A DNA stretch of 63,382 nucleotides, counting the filler, from Reticulomyxa filosa (Eukaryota; Protista; Foraminifera), in NCBI GenBank assembly GCA_000512085.1. It is 16 parts of 16 records of this genome, joined end to end, with 100 filler letters (N's around TTAATTAATTAA, not from the genome) between each part and the next. Parts side by side here need not be neighbours in the genome. Positions count along the whole stretch, not along the records: positions 53,115 to 58,187 come from ASPP01009001.1; 15 more parts are not named here. The stretch is one strand, 5' to 3'. Below the pieces are notes generated by a model that worked only from the letters and a program-made list of their open reading frames with translations, did no database searches and had not been told where the DNA came from. Below, in pieces: positions 1 through 63,382 of the stretch (its first letter is position 1; each line of letters begins with the position of its first letter). The position numbers and the translations under genes were made by a program.

Positions 1-47
1 TTCTTAAGCATTGCTCATTGGGATGTTGTTTTATATAAAAAAAAAAA

Positions 48-1554
48 GCTGGCAACACCAGATTTGGGAATAAAAAAATTCCACATGTGATGAAACAAAA
101 ATGGGAGCGCGGCCTATTGTATTTCGGAGGCTGTTTGCTATGCTTTTTCTTTGCTGGAACACTTAAATGCTTCAACTGCTTGAAACAGCCTTGGAATATT
201 TCCTACATGTTTTACACGGCGAGGTTTATTGAAAACTCGTTTTGGTTGATTTTGATCGGAGTGTTGGCTTACTTTGATATGAACTGCTACTACATCTGTT
301 CGGACTACTCCTTTCGGCATAATCTCGTCTGGAAAAAAGGGATTGTGTTTTATTTCTTGGCAGTTGTCGCCGTCGTCCTCACCATCGTGCTGTATGCCAT
401 CCTGTTTAACTCCAAAGTTTTGTAGTGTCTTATTTTTGTCAATTTCCAATGGGCTAAAAATGGAAAGAGATCATTTCATATCATATTATTGTTATGTACA
501 CACATATAAATATATATATATATATGTACATATATGTATGTAATGTATTTATTTATTAGTTAATAATGGAGGAAAGAACAGTCGCTCGTGGTGGAGAACC
601 TGTCGACTTGATCGACTTGCAACGCTATGATGATTTGAGACGCTTGCTGGCTGGAGACACGGCGATCACGAGCCGACCAGTCGTTACTGACAAACTGGAA
701 AAAAATGTAGTGATTGACGCTTGTGTACATGCCGCTGTCAAAGGGGATCTTAAAGCGCTGAAGGTATTCGGGGAGTTGTATTACAACTTCGACTTGCCGG
801 ATCGCTTCGGCTGGACTCCTCTCATTTATTGCGCCCGTGAAGGACACTCACACTGTGTCGAACTACTTTGCAAATATGGCACGCATGTCGACTTTGCCGA
901 CAAGGATGGCAAGACGGCCGCGTCCCACGCCGCAGAGTTTGGCAAAGTCGAAATGCTCAGAACACTCGGTAATATGAAAGCCAATTTGGCCCACGTCGAT
1001 CATGCCAAAAACAGTGTCGCCGGCTATGCTTTCCAAAATGGTCATATGAGTTGCATTGCCATTTTGGCTGAATTTCATGTCTGTCTCTTCATCCATTTGT
1101 TTTTTGTTTTGTTTTGATTATTGCTATTAACATTATGTTTGTCCATTTTCATATATGCATGTGTAGACAAATACTTAAATATACGTATATACATATACAT
1201 ATACGTATATGTATGTTTCATTTATTTATTTGTTTGAATGTTTCTCTTTTTATTGGATATTAGGTGGAATGGGAAATGCCACAAGACAAAGGAAAGAGCG
1301 ACGGAATTGATGCAATGCGATCGAATCTTCCTGATACATTCGTCACGCAACCAGTTCTCGCTGACAATGCGCAAGATATCAATACTGAAAACTTGTTCGG
1401 TGTCGTCAAAAACTCATCAAAACCCAACGCTCACGAACCTCAATCCTCTGAGGCTCATCCACATGGAATCATGTTAGAAATGGAAGAAAGTGAAAAAAGA
1501 CCACCTCAACAAGCACCATCAACAATTCCCAATTCATTTGGATCTTATCTCTAA
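48..1554 (+). CDS. Multi-pass membrane protein fused to ankyrin repeats (spliced, 5'-partial)
   Basis: Hydrophobic ORF 87-425 joins in frame through GT417..AG559 to TTA ATA ATG(566). Ankyrin motifs follow: GWTPLIYCAREGHSHCVELL, GKTAASHAAEFGKVEML, NSVAGYAFQNGH. A second intron at about 1079-1263 leads to the tail exon ending at 1554. Confidence 0.75.
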
Positions 1555-2137
1555 ATACTTATTATATTCATAAATAAATACTCACTGACAATTCTTTGTC
1601 AATTTTTGTTTTCTTCCTTTTGATTTGCTTTTTTCTCTTTTTTCCTCAGTCTCTTCCAGGAGCACCACAAAAAAGACTTATCAGTTGTGTCACCTGACTG
1701 CATTTTAATTTTTTTTGTTTGTGTTAATTGTACATTTTGTTAAAAATGAACATCACAACTTTTTTAAGCTCTTCAACATTATTACATTTTCTTGCATAGT
1801 GTCGATATTTTTTTCCGAAAACTCTGGAAATTATGATAAAATTAGCATTGTAAATTCTTTTGGAAGTATTTCTTTTTTATTGTCGAAAATCCAACATGCA
1901 AAAACCTTTTCTTTTGCAACTTTACTTCCGTTGCGTCCTCTTATCTCAAATGCAAATATATTCTACCTTTTGATTAAAAAAGAAAGACAGCACATAAGCA
2001 AACAAAAATTAATGCTAACTGAATGTCACAAATTTTCTCTATCTTTGTCAGCGTATTTACTATTAACATATACATATTTTAAAAATTTTTAGTTAAATAT
2101 TTGAGCAATGAATTGCACAACATAATGAAATAGTATA

Positions 2138-3190
2138 CAGTAGTTTGCAAAAAAACATTACAAAAAAAAAAATGACTTTTTTAGCATTTGACTTGTATAT
2201 CTTTATTGAAAAGAGTCAAAGTAAAAATAATTTTGTATGTACATAGAACAAATTACATAATATCTTTCTTCATGTTGTACTATATTGTATCTTGAATTTA
2301 TTTGAAAGGTTATACATTCAATTTTTTTAGCGGCTTTACAGTATGCCTTTTTTTTTAACTGTAGTGATACATGAGTCATAACTGACTCCAGAGTTGTAAT
2401 AACTCAACTCATAAAATAAAACATTCTTTTTTATCCTAAATTTTCTTGTACGTTTTAGTTTAGCTTAGCTATCTTTCTTGAATCTATCTACATAACAAAA
2501 ATTTTTTTATTACGTATATATCAAACTGTAAAGAAAAAATAATCTATTTAACAAACGTTTACATTTGTGTATAAAAGAAGCTTTTATATTTGATGCAATG
2601 ATATTTTTTCAGTTTTTTCCAGTTCTATTTATATGTCATTTGGTTTCACAATTATCAGCTAACAACCACCTAACCACTAGACTGCGCATTTTGTCAATAA
2701 AAATAAATTTTCTTACTATACATGCTTTCTGTTGATATCATAGTTTGTTTGAAACTCTTTTTTCCAATTTTGGACAACCTTGAAGTGTTTTGCCACTTTT
2801 CGCATATACTTTCCATCCAAAAGCGTTTGCAAAGATCTTCAATTTGTAAATTCATCAAATTATTTCACCATAATGATTTTTACTTCTTCTGTGTTTATTG
2901 GCGTTAAATACTTTAATATTAGTCAGTACAATTAATTTTGAAACTTTTTTTATTTGGTAAGATAGTTTTTTTTGAACGTTGAATTTTTCAAACACATGCG
3001 AAAAAATAATGATGCAGAACTTTGCAAATAAATGCAAGATATAATATAGTACAACATGAAGAAAGATAATCTGTGATTTGTTCTATGCATCTACAAAATT
3101 ATTTATAATTTATCTATTTTCAATAAGATATACAAGTCAAATACTAAAAAAGCACTTTTTTTTTTGTAATGGTTTTTTTGCAAACTACTG
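2138..3190 (-). mobile_element. Non-autonomous or decayed Tc1/mariner-type DNA transposon
   Basis: Imperfect inverted arms of about 175 bp (2135-2310 and 3018-3193). Ends read ta|CAGTAGTTTGCAAAAAAA ... TTTTTTTGCAAACTACTG|ta, i.e. CAGT termini with a TA target duplication. The minus strand at 2582-2635 reads HINRTGKN*KNIIASNIK, resembling the Tc1 HxxWTxxxWxxVxxSDE motif. Confidence 0.8.
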
Positions 3191-3790
3191 TATTCTTATG
3201 AATGTTTTTAATTTGTGTAAATGATTTGGAAAGATATATACAATATATATTTGTGCAAACTACGTTTCGTAAAAAACAAGTTTTACACATACTTGGATAT
3301 GTTAAAAAAAATTACTAAAACACAAACTATCATCATTGGCAACCAAAAGCACGTGAAAAAAAGGACTGCACCCAGTTAAGTGACAAAATGTCCAATAAAT
3401 CTCAAATTGCGATATTTCCAAATAATAAAAGTGAACAGATAAAGAATGTATCAGCACCAGCACAGTGCGAGTAAGCGCTATGCTTTCTCGCGAAAAGGCC
3501 ATTGTAGGGCAAGCCCCTATTACACATGGCTGAACTCTTATGGAACTGAAGATCCCTTTGGGTTAAACTTCTCCACAAACTTTCTTCACTTCTTGTTTTG
3601 GTCTTTCTTTCTTTACTTATTGAGCTATTCATTTTGGTTATTTAGTTTACTTTGTTTTACTGAAAGCCACTCAATTCGAGTAAAACCTTTTCGTATTACA
3701 TTTAGTGTAGCTATCTACGGTAGACACCCCACACCATCGAAAGCTTTTTAAGCGTTGGAACCGAAAGGGTTTGAATTCCGGGTTTTTAAA

Positions 3791-3890
3791 NNNNNNNNNN
3801 NNNNNNNNNNNNNNNNNNNNNNNNNNNNNNNNNNTTAATTAATTAANNNNNNNNNNNNNNNNNNNNNNNNNNNNNNNNNNNNNNNNNNNN
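3791..3890. other. Artificial contig linker N44-TTAATTAATTAA-N44 (first of 15)
   Basis: Identical 100-nt spacer with stops in all six frames, at 3791-3890, 10248-10347, 12529-12628, 16091-16190, 17302-17401, 25205-25304, 30586-30685, 32684-32783, 35127-35226, 46156-46255, 48051-48150, 51444-51543, 53015-53114, 58188-58287 and 61839-61938. Confidence 0.98.
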
Positions 3891-3961
3891 TATATATATA
3901 TATATTATGTTTATTTATTTATTTGTATAAACTTCATCAGTCAATTCAGCCACTTGTGCTT

Positions 3962-4255
3962 TTAGCTCTTCCAATCCATTGCCAATAACTCATTTTCACG
4001 ACCCAACTCGTCATTTTCGACAACCATTGTCATAAATTCTTGCGCGGCTTTTATTGCGATTTCCTTTTTTTCAATTTCGTCGCTTATTTGTCTTGTCAGC
4101 TTCAGCTTGCCATTGGCGTGTTCGCTCAGCGGTGTGTTCAAAGCATCGTTTCCGGAAATGTGAGCATTGAACGTAGATATCAACTCATTTAGCTCAGGTT
4201 TATTAGTCCCTTTCGGATTGGCTGTCGCTGTTGTCGTTGTTGTTGTCGTTGTTGT

Positions 4256-4292
<37 letters not shown>

Positions 4293-5370
4293 TCTATGGC
4301 TTCTACTTCTTCCTCTTTGAGTGGACTGAGCTGGTTCGTTGAGGGGTGGATATCATTAATTACCACGCTGTGCTCTTCCGCATTCGCGTGCTGGTCGTCC
4401 AATGACTCACTGCTCCTCCGCTTGTTCAAGTGTTGCGCACCAGTGCTGGGCGTGTCTTTACTCTGCGTCTTGTCCGCTTTCGTCTGTTCTGTTGATGGTG
4501 GGATGTGAATCGTCATGCCGGTGCTCTCTATTTTTTGCGTTCGTTTATGTTATGTACGTACATTATTGCAGGCATATACTTATATTATATGCACATATAC
4601 ATATACATATATATACATATATAAATATATATATATGTATATGTGTATATGTGTATATGTTCAATGGATGAATGAAAATGATTAAACAAATTTACAATAA
4701 AAATAGCTTAAAATGACAAGAGAGACGAAGGAGGAAAGAAAACCATTTTTTTTGTTTTTAAAAATTCTCCCTTTCGGACATATTTGTATACATATATGTA
4801 TTGTCACATGCAATCATACCATTACTCAACGATGCTTTGTTTTTTTGATGGTAGATTTTACTCGGTATGGGTCCTATGGACTGGCCAGATTTGAGTTTGA
4901 TGTGAGGCATCTTTTTAGAACTTGATATTCTTGTCGAAATTGGGCGCTCTGCCGGCGGCGCAATGGCGTATATGTCAATATGGTTTGAGTCCAGCAATTG
5001 AATTAAACTATCAAAAAAAACAGTAAGAACACTGGTTCGGATGGAGGTCGGAGGTAGGAGCAAACAAAGGATTTAAGTGAGAGGCAAAAAAAACTCGGCC
5101 TCATCGTTTTTCTTAAAACCTTGGTGTTTTCTCTGCAGCTGAGACAGGTATGAGCCTTGACAATGATTCGTTGTGACGATGTGTTTTGAACGGGTCTTTA
5201 CGTTCGGTGCTTTCAATGTCGTGTGGGCTTTGTGCTACATTTTTGTCACTGGGACTTAAACGATCGTTCTCCAAACTTGAAATATCAGATTTGTTTAGTG
5301 GATTCATAAATGTTCGATTTATTGACTTTTTGAAGTTTGGGGTTTTGATACCACACAAGGGCAAAAACAA
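3962..5370 (-). CDS. Hypothetical spliced protein with an Ala/Thr low-complexity tract
   Basis: GC-richer coding-like blocks at 3962-4516, about 4830-5060 and 5113-5370, separated by (TA)n intron-like DNA. No recognisable domain, and frame continuity between blocks is uncertain. Confidence 0.4.
4225..4292. repeat. (GTT/GTC)n plus (GCTGTT)n microsatellite encoding ATATAT...TTTT on the minus strand
   Basis: Directly visible tri- and hexanucleotide repeat. Confidence 0.85.
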
Positions 5371-5652
5371 CTCAACTGAAGTCGGTGTTATGTCTAATGC
5401 AACCCATTCCCTTTGGAATTAGCATATACTAACCGTTTCGACAAAATTCTTATTGTAACAATAAACACGGGCCTGGTAATATAATACTAGAAAACTACTT
5501 AAATTTTCAAAAGAAAGGTTCGCAGTCTTCGTTTTTCATCCAAGAGTGTGAACGTATTAAAAAGGCGAAAGTGAAGAATTTCTTTCGTCGACAACATTAT
5601 TTTTCTTGTCTATAATAACTCTTTTCTGACACGATAAGTTTTGCACTTATTG

Positions 5653-6972
5653 ATGGTCTCAGTTTCTAATATTTTATATTTATGTGTTGGCTTTTTGGGC
5701 TTTGTTTTTGCTACGATTTTATGTGCTATCACGTGCTTTCACACTTGCCGTAATTCCCCTGAGCAATCCCGCAGAGACCAAAAAAATCGAGAAAGAAAAA
5801 AAAGAGCCCAAGTCCTCTCATTAATTATTATAGTATTTTTGTATTTGTGCATGTGTGCCATTTGCGGGGCAATACTTCTGTTCTTGCGATACGAAGAAAC
5901 CGGTTTACTATCTGTAATCAAAGGTAACACTATGACTAAGGGATTGATATATACTGCCTGGATATGCGTATTTTGTGGAATCGTGTCCATGTTAGCGTGC
6001 AATGTACTACAAACCATACACTCGTATGGTCTCCATTGAAAAATAGATCATGACAATAAATCACACGCCATAAACAGAAATAATTTGTCTCTTTAAAGGG
6101 AGATTATCCTTTTGCTTGTTTTTTTTATTTTCACACTGGCCGAAAACAACGGATACAATAGGTATGGGTTATTTATGTATCAGTTGTATCAAGTGTTTGA
6201 TGGCACACTTTTTGAATTTTCAAACAAATTTTATAAAACCATTGCAATTCTGGTATTTATATATACATTGATGATTACGGCGATTGGCTTTATATATAAA
6301 TTTCACAAATTAAATCATGCTAGTTTTACGGCCTTATTTGGTTTTGGATTGCTCTATCACATTTGCTTTTCAATGTTCTTGATTTTTTGCTTCATAAATA
6401 AATTGTTCCAAGTGGTTAAATGTAATTATTTAATGCTATGGCGAGATAAGACAAATCATTCTCGTGAAATGAAAGCTGAAGGAATGCAAAGTCCTAATAT
6501 ATTGCAAAACAAAGCTATTGCCATGGAGAAGAAGAGCCCTTCGGATGCGCCATTATCACAAGGATCATCAGATATTGTGTTGAAAACCCCAAGATTCTCA
6601 AAACAGATTACTGTGCCATTACCAACCGAAGATTGGGCTTTGATTGAAGTGATGACTAAATATGTCATTTTACATGGTACTTGTATATTGATCACAGGAG
6701 TGGCAGGAGTGATATTGCTACTCAAGCAATGGCTTGAGCTGAAAACTGCTATATTTGATTTGTGCGGTGGCGTATGGATGTGTGTTATCGAAATATGGTG
6801 CGTTTGTTTGTTTGCTCCCTGGTTCAGAAAAATGTACACTCACGTTTGCCATTTTTGTCACTCCTGTTGCAAGCACTGTGTTCATGATGTGGCAAAAGCA
6901 AGATTGCGAAAGATAAGGCAAAATGAAGACATTGCCTTAGTGATTATGCAGGGTCAAGACAATCAAATTTGA
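5653..6972 (+). CDS. Multi-pass (7TM, GPCR-like topology) membrane protein
   Basis: ORFs 5641-6039 and 6112-6972 join in frame through intron GT6024..AG6161 (HS|YGLFMYQL). There are about 7 hydrophobic segments, a long loop before the last two, and a Cys-rich juxtamembrane tail (HVCHFCHSCCKHC). Confidence 0.65.
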
Positions 6973-7079
6973 GTGAGATGGTCACATTTGGTGTTTTTTG
7001 CTGTTTATGAATGTTAATGTTGATTTGAATTGTCCATTCATCAAAAAAAAAAGTCCTCTACAATATCAAACTTTCAAAC

Positions 7080-8300
7080 TACTTTTTGATGTCTTCCGCT
7101 GTGAGTTGCAAAAACTCACAAACATTTGAGTTTTTTAAAGTAACAATTGTTTGTTCCACAAAATTTATCCATTCCTCGACTGACAGCCCTTTTTCAATTT
7201 CCTGTCATTTCCCAAATGTTAAGTGCACCCATCCAATATCACAAGACTTTTGCTTAAACATTTTTTTTTTTAATATACGACATAAATATGAAAAGGATAA
7301 CAAAAAAACCTGGTCTTTTGGATATTCCAAAAGTTTTCCTTATTGGTAATGCACTTTCCAAATTCTTTAACAAAAACTGCATCTCATTGTTTGCTTTTTC
7401 CACAAATACCTCAATATTTTGCTGTGTTGGTCATTCATTCAATTGCAAAAAAAAAATCACAAATGGCAAATTAACAGCCGAGCAAACACAGCACACCTGA
7501 AAAGAAGTGGGCAACAACTGAAAGTAGTCGTCTTTAATAAGAGAATTTTCTTTGTCGGTCGATTTCTGAACAGTTTGAAGCTTTGTTATTTTTTTGCGGC
7601 GAATTTCGTCAATTTCTTCTTGATATTGTTGAAGTTCTTTTTCCATTTCACAAATTCGATTATACGTTTCAGCGTTGGCAGGATCCATCACCTCGTTGTT
7701 ATTTATCTCTATTGGTTTTTTTTGCCAATTACTCCATATTTGGTTCAAGGAACTCACCACAGCTTGAGCCAGCTCATAAATACTTGCTGTTGCAACCAAT
7801 CAAAAAATATATATACATGTTCTATCGTTTTACAGTTTGTATTTTTTTTAAAAGTTTTTACGCACCATGAAAGATATTTATGTCACCAGCAGCCAGTTGT
7901 GTTTGTTGAAATTTTGCAAGGAATTCATTGTGGTTGATAGTTTTATGTAATCGCAACATCTCATCGTGCATTTTTTCCAAACACTTAGTGTATTCAATCA
8001 TTAGCGTTTCCCGTCTTTTCTCTTCTCTTTCCAAGCTTGTGTTAATTTTGTCGCTACATTTCCAAACAACCATTGTCGACAAAAATATCTCTTTACTTAT
8101 TGTTTTTTTCTTATGCTAAGGCACTTACATTGCTTTTTTGTTCGATTCCATGATTTGCTCAACTGATGGAAAGGTCAACAAATGAACAAGATGTCTCACC
8201 AGCACAACTTTAAAGAATTAATCTACACAGCACATATGACATACTTTTGACTTTCTCGTCGCTCAAGTCTTTGTTTTCACTTACAATTCGATCTTTGCTC
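7080..8300 (-). CDS. Hypothetical multi-exon coiled-coil protein, possibly a pseudogene
   Basis: Charged heptad-like exons (7858-8082, 7500-7799) with GT-AG boundaries. There is an in-frame TGA near 7206 in the last exon. Confidence 0.35.
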
Positions 8301-9493
8301 TTGTCTATTTGTTCTTTCTGTTATGTGCACGTGTGCTTGCTTTTTTTTTTTATGTTTACTCAAAAAAAAAATAATTTTAACAGCTAACTTGTGCACCTAA
8401 GGATTTGAGCTCTGTTTCGACTAGTCAACACAACAGCAAAAATTTTGTTATGTGTTGTTCTTACTATTGCAACCAATCAAAATATTTGCTTACGTTGTTG
8501 ATTTTCTGTCTGAATTGCAATTATTTGGTTCAATATTTGCTGATCGGTTTCTTGTGCTTCCTTGGTGTCGCTCTGTTATGTTGTACAAAGTTTTGTAGCA
8601 CATTTTAAAAAATCAATAACGATTGCAGCGTGCTGCACACCTGTTCTTCATTTGTTTTCTTTTGCCAAGCAAATAAGCTTTTGCGACAATTTTCAAAGTT
8701 TGGTCCAGTTTTTTCGTCCATTCTTGCACTTCGGTGGCTAACTTTGTAAGTGCTGACTTCTTTAAAAAGACCTGATTAAACCCCTTTTTACGTTGAAACC
8801 TTGTTTCACCACTGGAAATATGACTAACACAAGCAAAGTTTGCAAAATACTCGCCAAAAATATTACAGTCGATTGAGTTCTTTGTATAAAAACTTTTTTT
8901 GCACGTTTTCAACAATTAAAAAACAAGGCATTTAAGCATCAATTTTGAAATTCAAATTGCGCCTTCCAATTGGAGAGTATTTATTTGCACTTAAAGGAAG
9001 GACAAAAGAAACCAAACGCAATAAAAAGGGTGTTGTGTCTATATTCTTCAATCAAGAGAGGTGAATAACAATGGAAACTGTACCAAAAAAGGAAAAAAAA
9101 ATCCACACAAACAAAAGTAAAAAAATAAAAACAAAAATACAAACCAAAAGACGAAAATTAAAAAGAAATAAAAAAAAGACAACTCAATCAATATTTTGCA
9201 GCATATGAGATTACCAAACCAAATAAACAAGGCACGGCTATCACACTTTTTACAGACATCTCCCGTACATACAATATGTCAAAGGGTTTAATAATTTTAA
9301 TTTTCCTTGATGGCTAAACAAGCAAAAACGATTTGGATATAAAAAAAAAATAAAAGAAAAGGTTGTACTATTTATTTCTGTGTTTATAATTCTGACTTTT
9401 TTTTTTTTTTTTGATGCAGCTGTAGTAGTGTTAGTTCAAGAAGGATCCAAAAAAACGAGGAAAGAGTAAGAGAAATGAAGTAAACTGACGGAA

Positions 9494-10115
9494 TTACTGT
9501 TGGATAATGGTGTGTACTAAGAATTGTATGAAGCTGACTTTTTCTTGGTCATCAACCTCATGCGCAGAAGAAGAAGCAGCATCGCTTGAAGAGTCGTTTT
9601 TCTCAACGTTTGCTTTTTTTTTTTTTTTTTTTTCTTTTTTGTCTTGCGAAGAAGGCGCCATTCCAGTTAACACGTATCCATTGCTTTCATCGTCACCAAA
9701 CCCTCCATAGATGTCCTCTTCCTCTTTGTCATATCCATCTTCATTTGTGTCCATATTGGCGCCTTTGGCAAGGCGATTGTTGCGTTCATTTCGGGGGCGT
9801 TGTTTGGTGTCGCGTTGAGTCGCATTGGCTTTTTCTGTATGCGATTGGGAATGAAAGGCGGTAGCATTTTCAGCGTTATCACCGTCATCATCATTATCAT
9901 TGTCATTATCATCATCATTATCATCGTCAATGTCCACATCGTCATGTCCACTTCCGCCATAGTCATTTTTGTTGTTGGTGGTGGTAGTGTCGTTATTGCT
10001 CTTGCTCGTAAGCGAAGCTAATGGAGAAGGACTGCGACTGTTTAAGGAGCTGGAATCTTCAGAAGATTTCTTGGGAAGACCGAGCGTTTCGTCGTAATAC
10101 ATGCACAAACGACCT
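9494..10115 (-). CDS. Internal exon of an acidic, low-complexity protein
   Basis: Open frame with D/N-rich, poly-K and Ser-rich segments, flanked by intron-like DNA. The contig is truncated. Confidence 0.45.
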
Positions 10116-10210
10116 TTTACACAAGTATATATACATACATGCATACGTACATGCATGTGACATTACAAAAATAAACAAGCAAGAAATAGGATCAACAGGG
10201 GAAAGAGAAG

Positions 10211-10247
<37 letters not shown>

Positions 10248-10347
10248 NNNNNNNNNNNNNNNNNNNNNNNNNNNNNNNNNNNNNNNNNNNNTTAATTAAT
10301 TAANNNNNNNNNNNNNNNNNNNNNNNNNNNNNNNNNNNNNNNNNNNN

Positions 10348-10388
<41 letters not shown>

Positions 10389-10441
10389 AAATGCTTTTAA
10401 TATTTTCTAAAATTTAAAAACACACACTTTTTTTTCATAAC

Positions 10442-11074
10442 TTATTCGAACGCAAATTAAGAATTGTCAAATTGCTTAGATTTCCAATTTCTGATGGTAT
10501 TGTCCCATTTAATCTGTTTTTTAAAAAGTTATAAATTTTTCAAATAAAAGTGGAAACAAAGAAAACCTATTGTTATCCAATGCCAATAATCTCAATCTTG
10601 AAAGTTGACTATAATTTTTAACACATTTTTTCCTTTTCTACCTCAAAAAAAAAAAAAAGTATACCAAATTTCTGGAGGAATTGACCCATCCAAAAAATTC
10701 TCTGTAAAAATCAATTGTTGTAAGTGACTAAAATTTCCCACACATTCAGGTATTGTTCCAACCAAATTTTGATTATTTAATATAATTTCAGTAACAACTA
10801 ATTGCCCATTTTCATAATCACAAACTATCCCTTTAAATGAACATCCATCATTTGAGGAAATATTCCAACCCAACCCATTTGTTGCATTATAAAGGCATAA
10901 TAATGCATTCATTTCAGATTCAGATAGATTTGATGTTTGGCTCACTTTTGTTGTTTTTTTTTTTAGTTTCAAATTCAAATAAAGCAAAGAAAAAAAGAAA
11001 GGAAGAAAACTGCAAAAATGGTTCAACCAAAAGCAAATAGAAATCAACCAAAAGAACTTCAAAAACCAGCTCAT
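10442..11074 (-). CDS. Secreted or receptor-like leucine-rich-repeat protein with plant-type LRRNT cap and 24-aa LRRs (3'-partial)
   Basis: Signal-peptide-like start, then the cap SEMNALLCLY..W..C.FKGIVC and LRRs NNQNLVGTIPECVGNFSHLQQL, ENFLDGSIPPEI. Further exons are 10567-10608 (QLSRLRLLALDNN) and an exact 72-nt exon 10442-10513 (LNGTIPSEIGNLSNLTILNLRSN). Confidence 0.88.
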
Positions 11075-12023
11075 ATTTGAGTACTAATGCAAGTAAACTT
11101 TTTTCAGCTCCTTTTTGTTGTTCACAACACTGTTTCTTGCAAATTTTCTTCAAAAACTGAATTATGAAAAGAGATTATATATAAATTAATATTAAAAAAA
11201 ACAAAGATGATATTTATATAACTCACTTGTTAATCATTCGTATTTGAAAGCAAAGATATACATTCAATGTTGCATTGACAAAATTTGATTTTAGCTTTTT
11301 TTTGAAAAAGGAAGCCTTTTTGTTTGTTTCAGTTCTTCTCAAGCGCAAGAGACGAAAAAGCTAAACTCTTTTTTTTAAGGTGACTGATGGTTTGGACAAG
11401 TTGACGCACCACTGAAAGAAAATTCAAGGCCAAACTAAGAATGACATATTGTTATGTGTCATTTAAAAACAAGACCTTTAAATATCAATTTTTTCAAATA
11501 ATTGTCTTGTCAGCTTCTTTTAAAAGGAGATTATGTGTTTGCGTTTTGTCTTATATGTTATGCGCTTTTGCGTGGTGAAAGATCTTTTAAATATTTAATG
11601 TAAAAATTAAAGAAAATCATGATATTTGTTGAAACACACACAAAGTTTGAGATGTTGTGTGTTATCAAGGCAAAGCCAATTTTACTCCAAAAAGTGTTAA
11701 ACCTTCTTTGTAACGAATAAAATCATACGTATTCGAAAAAATGATTTAGCTTGTGATGTATATGCTAATTCCTGGACCAAGACATTTTTTTAAATAGAAC
11801 TTGTTAAAAAAAGAATTTACTCAATATGTAGGAGAAGCTCCTATAAAGTAAAAGGGGCTGGTGAGCCCCCGGTGGGTTAAACTTTCCCCATGCTTAGACA
11901 AACAAAAAAATAAACATTCAAAATTAATATACTCCTCAAAGAATTCATTCAAAAAGGACGAACAGGAGACAATAAAGGAACGACTTGACAATTGAATACA
12001 TGAGTATCAAAATAAAATCGAAC

Positions 12024-12528
12024 CTATTTATTATCAATCTCTTTGAAATTTTGAATAAGTTTTGGAAATTTAGATTTATAAAATCGATAAAAATGGGTTC
12101 GTTCTTTTGAATTAAGACATAATTGAAAATAAGTGTGATTTGTGGCTGCATCACGACGATAAAATGCCCCTTTTTGAATCGTGTAAATACTTGCTTTTGC
12201 AACAAGAACTTGTTCCACTACTATTCCATTGTACACTTCTTCATATGGAAATTTCAATCGTTTGGAAAGTAGTTTCATCAATTCTGAGTGACTAGGAATC
12301 AGTGGTGATGATAAAGGTTCATGCAATGTGTTTGATTTATTTCCATTTTTTACTTCTTTTGTTCCACCAATTACACTTTCACAATATTTCTGTTCTTCAT
12401 TAAGGGCAGCATTGTAATTTCTTTTTTTAAACACAAAACTATTATATTCTTGACCCCGAAACCATTCATAAACAACATCACCTAAACGAATTCGATATCT
12501 AACAATTTTGTGCATTTGTTTGAATTGG
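12024..12528 (-). CDS. Hypothetical protein, C-terminal part (5' end cut by linker)
   Basis: Open frame of more than 160 codons with globular-looking composition. No recognised motif. Confidence 0.4.
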
Positions 12529-12628
12529 NNNNNNNNNNNNNNNNNNNNNNNNNNNNNNNNNNNNNNNNNNNNTTAATTAATTAANNNNNNNNNNNNNNNN
12601 NNNNNNNNNNNNNNNNNNNNNNNNNNNN

Positions 12629-13612
12629 AAAAAAGACCTTTTTTTCTTAAGTAAGACATAATGCACAACTCACAAATGTTTACAAAAAAGATGTAAATTG
12701 CAATTTTTTGAAATATTTTGACAAAAAAACTTGAAAAAAGAATTGTTAAAATTTTTGTAAGTATGTCATTGTGGTTCTACAATTGTGTTTGCAAAAAACG
12801 GATTAATTACAGATAATTGAAAATCAAAATTGTTTTTTGGAACGATTCATTATTTTTCATTGAGTAATGGTTTTTCTATGAAGAACCTTTTTAGAAAAAG
12901 TTCTCTTGTGCTTTACGAATGTGGTCTTAACTCTTCTCTCTTCAAATAACCCAACAAACCAAACATAGACAACATGGAGAGTTCCTTCATCAATGCACTC
13001 CTCTGCAAAGTGACAGCTGCAGAAAAAGAAAGAAAACAGCCAGTGTAAATTCAGTACACACAAAATAACAACACCGTTCGAAAAAAAATGTTGTCATCCG
13101 GCCAAAACAAATACGCTTGCCTATTGTGGTCTCTTCTAACATTGACAACATTCAGATTGGCACGTACATCTATCTTCACAGCCAAGAGATGATATCAATT
13201 TTTTGTTGTTTCATTCAATTTGTTTAGCAGGGTCATGTTTTTATGTATTTTTTATCACTTTATTGGACCAAACTCATTTCAAAAATAATATTTAATACAT
13301 TGACTCGCTATCTTATTAAAAAGGATTCTGAAAAATAAAGCACAAAAAAAGTTAGCAATGATTCAATTTGGAGTGAAGTTGAAAAATTCCGCTTTTTTGG
13401 AATTATCATCAAAGAGAAAAGGTGTGATACCAAATACGAAAAAACATAAGAAAACCCACAGGTAAATGTACATGCTATCAACCAGATGATATTTGGCACG
13501 TAAATCTTCAGCAGTACCTAAAAAAAAAAGCGACGTGTTACCATTGCAATAAAAACATTTGGACAAAATTACAATTTCTGAGCATTCCAGGGGTGGAGAT
13601 TGAATTAACAAA
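12629..13612 (+). repeat. Dispersed repeat, copy 1 (homologous to the reverse complement of 28735-29475)
   Basis: Shared blocks include TTGCAATTTTTTGAAAT, TGTGGTTCTACAATTGTG, AAAACTCATTTCAAA and TTTCTGA.CATTCCAGGGGTGG. Both copies translate as PPLECSEI. Confidence 0.85.
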
Positions 13613-13869
13613 TAATTTTTTTTTTGCGAGATGATGAAAAAGTAGTCGCTAAGGGAAGAAACGTATACAATACTCTTTCAAAAACACATTTTTTAATTTT
13701 TTTAAGCTCTAATCTCTTATAAAAAAAAAGAAATTTCCCATAGAATCCCCAACAGTTGAGAGTAGTCAACTTGATAAATGCCGACAAAGTTTGCAATTAT
13801 TTTTGAAGTTAAAATCCTCCAATAGACTTAACAAAAAAAAAAAAGGACCCTCGAAAAGAAAGATATGTT

Positions 13870-15438
13870 GTGGCGGAAACACTAAAGCAACGGTTGAGTA
13901 TGCGTCAAGAACGTATCATACCCCAAGAAAGAAGTATCTTGAAACTGACAGAAGCGTCGATGACAACGATAACAAATTCTGAGAATGTTACGCAGCTGAA
14001 TGAACAGAATGGAGACAGCATTGTGATAAAAAGATACCACAAACAGACCCCTTTACGTACCTTTTCAAATGGATTTGTAAACAAAGCTGTATTGGACCAA
14101 ATCGCAAAAAGTTATTCTACCACTCACAATCGCCGACTCGCCGACTTTGACGACGATACACCTGTAGACAATAATAACATGAATCAGCCGTCAATAATCT
14201 GGCAAATGCAAGATCGTAAAAGGAATCACTGTGATGATCCCATACTATTCAACAACTCGTGACTATGTCATCAGTGATCGAGTTGAATTGACTAATAATA
14301 GAAAAGGTATTTTTTTTTTTTAAACATACGTACATATTATGTATACGTAATGTACATATACACATGCTTATATTTTATTGTAATCTCTTTTTTTCCACTT
14401 TTTAATTTGCATACTGATTTTTGACAACTTAAAAAACAATCTGTTTACATTTTATATGTGTGATTAAATATATTGGGAAAGTCCATTTTGGGGAAGATGA
14501 CAGGTTTAGCATTGAATTGAACGAATTCAACATCACCATCAATGGCAACAACTACTCTACCGCCAAAGAGGGCCATGGCTTATTTTTTACAAGAGACAAT
14601 TGTCAAACGACTGGAGAATGGAAGTCACAATGAAGGAGTATTCTTCGAAGTGAGCTATTGTATTTTGCTTAAAGACAAAACCCACGGGTCAGTCTTAGCT
14701 TTTTTCTTTCCATATAAACATTTTGTCAGTTTTAAGCATTCCTATTTTTTAAAAATATATATATGTATATATCCTTATTGGACAAACCAACATGTTAGAT
14801 ATGCCGATTGTAGGATTGGAGCTACTTGATTCTATCGCAAATGGTGGCGATAGAAGATTTAGAAGATAAAGGTACAAATACCGAAAAGTTTTTATTTTGT
14901 TTTGAAAAGAAGAGAAGAAACATGTTAATGTAGGATATATTGAGAAGATAATCCTATTTGATGACTAAATGAAAAAAATGACACTTTGAATGAAAACTGC
15001 GATGATGTTGATTCAATAGTGAAAATGTGCACTCACAGAAGTGCTGATATGGGCAGCATTATTGTGTTAAAGAATTGACTGAAGGAGTTGAGATCTTTTT
15101 TTTTTATTTTTTTGGGAGGGACACATTATTTTATAAGAACATTTTGGATTGAAACTGTTTAGGGTTTTAGGTTGTCAGATACTGTTGCAAAAGTGAACAG
15201 TTTGTCGACATGGAACTCAACGAATGAGACGAAAATGCAGACGATGAATCAAAAAATGGAAAGGTGGTACTTTGGTTGCAAAACTGGACGAGGACTCAAA
15301 GATATTGGTAATGTTTTGAAAGTCCCTTCCAATCAAAGAACTTGCACATCTTACCAACTTCCAATAACCAATATTACTGCTATTTTTGTTCTCATTGTTT
15401 CATTGGATTCAGACTCTACTTCCTCTTTTTCTTTCTAG
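13870..15438 (+). CDS. Hypothetical multi-exon protein, probably degenerate
   Basis: Coding-like blocks at 13870-14262, 14542-14650, 14800-14870 and 15172-15330 between intron-like AT tracts. There are internal stops. Confidence 0.3.
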
Positions 15439-16190
15439 TCTTTTGTTCCTTTCTCTTGTACGTGTTCTTGACAGCAAGAAGATACTACTCGAGATCTTTT
15501 TTTGCCAGGAATAGTGGCAGGAGTTAATTCCTATTTCGATGCTTACGCGTGGCTCTTTAAGAGACTATTTTTTTCTTGGCATTAACTCTAAACAATAGAA
15601 GCGTCTATTGCATATTATCAAAGAGTTTTTTCAAAAACATACGCGAAAAAGAAAATATGAGGATTGACTCAATTGACTTTCTTTTAGATAAAAAATATTA
15701 ATTCAGAAATTTTTTGCAATGAATATGATTTGATGCGAAAGAAATTAGTTGAGTTGGAGAAACATTGGCGTTATTATTAAAAAAAAAATCAAAATTACAA
15801 TTGAGCAAACAAACAATATTTGAGGCAAGTATCAATACTTGCAATCGGATATGCCATAAAATTGGCATTATTTGACTTCGCTCTTGCTTGCTCCACCGCA
15901 ACCACCACTTTCCAATGTTCGATGAGCATGTGTTGTATTCGTTGAGACCTATGTTATATACGTGTGTATTCGTCATACATGTTTTAAGTATTTTTCCAAT
16001 CACATTATAAAAAAATATTATAACTTGGAATACAGGTTGCTCAGCTCACTCTTTCAATCGATCATGAGTACATTACAATTCTGATATCGTNNNNNNNNNN
16101 NNNNNNNNNNNNNNNNNNNNNNNNNNNNNNNNNNTTAATTAATTAANNNNNNNNNNNNNNNNNNNNNNNNNNNNNNNNNNNNNNNNNNNN

Positions 16191-17015
16191 AAATCTTCAA
16201 TACTCTTTGCATGTTGTCTTATTTTATTTGCTTTCAATTCATATGACAATCCAGATTTGATTGCATATGCACATTGATAGTTATTATCTTTCACAGGTAT
16301 TGAATCACCACTTGCACAAATGGAATGTTCGGAATTATAGAACATTGCTTTAACAATTAAATTAACAGTTTCTTTTTTACAATCAGGACAGCTAAAAGAT
16401 GTCTTATCTGAAATGAATGTAATATTATCAAATCCAATATTCACCCATACTGGCAATTTGGCTTTTGATGCCAAACAGGTTTCATTGCTGCAATGTCCTT
16501 GCAAATTAATCCCTGGATTTGTTTCTCCAATTTCTGTTTTTTCTATTTCCTTTTGAACACTTTTGTCATTATTGCCACTGATCTCATTTACTGCATTTCT
16601 TTGTTCTTGTATCTATTCATCATCTCAAAATGATAAAAAAAAAAAAAAAAAAAAAGATAACACAAATGAAATAACTTTGAATATTACCTGTTTTGTTTTC
16701 TCCTTCAATTCATCGCTTTTGTGTTCTGCTTCTAACTTATCCTTTTATATGCACACATTATTAGTAATTACTAATCAAATAGAAAGATATATTATGCAAT
16801 ACCTCTTTTTCAACAGATTGTTGGATAAGTCCTTTAATCACCAATTCGATATTCCCATTATGATACTCGATTTTCTGTTTTAACTCTTCTTCGTTGCTCG
16901 AATCTCTGAATAAGCGAGCCAACGCCTTTATTTCTTTGGCTTTTTTTCGATCTTTTTCATTTGTATCACTAGAATCGCTTTTGTTATTGTCTTGCATGCC
17001 TCCCTTACATTTCAC
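16191..17015 (-). CDS. Multi-exon protein with a Cys-coordinated domain (PGINLQGHCSNETC...CPDC), 3'-partial
   Basis: Exon 16800-17015 (helical, charged), small exons, then GETNPGINLQGHCSNETCLASKAKLPVWVNIGF...FSCPDC. The CxNxxC and CPxC pair is a likely zinc-binding module. Confidence 0.6.
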
Positions 17016-17982
17016 ACCGCCTATTCAAACACAATTTCACAACCCTTTTCTTTGTCTACAACGCGTTTATACTCGTATATAATAATGCCTTTGAATTATA
17101 ACTTATATTTTGAAAGTTAGTGGGGATCACTCCAAATAACGAGTCGTCTGTGACATCTTCATGATATTTTATTGACTTCATCATAAGTAGCATCACCAAG
17201 GAGTGGGGGCTGTTAGTGTTACCCTTTTTTTGTACGCCAAAAAACGAGAGAGAAGAATTGAAATTATCTTCGTTTCCGTTTAGCTAAATGAAAACATAAA
17301 ANNNNNNNNNNNNNNNNNNNNNNNNNNNNNNNNNNNNNNNNNNNNTTAATTAATTAANNNNNNNNNNNNNNNNNNNNNNNNNNNNNNNNNNNNNNNNNNN
17401 NAAAATATTTTCCTACATTCACTTTAAACAAATTTGTTCTTTACTTCAAGTAATTGCATCGATCTTATGTTTGGCAATGGTACAGTTTTATTCTCAAAAC
17501 ATAATGTTGTTATTTTGAGAAAACAAAATCAATTCTTTTAACTTTGTTTATAAATTTTTTGAGGGCATAAATGGAGAAACTTATTTTTTTATCCATATTC
17601 ACCACGGTCAAGAGAAAGATTTTGTTTTTTTTTTTATGACGCCAAGGTTGATCGAATTGTGCATTATCTTTTGTTTTTCTTCCAACGAGAAAACAAAAAT
17701 ATAAAATTATCGGAATAATTTTTTTTTTCTTTGGGTGAGATATATAATCAACAAACACATGTCTATCTGGATTTGAAGCTGAAGTAGAATAATAAAAAAA
17801 AAGGACATCGTTTGTTGTCACTGATTTGCTGAGGCTGAAGTTTTCCATGTTCCGTTATGACAGCAATTACTTTTTGTCCCTTGCTGCTTTCATTTGGAAG
17901 CTATATTCGCTTCTTTTTTTTTATTTTCCATTTTTTTTTATCTTTATCTGGAAAAGTATAAATATTATCCATATTCACTCAG

Positions 17983-18479
17983 CTCATCCCATTCTTTTAG
18001 TGTTTGTGTTTTTCCAATCCTCGTTGTTCAACTCTAATTCTTTTTTGTCGCTGTCATTCTCATCGACCAACTTTTTCCAATCAATTTTACATGGGGTTTT
18101 TTTTATTTTTTATTTTTTGAGCGGAAAGACGCAATATTTAATTGTGAATGTGTATACGTAGATATCAACAAAAAAAGAACTTTATAATTTTTTAGCCAAT
18201 CAATGGGGCCACCATGCATTCGAAGTTTTTCTTTTGTTTAAAAAAAGACATCACCCTTTCGATTGAATAATGGACTGTCTTTGAATTAAAAATCAAATTT
18301 CAATTTCCAGTGAATCCATTCTGTTTGCTTCGTGAAATGGTAATGAAACGTAGACCTTCTCGCGTTAGTTGTGCTTTCAAGTATTCGTTAACCACGTCTT
18401 CTAAATTTAGCTTCATAAAGATGCTCTTTTTATCTTGGAGCCATACAAAATTCTGAGTCCATGGTTTTGTTATTGCCAT
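17983..18479 (-). pseudogene. p23/Sba1-like CS-domain co-chaperone, disrupted
   Basis: Not in the ORF track. The minus strand from ATG 18479 reads MAITKPWTQNFVWLQDKKSIFMKLNLEDV..., later ..AWWAPL.. and CKIDWKKLVDENDSD. These match the p23 motifs WAQR..V.LTI, WPRL and KVDW.KWVDED. There is an in-frame TGA near 18300 and a frameshift. Confidence 0.5.
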
Positions 18480-19668
18480 GCTTCCCTTTTTTCATAAAAT
18501 CTAGTTTCCCCCTGAAAAAAAATTTTTTTATAATCACAAAAAGGACGAAAACACAAATTATTACGCAAAAATATAAAAAATGTTGAGTTTTTTTTAAATT
18601 GTGAAAAGTTGCGCTTTTAATAAAAAAATAATAATAAACATTGTAATTTTTATAAAAAAACTCTAGTTGAAAAAAAACTAATGATTCGGTTTAAAAATTC
18701 CATTTGCAATTTCTTAGCTTGCTGAAGAAAAGAGAGATATGTTCCTTTATCCACATAAAAAGCACAAGGTCAGAAAAGTTGGAACTAGTTATGATCATTG
18801 CTTCTGTTCGTTAGACAAAGAATTTAACTCAAAAAAATTGATCGACAAAGTGATTACATCAGTTTACAAAAGTACATCGCCCATACTACACTCGTGTGAA
18901 AATTTATTTCAAGCAAAAACAGAAAAGATACGCTTTCAAACTTTGAATTGGATAAGGACTTGTTCCCATCTGAGGTATCCGAAGTGCAGGACTATTTGAA
19001 GAATTTAACAGATTAAGAAACTATTTATTGGTAAGTCTTCCATTAGAGGGATGCAATAACGCATATAAATATAATGACAGCAATAAGTTGGCAGAATTGA
19101 TTGATCAGTTGAGATTTTTTTTTAGAAAGATTGTCTATAAATGTGTCAAGTTTGTTTATTGGTATTTAAAAAAAATAGAGTAAATAAAGACTTTGATGTG
19201 AAAAGCATGATTTAAACTAGCTAATCTTGGAAACAAAAAAAAATTAATCAAATTAATATTATGAGATTTGATATCTTTTTGTTGTTTGGATTTTTATTGG
19301 TAATCATAGCAGATTTTAAGGATCATTCATCATAAGTTGATTCTCACTAATCTTAATTGCCTCTTGCTTTGTAGTTTTCACCTTACACAAATTAAGAGGC
19401 TAAACTGATGAGGCAATTTGCTACAATTTTGTTTTGATTTTTCTTTTTCGCTTTGGAAAAGGCTGAAGGAATATTCCAAACTTATTATTTTGAATTTGCA
19501 CAAGTATCTTCAGCTTTTTCAAAAAAAAATAAAGAAAATTGACAAATAATTTCGATTCTAAAACTTTTTTTAATAATCTGACGTCTTTCCGTTTCAGAGT
19601 GCCCTGAAAGAGAGGGGGCAAACGGAAAAGAAAAGCGCAAGTGAAGAACACTGTCGTTTTGCAGCAAC

Positions 19669-21130
19669 ATGAAGCCATCGTTAGTGTATGAAATTATATT
19701 GATGGCACTGCACGTATTAAACGCGTTTTACGTGGTAACAAGTGCAAATAACGTGGCCAGAGACGACTCAAACAAAAACGGTCAAACATATTTCAATAAT
19801 TCAAGACTATATGCGTATATCAATAATAGCATGGAATATGTTGGCCAATCACTCTCTTTCAGTCAAATATGGACATGTGTGCAATATTCACGTGGCCATG
19901 GCAATGTAAAAATGTCGTCGGTTCAAATGTTCAATAATGGACCTGTGCACAAAGATATACGTATTCTCAGAAGCATATCCATCAACAAGCAAATGCTGTC
20001 CAATGAGAATATGTATACCAGAATATTTGCAATGAATAGTTCCACATATACATCTGGGATATCATCGACATCACATTCATTTACATACAAATCAGCATCA
20101 CACAGGTATATAAAGATCTAATGAAAAAAAAATGTTCATTAAAAAAAAAAAGGAGGTATACGTATAGCAAAAAATAGTAAGAATAAAGATATGTTGTATA
20201 TATAATGGATTTGAATTAAAATGGATTTTTTTAAACAAACAAAAACACAGTGAGGTTGTAATCGTGATAACAGTCATACCACTGTCGAATGGAGTATGCA
20301 AGTGGATTGGACAGACTGGGGCGAATATACCATTTGATGAATTGTGTGTGAACAATTGTTCCAGTACAATGTTGATGCAAACGCCAAATTTGGTTATCAA
20401 TAATATATTGAGCCGCAGCAATGTTGCATTTCCAATATATCGTGCTCTAATTTAAAAAAAATTGATATTCCAAATTCATGCAAATGCCAACACACACATA
20501 CAAACTATTGTTGCCAACACACAAAGTTTCATCATGAACTAACAATTTGCTATTCCCCAAGTCATGGTCCTATCAGCTAGCAACATTTTTGAAATGATGT
20601 TCGACACTTCAATGTTAGGTTTATTTTTTTTTTACTACTTTTTTTTTTTAAACAACAAACAAAAAAAAATTTGGATAGGCCGTACAATGTGGCACAAAAA
20701 ATGAAATATGGACAGTATTGACAAAATGGATGGCAATAACGACAATGACGACTTTGACAAATGGCAAAATCAGCTGCAATTAACAGTGCAAATTACAATG
20801 CCAAATAAGTGGTCGTCATGGATCAGCACCTGCCTTTAATGTGGAAGGAGTGATGCTGACACAAAGAAAGATATGTGCAATACACAACTAACTAGCAATT
20901 AAATTGCAAGTTAGTGGTGATGTCAATCATTTTTTGTACAGCATAGCTACTATCACAGAGGCTTGGTCTATCCATTAGCACTTATGCTACCATTCCACGT
21001 CGCAATCAATTGATCAAATAGCTCGCGATGATCACTTGATTGTCCACAAACTGATCCTGCTCCTACTCAATTGACAACATCGCAAGTCTTTATGGGGAAC
21101 ATCATTGACAAGCCCCGAGCAAACTCACGT
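19669..21130 (+). CDS. Putative secreted multi-exon protein, likely degenerate
   Basis: Signal-peptide-like N-terminus (MKPSLVYEIILMALHVLNAFYVVTSA) and further coding-like blocks with stops. Confidence 0.35.
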
Positions 21131-21947
21131 GTGTCTCCATTCAATTTATTTTTTATTTTTATTTTTGTTGTGATAATAACGTACAAATATGGTTTTGATT
21201 GTCACATGTATAGATTGAAAAAATACGGAGCAGCGATCGCAAATGACTGGATGAAGTGAATGAAAAGAAAAAAGAATAAGGGGTAGAAACCACCCCGTCT
21301 CCGAAAGGAGAAATACAGTTTGTTCTATCTATCTTTTTTTTTAAATATATGTAAGTGTTATGCTGTGTATTGTGTGATATAGGTTCCTCCGTCTGCAAAG
21401 ATTGTTACAAATATGTTTCCCTTTCTCCACACAAAAGAAAAAAAAAGAATAAGGGGTCGCAATCTATCCCCGTATCCTCAATGATGAATAATGGTTTGTG
21501 ATATCTATATTTATTCATATACACATAAATATCATTTTGCTATATAATGTTGGTTTATAATTCAATAGATTCCCCCTGCAAAGAAGAAACATTTATACAT
21601 ATATATATTTGTTTATTCACATAACTAAAAAAAAGAGATTGTTAGTGTCTTATAGGGAAAAAGGCAATAGAAATGGAGTGGTGCAAAAATAATAGTTATA
21701 TTTTATAATTTTAAAAAAAAAAGACTAAAAAAATATATTTATAACTTTGTTTGTTCGTATAGGTCCGGCGCAACAAAGACATTACGGGTGTATGTGGTAT
21801 CTTGAAAAAAAGTTGGAAAATGGGAGAAGATGGTGGAAAAAGAAAATTGAAAATAAGAGGGGGGATGAGAATGAGGGTGGAGGGGGAGAAAAAAAATGTA
21901 GTGATAAAAAGAAAAAAAAAAGGTGGAAGAAAAAAAAGTGTAGTAAT

Positions 21948-22120
21948 AATAAAAAAGGAAGAAAAAAAAAAGATATGATAAAAAAGAAAAAGAAAAGGAA
22001 AAAAGTAAAAAAAAAGAAGAAAAAGTACTAATAAAAAAAAGGAAGAATAATAAAAAAAAGATATGATAAAAAAGAAAAAAAGAAGGAAAAAGTAAAAAAA
22101 AAGAAAAAGAAAAAGTATTA
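21948..22120. repeat. Tandem duplication of about 80-90 bp within a polypurine (A/G) tract
   Basis: TAATAAAAAAGGAAGAA...AGATATGATAAAAAAGAAAAA...GGAAAAAGTAAAAAAAAAGAA...AAAAAGTA occurs twice. Confidence 0.8.
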
Positions 22121-25015
22121 AAAGAAAATAATAATAAAGAAAAATTAAATTTGAAATTTAAATTTTTTTATTTGTATTGAAAAATTGGTGATGCCGTTCG
22201 GGATGGCAGCATCTGTTAAGTAAATTTTTTTGTTTGTTTGTTTAAAAAATTGTAAAACATACGTATAATATTATAATACAGGACATTACGCATGGCAAGC
22301 AATCAGAAAGTCGCTTGTATAGTTAAAATATTATGCTGCGATATACGAAGTGAAGAAGACAATGACCCAATGAAGAACAATGACGATAACGATGATAACA
22401 ATGATTGCCAAAGAAAGATTAATGGAAGTTATAACAAAGACAGAAGAAGAAAATAAACAACATTGCATCAATTCTTTTTTAGTGAGGAACTTGAATGCAA
22501 CAATCGACTATCAATTCGAGATTCATTTTTTATTTATGTAGGCTGCTGTGGTGAAGATACTGAAGTATGTCTCTGGTAAGAAGAAACGAGCAATGCAAAT
22601 AGTAGCTTTTGTGACGTACTTTAATCAAAACAAAGTGAGCATGGATTATTACAATGTAGAATGATTTGCCTTAGGTGTGGAACAAAAGAAAGAGAAATGA
22701 AGAAGGACAAGAGGAAGAGTAAATTAAGGGAACGAAAAAAGAAAAAGAAAGGATCAATAATATTATTGGATTATCTTAAAAAATATGACACGGCAATGAA
22801 GAGTGCAAGGGATATAAATACATCAAGAAGAGCATGGAGAAAATGCAAATGAAAGAGAACCGACACAATAACCCCTTAAAAGTGTTGCTATTCGTGTTAT
22901 CAAAACTATGAGTGGTCATGGATGATGTCTATAAAATGAAATAAGTGATGATGAATTGTCTTGTGATTGCAATTATACAGCAACGCTTGGATTATCACAA
23001 ATACTTTCATTCAACGACTTCAATTCATCAATGCGCATAATTTGGCCAAATATCCGTCACCTTTTACATGTTTATGCTTGTGCTGTATGTGATCCTCCGA
23101 CATCGACACACCAAAGACACAAGGAAATATTTCCAAAATGCAATTGCTATGACTTTTTATGTTGACCCGGTGGAAAATATTATTACAATTTGAATTATTT
23201 TTTTCAATGTAAAAAAAAATAATTGTTGTCGTTGTCAAGTAAGATTGGTAGGAAATGATTTGCTTTATTCGAATACATTTGAAAGAAGATTCAGTTAAAA
23301 TTTATTTATTATTTTTGTCTTTCTTTTTAAATAATTTGGATTTATCACCGTTTGATGTTTTTGTTTTTGCAACTACCAAAATATGTTAAACCGACAGGCA
23401 GTGAAGGTGGGACCACAAATGAAGAAGAAAGCACGCGCAAACATATGCAAATAATATTCAGAAAATTAATGCGGTGACTCTTTCATAATGAATAACATCA
23501 ACAATAGCGAATATTACCAATGTGAAAGAACATGAAGAGTTTGGGTCGGTGAACAATATCGATTCGTCTACAATATTGGGAGTACAATATCCAATTAATC
23601 AAACAAATTGGAGAATCTTTTCCAAGACGGCACGTAAGTCAACAAAATAATGACTATCATTTTCACAATATGTGCAAGCTCTCAATACACGTTTCATTAT
23701 TGCAGTAATAACTAATGAGCGAAAGCCTGTATTTCCAAGAACCACTCCATTTCACAAAATGCACAAACAACTCTGCTACCATAAATACAAACACGGCCCA
23801 TTATTTTGCTTCGAAGTAATGTTTGCTACCTTGCCTTTATCCGTACTAACAGAGCGACAGTCCAACACTAAACAAGACAAAATCATTACATTGTATGCAA
23901 ATAAAAACATGACAACAAATACTGCATTCCGAGAGACTTCCATTGCTATTGGCTCCGTTTCGCTGACATTGTTGTTATTGAGCATTTGAGATAAGGTCGA
24001 CGTCATGGTCTAGCCTTGGAGCCACCATTTTATCAACGTACCTTCTATTTCTTCTTCGTTCTTGCATTGGCCGCCAAAAACGCTTTCGATCGCATCATTG
24101 AGACTCAATCCTTGTTGCAAAGCATGTTATTGCGTATCAACAGAAGCAAAGAAAATATGCATATCACGACATTGGGACTCAAATAAGCAAATATTATTTT
24201 TGCATGTAGTGTTTTTTGTTTTTTTTAGATTTAAATTACAATACATACAATTGCAGACATTCAAACTCACTACATCTCATTATATCCAATATAAATCTTC
24301 GCTTGTTATGAAAGAATATCTACTCCCTTTTTTGGTCTTTATTTTCAATAGTCTCTTTTGCTCGATTTCTGAGTTGAATACAGCAGAAAAATTTATGCCA
24401 CAAAACTAATAACATAGTTTGTTTAATAAATTGGAATTGATTTACTTGAAATACATCAACATTAACAATAGAAAAAGTGACAAATGACAAATGATGATTG
24501 GTTTCACTTACTTACATATTTCATTGTTAATGTATGATTTGTAAATTTCTGTGCAGAAGACAACATAATTTCATCAATGTCATTATTATTTCCATTATTG
24601 ATGAATTTCATCGTGCAATGTCTTTCTTATGAAAAAGCTTACAAAATATATTAAAACTTTAAACTGGAACAATCAAACTTATGTTAATCAAAGACGATTA
24701 GAGTCAAACAAGATAATTGTAAATAATTTGAATAGTTGTCTTCTGAGAATTCATTGAATGCTATTGTAACACAATTACGCCATCTTTAAATACACTTCAC
24801 TCAAAGAATGAATATGGATTGATTTAATTCTATTTGACTGCTTCTTTTAAATTAAATGATTCAAGTATTGATAAGAACAAAAAATATATTAAAATGCAAC
24901 TAAGTTAAGGAATAGGTAAATTTTTTTTTACTTGTTAAAAAGAAACATCGATAACCACCCCAGTAATTCTATTGCTCACAAGAAATTTCAAAATGAAAAA
25001 ATAGCAAACCATTAA

Positions 25016-25204
25016 TCATTCCCAAATTTCAATTGAAATGTCAGAAAAAACCAAGAATGTATTACCATTAGGAGAAATAGCCATTGCTGTTATATTAATG
25101 CATCTATCTATGGTTGTTTCATATCCCGATTTTATATCCCATAATAGAAGTGAACCATCGTTAAATCCAATCAAAATTGTTTGACAATTTGGAAAATATT
25201 GCCA
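25016..25204 (-). CDS. WD40-repeat protein fragment (5' end cut by linker)
   Basis: Translated by hand: QYFPNCQTILIGFNDGSLLLWDIKSG...ITAMAISPNGNTFLVFSDISIEIWE*, which gives two WD-like blades. Confidence 0.7.
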   Translation of the reverse strand, partial: WQYFPNCQTILIGFNDGSLLLWDIKSGYETTIDRCINITAMAISPNGNTFLVFSDISIEIWE

Positions 25205-26486
25205 NNNNNNNNNNNNNNNNNNNNNNNNNNNNNNNNNNNNNNNNNNNNTTAATTAATTAANNNNNNNNNNNNNNNNNNNNNNNNNNNNNNNNNNNNNNNN
25301 NNNNTTTTTTTTTTTATATATGTACATATTTAATGCTATTAGCAACACAACATCTTTATACGTATGTTCAAATTTATGTGATATGTGTTGCTTGAAATAT
25401 TTTAACAGGTATTCCAAGGTATATCAACAAAGTTTTGGAATGCGGATGGACACGTTTTTTTGCTGTATATATTGTCATTGGTGCTGCAGCGAGTTTCCAG
25501 CGTAATGACAACAGTAACAGCAACGGCAGCAGTAGCAATATCGATGATTGCAGTAAGTGAAAGTAAAGCTGGTAATCTCACGGTCGAATTGTTGCTGGAA
25601 ACCCAATTTATCATCGAATCATGGAAGCTGCATTACAGCGCACGCATCTGTCATTTCTCCGATAAATTTATTTGTTCATCATTGAACAAATATCTATTGG
25701 TGATAGTATGCGTCAAATATGGATCACGGTATTGCGTTTTGATGACGTATAGTTTGGGGAAAAAAATCGGAGGTCCATATCGTGTAATGTGGCTCATGAT
25801 GGACGAATTGAAATCGAATAATTGAAAGTGGTGAGCTGACGAGTATGGTGATTATGTGCGCAATCTATATCCAAGTTATAATTTTTTTTTTTAATTTGAT
25901 TGAAATATGTATGATCAGTACTCATGTATATAACATAGGTCTCCAAAGAATATAACACCTTTTTATCGAGAAATTGGAAAGTGGCTGTGGTGGTTGCAGT
26001 GCCGGTAAGAACAACGAAGCGAAGTGCAAGTAACGCCAAATCTGTGGCATTTTTGATCTCAAGTATTTGATACTTGTCTTAAATTTTGATTGGAAAAATG
26101 TTCGTCTTTTTATGTGGATTGGTTCTTTTGATTTTCTTTTGATGATAATTTTAATGCTCTTCCGGCTCACCTGGTTTCTTTATCAAATTATACACAATTC
26201 AAAAAATTTCTAAACTTTAATATTTTAAATCTAAAAGTGCGTAAGTATGAATTGATTTTGCCACTATTCCTATCAAAAAAGATCACTAGTAGGGGTGGAT
26301 GATAAAAAGAATACGTATAACAGAAAGAAAAAGAAAAAAGTTTTTTTGTATACAATTTAAAAAAACATTTACATAGTGAACATAAGCCCACCACAAACAC
26401 CTGGGCTACAACATACAAAAATATGTTAAATCTTTTAATGTTTTTCCAACTTTTTCAATTGTTTTCTGAAACACTATTGCTTTTTT

Positions 26487-27502
26487 TCAAACTAACTTGG
26501 ACATTGTCACCGCAGTGAAACCTTTCACCAATATTTTTGAAGGTGTTGCCGCAAGCCCGAGCAGTCTCAATAATGGTGGACGTACATATTTCAACTTTCT
26601 AACATCACTCCAAGTTCGAAAGGATTTACCTTGCTGTGCATATCGTTTCTCAAGAAAGTGGCTTGTCTGCTGTTCCGCATCGATGAATGACAATGTTATT
26701 ATTTTTCTGCAGTTCGTTCCATGACTCGGCATAAGACATGCCTTAAAAATCCCAGACTCGCGATACTCATCCGATTGGCAATACAAGCACAGCGCCGAAG
26801 TCGATTGTGTGTGGAATTCAAATGCATCGGGATCTTCACTTGCACGAACAAGTTTTCCGGGAATTTCCAAAAAATTTTTTGCATTGGGTGCGAATCATAC
26901 CACAACAATGTGTTCTTATTTTTGCCTGTTTTTTTTTTAAATTATAGTAACTGTCTCTAGTCAAAAAAAGGGGGGGATTTTTTTTTTAAGTTTCAAAACT
27001 TGTGATTAGGACCCTCGTTCGACGACCCATAAGAACCCACGATATTGACATCCGTTGTATAAATAATCGATTTGGCAGTATCCAAACAAATTGAGGCGAT
27101 GTTGTGACATGTAATTTTGAAAACTGAAGTGACGACAAAGTGTTATGTAATGGCAATCCGCCGTTTTCGCAACATACAATAAATGACTCCTTTTCAACAA
27201 TCATCCAATGCTGGAGATTGTCTGTGATGTCACATATATAAAACATCTTGTAGTGGTTCAAATAGTCCAAATTCTCCTTATCTATCGTTGCCTCACGAGC
27301 CATTCGCAAGTATTCCTGGACATACTCCAGGGAGTGTTTGCTCTGGCTCATTCTCACCGAAGGCCTCTGTGTCGTCTTTACTTCTAGAAGAAGGGATCAA
27401 GGACGAGATACACTCCTCCAATAAGCTTTTTAAAAATGCTTCTTCTTCTGAGGTTGGGAAACTTAAAAAATTGTATGGAGTGCTGGATCTTATTTCTGAC
27501 AT
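26487..27502 (-). pseudogene. Frameshifted gene with a possible PH-like domain
   Basis: Coding sense switches between ORFs 27293-27502, 26986-27357, 27006-27200 and 26487-26870. The pieces YRGFLWV...DAFEFHT...LYCQSDEYRES resemble a PH fold. Confidence 0.4.
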
Positions 27503-28734
27503 TTTTCAAAGAAAAGGGGGATTTTTGTTGACCCTTAAGTACTGACAACAAAACTGTTTGCTGTTTTTTGAATTTGGAAAATCTTAAATATATTCCTTTT
27601 TTATCAAAATTGCTCGTAGCTAATAGAAGTTAATTTTATATGTTTAACATTTTTCCGATGATTGCATACATAAATGAAATAAACATACATAACATTACCA
27701 TATTGTGTGAATCACATTTTTTATCGAAAAAATTATTTTTAGTTTTGTAGCAAGGTTTTTTATTGCTAGAATATGACAATATGAAATCATTTTTAATTGT
27801 TTGTTGGATAAAAAAGACGACATTTGATGATAATTTTGAGACACTTTGTTGTTGTACATTTGTAGAGTTGCGGCATAACAAGCGACACAATATCAAAACG
27901 ACACAAATTGGGAAATAAATATCACTACATTGAATTTCCAAATAGTGATTTTGAACTTCTTTTTGTTTTAGAGTCAAATGACACGTCTATTCGGGAACAT
28001 TTGGAGTCTGATTAGAGGCTTGCTGTTATTCACTGGGACTACCTTGCTTCTAATGGCTCTATCCTCGTATTCGGAGTACGTCAAAAATGACTGTCACTCC
28101 CTTTGCTTTGTATTTCTTTCGAAGACATAGCCGGAGACGCCACTCTCAAATGTTTTTGGAGTTTCGAGTGTCCAAACTATTTCTTTTTTCAAAGGCTTTA
28201 ACGCATGCATTACGATGATAATTGATATATTTCATCAATCAATTTCAAAATTTTCCAACCTTGAAAAAACTGAGCGAACAGGATGGTAAAGATTGACAAT
28301 ATGTTTCAAGTTTTGTTTTTCTCATCTTCCACGTTAATCATTTTTGTTTGAATTGAGCAAGAAATCCTGTGTTGATTCGGATGTATTGTGAAATTGAATA
28401 CATTCATGTGCGAAGGCAACATTTGCGTCTGCTGCTCTAACGTTAATGTATTGTTTTGGATACACTTGCGCAAATCTGGGACCATTTTCAAAAGTATATT
28501 ATCAATGCATTGTCTTGATATTTGTTATTGCTTTCAGACAAATGCACACTCCAAACTTTTTGGAAAGACAATTCAAAATCAATTTGTTTGGAGTGACACA
28601 GTGTTCCAACGCATTGATCAAAGTTTTATGTGAACACTGTGAAGAAAAGAAGGAAGAGAGACAATCATATTATTATGTGAATGTTCGTATTGTTTTGGTG
28701 GCAAGCATTTTAATTTCTTTTCAATCTATCCTCT

Positions 28735-29475
28735 TGCTAATTCGATTCCCACCCCTGGAATGTTCAGAAATTATGGTTTTGTTACAATTATAGCAAGTTG
28801 AAAATTTATATGTTTTGATAATGTGTCATTGGATTAATTGTGTTGTACACTTACATGTTGTATTTTCTTGTTTTTGGTATCAAACATTTTTTCCATTTAT
28901 GATACTTCCGAAAAAGAGGAATACCCAAATTCAATTATTTATAACTCTTTACCTTTTTTTTTTTTTTTGGATAATTAAAGTATTGGAGTATTGGATTTGA
29001 AATGAGTTTTTAGCTTGTTTCTTTATTTGATCGTAATACATTAACAAAAAAAATACATAAAAACATGATCTAATAAAAAAAGTTAATACGTACATTAACA
29101 TTGAGAAGTTTTGGTAATAATTGACCTCTCCACTGTTGTGATGATTTTTTGTAGTTCTACGTACCGATTATCATGAGCTATCAGTTTTGATTGATGAATA
29201 AAAGAAGGGTATCTGATTTTTATTAATAATTTCATGTATTATGCATTTTCAAGACAAACATCAACAAAATTAGTATCTGTGGTTAATCTGTTTTTGGAAT
29301 CACAATTGTAGAACCACAAATGAAATAATATGCAAAAATTTTAGGCATTTTGTTTTTCAAGTTATTTTGTCAAAAATGTCAAAACATTTCAAAAAATTGC
29401 AATGTTTGAATATTTTTTAATAAACTTTTATTAGTTTTGCGTTTACGTCTTACTGAAAAAAAGGGGTTTTTTCTT
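28735..29475 (-). repeat. Dispersed repeat, copy 2 (homologous to 12629-13612)
   Basis: Collinear shared blocks in inverted orientation. It is shorter than copy 1 in the middle. Confidence 0.85.
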
Positions 29476-29669
29476 TTTTTTTGGTTGTTTCTCGTACCAG
29501 CTCCAAATTAGGGGTGATATACGCCCTCTCACACTTGTACGTCTTTTCTATGCTTTGTTCTAACTTTTCAACTTAAAAAAGTGGTTTTGTTTTTTTTGAA
29601 CAGCTGCCAACTTTGAAAAAAAATAATGATTTTTTATTTGGATGCTTTGCATCACTCAACAAAAGAAAG

Positions 29670-29950
29670 AAAAAAAATTGAACTTGGGGCAAGGCCCCCC
29701 GTTCCGCAAGGAGAACAAAAGGTTTGTTATATATATAATTTTTTTTTTGACAAATTAACTTTGTGTTTTTGTCAATAACAGCCGCAGCCAACCTGTCAAA
29801 AAAAAAAAAAATTGAATTTGGGGTAAGGCCCCCCGTCTCCTCAATGAGGACTAAAGGTCTGTTATATTTATATAATTTTTTTTTTTGACAAATTAACTTA
29901 TGTTTTTTCAATAACAGCCGCAGCCCCATCTATCAAAAAAAAAAAAAAAT
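29670..29950. repeat. Tandem duplication of about 135-140 bp carrying a double hairpin
   Basis: TTGAA.TTGGGG.AAGGCCCCCCGT...TTTTTTTGACAAATTAACTT.TGT...CAATAACAGCCGCAGCC occurs twice. Confidence 0.9.
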
Positions 29951-30685
29951 ATACGTCCACATCACCATCCCCATCCCCATACCATCCAAAGAATAACTTG
30001 GAGTTGAAGTCACTCCGCATTGAAAAAAAAAAATGGTTTGTTTGTTTTTTTTCTTATGTTTTTTTATATCAGATGGTTGTTTATTTGTCAATAGGCATGC
30101 TTCAGTCAAAAAAAAAGTGTTTGTGTCCCCCTTCTCCATGACAAGAAAAAAAAAAGAATAGATTGATTGGAATTGGAGCTTTTAGCTCCGAGACAAAAGT
30201 ATGTTTTTATTTTTTTTTCTTTAAAAAAAAAAATTATTTAATTTGTGACTGTGTGTATAGGATTGCAAAATCAAGACATAATAGAAAGTTGTTATTTTTT
30301 ATTTTTTATTTATATTTTTATTTAAGAGATTGGGAAAAGAAAAGGGATGGGAAATTTGGGGAGAAAAAAGAATGGAAAATTTGGGGAGAAAAAAGGGAGG
30401 GGAAAAATTTTGTTTAAGAAAAAAAAAAAGAATGCAAAATAAGAAATGGAAAAGAAAGAAAAAAAAAAGAAGAAAAGTTGCAAATGAAAATGAAAAAAAA
30501 ATGAAAAAAAGACAATGTGAAAAGAAAAAAAAATAAAAAAAGAAATACAAAAGAGAAAAAAAAAAAGAAGAAGTGTAAAAGGGGANNNNNNNNNNNNNNN
30601 NNNNNNNNNNNNNNNNNNNNNNNNNNNNNTTAATTAATTAANNNNNNNNNNNNNNNNNNNNNNNNNNNNNNNNNNNNNNNNNNNN

Positions 30686-30720
<35 letters not shown>

Positions 30721-32640
30721 GTTATTACTTTTATCATGACTACCAGCAGATGGGTTTGTAAAATCACCCGAACACGGCTCAGTGGCATGGCCGGTGATAT
30801 CATTGTCCGACTTTGACAAAGCGATGGCTTTTTTCGGCAAGTACTCAGTGGTGGAATAGTACTCTCGAATAAAGTCTTGTATAGCTGGGAACTTTAGCAC
30901 CTGATCAAGGAATTCCTTTCGGTTGGTTTTGTAAACGCGCGTGAACTCGGTGTGGCGCTTTAAAACCTTGCGCATGCGATGTGGGCCCTCGATCGAGTCG
31001 ACGAGCCAGACCTCATCCCAGGGCCATCTTGGCAGTTGAAGCCACAAAGGACTTTGGAATTTCAATTTCAACACGATCAGCTCGAACCATTTGTTTCGAC
31101 AAAACAGGTTTTGATAATAAAACTGGTGTTCCCTCGACAGGAGTTTGGCATGTTCGATGGACTGCAGTTCTTTCAAAATGGTATGGCCATTGCCATACGC
31201 AACGTTTTTGTGGATGCATTTCAATTGATTTCGATAGGATTCCAATTGTTCGTGTTCGTGTTCCAATTGTTGTTGTTGCGATTCGACTTTTGCACGCAGC
31301 ATATTTTTTTCCTGGACCCAACGATCTTGCCATTGTTTTCCGAATATCGTTTCCAAAGTGGTTTGTGCTCTCGCCAGACTGCCTCCTTTTCGAAGCCATT
31401 GCAAAAAAAGACTCGCGTTCGGTGGAAATGGTTCGCAGCTTTTCGAACAATTCCGGCTCTTTGCTCAAGGAGCGCGATAGGAAATGCGATTGATAGGTCA
31501 GCACGCACTCCCAGACATTCAAGCAATGTTTTGCCAGTCGCTCTTTGGCTTGGGTTAAATGAATTTTATCGCTGCCTCCATATCTGGCCACATCTCCCAA
31601 TAACTTTGTCAAGATATGGACTAATCCAAAAAAAAAAAATCAGATTCACTCAAATCCGCAAAGAACAACTCCTCTTGATATTCCACTATCAATGGCAGCA
31701 ATTTTTCCAAATGTCGATTTCGAGTGGGCGCTTCGGATGCAACGTGTAAGAAAAACAATAGCACCGATTGTATCACTCGACGACATTCATTATACATTGT
31801 CTCCAAATTGAATTGCGATATGTCGTCGCCCTCCTTCTCAGGCTTTGTCATTGCGCTTTTTCGACTTTGCTGTTCATCGCCAGTGCCGATTTGCACACTT
31901 TCAAAACGCGCAAAAATTTCGAGCCATTTTGCTTGGCAGTGAAATTTCTTGCAAATACGAATGCATTTGGCTTGGATTTGAATGATCCATTGACATACTT
32001 TCGACATTGGCATTTGCATTCTGGCTTTCATTTATTGCATTTGCAGCTGCATTCGCTTTTGCTCTTGCTTTTGCCTTTTCTTTCGCATGCAGTTTTCGGA
32101 GCTCCTCCAAAGTGCCACTAAACGAGTGCCGTCTTTCTTGTTTCAATTCCTCGGCGTGGACGACCTCCGGGGCCATTACTACCTTTGGAGACGCCGATAT
32201 GGCGTGGTGGAGTTCACTTTCGTTGCCATGTATCGACCCCTTTTTGTTCACGCCAACGTGGCGACGAACGGGCTTTGCCTTTTTCTTCTCCAAACTCACT
32301 TTTCGAGGTAGCAGTTGAAGGGAAAAACTGTTTTGCAACGTCGTCGAACACATCTCAAGCAAATGCGCAACATTTTTTGCAAACATTTTATTTTTCAATA
32401 GCAATTCTGACATTGTTTTTTTTTTTTTTTTAAGCAATTTTGTCGCATGTTCCATCCAATAAAAATATATACATATACATATATATATATATATGTATAT
32501 GTATATATTTTATCCTGTTGGTAACAAAAATTGAACTCAACGTTTATTACTGATAACTTGCAACCGATTCAAACAATTGCACACCATTTTGATATTATAG
32601 TACTGCACCAATTTTTTGTGATGATCATGTTGCAGGTCTT
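30686..32640 (-). CDS. BEACH-domain family protein (WDFY3/LvsA/neurobeachin-like), internal fragment with frameshifts
   Basis: VWLVDSIEGPHRMRKVLKRH matches the WxLDxxEGPxRMRKKL motif found upstream of PH-BEACH. The reading frame passes through ORFs 31901-32455, 31621-32031, 31013-31612 and 30634-31404, with shifts near 31935, at the A-run 31627-31639 and at the A-run 31403-31409. Confidence 0.7.
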
Positions 32641-32783
32641 TTCTGGCCAATGACACGGGGAAAGCCTTTTTTTTTTTTTTTTTNNNNNNNNNNNNNNNNN
32701 NNNNNNNNNNNNNNNNNNNNNNNNNNNTTAATTAATTAANNNNNNNNNNNNNNNNNNNNNNNNNNNNNNNNNNNNNNNNNNNN

Positions 32784-33723
32784 CCACACAATACCATTCA
32801 CCATTTTTACTTGCACGAATATCTTGTCTAATATTGCGCAACATTTGCTTCAATGGATATCCACTTTTGTATTTGGACTTGATAACCCTTGTCATGCAAT
32901 TACTCAATAATGATAAATCAGCAATTTGATATCCTCGAGTAGTTGACCAAATGGCCAAGAAATCATCATCTTCATGCCCATACAATGGCATATTTTTGTT
33001 TAAATTTGTTTTTTTTGTTATTTCATGAGTAGTTAGAGTATTTTCACCATAACAAACATCAACAATAAATATTTTTGGAAAGTCTTTGAAAGATTCTATT
33101 TCGTGACGATTAAACATTGTGCGTATCTTGTCAATTGATATAGAGTTTCCATCACTTGTCACTAACATATTTCCTTGTTTCCCATGTCCACAAACTATTA
33201 TTATCAATCCATCATAATTGTTCATATTTTTATGAAGTTTACGATTTGCAATTAATTCGACTAAAAATGATTGCACATCTGTTTTTGTCATTTGTGAAGA
33301 TTGATTGCATTCAAATTCGTAATTCAATTCTTTTTGGAATAATTGCTTGAAATTTTGTACATCTTTTTCTTTCACATTTGGAAGATTAGGCCATTTTGTA
33401 TTATCAATATATTCACTAATTGCAATCATCACCACCAATGCATTCTTGATTGTTTTTGTTTTTTCAATTATTATTGGTTGAAATGGAGTCCAAATTATTT
33501 TAAATGAAGGTTGATCCTTTTTAAACTCCCTTTTCACATCTTTGTCTGATTCAATAATACTATCTTTCATATTGACCAATTCAAGCTTCAAATATTCATT
33601 TCTCATTTTTTGAATGTCTTTCCATTCCAAACAATAATAACTTTGGCGAAGAAGTTCTTCAAACGTCTGTTCTTTCATTTTTATCAATTTTTTTCTTTCA
33701 TCCACTATCACATATGCCGTCAA
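32784..33723 (-). CDS. Caspase-like (clan CD, C14) protease exon preceded by a PB1/ubiquitin-like segment
   Basis: NALVVMIAISEY...NLPNVKEKD, His motif IIIVCGHG, Cys motif FPKIFIVDVCYG, and p10-like DDFLAIWSTTRGY. Acceptor AG at 33725-33724 precedes TTG ACG. Confidence 0.85.
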
Positions 33724-33793
33724 CTATTTTTGTATTTTATTATTGTAATTCAACTGAAAAAAACAAGAGTAAAAGAATACACAATTCATTAAC

Positions 33794-34024
33794 TTCCTTC
33801 TCTTCTTTGTTATCTTGATTAGTCATAGTTAAGTCAAGATGAACACTAATTGAAAAAAGAATAGAGTCGATATCGTCTTTTGTGATTTCATTTTTCCATT
33901 TGTGTTCATCCAATAGCCATCGTTGAAATTGCTCATTTGGCAATGTTTTAAATTTTTCAATTATCTTTGTCTTATCCTTTTGTTCTCTTTCATTCCACCA
34001 TTTCATTAATTTGGTACATTTTTC
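33794..34024 (-). CDS. Helical linker exon of the same kelch-caspase gene
   Basis: EKCTKLMKWWNERE...EEKE, bounded by ccag| and |GTTAAT. It joins the caspase exon in phase 0 (EEKE|LTAYV). Confidence 0.6.
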
Positions 34025-34154
34025 CTGGATTTTGTTTAATTTTTGGATATATGTCAAATGCAAAAACAAAATAAGATTCCAATATTTATATTCTTCGTTG
34101 CTGTCATGTCACTATCCTTATAAGAAAATAAAAACACCTCATTACAACTAAAAT

Positions 34155-35126
34155 TCAATACTTAACTTGTGCATCCTTTTTTTTTTCTATTTTTTTTGTT
34201 TTATCTTCATTCTCCTTTTTTTCTTCTTCTTCTTCTTCTTCCTTCTCATCATCGTCCTCATCCTCCTCCTCTTCTTCGTCGTCATCATCTTCTTCCTCTT
34301 CTTCTTCGTCGTCGTCTTCTTCTTCCTCTTCTTCCTCTTCTTCCTCTTCTTCATCTTCTTCATCTTCTTCATCTTCTTCCTCTTCCTCCTCTTCTTCCCT
34401 TTTTTCAATTCCTTTTTTCATTTTTTCTTCACTCAACCATTTACTCACTTCAGTTTTCAGATGTGTTGATACATCTGTCTTGTATTCATTTTTTCCTCCA
34501 ATAATATGCACATACGTGCTGTCTTCGTTTAATATTGCAACGCAGTCGTATAATCGATTGGGTAAAATGCTTTTAAATGTTATCCATTCGTTATCTTGAA
34601 TCAAATACTTGTGCACTGATCTTAAAACACGATTACCAGTTCCACCAAAGAACAATATAGCGTTATTGATACATACATATGCATATGTATGTAATGATTC
34701 AATATTATGACAAACAGGTAGTTGGCTATAATGAAAAGAGTTATTATTTTCATCATATTCAATTGACAGTCCTGTCTTATCACAGAACAACAGCATTTGA
34801 TAATTTTGTTTATTTGATTTTATCATTTCTTGTCCTTGTCTATTTTCTGGCTTTGATACAAAGCAATGATATTCAATATAATTCTTAGCTTGTAAGATAT
34901 CATGTTTAATAAATTGAAATGTGTTTAAATCAAACACACTAATATTATTTTTATAATAAGTGATAAATAACAAATTATTGTTACTTCCACCAGTCACTGC
35001 ACGCGCTCCTTCATAATGATCTCTTTCTCTTCCAATGATAATCGGATTGTTGTGATTGTCTGTAAAAGGAATCCATTCATTGTGGTTGTTTGATTTGTTT
35101 AATTTATTCATTTCATTATTATTATT
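34155..35126 (-). CDS. Kelch-type beta-propeller exon followed by a long Glu/Asp tract (5'-partial)
   Basis: Kelch-like GG/W motifs: AVTGGSNN, ILFFGG...VHKY...NEW, VHIIGG. About 60 acidic codons follow. Confidence 0.85.
   Translation of the reverse strand, partial: NNNNEMNKLNKSNNHNEWIPFTDNHNNPIIIGRERDHYEGARAVTGGSNNNLLFITYYKNNISVFDLNTFQFIKHDILQAKNYIEYHCFVSKPENRQGQEMIKSNKQNYQMLLFCDKTGLSIEYDENNNSFHYSQLPVCHNIESLHTYAYVCINNAILFFGGTGNRVLRSVHKYLIQDNEWITFKSILPNRLYDCVAILNEDSTYVHIIGGKNEYKTDVSTHLKTEVSKWLSEEKMKKGIEKREEEEEEEEDEEDEEDEEEEEEEEEEEEDDDEEEEEEDDDDEEEEEDEDDDEKEEEEEEEKKENEDKTKKIEKKKDAQVKY
34220..34400. repeat. (TTC/TCC/TCA)n trinucleotide tract encoding poly-E/D on the minus strand
   Basis: Directly visible. 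Confidence 0.9.
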
Positions 35127-35249
35127 NNNNNNNNNNNNNNNNNNNNNNNNNNNNNNNNNNNNNNNNNNNNTTAATTAATTAANNNNNNNNNNNNNNNNNN
35201 NNNNNNNNNNNNNNNNNNNNNNNNNNTTTTTTTTTTTTTTAAAAAAAAG

Positions 35250-38200
35250 TCGTTTACAGACAATGAAAAAGAAAGCGCACTCCAACAGATCCCAAAAATA
35301 AACCAAGTGTTGAGTGGACTGTGTTTATTGTGGAACGGGAAAAACCCGCATTCGGTGATGGAAAGGTCGGAACGACTGCTATGGAGACACGGACTGTTGG
35401 TGACACCACTGTGGAAGATCAGCCAAGAGTCGTTTGCGAAGCACGGCGGAGCGGTCGAACTGCTGGTGAGCACGTTGCAGCCGGTGTCGGAGAAAGATAA
35501 GCAAAAGGCACGATATAAGCAAAGACAGAAGCACAGCACGTTGCCGGAAGTGCTGCCGTCGCCGATGGTAAGCGAGATGGTGCGCTGGACGCTGGAGCAG
35601 ATGAGTGGCAAGCAGGAAGACATGTCATCGCGAATGCGACATACCGTGGCAGCGATGATAAAAATGTTACATACGAGAATGGAGGCGAGAAAAGAACACA
35701 AGTTTGACGAGGTGTTTTGGGCGGAGTTGGAGCGAATGTTGAAGCGCAAGACGCAATGGATGATAAAGTTATGTGTGAGTATCTTTGAAGCACTGAGTGA
35801 GTTTGACGTGAGTCATTGGAGCGGGACAATCGCCCCTTTGGTCGTTCAGGAAATGCGACGAGACGAAGAAGACCGAAGATATGTGGCGTGTCAAGCGTTT
35901 GCGCAATTTTGTATTGGTCTGAAGCAAGAGAAGGCATTTGCAGAAGCGTTGTCGATTTTGGGAAGTCATTTGAAAGGAGACAAAGGAATGATATCGCATT
36001 ATCAATGCAAGCTCGACTTGACCCAAGCTGTGGCTGACATGAGCAAGTGTGCACGCACGTTGGCGTCAAGCGCAGATAGTCATATCAACTTGGAACACCT
36101 GTCCGATCAGGCATGCGATCTGCTGGTCAGCTTTTTGGAAAAAGAAAATCATGCCAAATGTCGCGTGGGCGCATACGACGCGCTGCAGCAATGGATGACA
36201 TGTCGTCCGTCGACGGTCGTCGTTGCCATGATCCGCAAGTGCTTGACCGGGAAATGGACTCGAGATCTACCCACTTATCACTGCTGCGTGCAGACGTTGC
36301 TTCATGCTGTTCGTCTCGAGGCCGACGACAAGCGCGCGTCGGATGTGCAGAAGCTAGTGCACGAATTGCGAAGCGACGCGTCCATTGTCAGCTTTGCACA
36401 AGACCTAGTACAACGTGCGCCAATGATCCAAAAGAGTTTGGTCCTCAAGGCATTGGCGCCATTTGTCTGCTTATCGAATTCTCCAAAGACTCGATCGACT
36501 TTTGGAATGCTACCAAAAAGCATTGGCTGCCATTACTACTTAACGACAATGAAGTCAAGCCTTTTGTTATCAATATTGATCACATTTTAACATCATCATC
36601 ATCGTCATCATCGTCGTCATCGTCGTCATCGTCGTCGTCGTCGTCATCGTCTTCGTCTTCGAATCAACGTCAACTACTATCACTTCGTGCACAAATTGTA
36701 CGCTCACTGCTGCTGAATGAAAACACGTGGCATTGGCTCGAAGACCTTGGACTCATCGTCGACTGGAACAAGCAAAAAGGCTTTTGGGAAATGGTCGTGT
36801 GGCTGCTTCTGTCAAACGACTTTGACATTCGACGCGAAGTGCGCGGCATCTTGTCGCAGGTGTACGCAAACGTGCAAAAGAAGGAGCTGGCCTACTCTGG
36901 CAAGTACTACTCGGTGAGCGGCATTTTGGCCACCATATTGCAAAAGTATGTATTCGACTTGAAAACAAAGTTGACGACCATAGTAATGGGCGCCCCAGAG
37001 CCATGGGTACCCTCGCCGGCCCAGTTCCGCTACGCCGTGGAAACGATCGCTGGAGATGTACCTCGCAAAGACGCGCTTGTGTCCGTGTTGTTCTTGGCCC
37101 ATCATCCCTGGGTCGACCCCTTTCCGATCGTGCACAAGCAACATCAACTATGGAAGCACATTTTGGACACATGGATACGCAGTACACCCGACATTGTGAA
37201 GCAGCTGATCGACACGCTGCGATTCAACACGGCCCTGTTTGAAATGGTGCGCGGATATCTCACCTCGTCCAAGCACAAAGAGGCGCAAGAGGCGGTAGTG
37301 GCTATGATAGGGACTATCTTCGCCATGGGCGGTCATGACCTGATCACGAGCGACGACAAGATCATGGCGAGCATCGAGTCGGTCATGAAAGGGGCATTGG
37401 ATATGTTGGAATGGAGACCCAAGGACATTGCCATCTGCAAGACACCCGAGGGTGTGCTGTGCGAGTTTGACGAGAGCCAGGTCGAAGAGAAGGAAAAGCC
37501 TCCTGCGAAGGCGGAAAAGCAATCAGATCACATTGTGATTGGCGTGAAAAAGCGCAAAAAGAAAAACTTTGCGACCACGCAGCAAAAGAACAAGGAAGAG
37601 CGACTCAACGATAAAGAATGGGAAGAGAAGGTGCGCAAAGAATTAGCCGAAAAAAGCGGCGAAGCGGAAAAAGAACGTCAAAATGAAATCCTAAAACAAA
37701 AGGAAATACGCGATCGTTGCAATACTAATCGATTCCGATTGGACTGTCTGTTCACCCTATTTGCCGAAATGATTCGTGGCAATAAAGAGGCCTTTGCTGA
37801 TATCTTGGCACTCAAGTTTTTGGACAAAGTGTTGCCGCTGACCAAATCGGAACTCCTGCGCGTGCAGGCCGTGCATGGCATAGCCATCATTTGTCGCTCC
37901 TTTAGCGATACCATTGCCAACACTCGTTAGTGGTCGCCGCGACCCTGGCGCAGTTGCATGTGTACGGCGCCAAAGTCTTTGACGAAAAAGACTGTTTCTA
38001 CACTTTCGACTATTGCATCCACAAGTTGAGAAAGGCCGTCGACGCGCCCGACTTGGAGACGGCGCTGAAGAAGAAGAAGAAGAGTAATAACCCTGTGCAA
38101 AAGCCGTCCACGCTAGTCAACGCACCTGCGTCTATCATTCACGGCAGAGGCAGAGCAGTCGCAGGCAGAGGTGCTGTCGGACGAGGCAGGGCCAGTGACG

Positions 38201-41200
38201 AAAGTGTCAGTGCAAGTGCGGCTGTCGCTCCGCCACTTCCGGGTGCAGGACGAGGTCGAGGAAGAGGACAACCCGATGGAGGCTCTGTTGAAGTCCCATT
38301 GCCGGCCTCGGGACGTGGAAGAGGACGTGGTGTCCCACCTCCTTCGGTTGTTTCTGACGAAAAGGAAGAGAAACAAAAAACAGGTCAAGTGAAATCGCCA
38401 TCACAAAAACAAGATACGGATAATGAAAAAGAAGATCAAGACAAAGATGAAAATGAAAATGAAAATGATGATGCAAAGAGTGATACGCCACTCGAAATCG
38501 AAGTCAGCTCGTCTCATCGCTGGAATAGTCCGTCGTTCATTGCATTGTTCCCTTTGCTGCAGACATGCATAATTGATATCAATCCCGAACACAAAAAGAA
38601 TCTCCCCAAGGCACGCACCAAGTTGTGCATGGCCGCCATGTCGTTGGTGGTGGTGCATTGTCATTCGAGTGTGAGCTTGGCCACGAAATTGAAGACGCGC
38701 TTCCCATCCAAAGACGTATCGCTTCTGCTGCTCCAATCCATTCCCTTGCATCCGCAGCTGCAAAAGGCAGCCAAGTTTGGACTGTACGAGTTGTCCCCGT
38801 CCATGTCCGACGAAAGCGAATTGGATCACTTGTTGGGAGTCCATGGTGTGTTGTGCGAAGAACGCAACGCCAGAGTGGCGTCCATTAACGCGCTGTTTGT
38901 GAGTCCGTGTGTGCTGTATCCGCAAACCGAGCGCATGCGTGCCACCATCTACATATCCTGTCAAGACTCGGACGCAGTGGTGCGAAGAAAAGGGTCAAAG
39001 TGTTGGAAGAACTTTGAGTTCAAAACCGAGCCCGTATTGATTCGATACATGGTGAACCAATTGGGACTGCCCTCGGATACTGTTCGTCAGTCGATCGCGC
39101 AGTCGATTGCCTCGTGCGTGCAAATGTTCCCCGATGTCCGAACAAGCACAATCGACACGCTGATCAGCGTGTACTTGTCGCATCCCAACGAAATTGACAC
39201 ATCGTCAGAAAAGGGAAAGACGATTGATCGCTCATCGTATCGCAACGGCGTGTCTCTGTCGATAATGCATCTAAGCATGTCGGCGGAGTTGGATCAAAAG
39301 AACGTGATCAAGATCACCACCTTTCTATTGAAGCACGGACTGAACGAGCCCAACGAAAATGTGTTCCGAACCAACTTGGTGGTAGGGCAAAAGTTGATTG
39401 CGACGCACGGTCGCAAGCACGCCTCGTTGTTGTTTGAGACATTGGACAAGGCCATGAACGACGTGAAGATGCAAGAGAGCGAAAAAGCGGACGTGATCCG
39501 TCAAGGTCTGGTCATATTCATGGGCTGTCTGGTCGCGCAGATCGATGAGAGTATGGCAACTGATTATAACAAGCGCATCGACAACGTGATGGCCTCATTG
39601 CTGGACGTGTTGAAGACACCATCGTACGAGGTGCAGTTTGGAGTGGCGAGCACATTGGAGTTTCTGATTCAAAAGCCCTTGGTCAGTCCCCGTGCTGCCG
39701 AGTATGTGAATCGTTTGCTGCGCACCTTGACCGAGTCCACTCGCTTCCCTGAGCGCAAAGGTGCGGCCATTGGCATTGCATCCATCGTCAAAGGTCTGGG
39801 CGTGCCCAGTGTATCCAACTTGCAAATCATGGACGCCTTGTCCACGGCGATCCAGAACCACAACTCGGTCACGCATCGCGAAGGCGCGCTCTTATGTTTC
39901 ACACAGTTGTTCACAGTGCTGGGTAGTTCATTCGAGCCGTATGTGGTCAAAGTGTTGCCGCATTTGCTCAACTCATTTGGCGATTCCAACAATGAAGTGC
40001 GCAAAGCTACGAGCGTGTGTGCCAAAGCAATCATGAAGAATCTCACAGCCCACGGTATCAAAATGGTATTGCCCCTGGTCCTCCTGGGTCTGGGCAAAGA
40101 CGATTGGCGCACCAAAGTGCAGTCCGCCAACATGCTGGGTGCCATGACCGATTGCAATAGCAAAGTGTTGGCGTCATATCTGCCGCAGATCATTCCAGCC
40201 TTGTGTAAGATCTTGATTCATCCGAAGAAGGAAGTGACGAGTGCTGGACAGCATGCGCTGCAGGCCATTGGAACAGTGGTGAGAAACCCGGAGATTTCAC
40301 AATTGACACCGTTGTTGTTGAAAGCAATGACATCACCTGGAGAAAACACGAGAAAGGCCTTGGAGGCATTGATCCATACGTCGTTCACCAATGTGGTGGA
40401 CGTGCCGTCACTCGCCTTGGTCATCCCCATTCTGACGGCAGCAATGCGAGACAGATCTTCCAATACCAAAAAGATGGCCGCACAAGTCATTGGCGGCATC
40501 TCGTCGCTCATTGCCGAGCCCAAGTCCTTGCTGCCTTACGTACCCGAACTAGTCGAAGGTGTCAAATCCATTCTCTGCGATCCTATCCCCGAAGTGCGCA
40601 CGGCGTCGGCCCTGGCCTTGAAGTCGCTCAACGAGAGTCTGGGCCAAGAGATCGACTGCATGCAAGGTGTGCTCGATTGGCTGCGTCAAATGTTGGAAGA
40701 CAAGAATCTGGACAGCGTGCAGCGCTTTGGAGCGGCCGAAGGCTTTGCCGAAGTGTTGGCGTCGTACGGTTCCAAGAAGGTGGAGACGACGTTGCCGTAT
40801 CTATTGAAAGGCTTGAAAAATCAATCGCCCGCTATTCGCGAGTCGATGTGTCAGGTGTTTGTGTTTTTGCCAAAGGCATTTGTGTCCGAATTCCCGCAGT
40901 ACTTGGATCAAGTCGTGCCGGCGCTGTTGGAGTTGTTGTGTGACGATAAAGAGCCGGTGCGAAGCGTGGCTCTGCAGGCGGGCAAGATCATTGTATTCTT
41001 GTTCCACAAGACGGAGTATGATCTGCTGTTGGACTTGTTAGAGGACGGCCTTATCCATCGTCATAATTTGGTGAGGGAAGCATCAGTCGTGCTGATGGGA
41101 GACCTGTTGCATCAACTTGCAGGCGGAGAAGGCAGTGTCACGTACGAAACCAATCCGACGGCCGAGTTTGAGACATTGATCCTGAATGCATTGGGACCCG

Positions 41201-43617
41201 AACGAAGAAACGAAGTATTTTCATTATTGTACATGGCCAAGTCCGATGTCGAGGTCAGCGTTCGCCAAAGGGCCAACATGACGTGGAAGGGATTGGTCTA
41301 CAACTCGTCCAGAATGCTAAAGCAGATCTTGGATACGTTGATGCATGCCGTCATTACCTCGCTGTCATCCAACAATCTCGAAAGACAAGTGGGCGCGGGC
41401 AAGGCATTGTCCGATTTGTGCACCAACGCAGGGCAATACATTATCCCCAAAATCATCCCCATTTTGTCCAAAGGTTTGGAAAACAGCGACGGCGTCATTC
41501 GACAGGGTGTGTGCTTGGGATTGACCGAAGTGTTGTCAGTGTGCGGTCCACGAATGCTGGAAGATTTCAAAGACTCAATGATTGAGTCCATTCGACGGGC
41601 ATTGTGCGACGACATGCCGACCGTGCGTGCGGCGAGTGCTCAGGCGTTTTTGACGCTAGCTCAGGTGTTCAAGACCGACGCCACGCAGAAGATCATCCCC
41701 CCTCTCATTGAAGAGTTGGACGCAGGCAGCGACCAATCAGGTCACGTGACCGAAGGTCTGCAAGAGATTGTCAAGATCAATCCAGACGTGGTATTGCCAT
41801 TCCTGATCCCGGCCCTGCTCAAGGAGCCATTGACGGGTTTCCACCTCCAAGTGCTCAAAAGCATGATGCAGGTGATGAAGGCCAAAGACATGGAGCGCTA
41901 CATTGACGTGATCGTACCCACCATTATCCGCTGCAGCTTCGATGGCAAAGACATTCGCACCGACATTTTGAGTGTGGGCAACGAGGTGATGGTAGCCATG
42001 AACTCGGATAATATCCCTTCTGTGCTTCGAACTATCAACGACATTGTCGTCAAAAACAGAAAGAGTTACCCCAGCACGACAAGCGCGGAGATGGAGTTGG
42101 AGGTGTGCTGCATGGCTCTGTCGTATTACATCAAACATATCAAGTGCGATCAAAAGGTGCTGATCGAAGGCGAAAAGCCCTTAATCGATTCGATGCTGTT
42201 CCTCTTGACTCATAGCAGCGAACGTGTTCGGGTCGCCGCATGGAGTGCGCTACTGGAAATCATGTCGACCATATCCGAGGATGCCTTGCCTTCGCTCATC
42301 GATTGGTACCGAGAGTGTCTTCGACGTGTCGTCACCGAGTATCAGCAGCTGCGACAAGCGGAAAATGTCGAAATCCCTGGATTTTGTGTCCCCAAAGGTC
42401 TTATGCCGATCATGGCCATGTTCGATCGAGGCCTCCGCAATGGCACCTTCGAGGAACGCGCGTCCGCTGCTGAAATGATGTGCGAAATGATTGTCGTCAC
42501 CAACTTGGATGCCATCAAAATCTTTGCGTCACAAATCACTGGTGCTTTGATTCGCATTTGCGGTGATCGCTGTCCGCCTGTAGTCAAATGCCCCATTTTG
42601 CGCACGTTGAATCTGCTGCTGAAGAAATACGGGGATTTACTGAAAGCGTTTTACAACCCTTTGAATGTCACCTTTTTGAAATTGCTCCAAGAGCCGAGCA
42701 AGGACGTAAGAGCGTTTGCAGGGGAAGGAATTGTTCGATTGGTGGAATTGAGTGGCAAACACGATGGACTGTGGAAAGAGTTAAATAACTTATTATCCTC
42801 GACCAAGAAAGACGATTCCAATGTTGCCATTACCTCCTCTTTTGACGATACCATTGTGTCGATTTTGAAAATCATCAATGAACTTTTGGTCAAACGAGAC
42901 ATCAAACCAGAGATTTTGAAAACCTTGGAAGCCTCGCTACTCGAATTCACGCTACATAAAAATGATGAAATTCGACTGAACTCGGCTCAGGCCATGGGTC
43001 GCTTGTTGTGTCGCGGCTCCAGTCACGACATTTCGCTTGTCTTGCATAATCACCTCTTGGATATTACTCATGATGTTGAATGGAAAACTCTTGAATCACA
43101 TTTGATCACGTTGTCCAGCATTTTGGATTCATCCGATCGCATCAATGTCATGCCCACCGTAATCAAGGGACTTTTGTCCGAAATGATGTCCATGATATCC
43201 TACTGCTTGGAGTCACAACATGCGCTGGTGAAAATGGCTGCACTGAAAGCTGGCTATGCCCTGCTCAATGCATGTGCTGATATCAAATGTGCAAATGAAA
43301 TTTGCTTCAATGTTTTGAAAGCGCTGCTGCCGTCGATTCGCGATCAAATGTCAGACTTACGTCAAGAAAGTGCATCACATTTAAGTGCCTTTGCTGGAAA
43401 AGGCTCTAACTTTGCCCAAGACTTTGCAACTTTGGATGTAATCCTACCATATCTGCTGAAAGGAGTCAACGATCCTGTTGTAAATGTCCGCGAGGTTGTT
43501 CAAAAAGCTATCAAAGATTTAGTGAGATTAGACATTGATAAGGAATTTTATAATCGATACTGTCAAAAAGGAGACACTTCCACTGTTAAGGCCTTGCAAA
43601 ATATCTTTTCAAAATGA
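35250..43617 (+). CDS. GCN1: GCN1, eIF2-alpha kinase (GCN2) activator, HEAT-repeat protein; 5'-partial, with two -1 frameshifts
   Basis: Conserved GCN1/eEF3-like HEAT core: ERKGAAIGIASIVKGLG, REGALLCF..LF..LG..FEPYVV.VLP.LL..FGD, WRTK..S..MLGAM, VRNPEI, VDVPSLAL.IPIL, DP.PEVR, QRFGAAEG. The three ORFs (35307-36590, 36113-37930, 37930-43617) total about 2790 codons, a typical GCN1 length. Confidence 0.95.
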
Positions 43618-45473
43618 TTAATATTTTCCATTGTTGTTATTATTTTTCCTTCAAGGAAATTACTTTTTCCAAACAAAAAGGAAAAAAAGTGTTTCCACTT
43701 TCAATTTGACAGCTCAATCTTTTTTATATTTCTTCTTTCTCAACAATTTGGTTGAACAGAAGAAAACCTTGAGATGAAAAAATTGCTATTTACTAAAAAT
43801 GAAGCAATTGTCCATCAATCAATTTTGAAAACATTAACAAATCTATTTTATTTTTTTAGTTGCGTAATTTTCAACACGGTTTCTATATTAGTTTTCGATT
43901 TTTTTGTTTGTATTAGTACAAATGATTAAAAATCGAAGATATGCCAATATCAATGACTAAACAAAAAAAAATAACGACAATATGAAAACTGCAAATTTTA
44001 AAAGAGCTAAACGAAAAAAAATTGAATGACATAAATAATGAACAAACTGGCATGAAAAATAAAATTATAATTTATTTTCGGTTTTCTATTCAATTTTAAT
44101 AACTTTCATTTTTTTCAATATATTTGTATAAAATAAACATGCAATATGTAAATGATGTTATGTATATTGAACAGAAGTGTTAGAATTAAAAAAATTGTAG
44201 AAAAAGTGCTAAAAAATATATGATAAAAAGAAAAAATAATTAATGTGTTTGTTAATTGAACAATTACATAACTAAATATTTTTTCATATTCAACTAACTA
44301 AATAGTAGCATCTACTGATGAATGATATTATATTAAAATTAATTTGATATAATTGACATCAGTTGTAAAGGTATAAGATGATGTTTGACTTAGGACATCA
44401 TATTATATTTTGCTACATTTCAAATGGATGTTTCTAAAACGAAACATCCCACCCAAATTTCCAATTTTTTTAGTGAATTTTTCTTTGAAAATGAAAATAA
44501 TTTTGTAATTTAATTTCTTGTAGAAAATGTTTTTGTCAAAAGTTTTGTTAATGAGTTTCGATAGTTGAACATTACGTATTTGTAGAATATCATTATCACA
44601 TTATGTTATTATTATAACTGCGTAAAAGAAAAAAACTTAAAATCATGTACAATTTGTTGTTGAAAAGTAATTATGTTTATATTCTTTCAAATTATATGAA
44701 TATGACTTACAATTTCTTTGTATAAATTGGAGTCAATTTTAAAATTGCAACGCGCAAATCTTGTCAATAATATCACTTTAAATTATCTTTTATCTTTTAA
44801 TCGCATTTCAACTGTTTGATAATTTCACTTGCCAGCATCAATTGATAATTATTTATCTTTTTATAAGTTGTAATAATTTTATTTATGGATTGAAATTCAC
44901 TTTTAATTCCTGAAATTCTTTCATAAAACAATTGTACATTTATTCTATGTAAATGCTTGAGTGCTTGTTGAACAGTTCGTGTTCAAGAATGGAATTTGTT
45001 TCCGTGATTTTTATTTCTCCTCCACCGAAGTTGTTTCATTTTTGCTTGCTTTCTTTTTGTTTGTGTTCTTGTTTACAGTTTTCCAAGTGAAGCGGAAAAG
45101 AAACACGTTCAAAGGAGCAAAGTTTTTTTTAAAAACCAAAAAAGTAACACAACTTCGAAAATCAGATGTTCCTTTCCCCTATTCTCGTGTCTTATCATTT
45201 AAGTTTTTAAAAAAATCATGTGATCGTTTGTTTGGTGTTTTGATCTCATTTAACAAAGTTTTGATTTTTATTCCTCATTTTTTTACAAAGGATAAGAGGT
45301 CCAATCTTTTCATTTGTTTTCAAGCCCGTTTTTTCTTTGACAATCAAATAACATTAAATATATGGAAAACCATGGCTCTGAAGTGCACTCTTAAAGTGAA
45401 CTTCTGCTCAAAAAAAAATAAAATACACTCTAGAAAATCCTTTGATAAATCTTGGTAAAACAAAAACCAAAGA

Positions 45474-46100
45474 ATGCAGGAAGAAAAAACCTTAGAAGAA
45501 GCAACAAATAATACAACGTCAACTTTACTCACTGGATCGTGTTTTGATAAGCAGTGGATTTTACAAACAAACGAAGCAGAAAAAATCAATGACTATGTTT
45601 GTTTAATTTGTCGACAAATTGCAAACAATGCTTTGGAATTGAATTGTCCCCAACATGAAGACACAAATGAACTGTTAATTGTTGGAGATCAGTGTTTGAA
45701 ACAATTTCTGAAAGAAAATAACAATTCATGTCCAATTGAACCACATAATGGTTGTCAATATTCCAAAAATAAACCATTGCAGAAATATATTGGTGATCTA
45801 ACAGTGATGTGTTTGAAACAATTTGAACAAACATCGAAAGCATTGAATGAAACAGAAAAAGAAGGAGAGACACCTGGAATAAGCAAGTGTGATTTCAAAG
45901 GAAAATTAAAAGAGATCAAAGATCATTTAGATAAATCATGTCCTTTAAGTGTAATTAATTGTTGGTTCAAGCCATTTGGATGTAATTACATTTGTCACAG
46001 ACACAATTTAGATAAACATTTGATTGCAAATATGAAATTTCATTTCGGTTTGGTCATTCAATCCTTCCAATCTATGACACAAACTATTCAATTGCATCAA
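45474..46100 (+). CDS. TRAF-type RING-like plus zinc-finger protein, N-terminal exon (3' end cut by linker)
   Basis: CLIC...CPQH...C...CP RING-like domain, then VMC...CDFKGKLKEIKDHLDKSC and CWFKPFGCNYICHRHNLDKH TRAF fingers, then the start of a coiled coil. Donor GT at about 46101. Confidence 0.85.
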
Positions 46101-46407
46101 GTTTATTTTTTTCATTATTTTTTAAAAAAACAATGTCATTGCAAGTAATTCAAAANNNNNNNNNNNNNNNNNNNNNNNNNNNNNNNNNNNNNNNNNNNNT
46201 TAATTAATTAANNNNNNNNNNNNNNNNNNNNNNNNNNNNNNNNNNNNNNNNNNNNTAAAAAAAAAAAAAAAATATATATATATACATATATATATATATT
46301 TATGTGTATATTATTAATTTGAAAATTTACACACACACACACACACATATGACATATGACATATGACATATATGTCTAATAATAAAAAAAAAAAAAAAGC
46401 GAATAGA

Positions 46408-47996
46408 GAAGATATTGTGGGCGAGTGGCCACATGGATAAGTTATACGGTGTAGGTTTTGTGGCGCTATGCTGCGTGATAGCAATGATCGGAAAAGCGTA
46501 CTCGACCAGCCAGAAGGCGGACACGATTCGAAGTGCGGGACTGGTGTTCTTTGGGCTGTACGCGTGGGACTTTTATAGCGACGCGGTGTTTGTGATTCGA
46601 TTGGGACAGATCCACGCGTGGTATCTATTTGTACCTGCGATGCTGTTTTTGGTAGTGCCGTACGTGCTGAACGTAAAGCACTTGTTCGAATTCCAAAAGC
46701 AATGGATGGCAGATCCCAGCATCAGCGAGTACGTAACGGGATGGCTCATTAACTACTCGTTGCCATTGGTTATCACCACTATGATCAGTGGTAGTGTGTT
46801 TGCCTCGATCGAACTATTCAACACCAATCTGTTTGGAATGGATATGTTTTCCATGGGTCTGCCCGAGAGACAAGTCAAAAAGTGCGCCACGCAACGATTA
46901 TTTAGCAATATACTAATGGAAAACACTCCGCAAATCATTCTGCAAGCACTTTACGCTTGGCTGTACATGAAAGGCTTCTCCTCCGCCAATATTGATAAGG
47001 TCGTCGTATATGCCTTTGCGTCCAGTCTTGTCTCCATTGGCATTGCCATCATCGACTTGTGGAGCTCCTTCGATCTGCTCCAATCGATCAAAGAAGACAA
47101 TCTCTTCTTTTTACAAGGTTCCAACTCTGGCGAAAATCGCTTGTCCAATAAAACCTTCTTCTTCTTTATCGAAGGGGACGAAATCATTTACAAACGTCTG
47201 CTTTTGCGTCAAAGACATTGGCCTCTGCGAGAAGCCATCGGAGAAGCCTTGGAAGTCCATCCCAGAACTATCGAACTCACGCAGTTGATTCCGTCCATTC
47301 AAGGCTTGAAAATTGGATTCACTATCTTCACCAACTTCAAAACTAAAAACGAGTTGACCTTGGGATTGCTTGATGCCTTTGAGACTGACAATTTTTCCAA
47401 AGTTACGCTTACGTATACTTTTTTTTTTTTTTTGAATAAATGAAAATAATCCGACTTTGCGTCAATGCTTGCCATTTGTCTGTAACTCAAAGAGCATCCA
47501 ACGCTCTTGGAAATTAGAGGATTGTCCAAAGTGTGGCATGCTCCAAACCATTGTAAATAATCGCATTTGGTAATTCTTTTTCTTGCCCCTCTCCCCCCCC
47601 CTCTCCCCCCCCCTCTCAATCAATAAACACATGTACATATATACGTATGTCACATAAACAAGTATCGTACACACTGATGGGAGAGTCGACGAAGAGTTCG
47701 ACACTGGTCGAATAACTGGTTATACCAGAACTGTGCCCCTGATGAAACAACAACAACAAGAGTGGCACGAAAAACATAAGACATTGCAAACATCCGAGTC
47801 TTCGCCCATTGAATCAGTATTACCACCGTCTGATCAATCGACACAACTCACATTTGGACAACGTCTGTCAGTTGCATTCTCCAAAATGGTAAATCCATCT
47901 CCATCATCGCCCGAGCAGTTTGGCTTTTCTTCTCCAAATCTCACCATTTGTATTTTTTGTTATTACAATTATTATCATTTTATTATTATGAAGTAA
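46408..47996 (+). CDS. XK-related (Xkr/CED-8-like) multi-pass membrane protein, 5'-partial
   Basis: YAWDFYSD, ENTPQIILQ and SSLVSI match the XK-family YxxDxxxD, ExxPQLxLQ and SLxS motifs. Several TM segments are followed by a soluble tail across further exons. Confidence 0.6.
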
Positions 47997-48014
47997 ATAA
48001 ATTTGGAAACAAAC

Positions 48015-48050
<36 letters not shown>

Positions 48051-50044
48051 NNNNNNNNNNNNNNNNNNNNNNNNNNNNNNNNNNNNNNNNNNNNTTAATT
48101 AATTAANNNNNNNNNNNNNNNNNNNNNNNNNNNNNNNNNNNNNNNNNNNNTGTTTATCAGGCTTAATGTTTATACATTATCCTTTACAAAAACAGTTTAA
48201 ACGTATAAAAAATACAATTATACGTATCGATTATTTTTTGTGCGAGCTATCCAAAAAATGCTCAACAGTTGCAATAATGAAAAAAGAAGAAAGCAATCGC
48301 GAAACAAAGTGTTACATGATCGTCTAGACAATCAAAAAACATATCCAAATACTCTTGGAAGTGGATATCATCTGTTACTTAAGACATGATACCTCTCAGC
48401 TCATTTCAGCGAACATTTTAGATAATTAGAATAGTGGAAAAATTTAAATATTTAAAAGAAAGAACCAGACAAATGGGAATAACATTATTGACCTAAAAAA
48501 GAAAGTATTGGGTGTGGATTACAAAAATGGAAAATTTAAATTCGTCTAGGACAAGGTCATTTAATCCAATATATGATTTGAACAAATTGTGTCATTGTTT
48601 TTTCAAACTGCCGTCTGGTCAATTATTTAAAATGATATTTTAATTTTTGTTATTTTAAATATTTAAATACAATCAAAATGGTCAACAAACTGAAATTTTA
48701 CGGAAAAGCATATGATTGTTTTGATGACATATGTTCGAGCCAAAGAAAGAGATTATACATACTTTCAAATGCGTAAGTAACATACCAATAAATTTGTCGT
48801 ATCTGCGCACAAATGTGCATGTATTTTTTTCCAATTCAAACAATATTTAGCACCGCAATTAAACAACTAAAAAAATGTAATTACAGTAAAATGCAAAAAT
48901 GTTTATAAACAATATTTATTCTAAATTCTTTTTTAAAACATATAAACGTCTTTTGAAGATCACAAAAACATAATGAAACTTGTAATATTTTTATCTTTTA
49001 ATACAAGAATGAATCATTTATTTTCTTATATTTCAAAAAAAAAAATCTTACCAATTTTTGTATGGTTTTATACACTTTATTAAAATAAAATACGTTTTTG
49101 GATTCTCCACGATGAGTAGATATTTAAAAAAAGAATTTCGAATAAATATGACTTTTAATTCTACCTTTTTGTCAATAATTTCCTGTGGCGATAATTGATA
49201 ATCTTTACAGCGTAGCAAGTCCGCTACAATCAAAAAGGAACAGCGGCCGATATTGAACAAGAAATATGTCGACATTAGATTATTACCGTACAAGTCGCAT
49301 TAAATCGTGCAAAGAAGATCACTTAAACAGGTAACGTTATTTAATTTCTAATGTACATTATTTTTAATTTTTATGTTAATATCTGGTATTGTTGTAGCAC
49401 AAAGACTGTCTGCTTAGAAAATTGATAAAAAAAAATGAAGAAACAAACGAAAGTTGTTTAAAAAATGTGAACAAGGGCTAACGTTTTCTTAGGATCTTGT
49501 CTACTGTTAGCAACTTGTCTTAAAACAAAGTAAGATTTGCATTAATAAAATTTTGATTATGTCTATATAAAAGTACTTTCGACAAAAGCGACATTGCATC
49601 ACATTAATCAATCTTTTGTTTTAACAACAATATAATTTAGTACAAAAAGATTCTTTTAAAATTGACTGAAAGTTTCAGAAAAAATAGGAGAAAATTTAAA
49701 CGTTAAGAAAAGAGAATAAAAAATCTTGTAAAGATATCACTATTGTACAACACTCCACACAATTGATAAAAAGTGCTACTTTAGTGCGGATAAATGTTTG
49801 CATAAACCTTCAATCCTATTATTTTTTATAACATAACAAACGCTAAATAAAAAAATGTACATGTTTTTGTAAGGGATAAAACAATTGCTACTGCCATGAA
49901 CAACTTCACGAGTTGGTCATGCAATTTGTCAAAATTACTCTTTCAGGTCGAGAACGAATGATCATATGGAAAAAAAAAGGAAGAAAAAAAGAAACAATTT
50001 CTTTTGCAAATTGTTTTGCCTTTTTTCATGCAAAATGTACAAGA

Positions 50045-51362
50045 TTAAGAATGTTCAGTCGAACCAGGAAAATACAACTCAAGAGATACCAAGTCATCAT
50101 TGTTTTGCTGGGCCAACAAAGACGTCGCAGGCAATCCAGTCAGCACCGACCAAGCATTGACTTGCAAAAACCTTAACACGCGTTGGTATATCAATGTATC
50201 GCCATGCAATCGACGGTATTTCACCACGTAGCACTTATATAGATCGGAGCGATACACACGAATGAGTATCTTCACCACATGCGCTGTATTATTATCCAAA
50301 CTTTGCACAGCCAGTTGCACTTTTAACTTTTTAATTTATTTATTTGTTTATTTATTTATTTTTTTTTTTGATTATTAAAAAAAAAAATATATAAACATAT
50401 AATATGCACGACGTACAAACCAAGGACTTTTCAACATCATGCGTTTGAATGCCGTCATTTTCTAATACTAACAAAGAAAAACAGTTGAGGACGTCAATTG
50501 CACGCGCTTCAGTCAAGTGATCCAAAAGTCCGATCGCTTCTTTTTCTGGCAGCACCGGCACTACTTGCGTCTTCACGCTTTCCACACTCTTACTATACGG
50601 GCTTTTTTCTTCATTTTCTGGTCCAATTATCAGCCGTCTTGAACGTCTTGCGTGTATTCTTTCGTGACGCAAACGCAGCATTTTATACAACACTTCAGGT
50701 CTATTGTCAATATATTAAATACATAAAAATACTTGTTTATTGTTATTGCTATTTGTCCATGCTTATGAGACAAACATTTATGTACACACATATATGTATA
50801 TACTTTTTTTTTTTTTTTCTCTACACGTATAAAGAGCAACAAATCGCATTTTTTAAAAAAAAAAAAAAAAAAAAAAAGTACATCCAAAACTGGGCAACTG
50901 GTTCATTGTACCATGGATGTTTTTTGACAAGGGCGATGGGAAGTCTCTCTTCTGGGTTGAACTGCAGCATTCGAGTAAGCAAGTCCATTGCCGATTTGCG
51001 AAGTCCTCCGCAGTGGGACTTCCAAAATGCCTTGTATTGTTTGGTGGCGATTTTGCCATACCACCGGTCGTCTTTCGTAGCTCGTTCGAAGGGAGGGTCT
51101 GTTGGATATTTGATCATTTAATTTTTTTTTTTTTTTTTTTTGGAGAAAGTGAGCCACAACTAAGCAAGAAACAGAAACAACAACAACAAAAAAAAGACTT
51201 AACATCCATAAAGTAAAAAAAACAAGACTACTCCTGCAGAAAAAATGTCACAAACGGCAGTGCAAGGATGCTTCAACCATAACTCGGGGGCAGCGAATAC
51301 TCGCGACAACACAGTATCCGTCGCTTTGTCTTTGCTTGCTTCCACACTGAACAATGTGAATC
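50045..51362 (-). CDS. Ser/Thr protein kinase (CAMK/SNF1-MARK-like) C-lobe with a KA1-like tail, 5'-partial
   Basis: Exons read ...FAAPELW...CDIFSAGVVLFFLLYG|..PPFERA..DLLTRMLQFNPEERL...KHPWY, ending with VVKYRRLHGDTLIYQRV (KA1-like). Confidence 0.85.
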
Positions 51363-51404
51363 CTGTAAGCTTTTTATTTATTTATTTTCATTTTGTTTCA
51401 ATGT

Positions 51405-51443
<39 letters not shown>

Positions 51444-53379
51444 NNNNNNNNNNNNNNNNNNNNNNNNNNNNNNNNNNNNNNNNNNNNTTAATTAATTAAN
51501 NNNNNNNNNNNNNNNNNNNNNNNNNNNNNNNNNNNNNNNNNNNCCATTTTCAACTTTGATTCATACTCGGACCACATATCCAAAGGACTCTTTTTTTTTT
51601 TTTTTTTTTGTACGCCTTGTTTGTATTGGCGTTTACTTTATCCTTTGGTAAAGTCACGGATAGCATGAGCGAATGCGACCCAACGCTGTTTTGTCTCTGT
51701 CCCTGTGGTATCCTCTTGCGTTGATCAATTCCAAGTCTTCAAACACGCAACGTACTCCATTATTTGGCCATAGCTACATACCAGACCATAATCTTTCAAC
51801 AGCGCATACATATTGTCATTGTCCATGTGTGGAAATAAGTCATCCAACAAGTGCCAAATTTCATCCAACAGCATTTGCACTTCGCTGCCATTGGGATTGT
51901 GGTTGCTCTTTTTCACTGCATCTAAGACTCCGATGTATTTTTGCAGAGTGGGGGCAATGATGACCGATCAAGACATGACTCTCCCAATAGTTGTGTGATA
52001 CAATAGTTATTGATACACAAGATTTGCAAGACGGCAGCGCATAACTTGGTTATTTGTGGTGCTCTTTCTATGTTGTTTGTACTATTTGTGTCGATTGCTC
52101 GCGTTATGTTCGTCTTGTTCGCAAATACGAGGTGACGAGTTTGTGCAATATCTGTCCTTTCCTTCTTCTTCTTTCTGATTTTCCTCAATATTAAAACATT
52201 CAAAGTGACAAAAGAGATGAACGAGGGCTTTCTATTGTAATTAAGTTTGTTTTATTACCTTTTTCTGATTTGCTTCTCTTCAGCAACATTACTGGGACCT
52301 GGCTGCTGGTTGTTTGGTTGTTATGAAATTTTGGCTGGAAGAGATGTCTCATTGTTGCTTGGATTGTTTCCATCATCCTGTTCAGTTGGAATTGAGAAGG
52401 AGGGATGATGACCCTTTGGTAGTAGTATAAGCATTGACTCTTTTTTTTTTTTTTCTTTCTGATACTTTCGCAGTTGCACTTTCAGTTCCTTCCCCTTGTT
52501 CTTGCGGCGATGCTCATAATTCCTTGTTTCGCTTTGGTCCAGGCATTCAACAATTTTCTCGCACTGGTGTTCTTTCACTTTCTATTATCGCTAGGGTTGG
52601 AAGATTAATCAGCACTAACAGTAGACGGCTCATTAGGACGTTCAGTATTAGCCACTGTTTGGTTACTACTTTTTGTAGCTGTGGAGTCGTTGTTTTGTAG
52701 GGCTGTAGCTGCAGGTACATTGTCACACGTAGTTGCTTGTGCGAAAATGGGATAATCATATCAATAAAATATTTATTTTGATTTTTTTTTTTTAATAACA
52801 ACCTTTGCTGTTTTGTAATTGTGATGGCAGGTAATCAGGCTCGGTTAATTATTATGAAATACACAACTATGAATTATGTGTCTATATTTGAAGCATGTAT
52901 TTTTTTGATATGATTTGCTCGATCGAAAAGTTAAGAGATGAATAGATTGTTAACCAGAGGCAAGTAATCATCTCCAGTAGCAGAATCCGCACCATGAATA
53001 ATAACAATTAACATNNNNNNNNNNNNNNNNNNNNNNNNNNNNNNNNNNNNNNNNNNNNTTAATTAATTAANNNNNNNNNNNNNNNNNNNNNNNNNNNNNN
53101 NNNNNNNNNNNNNNCGATCCGCCTGACCACGCACACGGGCACCTGAAAAAACTGCCAGACCAGGGCGGTAGATAAGATCAAAACGTTAGTCGATAACTAA
53201 TTAGTTAGTTAATAAAAAATTTAGACATACATAGAGATTCGAGAGATACTGAACGTGAAACTTATTTCAAATAAAATATTATAGTAATAGTAATTGCAGA
53301 TACTATATAATAAATAAAAATAAAGAAAAACATAGTTGGAACGAACTGCCTTAGATAATTGTGTTACAAATTAACACAA

Positions 53380-55000
53380 AAAAGTGGATCATTCGGGCAT
53401 AAAACAACTGATGATATAGTATACTGTAAATATGAAATCCATTTAGATGAAAATTATAGCAATCACAATTTAAAATCTCTGAACGAAAAAATGTCGATTA
53501 ATAGGAAATTGATTATAAACAATAGAAGCGCGTATCAATCATAAATAAATAAAAAAGCATCAAATATGTACAATACATAATAGCACAAAATCGACAATTG
53601 ATAGCAATAATTTCGACATAGTCTGCAGAAATGAAAATTAAATTAAAACTAATAAAAAATAAATTATATTAAATTGCAGCATATGTAGTATTTACGCATA
53701 TGCATAGACTATTGAAAATTGAACCAAGCAACTATAAGTGACTATTAATGAAAAAATTGTCAAATAAGAAAATATTTTCCAAATTAGATATAATGTCAAT
53801 AAATCTGCACGTCATAATACGCTAGATAAACTAACACAAAACGGTATTTATCATCTCAAACGGGTTATGCGAACGGAATTTTATGTGATTTAGACTATAG
53901 TGTATATATTGGTAGATTTAGATTGCTTACTGATTTCAACAAATACAAGTGCTATTTACATTATTTTAACGTTTTACAGACTAAAAATGCGAATTCATAC
54001 AGAAAATAGATATCTTTTTTGGGACAGCTAATGTAGACAAATATGATTAAAAAAATATTAAAAATATATAAGCTATAAAATAAAAAGAAATTGGAACAAT
54101 TGCTAGTAATAGTTCAATAGATTGCACGTTTTATTTCTAATATTACAGAATTAACGGCAAAATTATTACAACTACATCAAGAGAATATTATTTGTAAATG
54201 GACTACAATACATGACGAAGCGTTTAAACAATTAAAAAAGACAATTGAAATATAAAGCTGCTACATCATCCAATACAAAATGAGCAATTTATAGTTAAAT
54301 TTGATTCTTCTGACAAATACTACAAATACAAGAATGAAAACTTGTTCCCATCGAATTTGTGTCAAAGAAATTTGACAATTATCAGCTGAACTGACATAAA
54401 TCAGAAAATGAGTTATATTCGGTTATTTATGCAATTCACTATTTATTACTACGTAAATTTACTTGGTGCTATTCGATTTACTTAATAACAAGTAAATAAT
54501 ATATTATCGATTTGTGCAATATTGTTACGTGATTTTTCCTTCAAAGCACGTTATTTTCCAGGACAACCTAATGTTATTGCATACTTCCAGTTAATCATTA
54601 TCAAAATCAAATAACAAAGCATAAATACAAAGAAGGTCATCTTAACGATATTCAAGGCCAAATCGAAAAAGCATTTGAGTTATAACTGAAAATAAGATAT
54701 TTCGACAATTATTCGACGCAAAAATATCAATGACATGACAACAAAATAAAAAATATAGTAACATTTGGCCATAAATGGACAACGACTTAAAAAATTTTGA
54801 ATGTTTTACCTGTCAAGTGACAAAAGGAAGATTCAACACAAAGTTTGGCGAAATTCAACATTTATATTCAACAAGCACATTCTAAATTATAGCTGTTGAC
54901 ATAGTTTGTCCATTACCTGAAACAGAAGATTGTCCGTTACGACAATAATAGATACTATCATAATATATGTTGTAGCAATTCACTGAAACATTACACGTTT
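53380..55000 (+). mobile_element. Decayed Ty3/gypsy LTR-retrotransposon pol (RT-RNaseH-integrase)
   Basis: Hand-translated motifs in order: CIDY*KLNQATISD (53701), FSKLDI (about 53775), KCEFIQKIDIFLG (about 53985), KWTTIHDEAFKQLK (about 54196), LLHHP..QFIVKFDSS, PIEFVSKKF..N*HKSENELYSVIYA, LRDFSFKARYFPGQPNVIA, IIAVDIVCPLPET (about 54886). Many stops and frameshifts. Confidence 0.88.
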
Positions 55001-55675
55001 GACAGCAGATATTTTATAGATAAAACAATTATTCACATCGACTTAACATTCAAGAAAATTCTAAATGCGCAATTAATGAATGTGCGAGATAATGCGAAAA
55101 AAGCGTAGTTATTGTATGACACTGGACGTAAAAGTTTTGAAAACAAGAATCGACATCGTCATTTATTTGATTCATTGTCTCGAAGCTACGAAAAGTAAAC
55201 ACGTTAGCAAAAAAATACACAAAAAAGAAATGATTAGCCAGTAAAATCACGAATACAACGAGACAAACTGTTATAGCCAAATTCGACACTGATAAGTGAA
55301 CAGGTTGCAGCACAACAACAATTATCATGACAAAAAGGTTTAAGAACTCAAAAAATTCATCGACAACTTGCAAAATTTTGTTTCAGTGTTGTATGTAGTG
55401 ACTCCCTCCAAACATTTCAACTTTCTTTTAATTTAATTTCACAAAATTCATTTTCACTTTTCTTAAAAACGTGATTCTCTATAATTGTAAGATGAAAATT
55501 TGAAAGTGCCAAAATAAATCTATCGAATAGACTCAGTCAAAATTTTGTTGCGCTTGGTTTTTGACGACAAGAGCCTTGCCATAAATACAATAATTTTTTC
55601 ACGTGTAAACACAACTGATATAAAAGCAGGACTTCACGTCTTGATTAAAGTAAAATCTTTTTATTGTATAAAAAG

Positions 55676-57144
55676 ATGAGCGATAGCAAGGAAGAGTACA
55701 GTTTGGAAGACGATATACACTTTGAAAGAAAACTTGAAGCTGTGGTTGTGTCAGACGCTGATTCCTCGTACTACAAGAACGCCAACGCAATTGTGGACAC
55801 TGTATTGAATGGACACAGCGAAATGACAAAAGATTACAAAATTTACGGAGCGATATTGTCTGGCTGTGTACAAAAGCAACTTGCCGTTCGTGGTGTGTCT
55901 TGTGGCTATTTAGTATTTTTTTATCATTTAGATGAAAGGGATCTGAACGAAAACGATCTTGCATCACTTGAAATGAGACACTACACAGCTCTTAAGAAGA
56001 TTGAGGCATACATTAGAGAAGCAAAAAAAAAGCGTATTAATGATGACGACGACATTGAAATATTGGGACGTTCGAGATCATTATTGAGAATAAAGTGGAA
56101 AGGGTTGAAATATCACATAGCAATAACGTGGACATTTTCAAAAAGAGAATACTGTTCATTTGATAAAAGCAGTCAAAACAATGGTTATGTATATCCGCTT
56201 TCTCAAATGGGATTGCGGTTCATTGCCAATGATTTGATGACCGAAGCGCAAGCATATGAAAGACATCTGAAAAATGTGCGCCGAGCACATAGACAATGGA
56301 AGACATTTTTCCAAGAGAGCATGAATGCATCATTATCATTACTTCGAGTGTATTACATGAGAGAGGAATTGGTTGGAAAAAACACTCGATTGGCAGTATT
56401 GTTTTTGAGATTATGGCAACATGTTGCAATGAAAGATAAACGACACCTTTCCAACAACTCTTTGGAAATTATTTGCACTTCTTTGTCCAATCAATTGAAA
56501 CTTGCACATCAGTCCAATGCCCCTGTTTTGGCACTTGACATTATCCAACACTTCTTTCAGTTGATTGTGCAATGCAGAAAATGCACCAATAAGCCGACAG
56601 TGATTGCGTGGCCATATGAAAGCAGGTCCACATCTCGCCACATCCAAAAGTGTGAACGAAGAGTTCGTCCTGGACGTGTTGTCGTTTTGGACAATCTGGT
56701 TGCTATGAGTTAAAAAAAAAAAAAAAAAAAAAAAGAGTGGGGGGAAAAAAAAAATATTTTGAGATTAGTATACGTTATAAAATATTGTAAGGGAACTTGG
56801 AAAGAAAATTTAGACAGTGGGAAGATCTATCTGTAGCATGTGATAATTCGTTGGAAATTATCAACAGTGCCAACACAACTCAATTCGTTGAATCGATTTT
56901 GGGTTTCTTCAGTTTGCTTGTTTTTATACTTTTCCTTAAACATTACTTTTTTTTTTTTTTTTTTTTTTGGAAATGTCCAACAGAACCAGCATGTTTCTAC
57001 TCCTACCCAAGAACAACCAATGCCACAAATAATAAAAAGCGACCAAATACACCATCCGAAAAAGATAAAGATACATTTGGCACGGGGATGTTCATGTTAA
57101 ATTGTTATCTTAATAATCCCCACAAAAGAGTCACACTCTTGTGA
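55676..57144 (+). CDS. OAS/DZF-fold nucleotidyltransferase-like protein, predicted catalytically inactive (3 exons, about 434 aa)
   Basis: Exons 55676-56708, 56792-56902 and 56984-57144 join in frame through GT-AG introns of 83 and 81 nt. Motifs: GAILSGCVQKQLAVRGVSCGYLVFF, KYHIAI, SLSLLRVYY..RLAVLFLRLW..LSNNSLEIIC, VVVLDN..RNL..QWEDLS...ESIL. Confidence 0.75.
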
Positions 57145-59849
57145 AAGGACTTTTTACGCTCCGAATATTTTTTACTTGTAATTTGAAATTATTATTTACT
57201 TAATAGATATTGCTGTTATTACTATTGTTTCGCAATTTATTGCGGAAAAACTTGCCGTACAGTTGGATTCTAATGTTCTCTTTTTTTGTGTGTATAAATC
57301 GTTGCTTCTTTGGAATTGTTTTGCTTTTCTTTTTTTTTCACCTTGTGTATTTGATCTTTTGCGATGAACAACGGGCAAATCGTTTGAGGTCTTCACCTAT
57401 TTAAAGAGGCTTCTTTGTAGTAGTGATGGACAAATTATTTTGATTTTTTTTGTTACTTTGACTGACTATTATTCTTCTTTTTACGTTTTTATACGTCACT
57501 CCAAGAAAATTCGCAATAAATTTCTTTAAGTAGTGAACAAAAGTTATTTGTTCATCATACAGATTTTTTGAAGTTTGTGTTTGAGATTAAACTTTCATAT
57601 TGCAAGTGAAATATTACACATTAATGTAAATGATATATCTTTGAGTAACGTAACAAGAAAAAATTTCAAGGTTCAAGATGTTTATTCAATATCTTTCTAT
57701 AAGAATACTGTTCGTGTCATGGCTAATAATGCAGCAAAACTAAAAATAAATTATCACGATTTGTAATGTTTAACTAATACTTCTTTGAAATAAAGAAAAA
57801 AAAAAGACAGACTAAAAAGTTGATCATATTACTAATTACAGCATAATGCCAAAAAAAGTTGGCACCTAAAATGGAAAAAACGAGGCCTAATTTTTTAATT
57901 AAAAGAAAAATATCTACGAATTGTGTAATTTTTAAATATGATCTGGATTTTTATTAAATCTTTCATAATTGTTTGAAAAATTCAATAATTTTTTCATAAA
58001 GATGCTTACTTTTTAAGTTTTTAATAATTTTTTTCAAATTTTTGCTTTTTTCGTTGTTTTTTGACTGCGTTTGTGTATTTTTTTTGGTATTATTAGCTTT
58101 TTTGTTTTACATTTGCAGCATTTATTAAAATTATTGTTTATGTTCTTTTTTATTTTCTAAAATGGTTACAATAGCCAAGATAATGTTNNNNNNNNNNNNN
58201 NNNNNNNNNNNNNNNNNNNNNNNNNNNNNNNTTAATTAATTAANNNNNNNNNNNNNNNNNNNNNNNNNNNNNNNNNNNNNNNNNNNNAAGTATATACTTT
58301 CCAAAAACGTATTCAAAATTTTTTTTTAGACCTATGCATAAAAATGCAACTTTTACAAGAAAAAATTGATTGTGTACGCAATGCAAGAAAAAAAAAACAC
58401 AGCAGATTTCATTTGATGAAGAGTTGCTTGCATATCTCTACAGCATTGTTGGTTTGTGTTCGTATACTCTTAATGCACTTGTTGATCTTAACCAAAAAGT
58501 TCCAATTTTTTTTTTGTCATCTCAAATAAGAATCGAATCGTTAAAGAATGGTTCTTTTGGCTAGATAAATGAACAAAACTAGAATTAATAAATTCTATTT
58601 TACTTTGAAAAAACTTTATTTCTTTAGTTTCGTGTTGTGTGTACTCTGTATTAGATAGAGTAAAAAAAGATATCAAAATAATTGTTTATGTATCCTTTTT
58701 GCAAAAATCTATTCAAATAATTGAATTTGACGTAATTTGCTTTCCAGTTTCACATTTTGTAGTAAGGGTTTTAATCTGCTATCATATAGGATTTGAGAAT
58801 ATGATGTCTTGTCTTTTAGAAAAAAGGAGATAAAACTTTATTAGCAGTGTATAATTTTTGAAGTTCGTGCATACCATCTTTTTTAATTAAAAACAAAAAC
58901 ATACCCTCAATCCAAGAAGAAAAAAGTCACTTTATGGAGACTTTGGAAATCTTTCGACTTTCAAAAGTTGAAATTACTTGATCGTTTATAGAATAGTTTT
59001 TTTTGTTTTGAGAAAACCATTATCTTTATAAAATAAATTAATAAAATTTTTTAATGTTTTTGAAGGCAAAAAAATTAAAAGTATTTTTGCTATAACTTTT
59101 TCATACAATAGAATTTTTTCAACTGAATTTCACCAATGGTATCCTTTGTGGCTTTACATCGTCTCCGACCATTTGCGAGGATTATCATTTTTGTTTCAAT
59201 CACTTTATTGGCAATTCTATTGTTTTTAACAGCCTCAGCTTCAAAAGTAAGTAAAACGAAAATGATAAGTCTCGTAAATGGTCGGAGACAGTGTAAAATC
59301 GCAAAGAATACCTTGTGGTAAAATTCCTGTGAAAAAATTCAATCGTATGAAAAAGTTATGCGAAAATATTTTTAATTTTTTTGCATTCATCAACATTTTC
59401 ATATACCATCTTATATCTAATCATTCTTTTAAGTCAATTTTTTTTTATATTGAAAATTACTAGTCTGGCTGCATTTAAAAAAATATTTGTATTTTTTTTA
59501 AATTTTATTTTAAAGGGGATTTTTAAAAAAAAATTTATCTCTCATCATCCAGATGTCAAAATGAATGTTTTTACTTCCGTTCAAAGTTTGAATGAATTGC
59601 ATGCTTCACTTTTTCAATCTCAATGTGTTATCTGAACGTGAAATCTTCATTTACGGACTTACAAGAACGACCTTGTTATTTTATGATACAATTAAACGAA
59701 TACAACTTTAAAAAAATACACACAACACAAATTTCATAAAATTTTTTTTAAATTTCTGTTTTGTAATTATTTCTTATAAAAAACTTTTCTTTATAAAACA
59801 ATTTTTTTAAAAAGCAAAAACTTCAATGGTACAATATCCATTTCAATGT

Positions 59850-60745
59850 AGAATGTCAAATGATGATTGTTCACGAACAGTTTGTACAAAATATCAGATA
59901 CAAGTGTTTGAACAATTATTGGTTTTTACTATGCCATCCTTGCAACACTCCACAAAAGCCATTGGATCACCGTTAGTTTTTTTTGATAATAATGTCTGTC
60001 ACTGCGACAGTACCTTTTTCAACGATGGCCAGCTGTTGGCCAAGTAGTTGTTCAAGTGTTAGAAAAAATTTGTCATTGCCTTCAATTAGGTGAAGACTAA
60101 CTGACAAGTCAAAATTTTGCATGATTGAATCGCGTTGAAAAAAAGGGAGGCTAAGTGTTGTTGCATAGTTCTGTGTATCTGATACATTATCGAGCGATAT
60201 AATTTTATCGATTTGTTCTTGCATTTGTCGCGAGCACGTTTGCAGATGTTTCAGATGATCCACGAGCATGTTACTCTTTTCTTTTGTATATCGATTTACA
60301 TTGTCCAATGCAATGTTTTTTTTTATTTCTAGTAATCGCACGATAATACTAAAACTGTTCAATTTCTTGTACTGCTTCTGCATTATTATGTTTTAACATG
60401 TCTTTATATCGTCCAAATATTTTTGTTCTTGAAATATGTCCAAGAGCTCTTTTTCTATCCGGTTGATTTGTTCTCGGTAGGAGACACACTTAATGCTTGC
60501 AGGTGGATGGTGAAAACCTGCGGTTTTTGTCCATTTTGCCTCCTTGTCTTTTTCAGTTGACTATCTTACCAATTCTTGAAAGAAATTGAATGTCTGGTCG
60601 TGCCCGTTCATATCTTTGTTGTTTTGATATTTTCCCCAACATTATCGAATGATATTTTGGTTTTGTCTTATCTTCAAAGCGATGTGGCCCGGTGTTGAAT
60701 ATTTTCTCTGATAATAGAGACTCATGTCGTAAATTGCCACTATGG
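59850..60745 (-). pseudogene. Coiled-coil protein remnant (B-box-C-terminal-like helical region) with in-frame stops
   Basis: ORF 59973-60383 extends upstream through TAA/TAG stops with coding-like, heptad-rich sequence. Confidence 0.3.
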
Positions 60746-63382
60746 GAAGGCCTGCAAAAGGGAATCCTAAACTTTTTTGTTTTTCATTTTGAAAGAGCTA
60801 TTATATTTTTCCTTTTTTTAATGAAACTTTTATATTATGAGTTTTGTATCCAAAATTTTTAATAAAACTTGCTTTGTATGAATAATACACTTACGACAAT
60901 TGTTGAAACACAATTGCAAAATATATTAAACATTTTTTTGTATTGTGAACTCAAGTATCAGCTGCATTTTTTTTGATCAAAACTTTTTAAAAACGAATCT
61001 ATCTGTACTAGTAAAATTCTTTTGTTATATTTTTTTAATTACAAGTGTAATATGAAAGTAAGAAAGTTTCTTTGTGCCAAAAGAAGTTTTGGTGAGATAA
61101 GAGCTCAAAATTCCTTTAAATCTTGTCAAAATCGTAGGACATCGTCCTACATAATACAAAAAGTAATCAATTATTTTGATAATATCTTCAACATTTTCGG
61201 ACCAAAAAAATAAATACCTAAATATCTTCAAAAAAAATGAATTAAACTAGGTTTGATATTTAATGATATTTTGTGCTCATTTATTTCTTTGAAGACAAAA
61301 TTAACGTATTTAAATCAACAAAATATAGCTAACGTAATGTAACAAATGATATAAAATTTTTTAGTCCTTTTAAAAAATTATTCATTAGATTTGCATTATA
61401 TTTTTGTATCAAAAATTTAACCAGTATGGTCTTGTCTAAACAAAAAACAACGAAGAAATTGGTAAAAGATAGCACAGAAAGAAATATAACACTGCAAAGG
61501 CGCATATAAATTTAGTTAATTTTTAATTTAATATTTTTTTTGTGGTTCTCTATTGTTATTTAATGTCAAAAAATAATGACTAGTTTTTTTTATTAGCATT
61601 GCATTTTTTGACAACACCAATGAAATAACTGTGTTTCTCATTAACCGAATAATGCTATGTGTCAATTTGTCTATCACATTCCAATATTGCAACTTATTCA
61701 TTTTGTTCATGTGCTGCTTTGCAGTGTTGTATTTAATGATAAAAAAACCAAAATTGTAAAAAAAATAACAATACCTGGGATTAATCAAATATATTTGTAA
61801 TTTATAATTATTAATACAATTTCATCATAAGTCAATTTNNNNNNNNNNNNNNNNNNNNNNNNNNNNNNNNNNNNNNNNNNNNTTAATTAATTAANNNNNN
61901 NNNNNNNNNNNNNNNNNNNNNNNNNNNNNNNNNNNNNNCGTGTGTGATGTGTCGGACGCGAAGACACGGAGAGACTCAGCAGGAGTCTGAGAAGAGCCAG
62001 CAACATACGAACAGCAAGACACATCAAGACGACAGTTGGAAGACAAATGAAAGTACGACACTAATGACCAGAGACAGATGGCACAACAAAAAATTTAGTC
62101 AATGTAATATCCCGCAACATCCTTCTTCATTGGCTCAGCTGGCAGTGTCTCCGCAACTGTCACATCAACTACTAATGTCAGTTGCGATATATCGCAATTC
62201 GTCGGTTGGTTATAGTGCTGGCCAAAACTTACTTATTGCAAAATTGAAATGTGGCTGCGCATGCACTAGAGACAAACCGGGGAAACACCAACGACGATAT
62301 TTTTCAAAAAAAAATAATTATGCATTCGATTATAAAAAAGGTTTGTTTTATATTTGTTTAGTTTTTTCTTTTCATTTAACATGTGATTGTGTGTTATTAT
62401 GATATAAATAGTTTAAAAAAAAAAAAGAAACTGTTAAAAAAAGTTTTATTGTTTGTATATATAATTTTTTTTTGCGTATACTAATGTAATTATGTTTCGC
62501 TTGCATAGAAGTTTTCCATCAGTTAGGTTTTTTTTTATTGGTACGTATCTCCATCATAAAAAAAGATAACGTCAGTGTTGGGTCCAACCTGTGTTCAAAA
62601 TAAAAACTTGAGGTTTGTTCTATGTCTTTTTTTCTTTTTTTTTATACATGCAATTATGTTGTGATTTTATAGACATCATCTGTCCAACAAAAAATTTTTA
62701 TTTATATTTTCCAACTATCCACTCACTGACCAACAATGAAAAACTCGGGGTTGCAGGCACCATGTGTTTAAAACAAAAAATAAAAGTATATCCTACATGT
62801 AAGTGTATTTTTTCTTTTCTTATGATCATGTGATTGTATGTTCGTGATATTATAGGTGTTCTCCCTCCCCCGTTGTATCCAAAAATTTATTTTTATATTT
62901 ATTTTGTTTATTCTACTCCATCAAAAAAATGTCAAAAAAAGTTTGCTTTAATTTTTATAGGGAAAAAAATGATTTTCTTTTTTTTTTTGTCATTTGAAAG
63001 GTAACAACATAACTTTGTTTGTAATTGTATAGATGTCCCGGAAGGCCAGTCAATTCCAGCGTAGTACTTGTTTTTTTTTTATGAAAAAAGTTTATTGGAG
63101 AAAGGGGGACGAAAAAAAGGTGATAAGAAAAAATAATAAATAAGTTGGAAAAATTAAAAAATGAAGGAAAAAGTATTGGAAAAAAAAGTAATTGAAAATT
63201 AGAAAAAAAAAAGAAATAAGAAAAAAGAAAGAATGTTAAAAGAAAAAAAGATAAAAAAGAAAAGAAAAAAAATATTTAAGAAAAATAAAATTAAAAAAAG
63301 AAAAGAAAGAATAAGAAAAAAAAATTCAATTGTTTGTTTTTTTTGTTTGATTATTGGAGCTTTGACTCCAAAATAATAATCG

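What the first reader, a model, noticed from the sequence alone, without database searches (positions are those of the whole stretch)
55676..57144. Stand-alone pseudo-nucleotidyltransferase with mixed OAS and DZF (NF90/NF45) features in a protist
Seen: the 349-aa ORF is only exon 1. Two clean introns (56709-56791, 56903-56983) extend it to about 434 aa and supply the C-terminal helix VVVLDNLVAM|RNLERKFRQWEDLSVACDNSLEII...QFVESIL. Knowledge: human OAS1 has GS..KG..LRG.SDADLVVF (G62/S63, D75, D77), D148 in EFDVLP, LIRLVKHW, YALELL and PVILDP..W..LA. This protein aligns with the same spacing (G63-C64, C76-G77-Y78, H147, FLRLW, NSLEII, VVLDN..W.DL), but all three metal-binding Asp are replaced by C, Y and H. 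It also matches NF90/ZFR DZF hallmarks: DDIHFERK vs DDRHVMAK; GAILSGCVQKQL vs GVMRVGLVAKGL; SLSLLR vs ALASLR; QWEDLS...SIL vs QREDIT...KVLG. No dsRBD or zinc finger is visible. Inference: a dead enzyme acting as an RNA-binding or dimerisation scaffold, or as a decoy or regulator of an active OAS/cGAS-like partner. DZF and OAS proteins are characterised mainly in animals, so this could be an undescribed branch or an OAS-to-DZF intermediate.
Basis: partly seen in the sequence, partly recalled or inferred. Interest (0 to 1): 0.85.

Follow-up and report, generated by a model that had tools for sequence, protein, structure and literature searches.

The report
Dead OAS-like enzyme gene in foraminifer
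This gene of the foraminifer Reticulomyxa filosa encodes a protein with the fold of the antiviral enzyme OAS that has lost all its catalytic residues; it belongs to a clade of at least 15 such inactive copies, which makes it a modestly interesting new example of a known theme.

Summary
The ORF is real: ATG 55676, 344 codons, on Reticulomyxa filosa contig ASPP01009001.1, publicly annotated as a 345-aa hypothetical protein.

**Fold.** The AlphaFold model (pLDDT 75) matches OAS1 best: Z 18.1 over 279 residues. PAP, NF90/NF45, Utp22 and CD-NTases score 15-18.

**Family.**
- No Pfam family matches.
- The protein belongs to a family of about 37 database entries. All named ones are R. filosa.
- Two triad-bearing paralogues, P0020 and P0024, already sit in the OAS superfamily of the Culbertson & Levin 2023 CD-NTase tree.
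- BLASTP against P0020 gives E 2e-30.

**Catalytic residues.**
- Fifteen paralogues share SGC/CGY/H and form one clade with 100/100 support, nested among triad-bearers.
- dN/dS for this gene is 0.3-0.5.

**Gene model.**
- Intron 1 and exon 2 are supported by homology.
- The intron 2 donor is more likely 56912 than 56903.
- Exon 3 is unsupported.
- No RNA run was listed.

**DZF.** The "OAS-to-DZF intermediate" idea is not supported. P0020 matches OAS1 at Z 20.7 and DZF at 16.4.

**Verdict.** An independently evolved, expanded pseudo-OAS clade. A role as an RNA-binding or regulatory protein is inferred only.

The parts
55676..56708 (+). Exon 1: codons 1-344 plus the first base of codon 345. It encodes the NTase N-lobe and the OAS1-type helical C-lobe.
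   Evidence: ORF list. Identical to public protein P0001. AlphaFold model pLDDT 75, pTM 0.75. OAS1 is the best match, Z 18.1.
55859..55867 (+). S62-G63-C64, the position of the G-[GS] motif. Triad-bearing paralogues have GGS here.
   Evidence: Family alignment. BLASTP to P0020 aligns C64 to Ser. C64 is conserved in 93% of the inactive clade.
55901..55909 (+). C76-G77-Y78, the position of the catalytic DxD. It is DGD in P0020 and P0024, and ESD in P0023.
   Evidence: The same profile columns align to SDAD of OAS2 domain II. C76 and Y78 are each conserved in 93% of the clade.
56114..56116 (+). H147, the position of the third catalytic Asp. P0020 has EFDLLVAF where this protein has KYHIAITW.
   Evidence: His is present in 100% of the 15 inactive-clade sequences.
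56399..56416 (+). L242-W247 (LFLRLW), the family's 'LK.W' motif. It aligns to I/VKHW of OAS2. This copy has Arg where the family has Lys.
   Evidence: hmmsearch alignment to OAS2. K245 and W247 are conserved in both clades.
56709..56791 (+). Intron 1: 83 nt, GT..AG, phase 1, with an A-rich tract.
   Evidence: Sequence. Several paralogue ORFs stop 1-2 codons after the ...DNL.. strand. The spliced product is collinear with the intronless P0033.
56792..56911 (+). Exon 2: (R)NLERKFRQWEDLSVACDNSLEIINSANTTQFVESILGFF, predicted to form the terminal helix of the fold.
   Evidence: tblastn to P0008 and P0013. BLASTP to P0013 residues 169-207, E 6e-10. blastn to L001 3778-3922 at 73.8% identity.
56912..56983 (+). 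Putative intron 2: 72 nt, GT..AG, phase 1, T-rich.
   Evidence: The donor TTCA|GTTT is conserved with the annotated introns of P0013 (76 nt) and P0008 (102 nt). There is no transcript evidence.
56984..57144 (+). Putative exon 3: a 53-aa tail ending at TGA 57142-57144. It has no homology and its status is uncertain.
   Evidence: Frame read from the sequence. No paralogue matches it, and no remnant of the paralogues' C-terminal extension lies before the contig end.

Best explanation
The gene encodes a catalytically inactive paralogue of the OAS (2'-5'-oligoadenylate synthetase) superfamily of CD-NTase-type nucleotidyltransferases. It belongs to a gene-family expansion in the foraminifer Reticulomyxa filosa.

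Shown:
- The protein keeps the two-lobed OAS fold: a Pol-beta-type N-lobe, an OAS1_C-type helical lobe, and a terminal helix supplied by exon 2.
- The Ser of the GS motif and all three metal-binding carboxylates are replaced by C64, C76, Y78 and H147.
- These replacements arose once, on the stem of a clade of at least 15 paralogues. They have been conserved since, and the reading frame has been kept under purifying selection.

Inferred:
- Without any carboxylate for the two Mg2+ ions it cannot polymerise nucleotides by the canonical mechanism.
- It most likely works as a non-catalytic binder. By analogy with OASL, OAS2 domain I, OAS3 domains I and II, and NF45/NF90, it would bind nucleic acid or nucleotide and act as a sensor, adaptor or regulator beside the family's triad-bearing members.
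- The family's Lys/Arg of the 'LK.W' motif is retained, so phosphate or nucleotide binding is plausible.
For: Fold:
- No-template AlphaFold model, pLDDT 75, pTM 0.75.
- Foldseek's top hits are OAS1, E 1.8e-6, TM 0.56-0.58.
- VIA gives OAS1 Z 18.1 over 279 residues at 4.1 A.
- The ESM Atlas shape search puts an OAS cluster first, TM 0.67.
- The ESM feature search gives OAS1_C clusters 0.96.

Sequence link:
- The family profile hits human OAS2 as the only relevant PDB sequence (E 0.0031). The two collinear stretches cover the GS..DxD region and the LK.W..LE.L region.
- BLASTP of P0001 against P0020 gives E 2e-30.
- hhalign of the two clades gives probability 100%, E 1e-54.
- P0020 and P0024 are EP00480_P025644 and EP00480_P024262. 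Both lie in the OAS-superfamily region of the published CD-NTase tree (PMC10732462).
- The P0020 model matches OAS1 at Z 20.7 with 20% identity, clearly above all other families.

Inactivity:
- Motif table.
- The inactive clade is monophyletic at 100/100 and nested among triad-bearing members.
- The replacement residues are 93-100% conserved.

Selection:
- dN/dS is 0.31-0.48 against paralogues at dS 0.84-1.3, and the 344-codon frame is intact.

Precedent:
- Inactive OAS domains bind dsRNA and are functional (PMC4446440).
Against: - No Pfam model (OAS1_C, NTP_transf_2, SMODS, DZF) matches this protein or any paralogue, even at E 10.
- The only direct sequence hit to an OAS is marginal (E 0.003).
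- The model rests on a shallow alignment of 16 paralogues from one species.
- For this protein, VIA scores for OAS1 (18.1) and poly(A) polymerase (17.9) are tied.
- No transcript evidence was available.
- The 3' end of the gene is uncertain, and this copy lacks the C-terminal extension of some paralogues.
- RNA binding, nucleotide binding and any partner are inferred by analogy only. The heterodimer prediction gave no verdict.
- dN/dS of 0.3-0.5 is fairly relaxed. One close pair in the clade reaches 0.65-0.82, so some copies may be decaying.
Confidence: 0.78

Rival explanations
1. This particular copy is a decaying or non-functional duplicate (an incipient pseudogene) in a large, fast-turning-over gene family. 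It is not a working pseudoenzyme.
For: - It lacks the C-terminal 'IEHCF' extension found in P0008, P0013, P0022, P0023 and P0025, and ends in an unrelated 53-aa tail.
- dN/dS is only moderately below 1, at 0.31-0.48. The pair P0005/P0016 reaches 0.65-0.82, and P0016 is truncated.
- No RNA run could be listed.
- The family contains many fragments.
Against: - The 344-codon frame, the GT..AG intron and the exon 2 frame are all intact, despite dS of about 0.84-1.3 from the nearest paralogues. Neutral drift over that distance should have introduced many stop codons (inference).
- The clade-specific residues are conserved in this copy.
Confidence: 0.1
2. It is a member of, or an evolutionary intermediate towards, the DZF family (NF45/NF90/ZFR-type pseudo-nucleotidyltransferases), and works as a dimerisation scaffold.
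For: - DZF structures are among the significant fold matches, at Z 15.5-16.6. Structure-based identity is 15-17%, against 11-12% for OAS1.
- DZF clusters appear at 0.92 in the feature search.
- Foldseek ranks ILF3/ILF2 level with OAS1 for P0020.
- DZF proteins are also inactive.
Against: - No DZF_N or DZF_C Pfam hit, and no NF45/NF90 hit in the PDB sequence searches. OAS2 is hit.
- OAS1 outscores DZF by 1.5 Z units for this protein and by about 4 Z units for P0020, where identity is 20% against 9%.
- The loss of the triad happened inside the Reticulomyxa family.
- No dsRBD or zinc finger is present.
- The heterodimer prediction gave no verdict.
Confidence: 0.03
3. It is still an enzyme. The conserved Cys/Cys/His(/Tyr) set at the former Mg2+ site supports non-canonical catalysis or a different chemistry.
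For: The replacement residues are conserved rather than random: C64 93%, C76 93%, Y78 93%, H147 100%. The nucleotide-lobe motifs LK.W and LE..C are retained.
Against: - No NTase-fold enzyme is known to me that polymerises nucleotides without any of the three carboxylates (background knowledge).
- P0017 has H, Y, Y and H at these positions, and P0009 has N at position 78, so the set is not strict.
Confidence: 0.05
4. It derives from a poly(A) polymerase or terminal uridylyltransferase-type enzyme rather than from an OAS or CD-NTase.
For: Yeast and human PAP score Z 17-17.9, tied with OAS1 for this model. Mitochondrial PAP clusters reach TM 0.62.
Against: - Foldseek TM is 0.40-0.45 for PAP against 0.56-0.58 for OAS1.
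- All top feature hits are OAS.
- The profile hits OAS2 only.
- P0020 scores OAS1 at Z 20.7 and PAP at 17.1.
- The paralogues lie within the published CD-NTase/OAS tree.
Confidence: 0.03

Closest known systems
OAS superfamily of eukaryotic CD-NTases (OAS1/2/3; Culbertson & Levin 2023, PMC10732462)
   Same: - Two-lobed OAS fold, with OAS1 the best structural match.
- In triad-bearing paralogues the GGS-to-DxD spacing, the EFD.L strand, and the LK.W and LE.L motifs are as in OAS.
- Paralogues P0020 and P0024 are in the published OAS-superfamily clade.
   Different: - No Pfam OAS1_C match.
- This clade has lost the GS serine and all three catalytic Asp.
- Activation by dsRNA, 2-5A synthesis and an RNase L-type effector are unknown in foraminifera.
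Inactive OAS-family proteins and domains of animals: OASL, OAS2 domain I, OAS3 domains I and II, mouse Oas1b and Oas1d
   Same: OAS fold with an incomplete catalytic centre that is nevertheless retained and functional. OASL and OAS3 domain I act by binding dsRNA (PMC4446440). The OASL structure 4xq7 matches at Z 16.4.
   Different: - Independent origin in Rhizaria.
- All three carboxylates are lost, whereas the OASL paper reports loss of the third.
- No ubiquitin-like or other added domain.
- The clade expanded to at least 15 copies after inactivation.
DZF domain proteins (NF45/ILF2, NF90/ILF3, ZFR)
   Same: An inactive NTase-fold scaffold of similar size that can still bind nucleotides (PDB titles 4at8, 4at9 and 4atb). 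The fold match is Z 15.5-16.6.
   Different: - No DZF sequence match.
- The structural match is lower than for OAS.
- No dsRBD or zinc-finger partner domain.
- Dimerisation has not been shown.
Bacterial CBASS CD-NTases of clade C and D (CdnC, CdnD)
   Same: Same fold, at Z about 15-15.6 for this protein and 18.0 for P0020. The published tree roots the OAS superfamily in bacterial clade C.
   Different: - Eukaryotic gene with spliceosomal introns.
- No SMODS match.
- No adjacent effector gene.
- Catalytic residues lost.

Membership tests
OAS superfamily (eukaryotic CD-NTases) | Pol-beta-type NTase N-lobe plus OAS1_C-type helical C-lobe | tested here: met
   OAS1 is the best match: Foldseek E 1.8e-6, VIA Z 18.1 over 279 residues, Atlas TM 0.67. 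Paralogue P0020 reaches Z 20.7.
OAS superfamily (eukaryotic CD-NTases) | Match to the Pfam OAS1_C model (PF10421), used in the literature to label the superfamily | tested here: not met
   No hit at E up to 10 for this protein or for 25 paralogues. The five published R. filosa members lack it too.
OAS superfamily (eukaryotic CD-NTases) | Sequence homology to accepted members | tested here: met
   BLASTP to P0020, E 2e-30. hhalign probability 100%. P0020 and P0024 are in the published OAS clade. The family profile against OAS2 gives E 0.0031.
OAS superfamily (eukaryotic CD-NTases) | Catalytic G-[GS] motif plus three metal-binding carboxylates (DxD and D) | tested here: not met
   SGC / CGY / H, where paralogues have GGS / DGD / D.
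OAS superfamily (eukaryotic CD-NTases) | dsRNA-activated synthesis of 2'-5' oligoadenylates | not testable with these tools
   Needs a biochemical assay.
DZF family (NF45/NF90/ZFR) | Match to the DZF_N or DZF_C models, or to NF45/NF90 sequences | tested here: not met
   No Pfam hit. No NF45 or NF90 chain in the PDB sequence searches at E up to 10.
DZF family (NF45/NF90/ZFR) | DZF structures are the closest fold relatives | tested here: not met
   Z 15.5-16.6 against 18.1 for OAS1. For P0020, Z 16.4 against 20.7.
DZF family (NF45/NF90/ZFR) | Dimerisation through the DZF domain; association with dsRBD or zinc fingers | tested here: inconclusive
   No such domains in the protein. One heterodimer prediction with P0020 gave no verdict.
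Canonical poly(A) polymerase / TENT family | PAP_central or PAP_assoc sequence match and closest fold | tested here: not met
   No Pfam hit. The fold match is tied for this protein (Z 17.9) but lower for P0020 (17.1 against 20.7).

The most novel reading that the evidence does not exclude
After losing catalysis, the clade was rebuilt and multiplied as a set of non-catalytic sensors or decoys in a foraminiferal OAS-type defence pathway. In this reading the former two-Mg2+ site has become a conserved Cys-Cys-His(-Tyr) centre (C64, C76, H147, Y78) that binds a transition metal such as zinc, or senses redox state. That would be a new use of the NTase active-site pocket.
Probability: 0.07. Interest if true: 0.7.

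Novelty: new member of a known kind. Interest (0 to 1): 0.4.

Why it matters
OAS-type enzymes are thought to be ancient eukaryotic immune proteins, but almost nothing is known about them outside animals.

In this foraminifer most of the OAS-like family consists of copies that lost the whole catalytic centre once. Those copies were then kept and multiplied. This parallels OASL and the inactive domains of OAS2 and OAS3 in vertebrates, and it arose independently.

The result gives a tractable comparison of triad-bearing and inactive paralogues within one genome, useful for asking what inactive OAS scaffolds do. It also shows that Pfam-based surveys miss this branch.

The public annotation of this gene, and of several paralogues, omits exon 2.

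Tried and rejected
- **Pfam.** Scans of this protein, exon 2 and 25 paralogues found nothing relevant. The weak DASH_Ask1 and DUF7742 hits are below threshold.
- **PDB sequence searches.** The single protein and the alignment of close paralogues gave only chance hits, Ask1 and PSK.
- **RNA evidence.** No sequencing run could be listed.
- **Heterodimer prediction.** P0001 with P0020 gave no verdict (ipSAE 0.00). This is neither support nor evidence against binding.
- **C-terminal extension.** A tblastn search for the paralogues' C-terminal extension, or any remnant of it, downstream of exon 2 found nothing up to the contig end. The extension is poorly conserved apart from 'IEHCF' and was not folded.
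- **Surroundings.** No tandem repeats and no Rfam match in the piece. No second gene was called on the contig.
- **P0020 as query.** A word-based homologue search found only paralogues.
- **Viral contigs.** The scan for the metagenomic homologue P0033 found nothing. The alignment-based scan could not be run.
- **Joined protein.** The spliced protein (exons 1+2+3) was deliberately not assembled, searched or folded.
Full report
**Observation.**
The piece (53115-58187) is the whole 5073-bp contig ASPP01009001.1 of the Reticulomyxa filosa assembly GCA_000512085.1. The only gene called on it is a single-exon 345-aa 'hypothetical protein'.

The + strand ORF 55664-56713 is present. It has 349 aa from a TTG, or 345 aa from ATG 55676. 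GC content rises from 0.24-0.30 in the flanks to 0.36-0.42 over the ORF. The piece holds no tandem repeat and no Rfam match.

**Family.**
A word-indexed search of 5.8 billion proteins found 15 relatives, all from R. filosa, at 38-64% identity. A profile search of 1.84 billion cluster representatives found 26. Together these give 37 different entries. All named ones are R. filosa; two come from metagenomes. Several entries are fragments.

One 9.6-kb contig (L001) carries three members: P0017, P0002 and P0012. No Pfam family matches this protein or any of 25 relatives, even at E 10.

**Fold.**
A no-template AlphaFold2 model built on the 16-paralogue alignment has mean pLDDT 75 and pTM 0.75. Its order of elements is helix-helix, two strands, a long helix, three strands, and then a helical bundle.

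| Search | OAS result | Other families |
|---|---|---|
| Foldseek vs PDB | OAS1 first, E 1.8e-6, TM 0.56-0.58; then OAS3 domain I | CdnC, Utp22, PAP, NF90/NF45 follow |
| VIA-align | OAS1 Z 18.1 (279 residues, 4.1 A) | PAP 17.9; ILF3/ILF2 16.6; OASL 16.4; Utp22 16.0; CD-NTases about 15 |
| ESM Atlas, by shape | OAS cluster first, TM 0.67 over 292 residues | mitochondrial PAP cluster 0.62 |
| ESM Atlas, by features | OAS1_C clusters 0.96 | DZF 0.92; CBASS SMODS 0.90-0.92 |

**Link to OAS by sequence and by the literature.**
A profile of 22 family members hits one relevant PDB sequence, human OAS2 (E 0.0031). The match has collinear stretches over the GS..DxD region and over the 'LK.W ... LE.L' region. 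Within it, the family columns holding C76 and Y78 lie under SDAD of the active OAS2 domain.

The more distant R. filosa paralogues keep the catalytic signature:
- P0020 and P0024 have GGS / DGD / D.
- P0023 has GGS / ESD / D.

P0020 is ETO22742 (EukProt EP00480_P025644) and P0024 is ETO21360 (EP00480_P024262). Both, with three further R. filosa sequences, are in the supplementary alignments and trees of Culbertson & Levin 2023 (PMC10732462). There the R. filosa clade sits among dinoflagellate, chlorophyte, diatom and metazoan sequences beside bacterial clade C. That is the paper's OAS superfamily, reported in 8 of 12 eukaryotic supergroups. Those five sequences also lack an OAS1_C Pfam hit.

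This protein is unambiguously homologous to them:
- BLASTP against P0020 gives E 2e-30, 26% identity over 330 residues.
- hhalign between the two clades gives probability 100%, E 1.2e-54.

A second model, of P0020 (pLDDT 74), matches OAS1 at Z 20.0-20.7 with 19-20% identity. Other families fall clearly below: OASL 18.7, CdnD 18.0, PAP 17.1, cGAS 16.7 and ILF2/ILF3 16.4.

**Catalytic centre.**
In the pairwise alignment with P0020, C64 aligns to Ser, C76 and Y78 to the two Asp of DGD, and H147 to the Asp of EFDLL.

Fifteen sequences share SGC / CGY / H, with two variants: P0009 has CGN, and P0017 has SGH / YGY.

In a maximum-likelihood tree they form one clade with 100/100 support on a long stem (0.88). 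The clade is sister to P0023+P0028 (93/84). It is nested among triad-bearing members when the tree is rooted on the metagenomic P0033. Two caveats apply: that root is a long branch, and further independent losses occur in P0022, P0025, P0026, P0028 and P0031.

The replacement residues are themselves conserved in the clade: H147 100%; C64, C76 and Y78 93% each. Motifs shared with OAS (G63, Q66, K245/R, W247, E264) are kept in both clades. Clade HMMs assign 23 of the 37 entries to the inactive clade.

**Selection.**
dN/dS of this gene against paralogues is 0.31-0.48, at dS 0.84-1.3. The pair P0014/P0015 gives 0.31-0.40. The pair P0005/P0016 gives 0.65-0.82, and P0016 is truncated.

A 344-codon frame that is still intact at that divergence argues for purifying selection on this copy. 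This is an inference.

**Gene model.**
*Intron 1* (56709-56791) is GT..AG and phase 1. Exon 2 is clearly coding:
- It matches P0013 residues 169-207 at 46% identity over all 39 aa, E 6e-10.
- It matches P0008.
- It matches the unannotated region L001 3778-3922 at 73.8% nucleotide identity.
- It matches the intronless P0033, where the same NI.RKF..W..L motif follows the ...ADP... strand in one continuous ORF.

*Intron 2.* The annotated introns of P0013 and P0008 start at TT(C/A)A|GTTT. With the acceptor at 56983 the intron is 72 nt. All three options (either donor, or retention) keep the same frame and end at TGA 57142-57144.

*Exon 3.* The resulting 53-aa tail resembles nothing. In P0008 and P0013 a 164-184-aa extension with an 'IEHCF' motif follows at this point. 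No trace of that extension lies before the contig end.

No RNA run could be listed, so no junction has been observed.

**DZF question.**
DZF structures are genuine fold relatives (Z 15.5-16.6). In structure-based alignments they show slightly higher identity to this protein than OAS1 does: 15-17% against 11-12%. Foldseek ranks them level with OAS1 for P0020.

Against a specific DZF link:
- No sequence method returns DZF, while OAS2 is returned.
- VIA puts OAS1 about 4 Z units above DZF for P0020.
- The loss of the triad is internal to the Reticulomyxa family.

The resemblance is best read as the general kinship of NTase-fold families, plus convergence in being inactive. It does not indicate an intermediate.

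**How it most likely works.**
Shown: an OAS-type scaffold without any of the carboxylates that hold the two catalytic Mg2+ ions.

Inferred: it does no polymerisation. It probably acts by binding nucleic acid or nucleotide, as a sensor, adaptor or regulator of an OAS-like pathway. The precedent is OASL and OAS3 domain I, where inactive OAS domains work as dsRNA binders (PMC4446440).

The expansion after inactivation, the clustering of copies and the moderately relaxed constraint fit a defence-type gene family, but they do not prove one. A heterodimer prediction with P0020 gave no verdict.

**Novelty.**
The triad-bearing part of the family was already catalogued, without comment, in a pan-eukaryotic survey. 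Inactive OAS paralogues are well known in animals.

New here:
- the inactive clade itself;
- its single origin and its size;
- its conserved C/C/Y/H replacements;
- the corrected gene model.

I class it as a new, independently evolved member of a known kind, of moderate interest.

Noticed in passing
L006:9241-11268 (TARA Oceans scaffold, 18,962 bp); also L007: A distant intronless homologue (P0033, 675 aa, GGS/NGD/D) lies on a marine metagenome scaffold. The scaffold is densely packed with small intronless ORFs, none of which had a Pfam hit on record. Of the eight largest rescanned here, one gave a weak SPRY match and the rest nothing. The layout looks more like a large virus or a compact protist genome than like R. 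filosa. A viral-contig scan found no relative.
   Followed up: partly
L001:1-9663: Three inactive-clade genes (P0017, P0002, P0012) lie in alternating orientation on one 9.6-kb contig, so the family is locally clustered. The annotated P0002 model lacks its exon 2, which lies at 3778-3922.
   Followed up: partly
L004:2032-2737 and L005:120-827: The close paralogues P0005 and P0016 each have a Yippee-Mis18 domain gene directly upstream. This points to a segmental duplication that included the neighbour. P0016 is truncated, and dN/dS for the pair is 0.65-0.82.
   Followed up: partly
L010:60-1845 (P0013): The public model is named 'Casein kinase II regulatory subunit', but its first 207 residues belong to this OAS-like family. 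No CK2-beta Pfam hit appeared in the scan. Its last exon has a counterpart downstream of P0002 in L001. The name is probably wrong, or the gene model is chimeric.
   Followed up: partly
window 57891-57982: A 93-nt stretch downstream of the gene is 85% identical to L002 82-172 on the opposite strand, which partly overlaps another called gene. It is probably a short dispersed repeat.
   Followed up: no
window 56713-56736 and 56946-56968: Both introns carry long homopolymer runs, poly-A in intron 1 and poly-T in intron 2. Paralogue introns have similar A/T or TA runs (L005).
   Followed up: no
window 56903-56983: If intron 2 were retained, the in-frame sequence would add a strongly hydrophobic, Phe-rich segment (GFFSLLVFILFLKHYFFFFFFFW). 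The annotated P0008 and P0012 also end in hydrophobic tails. These could be tail-anchor-like ends, or simply read-through of T-rich intron sequence.
   Followed up: no
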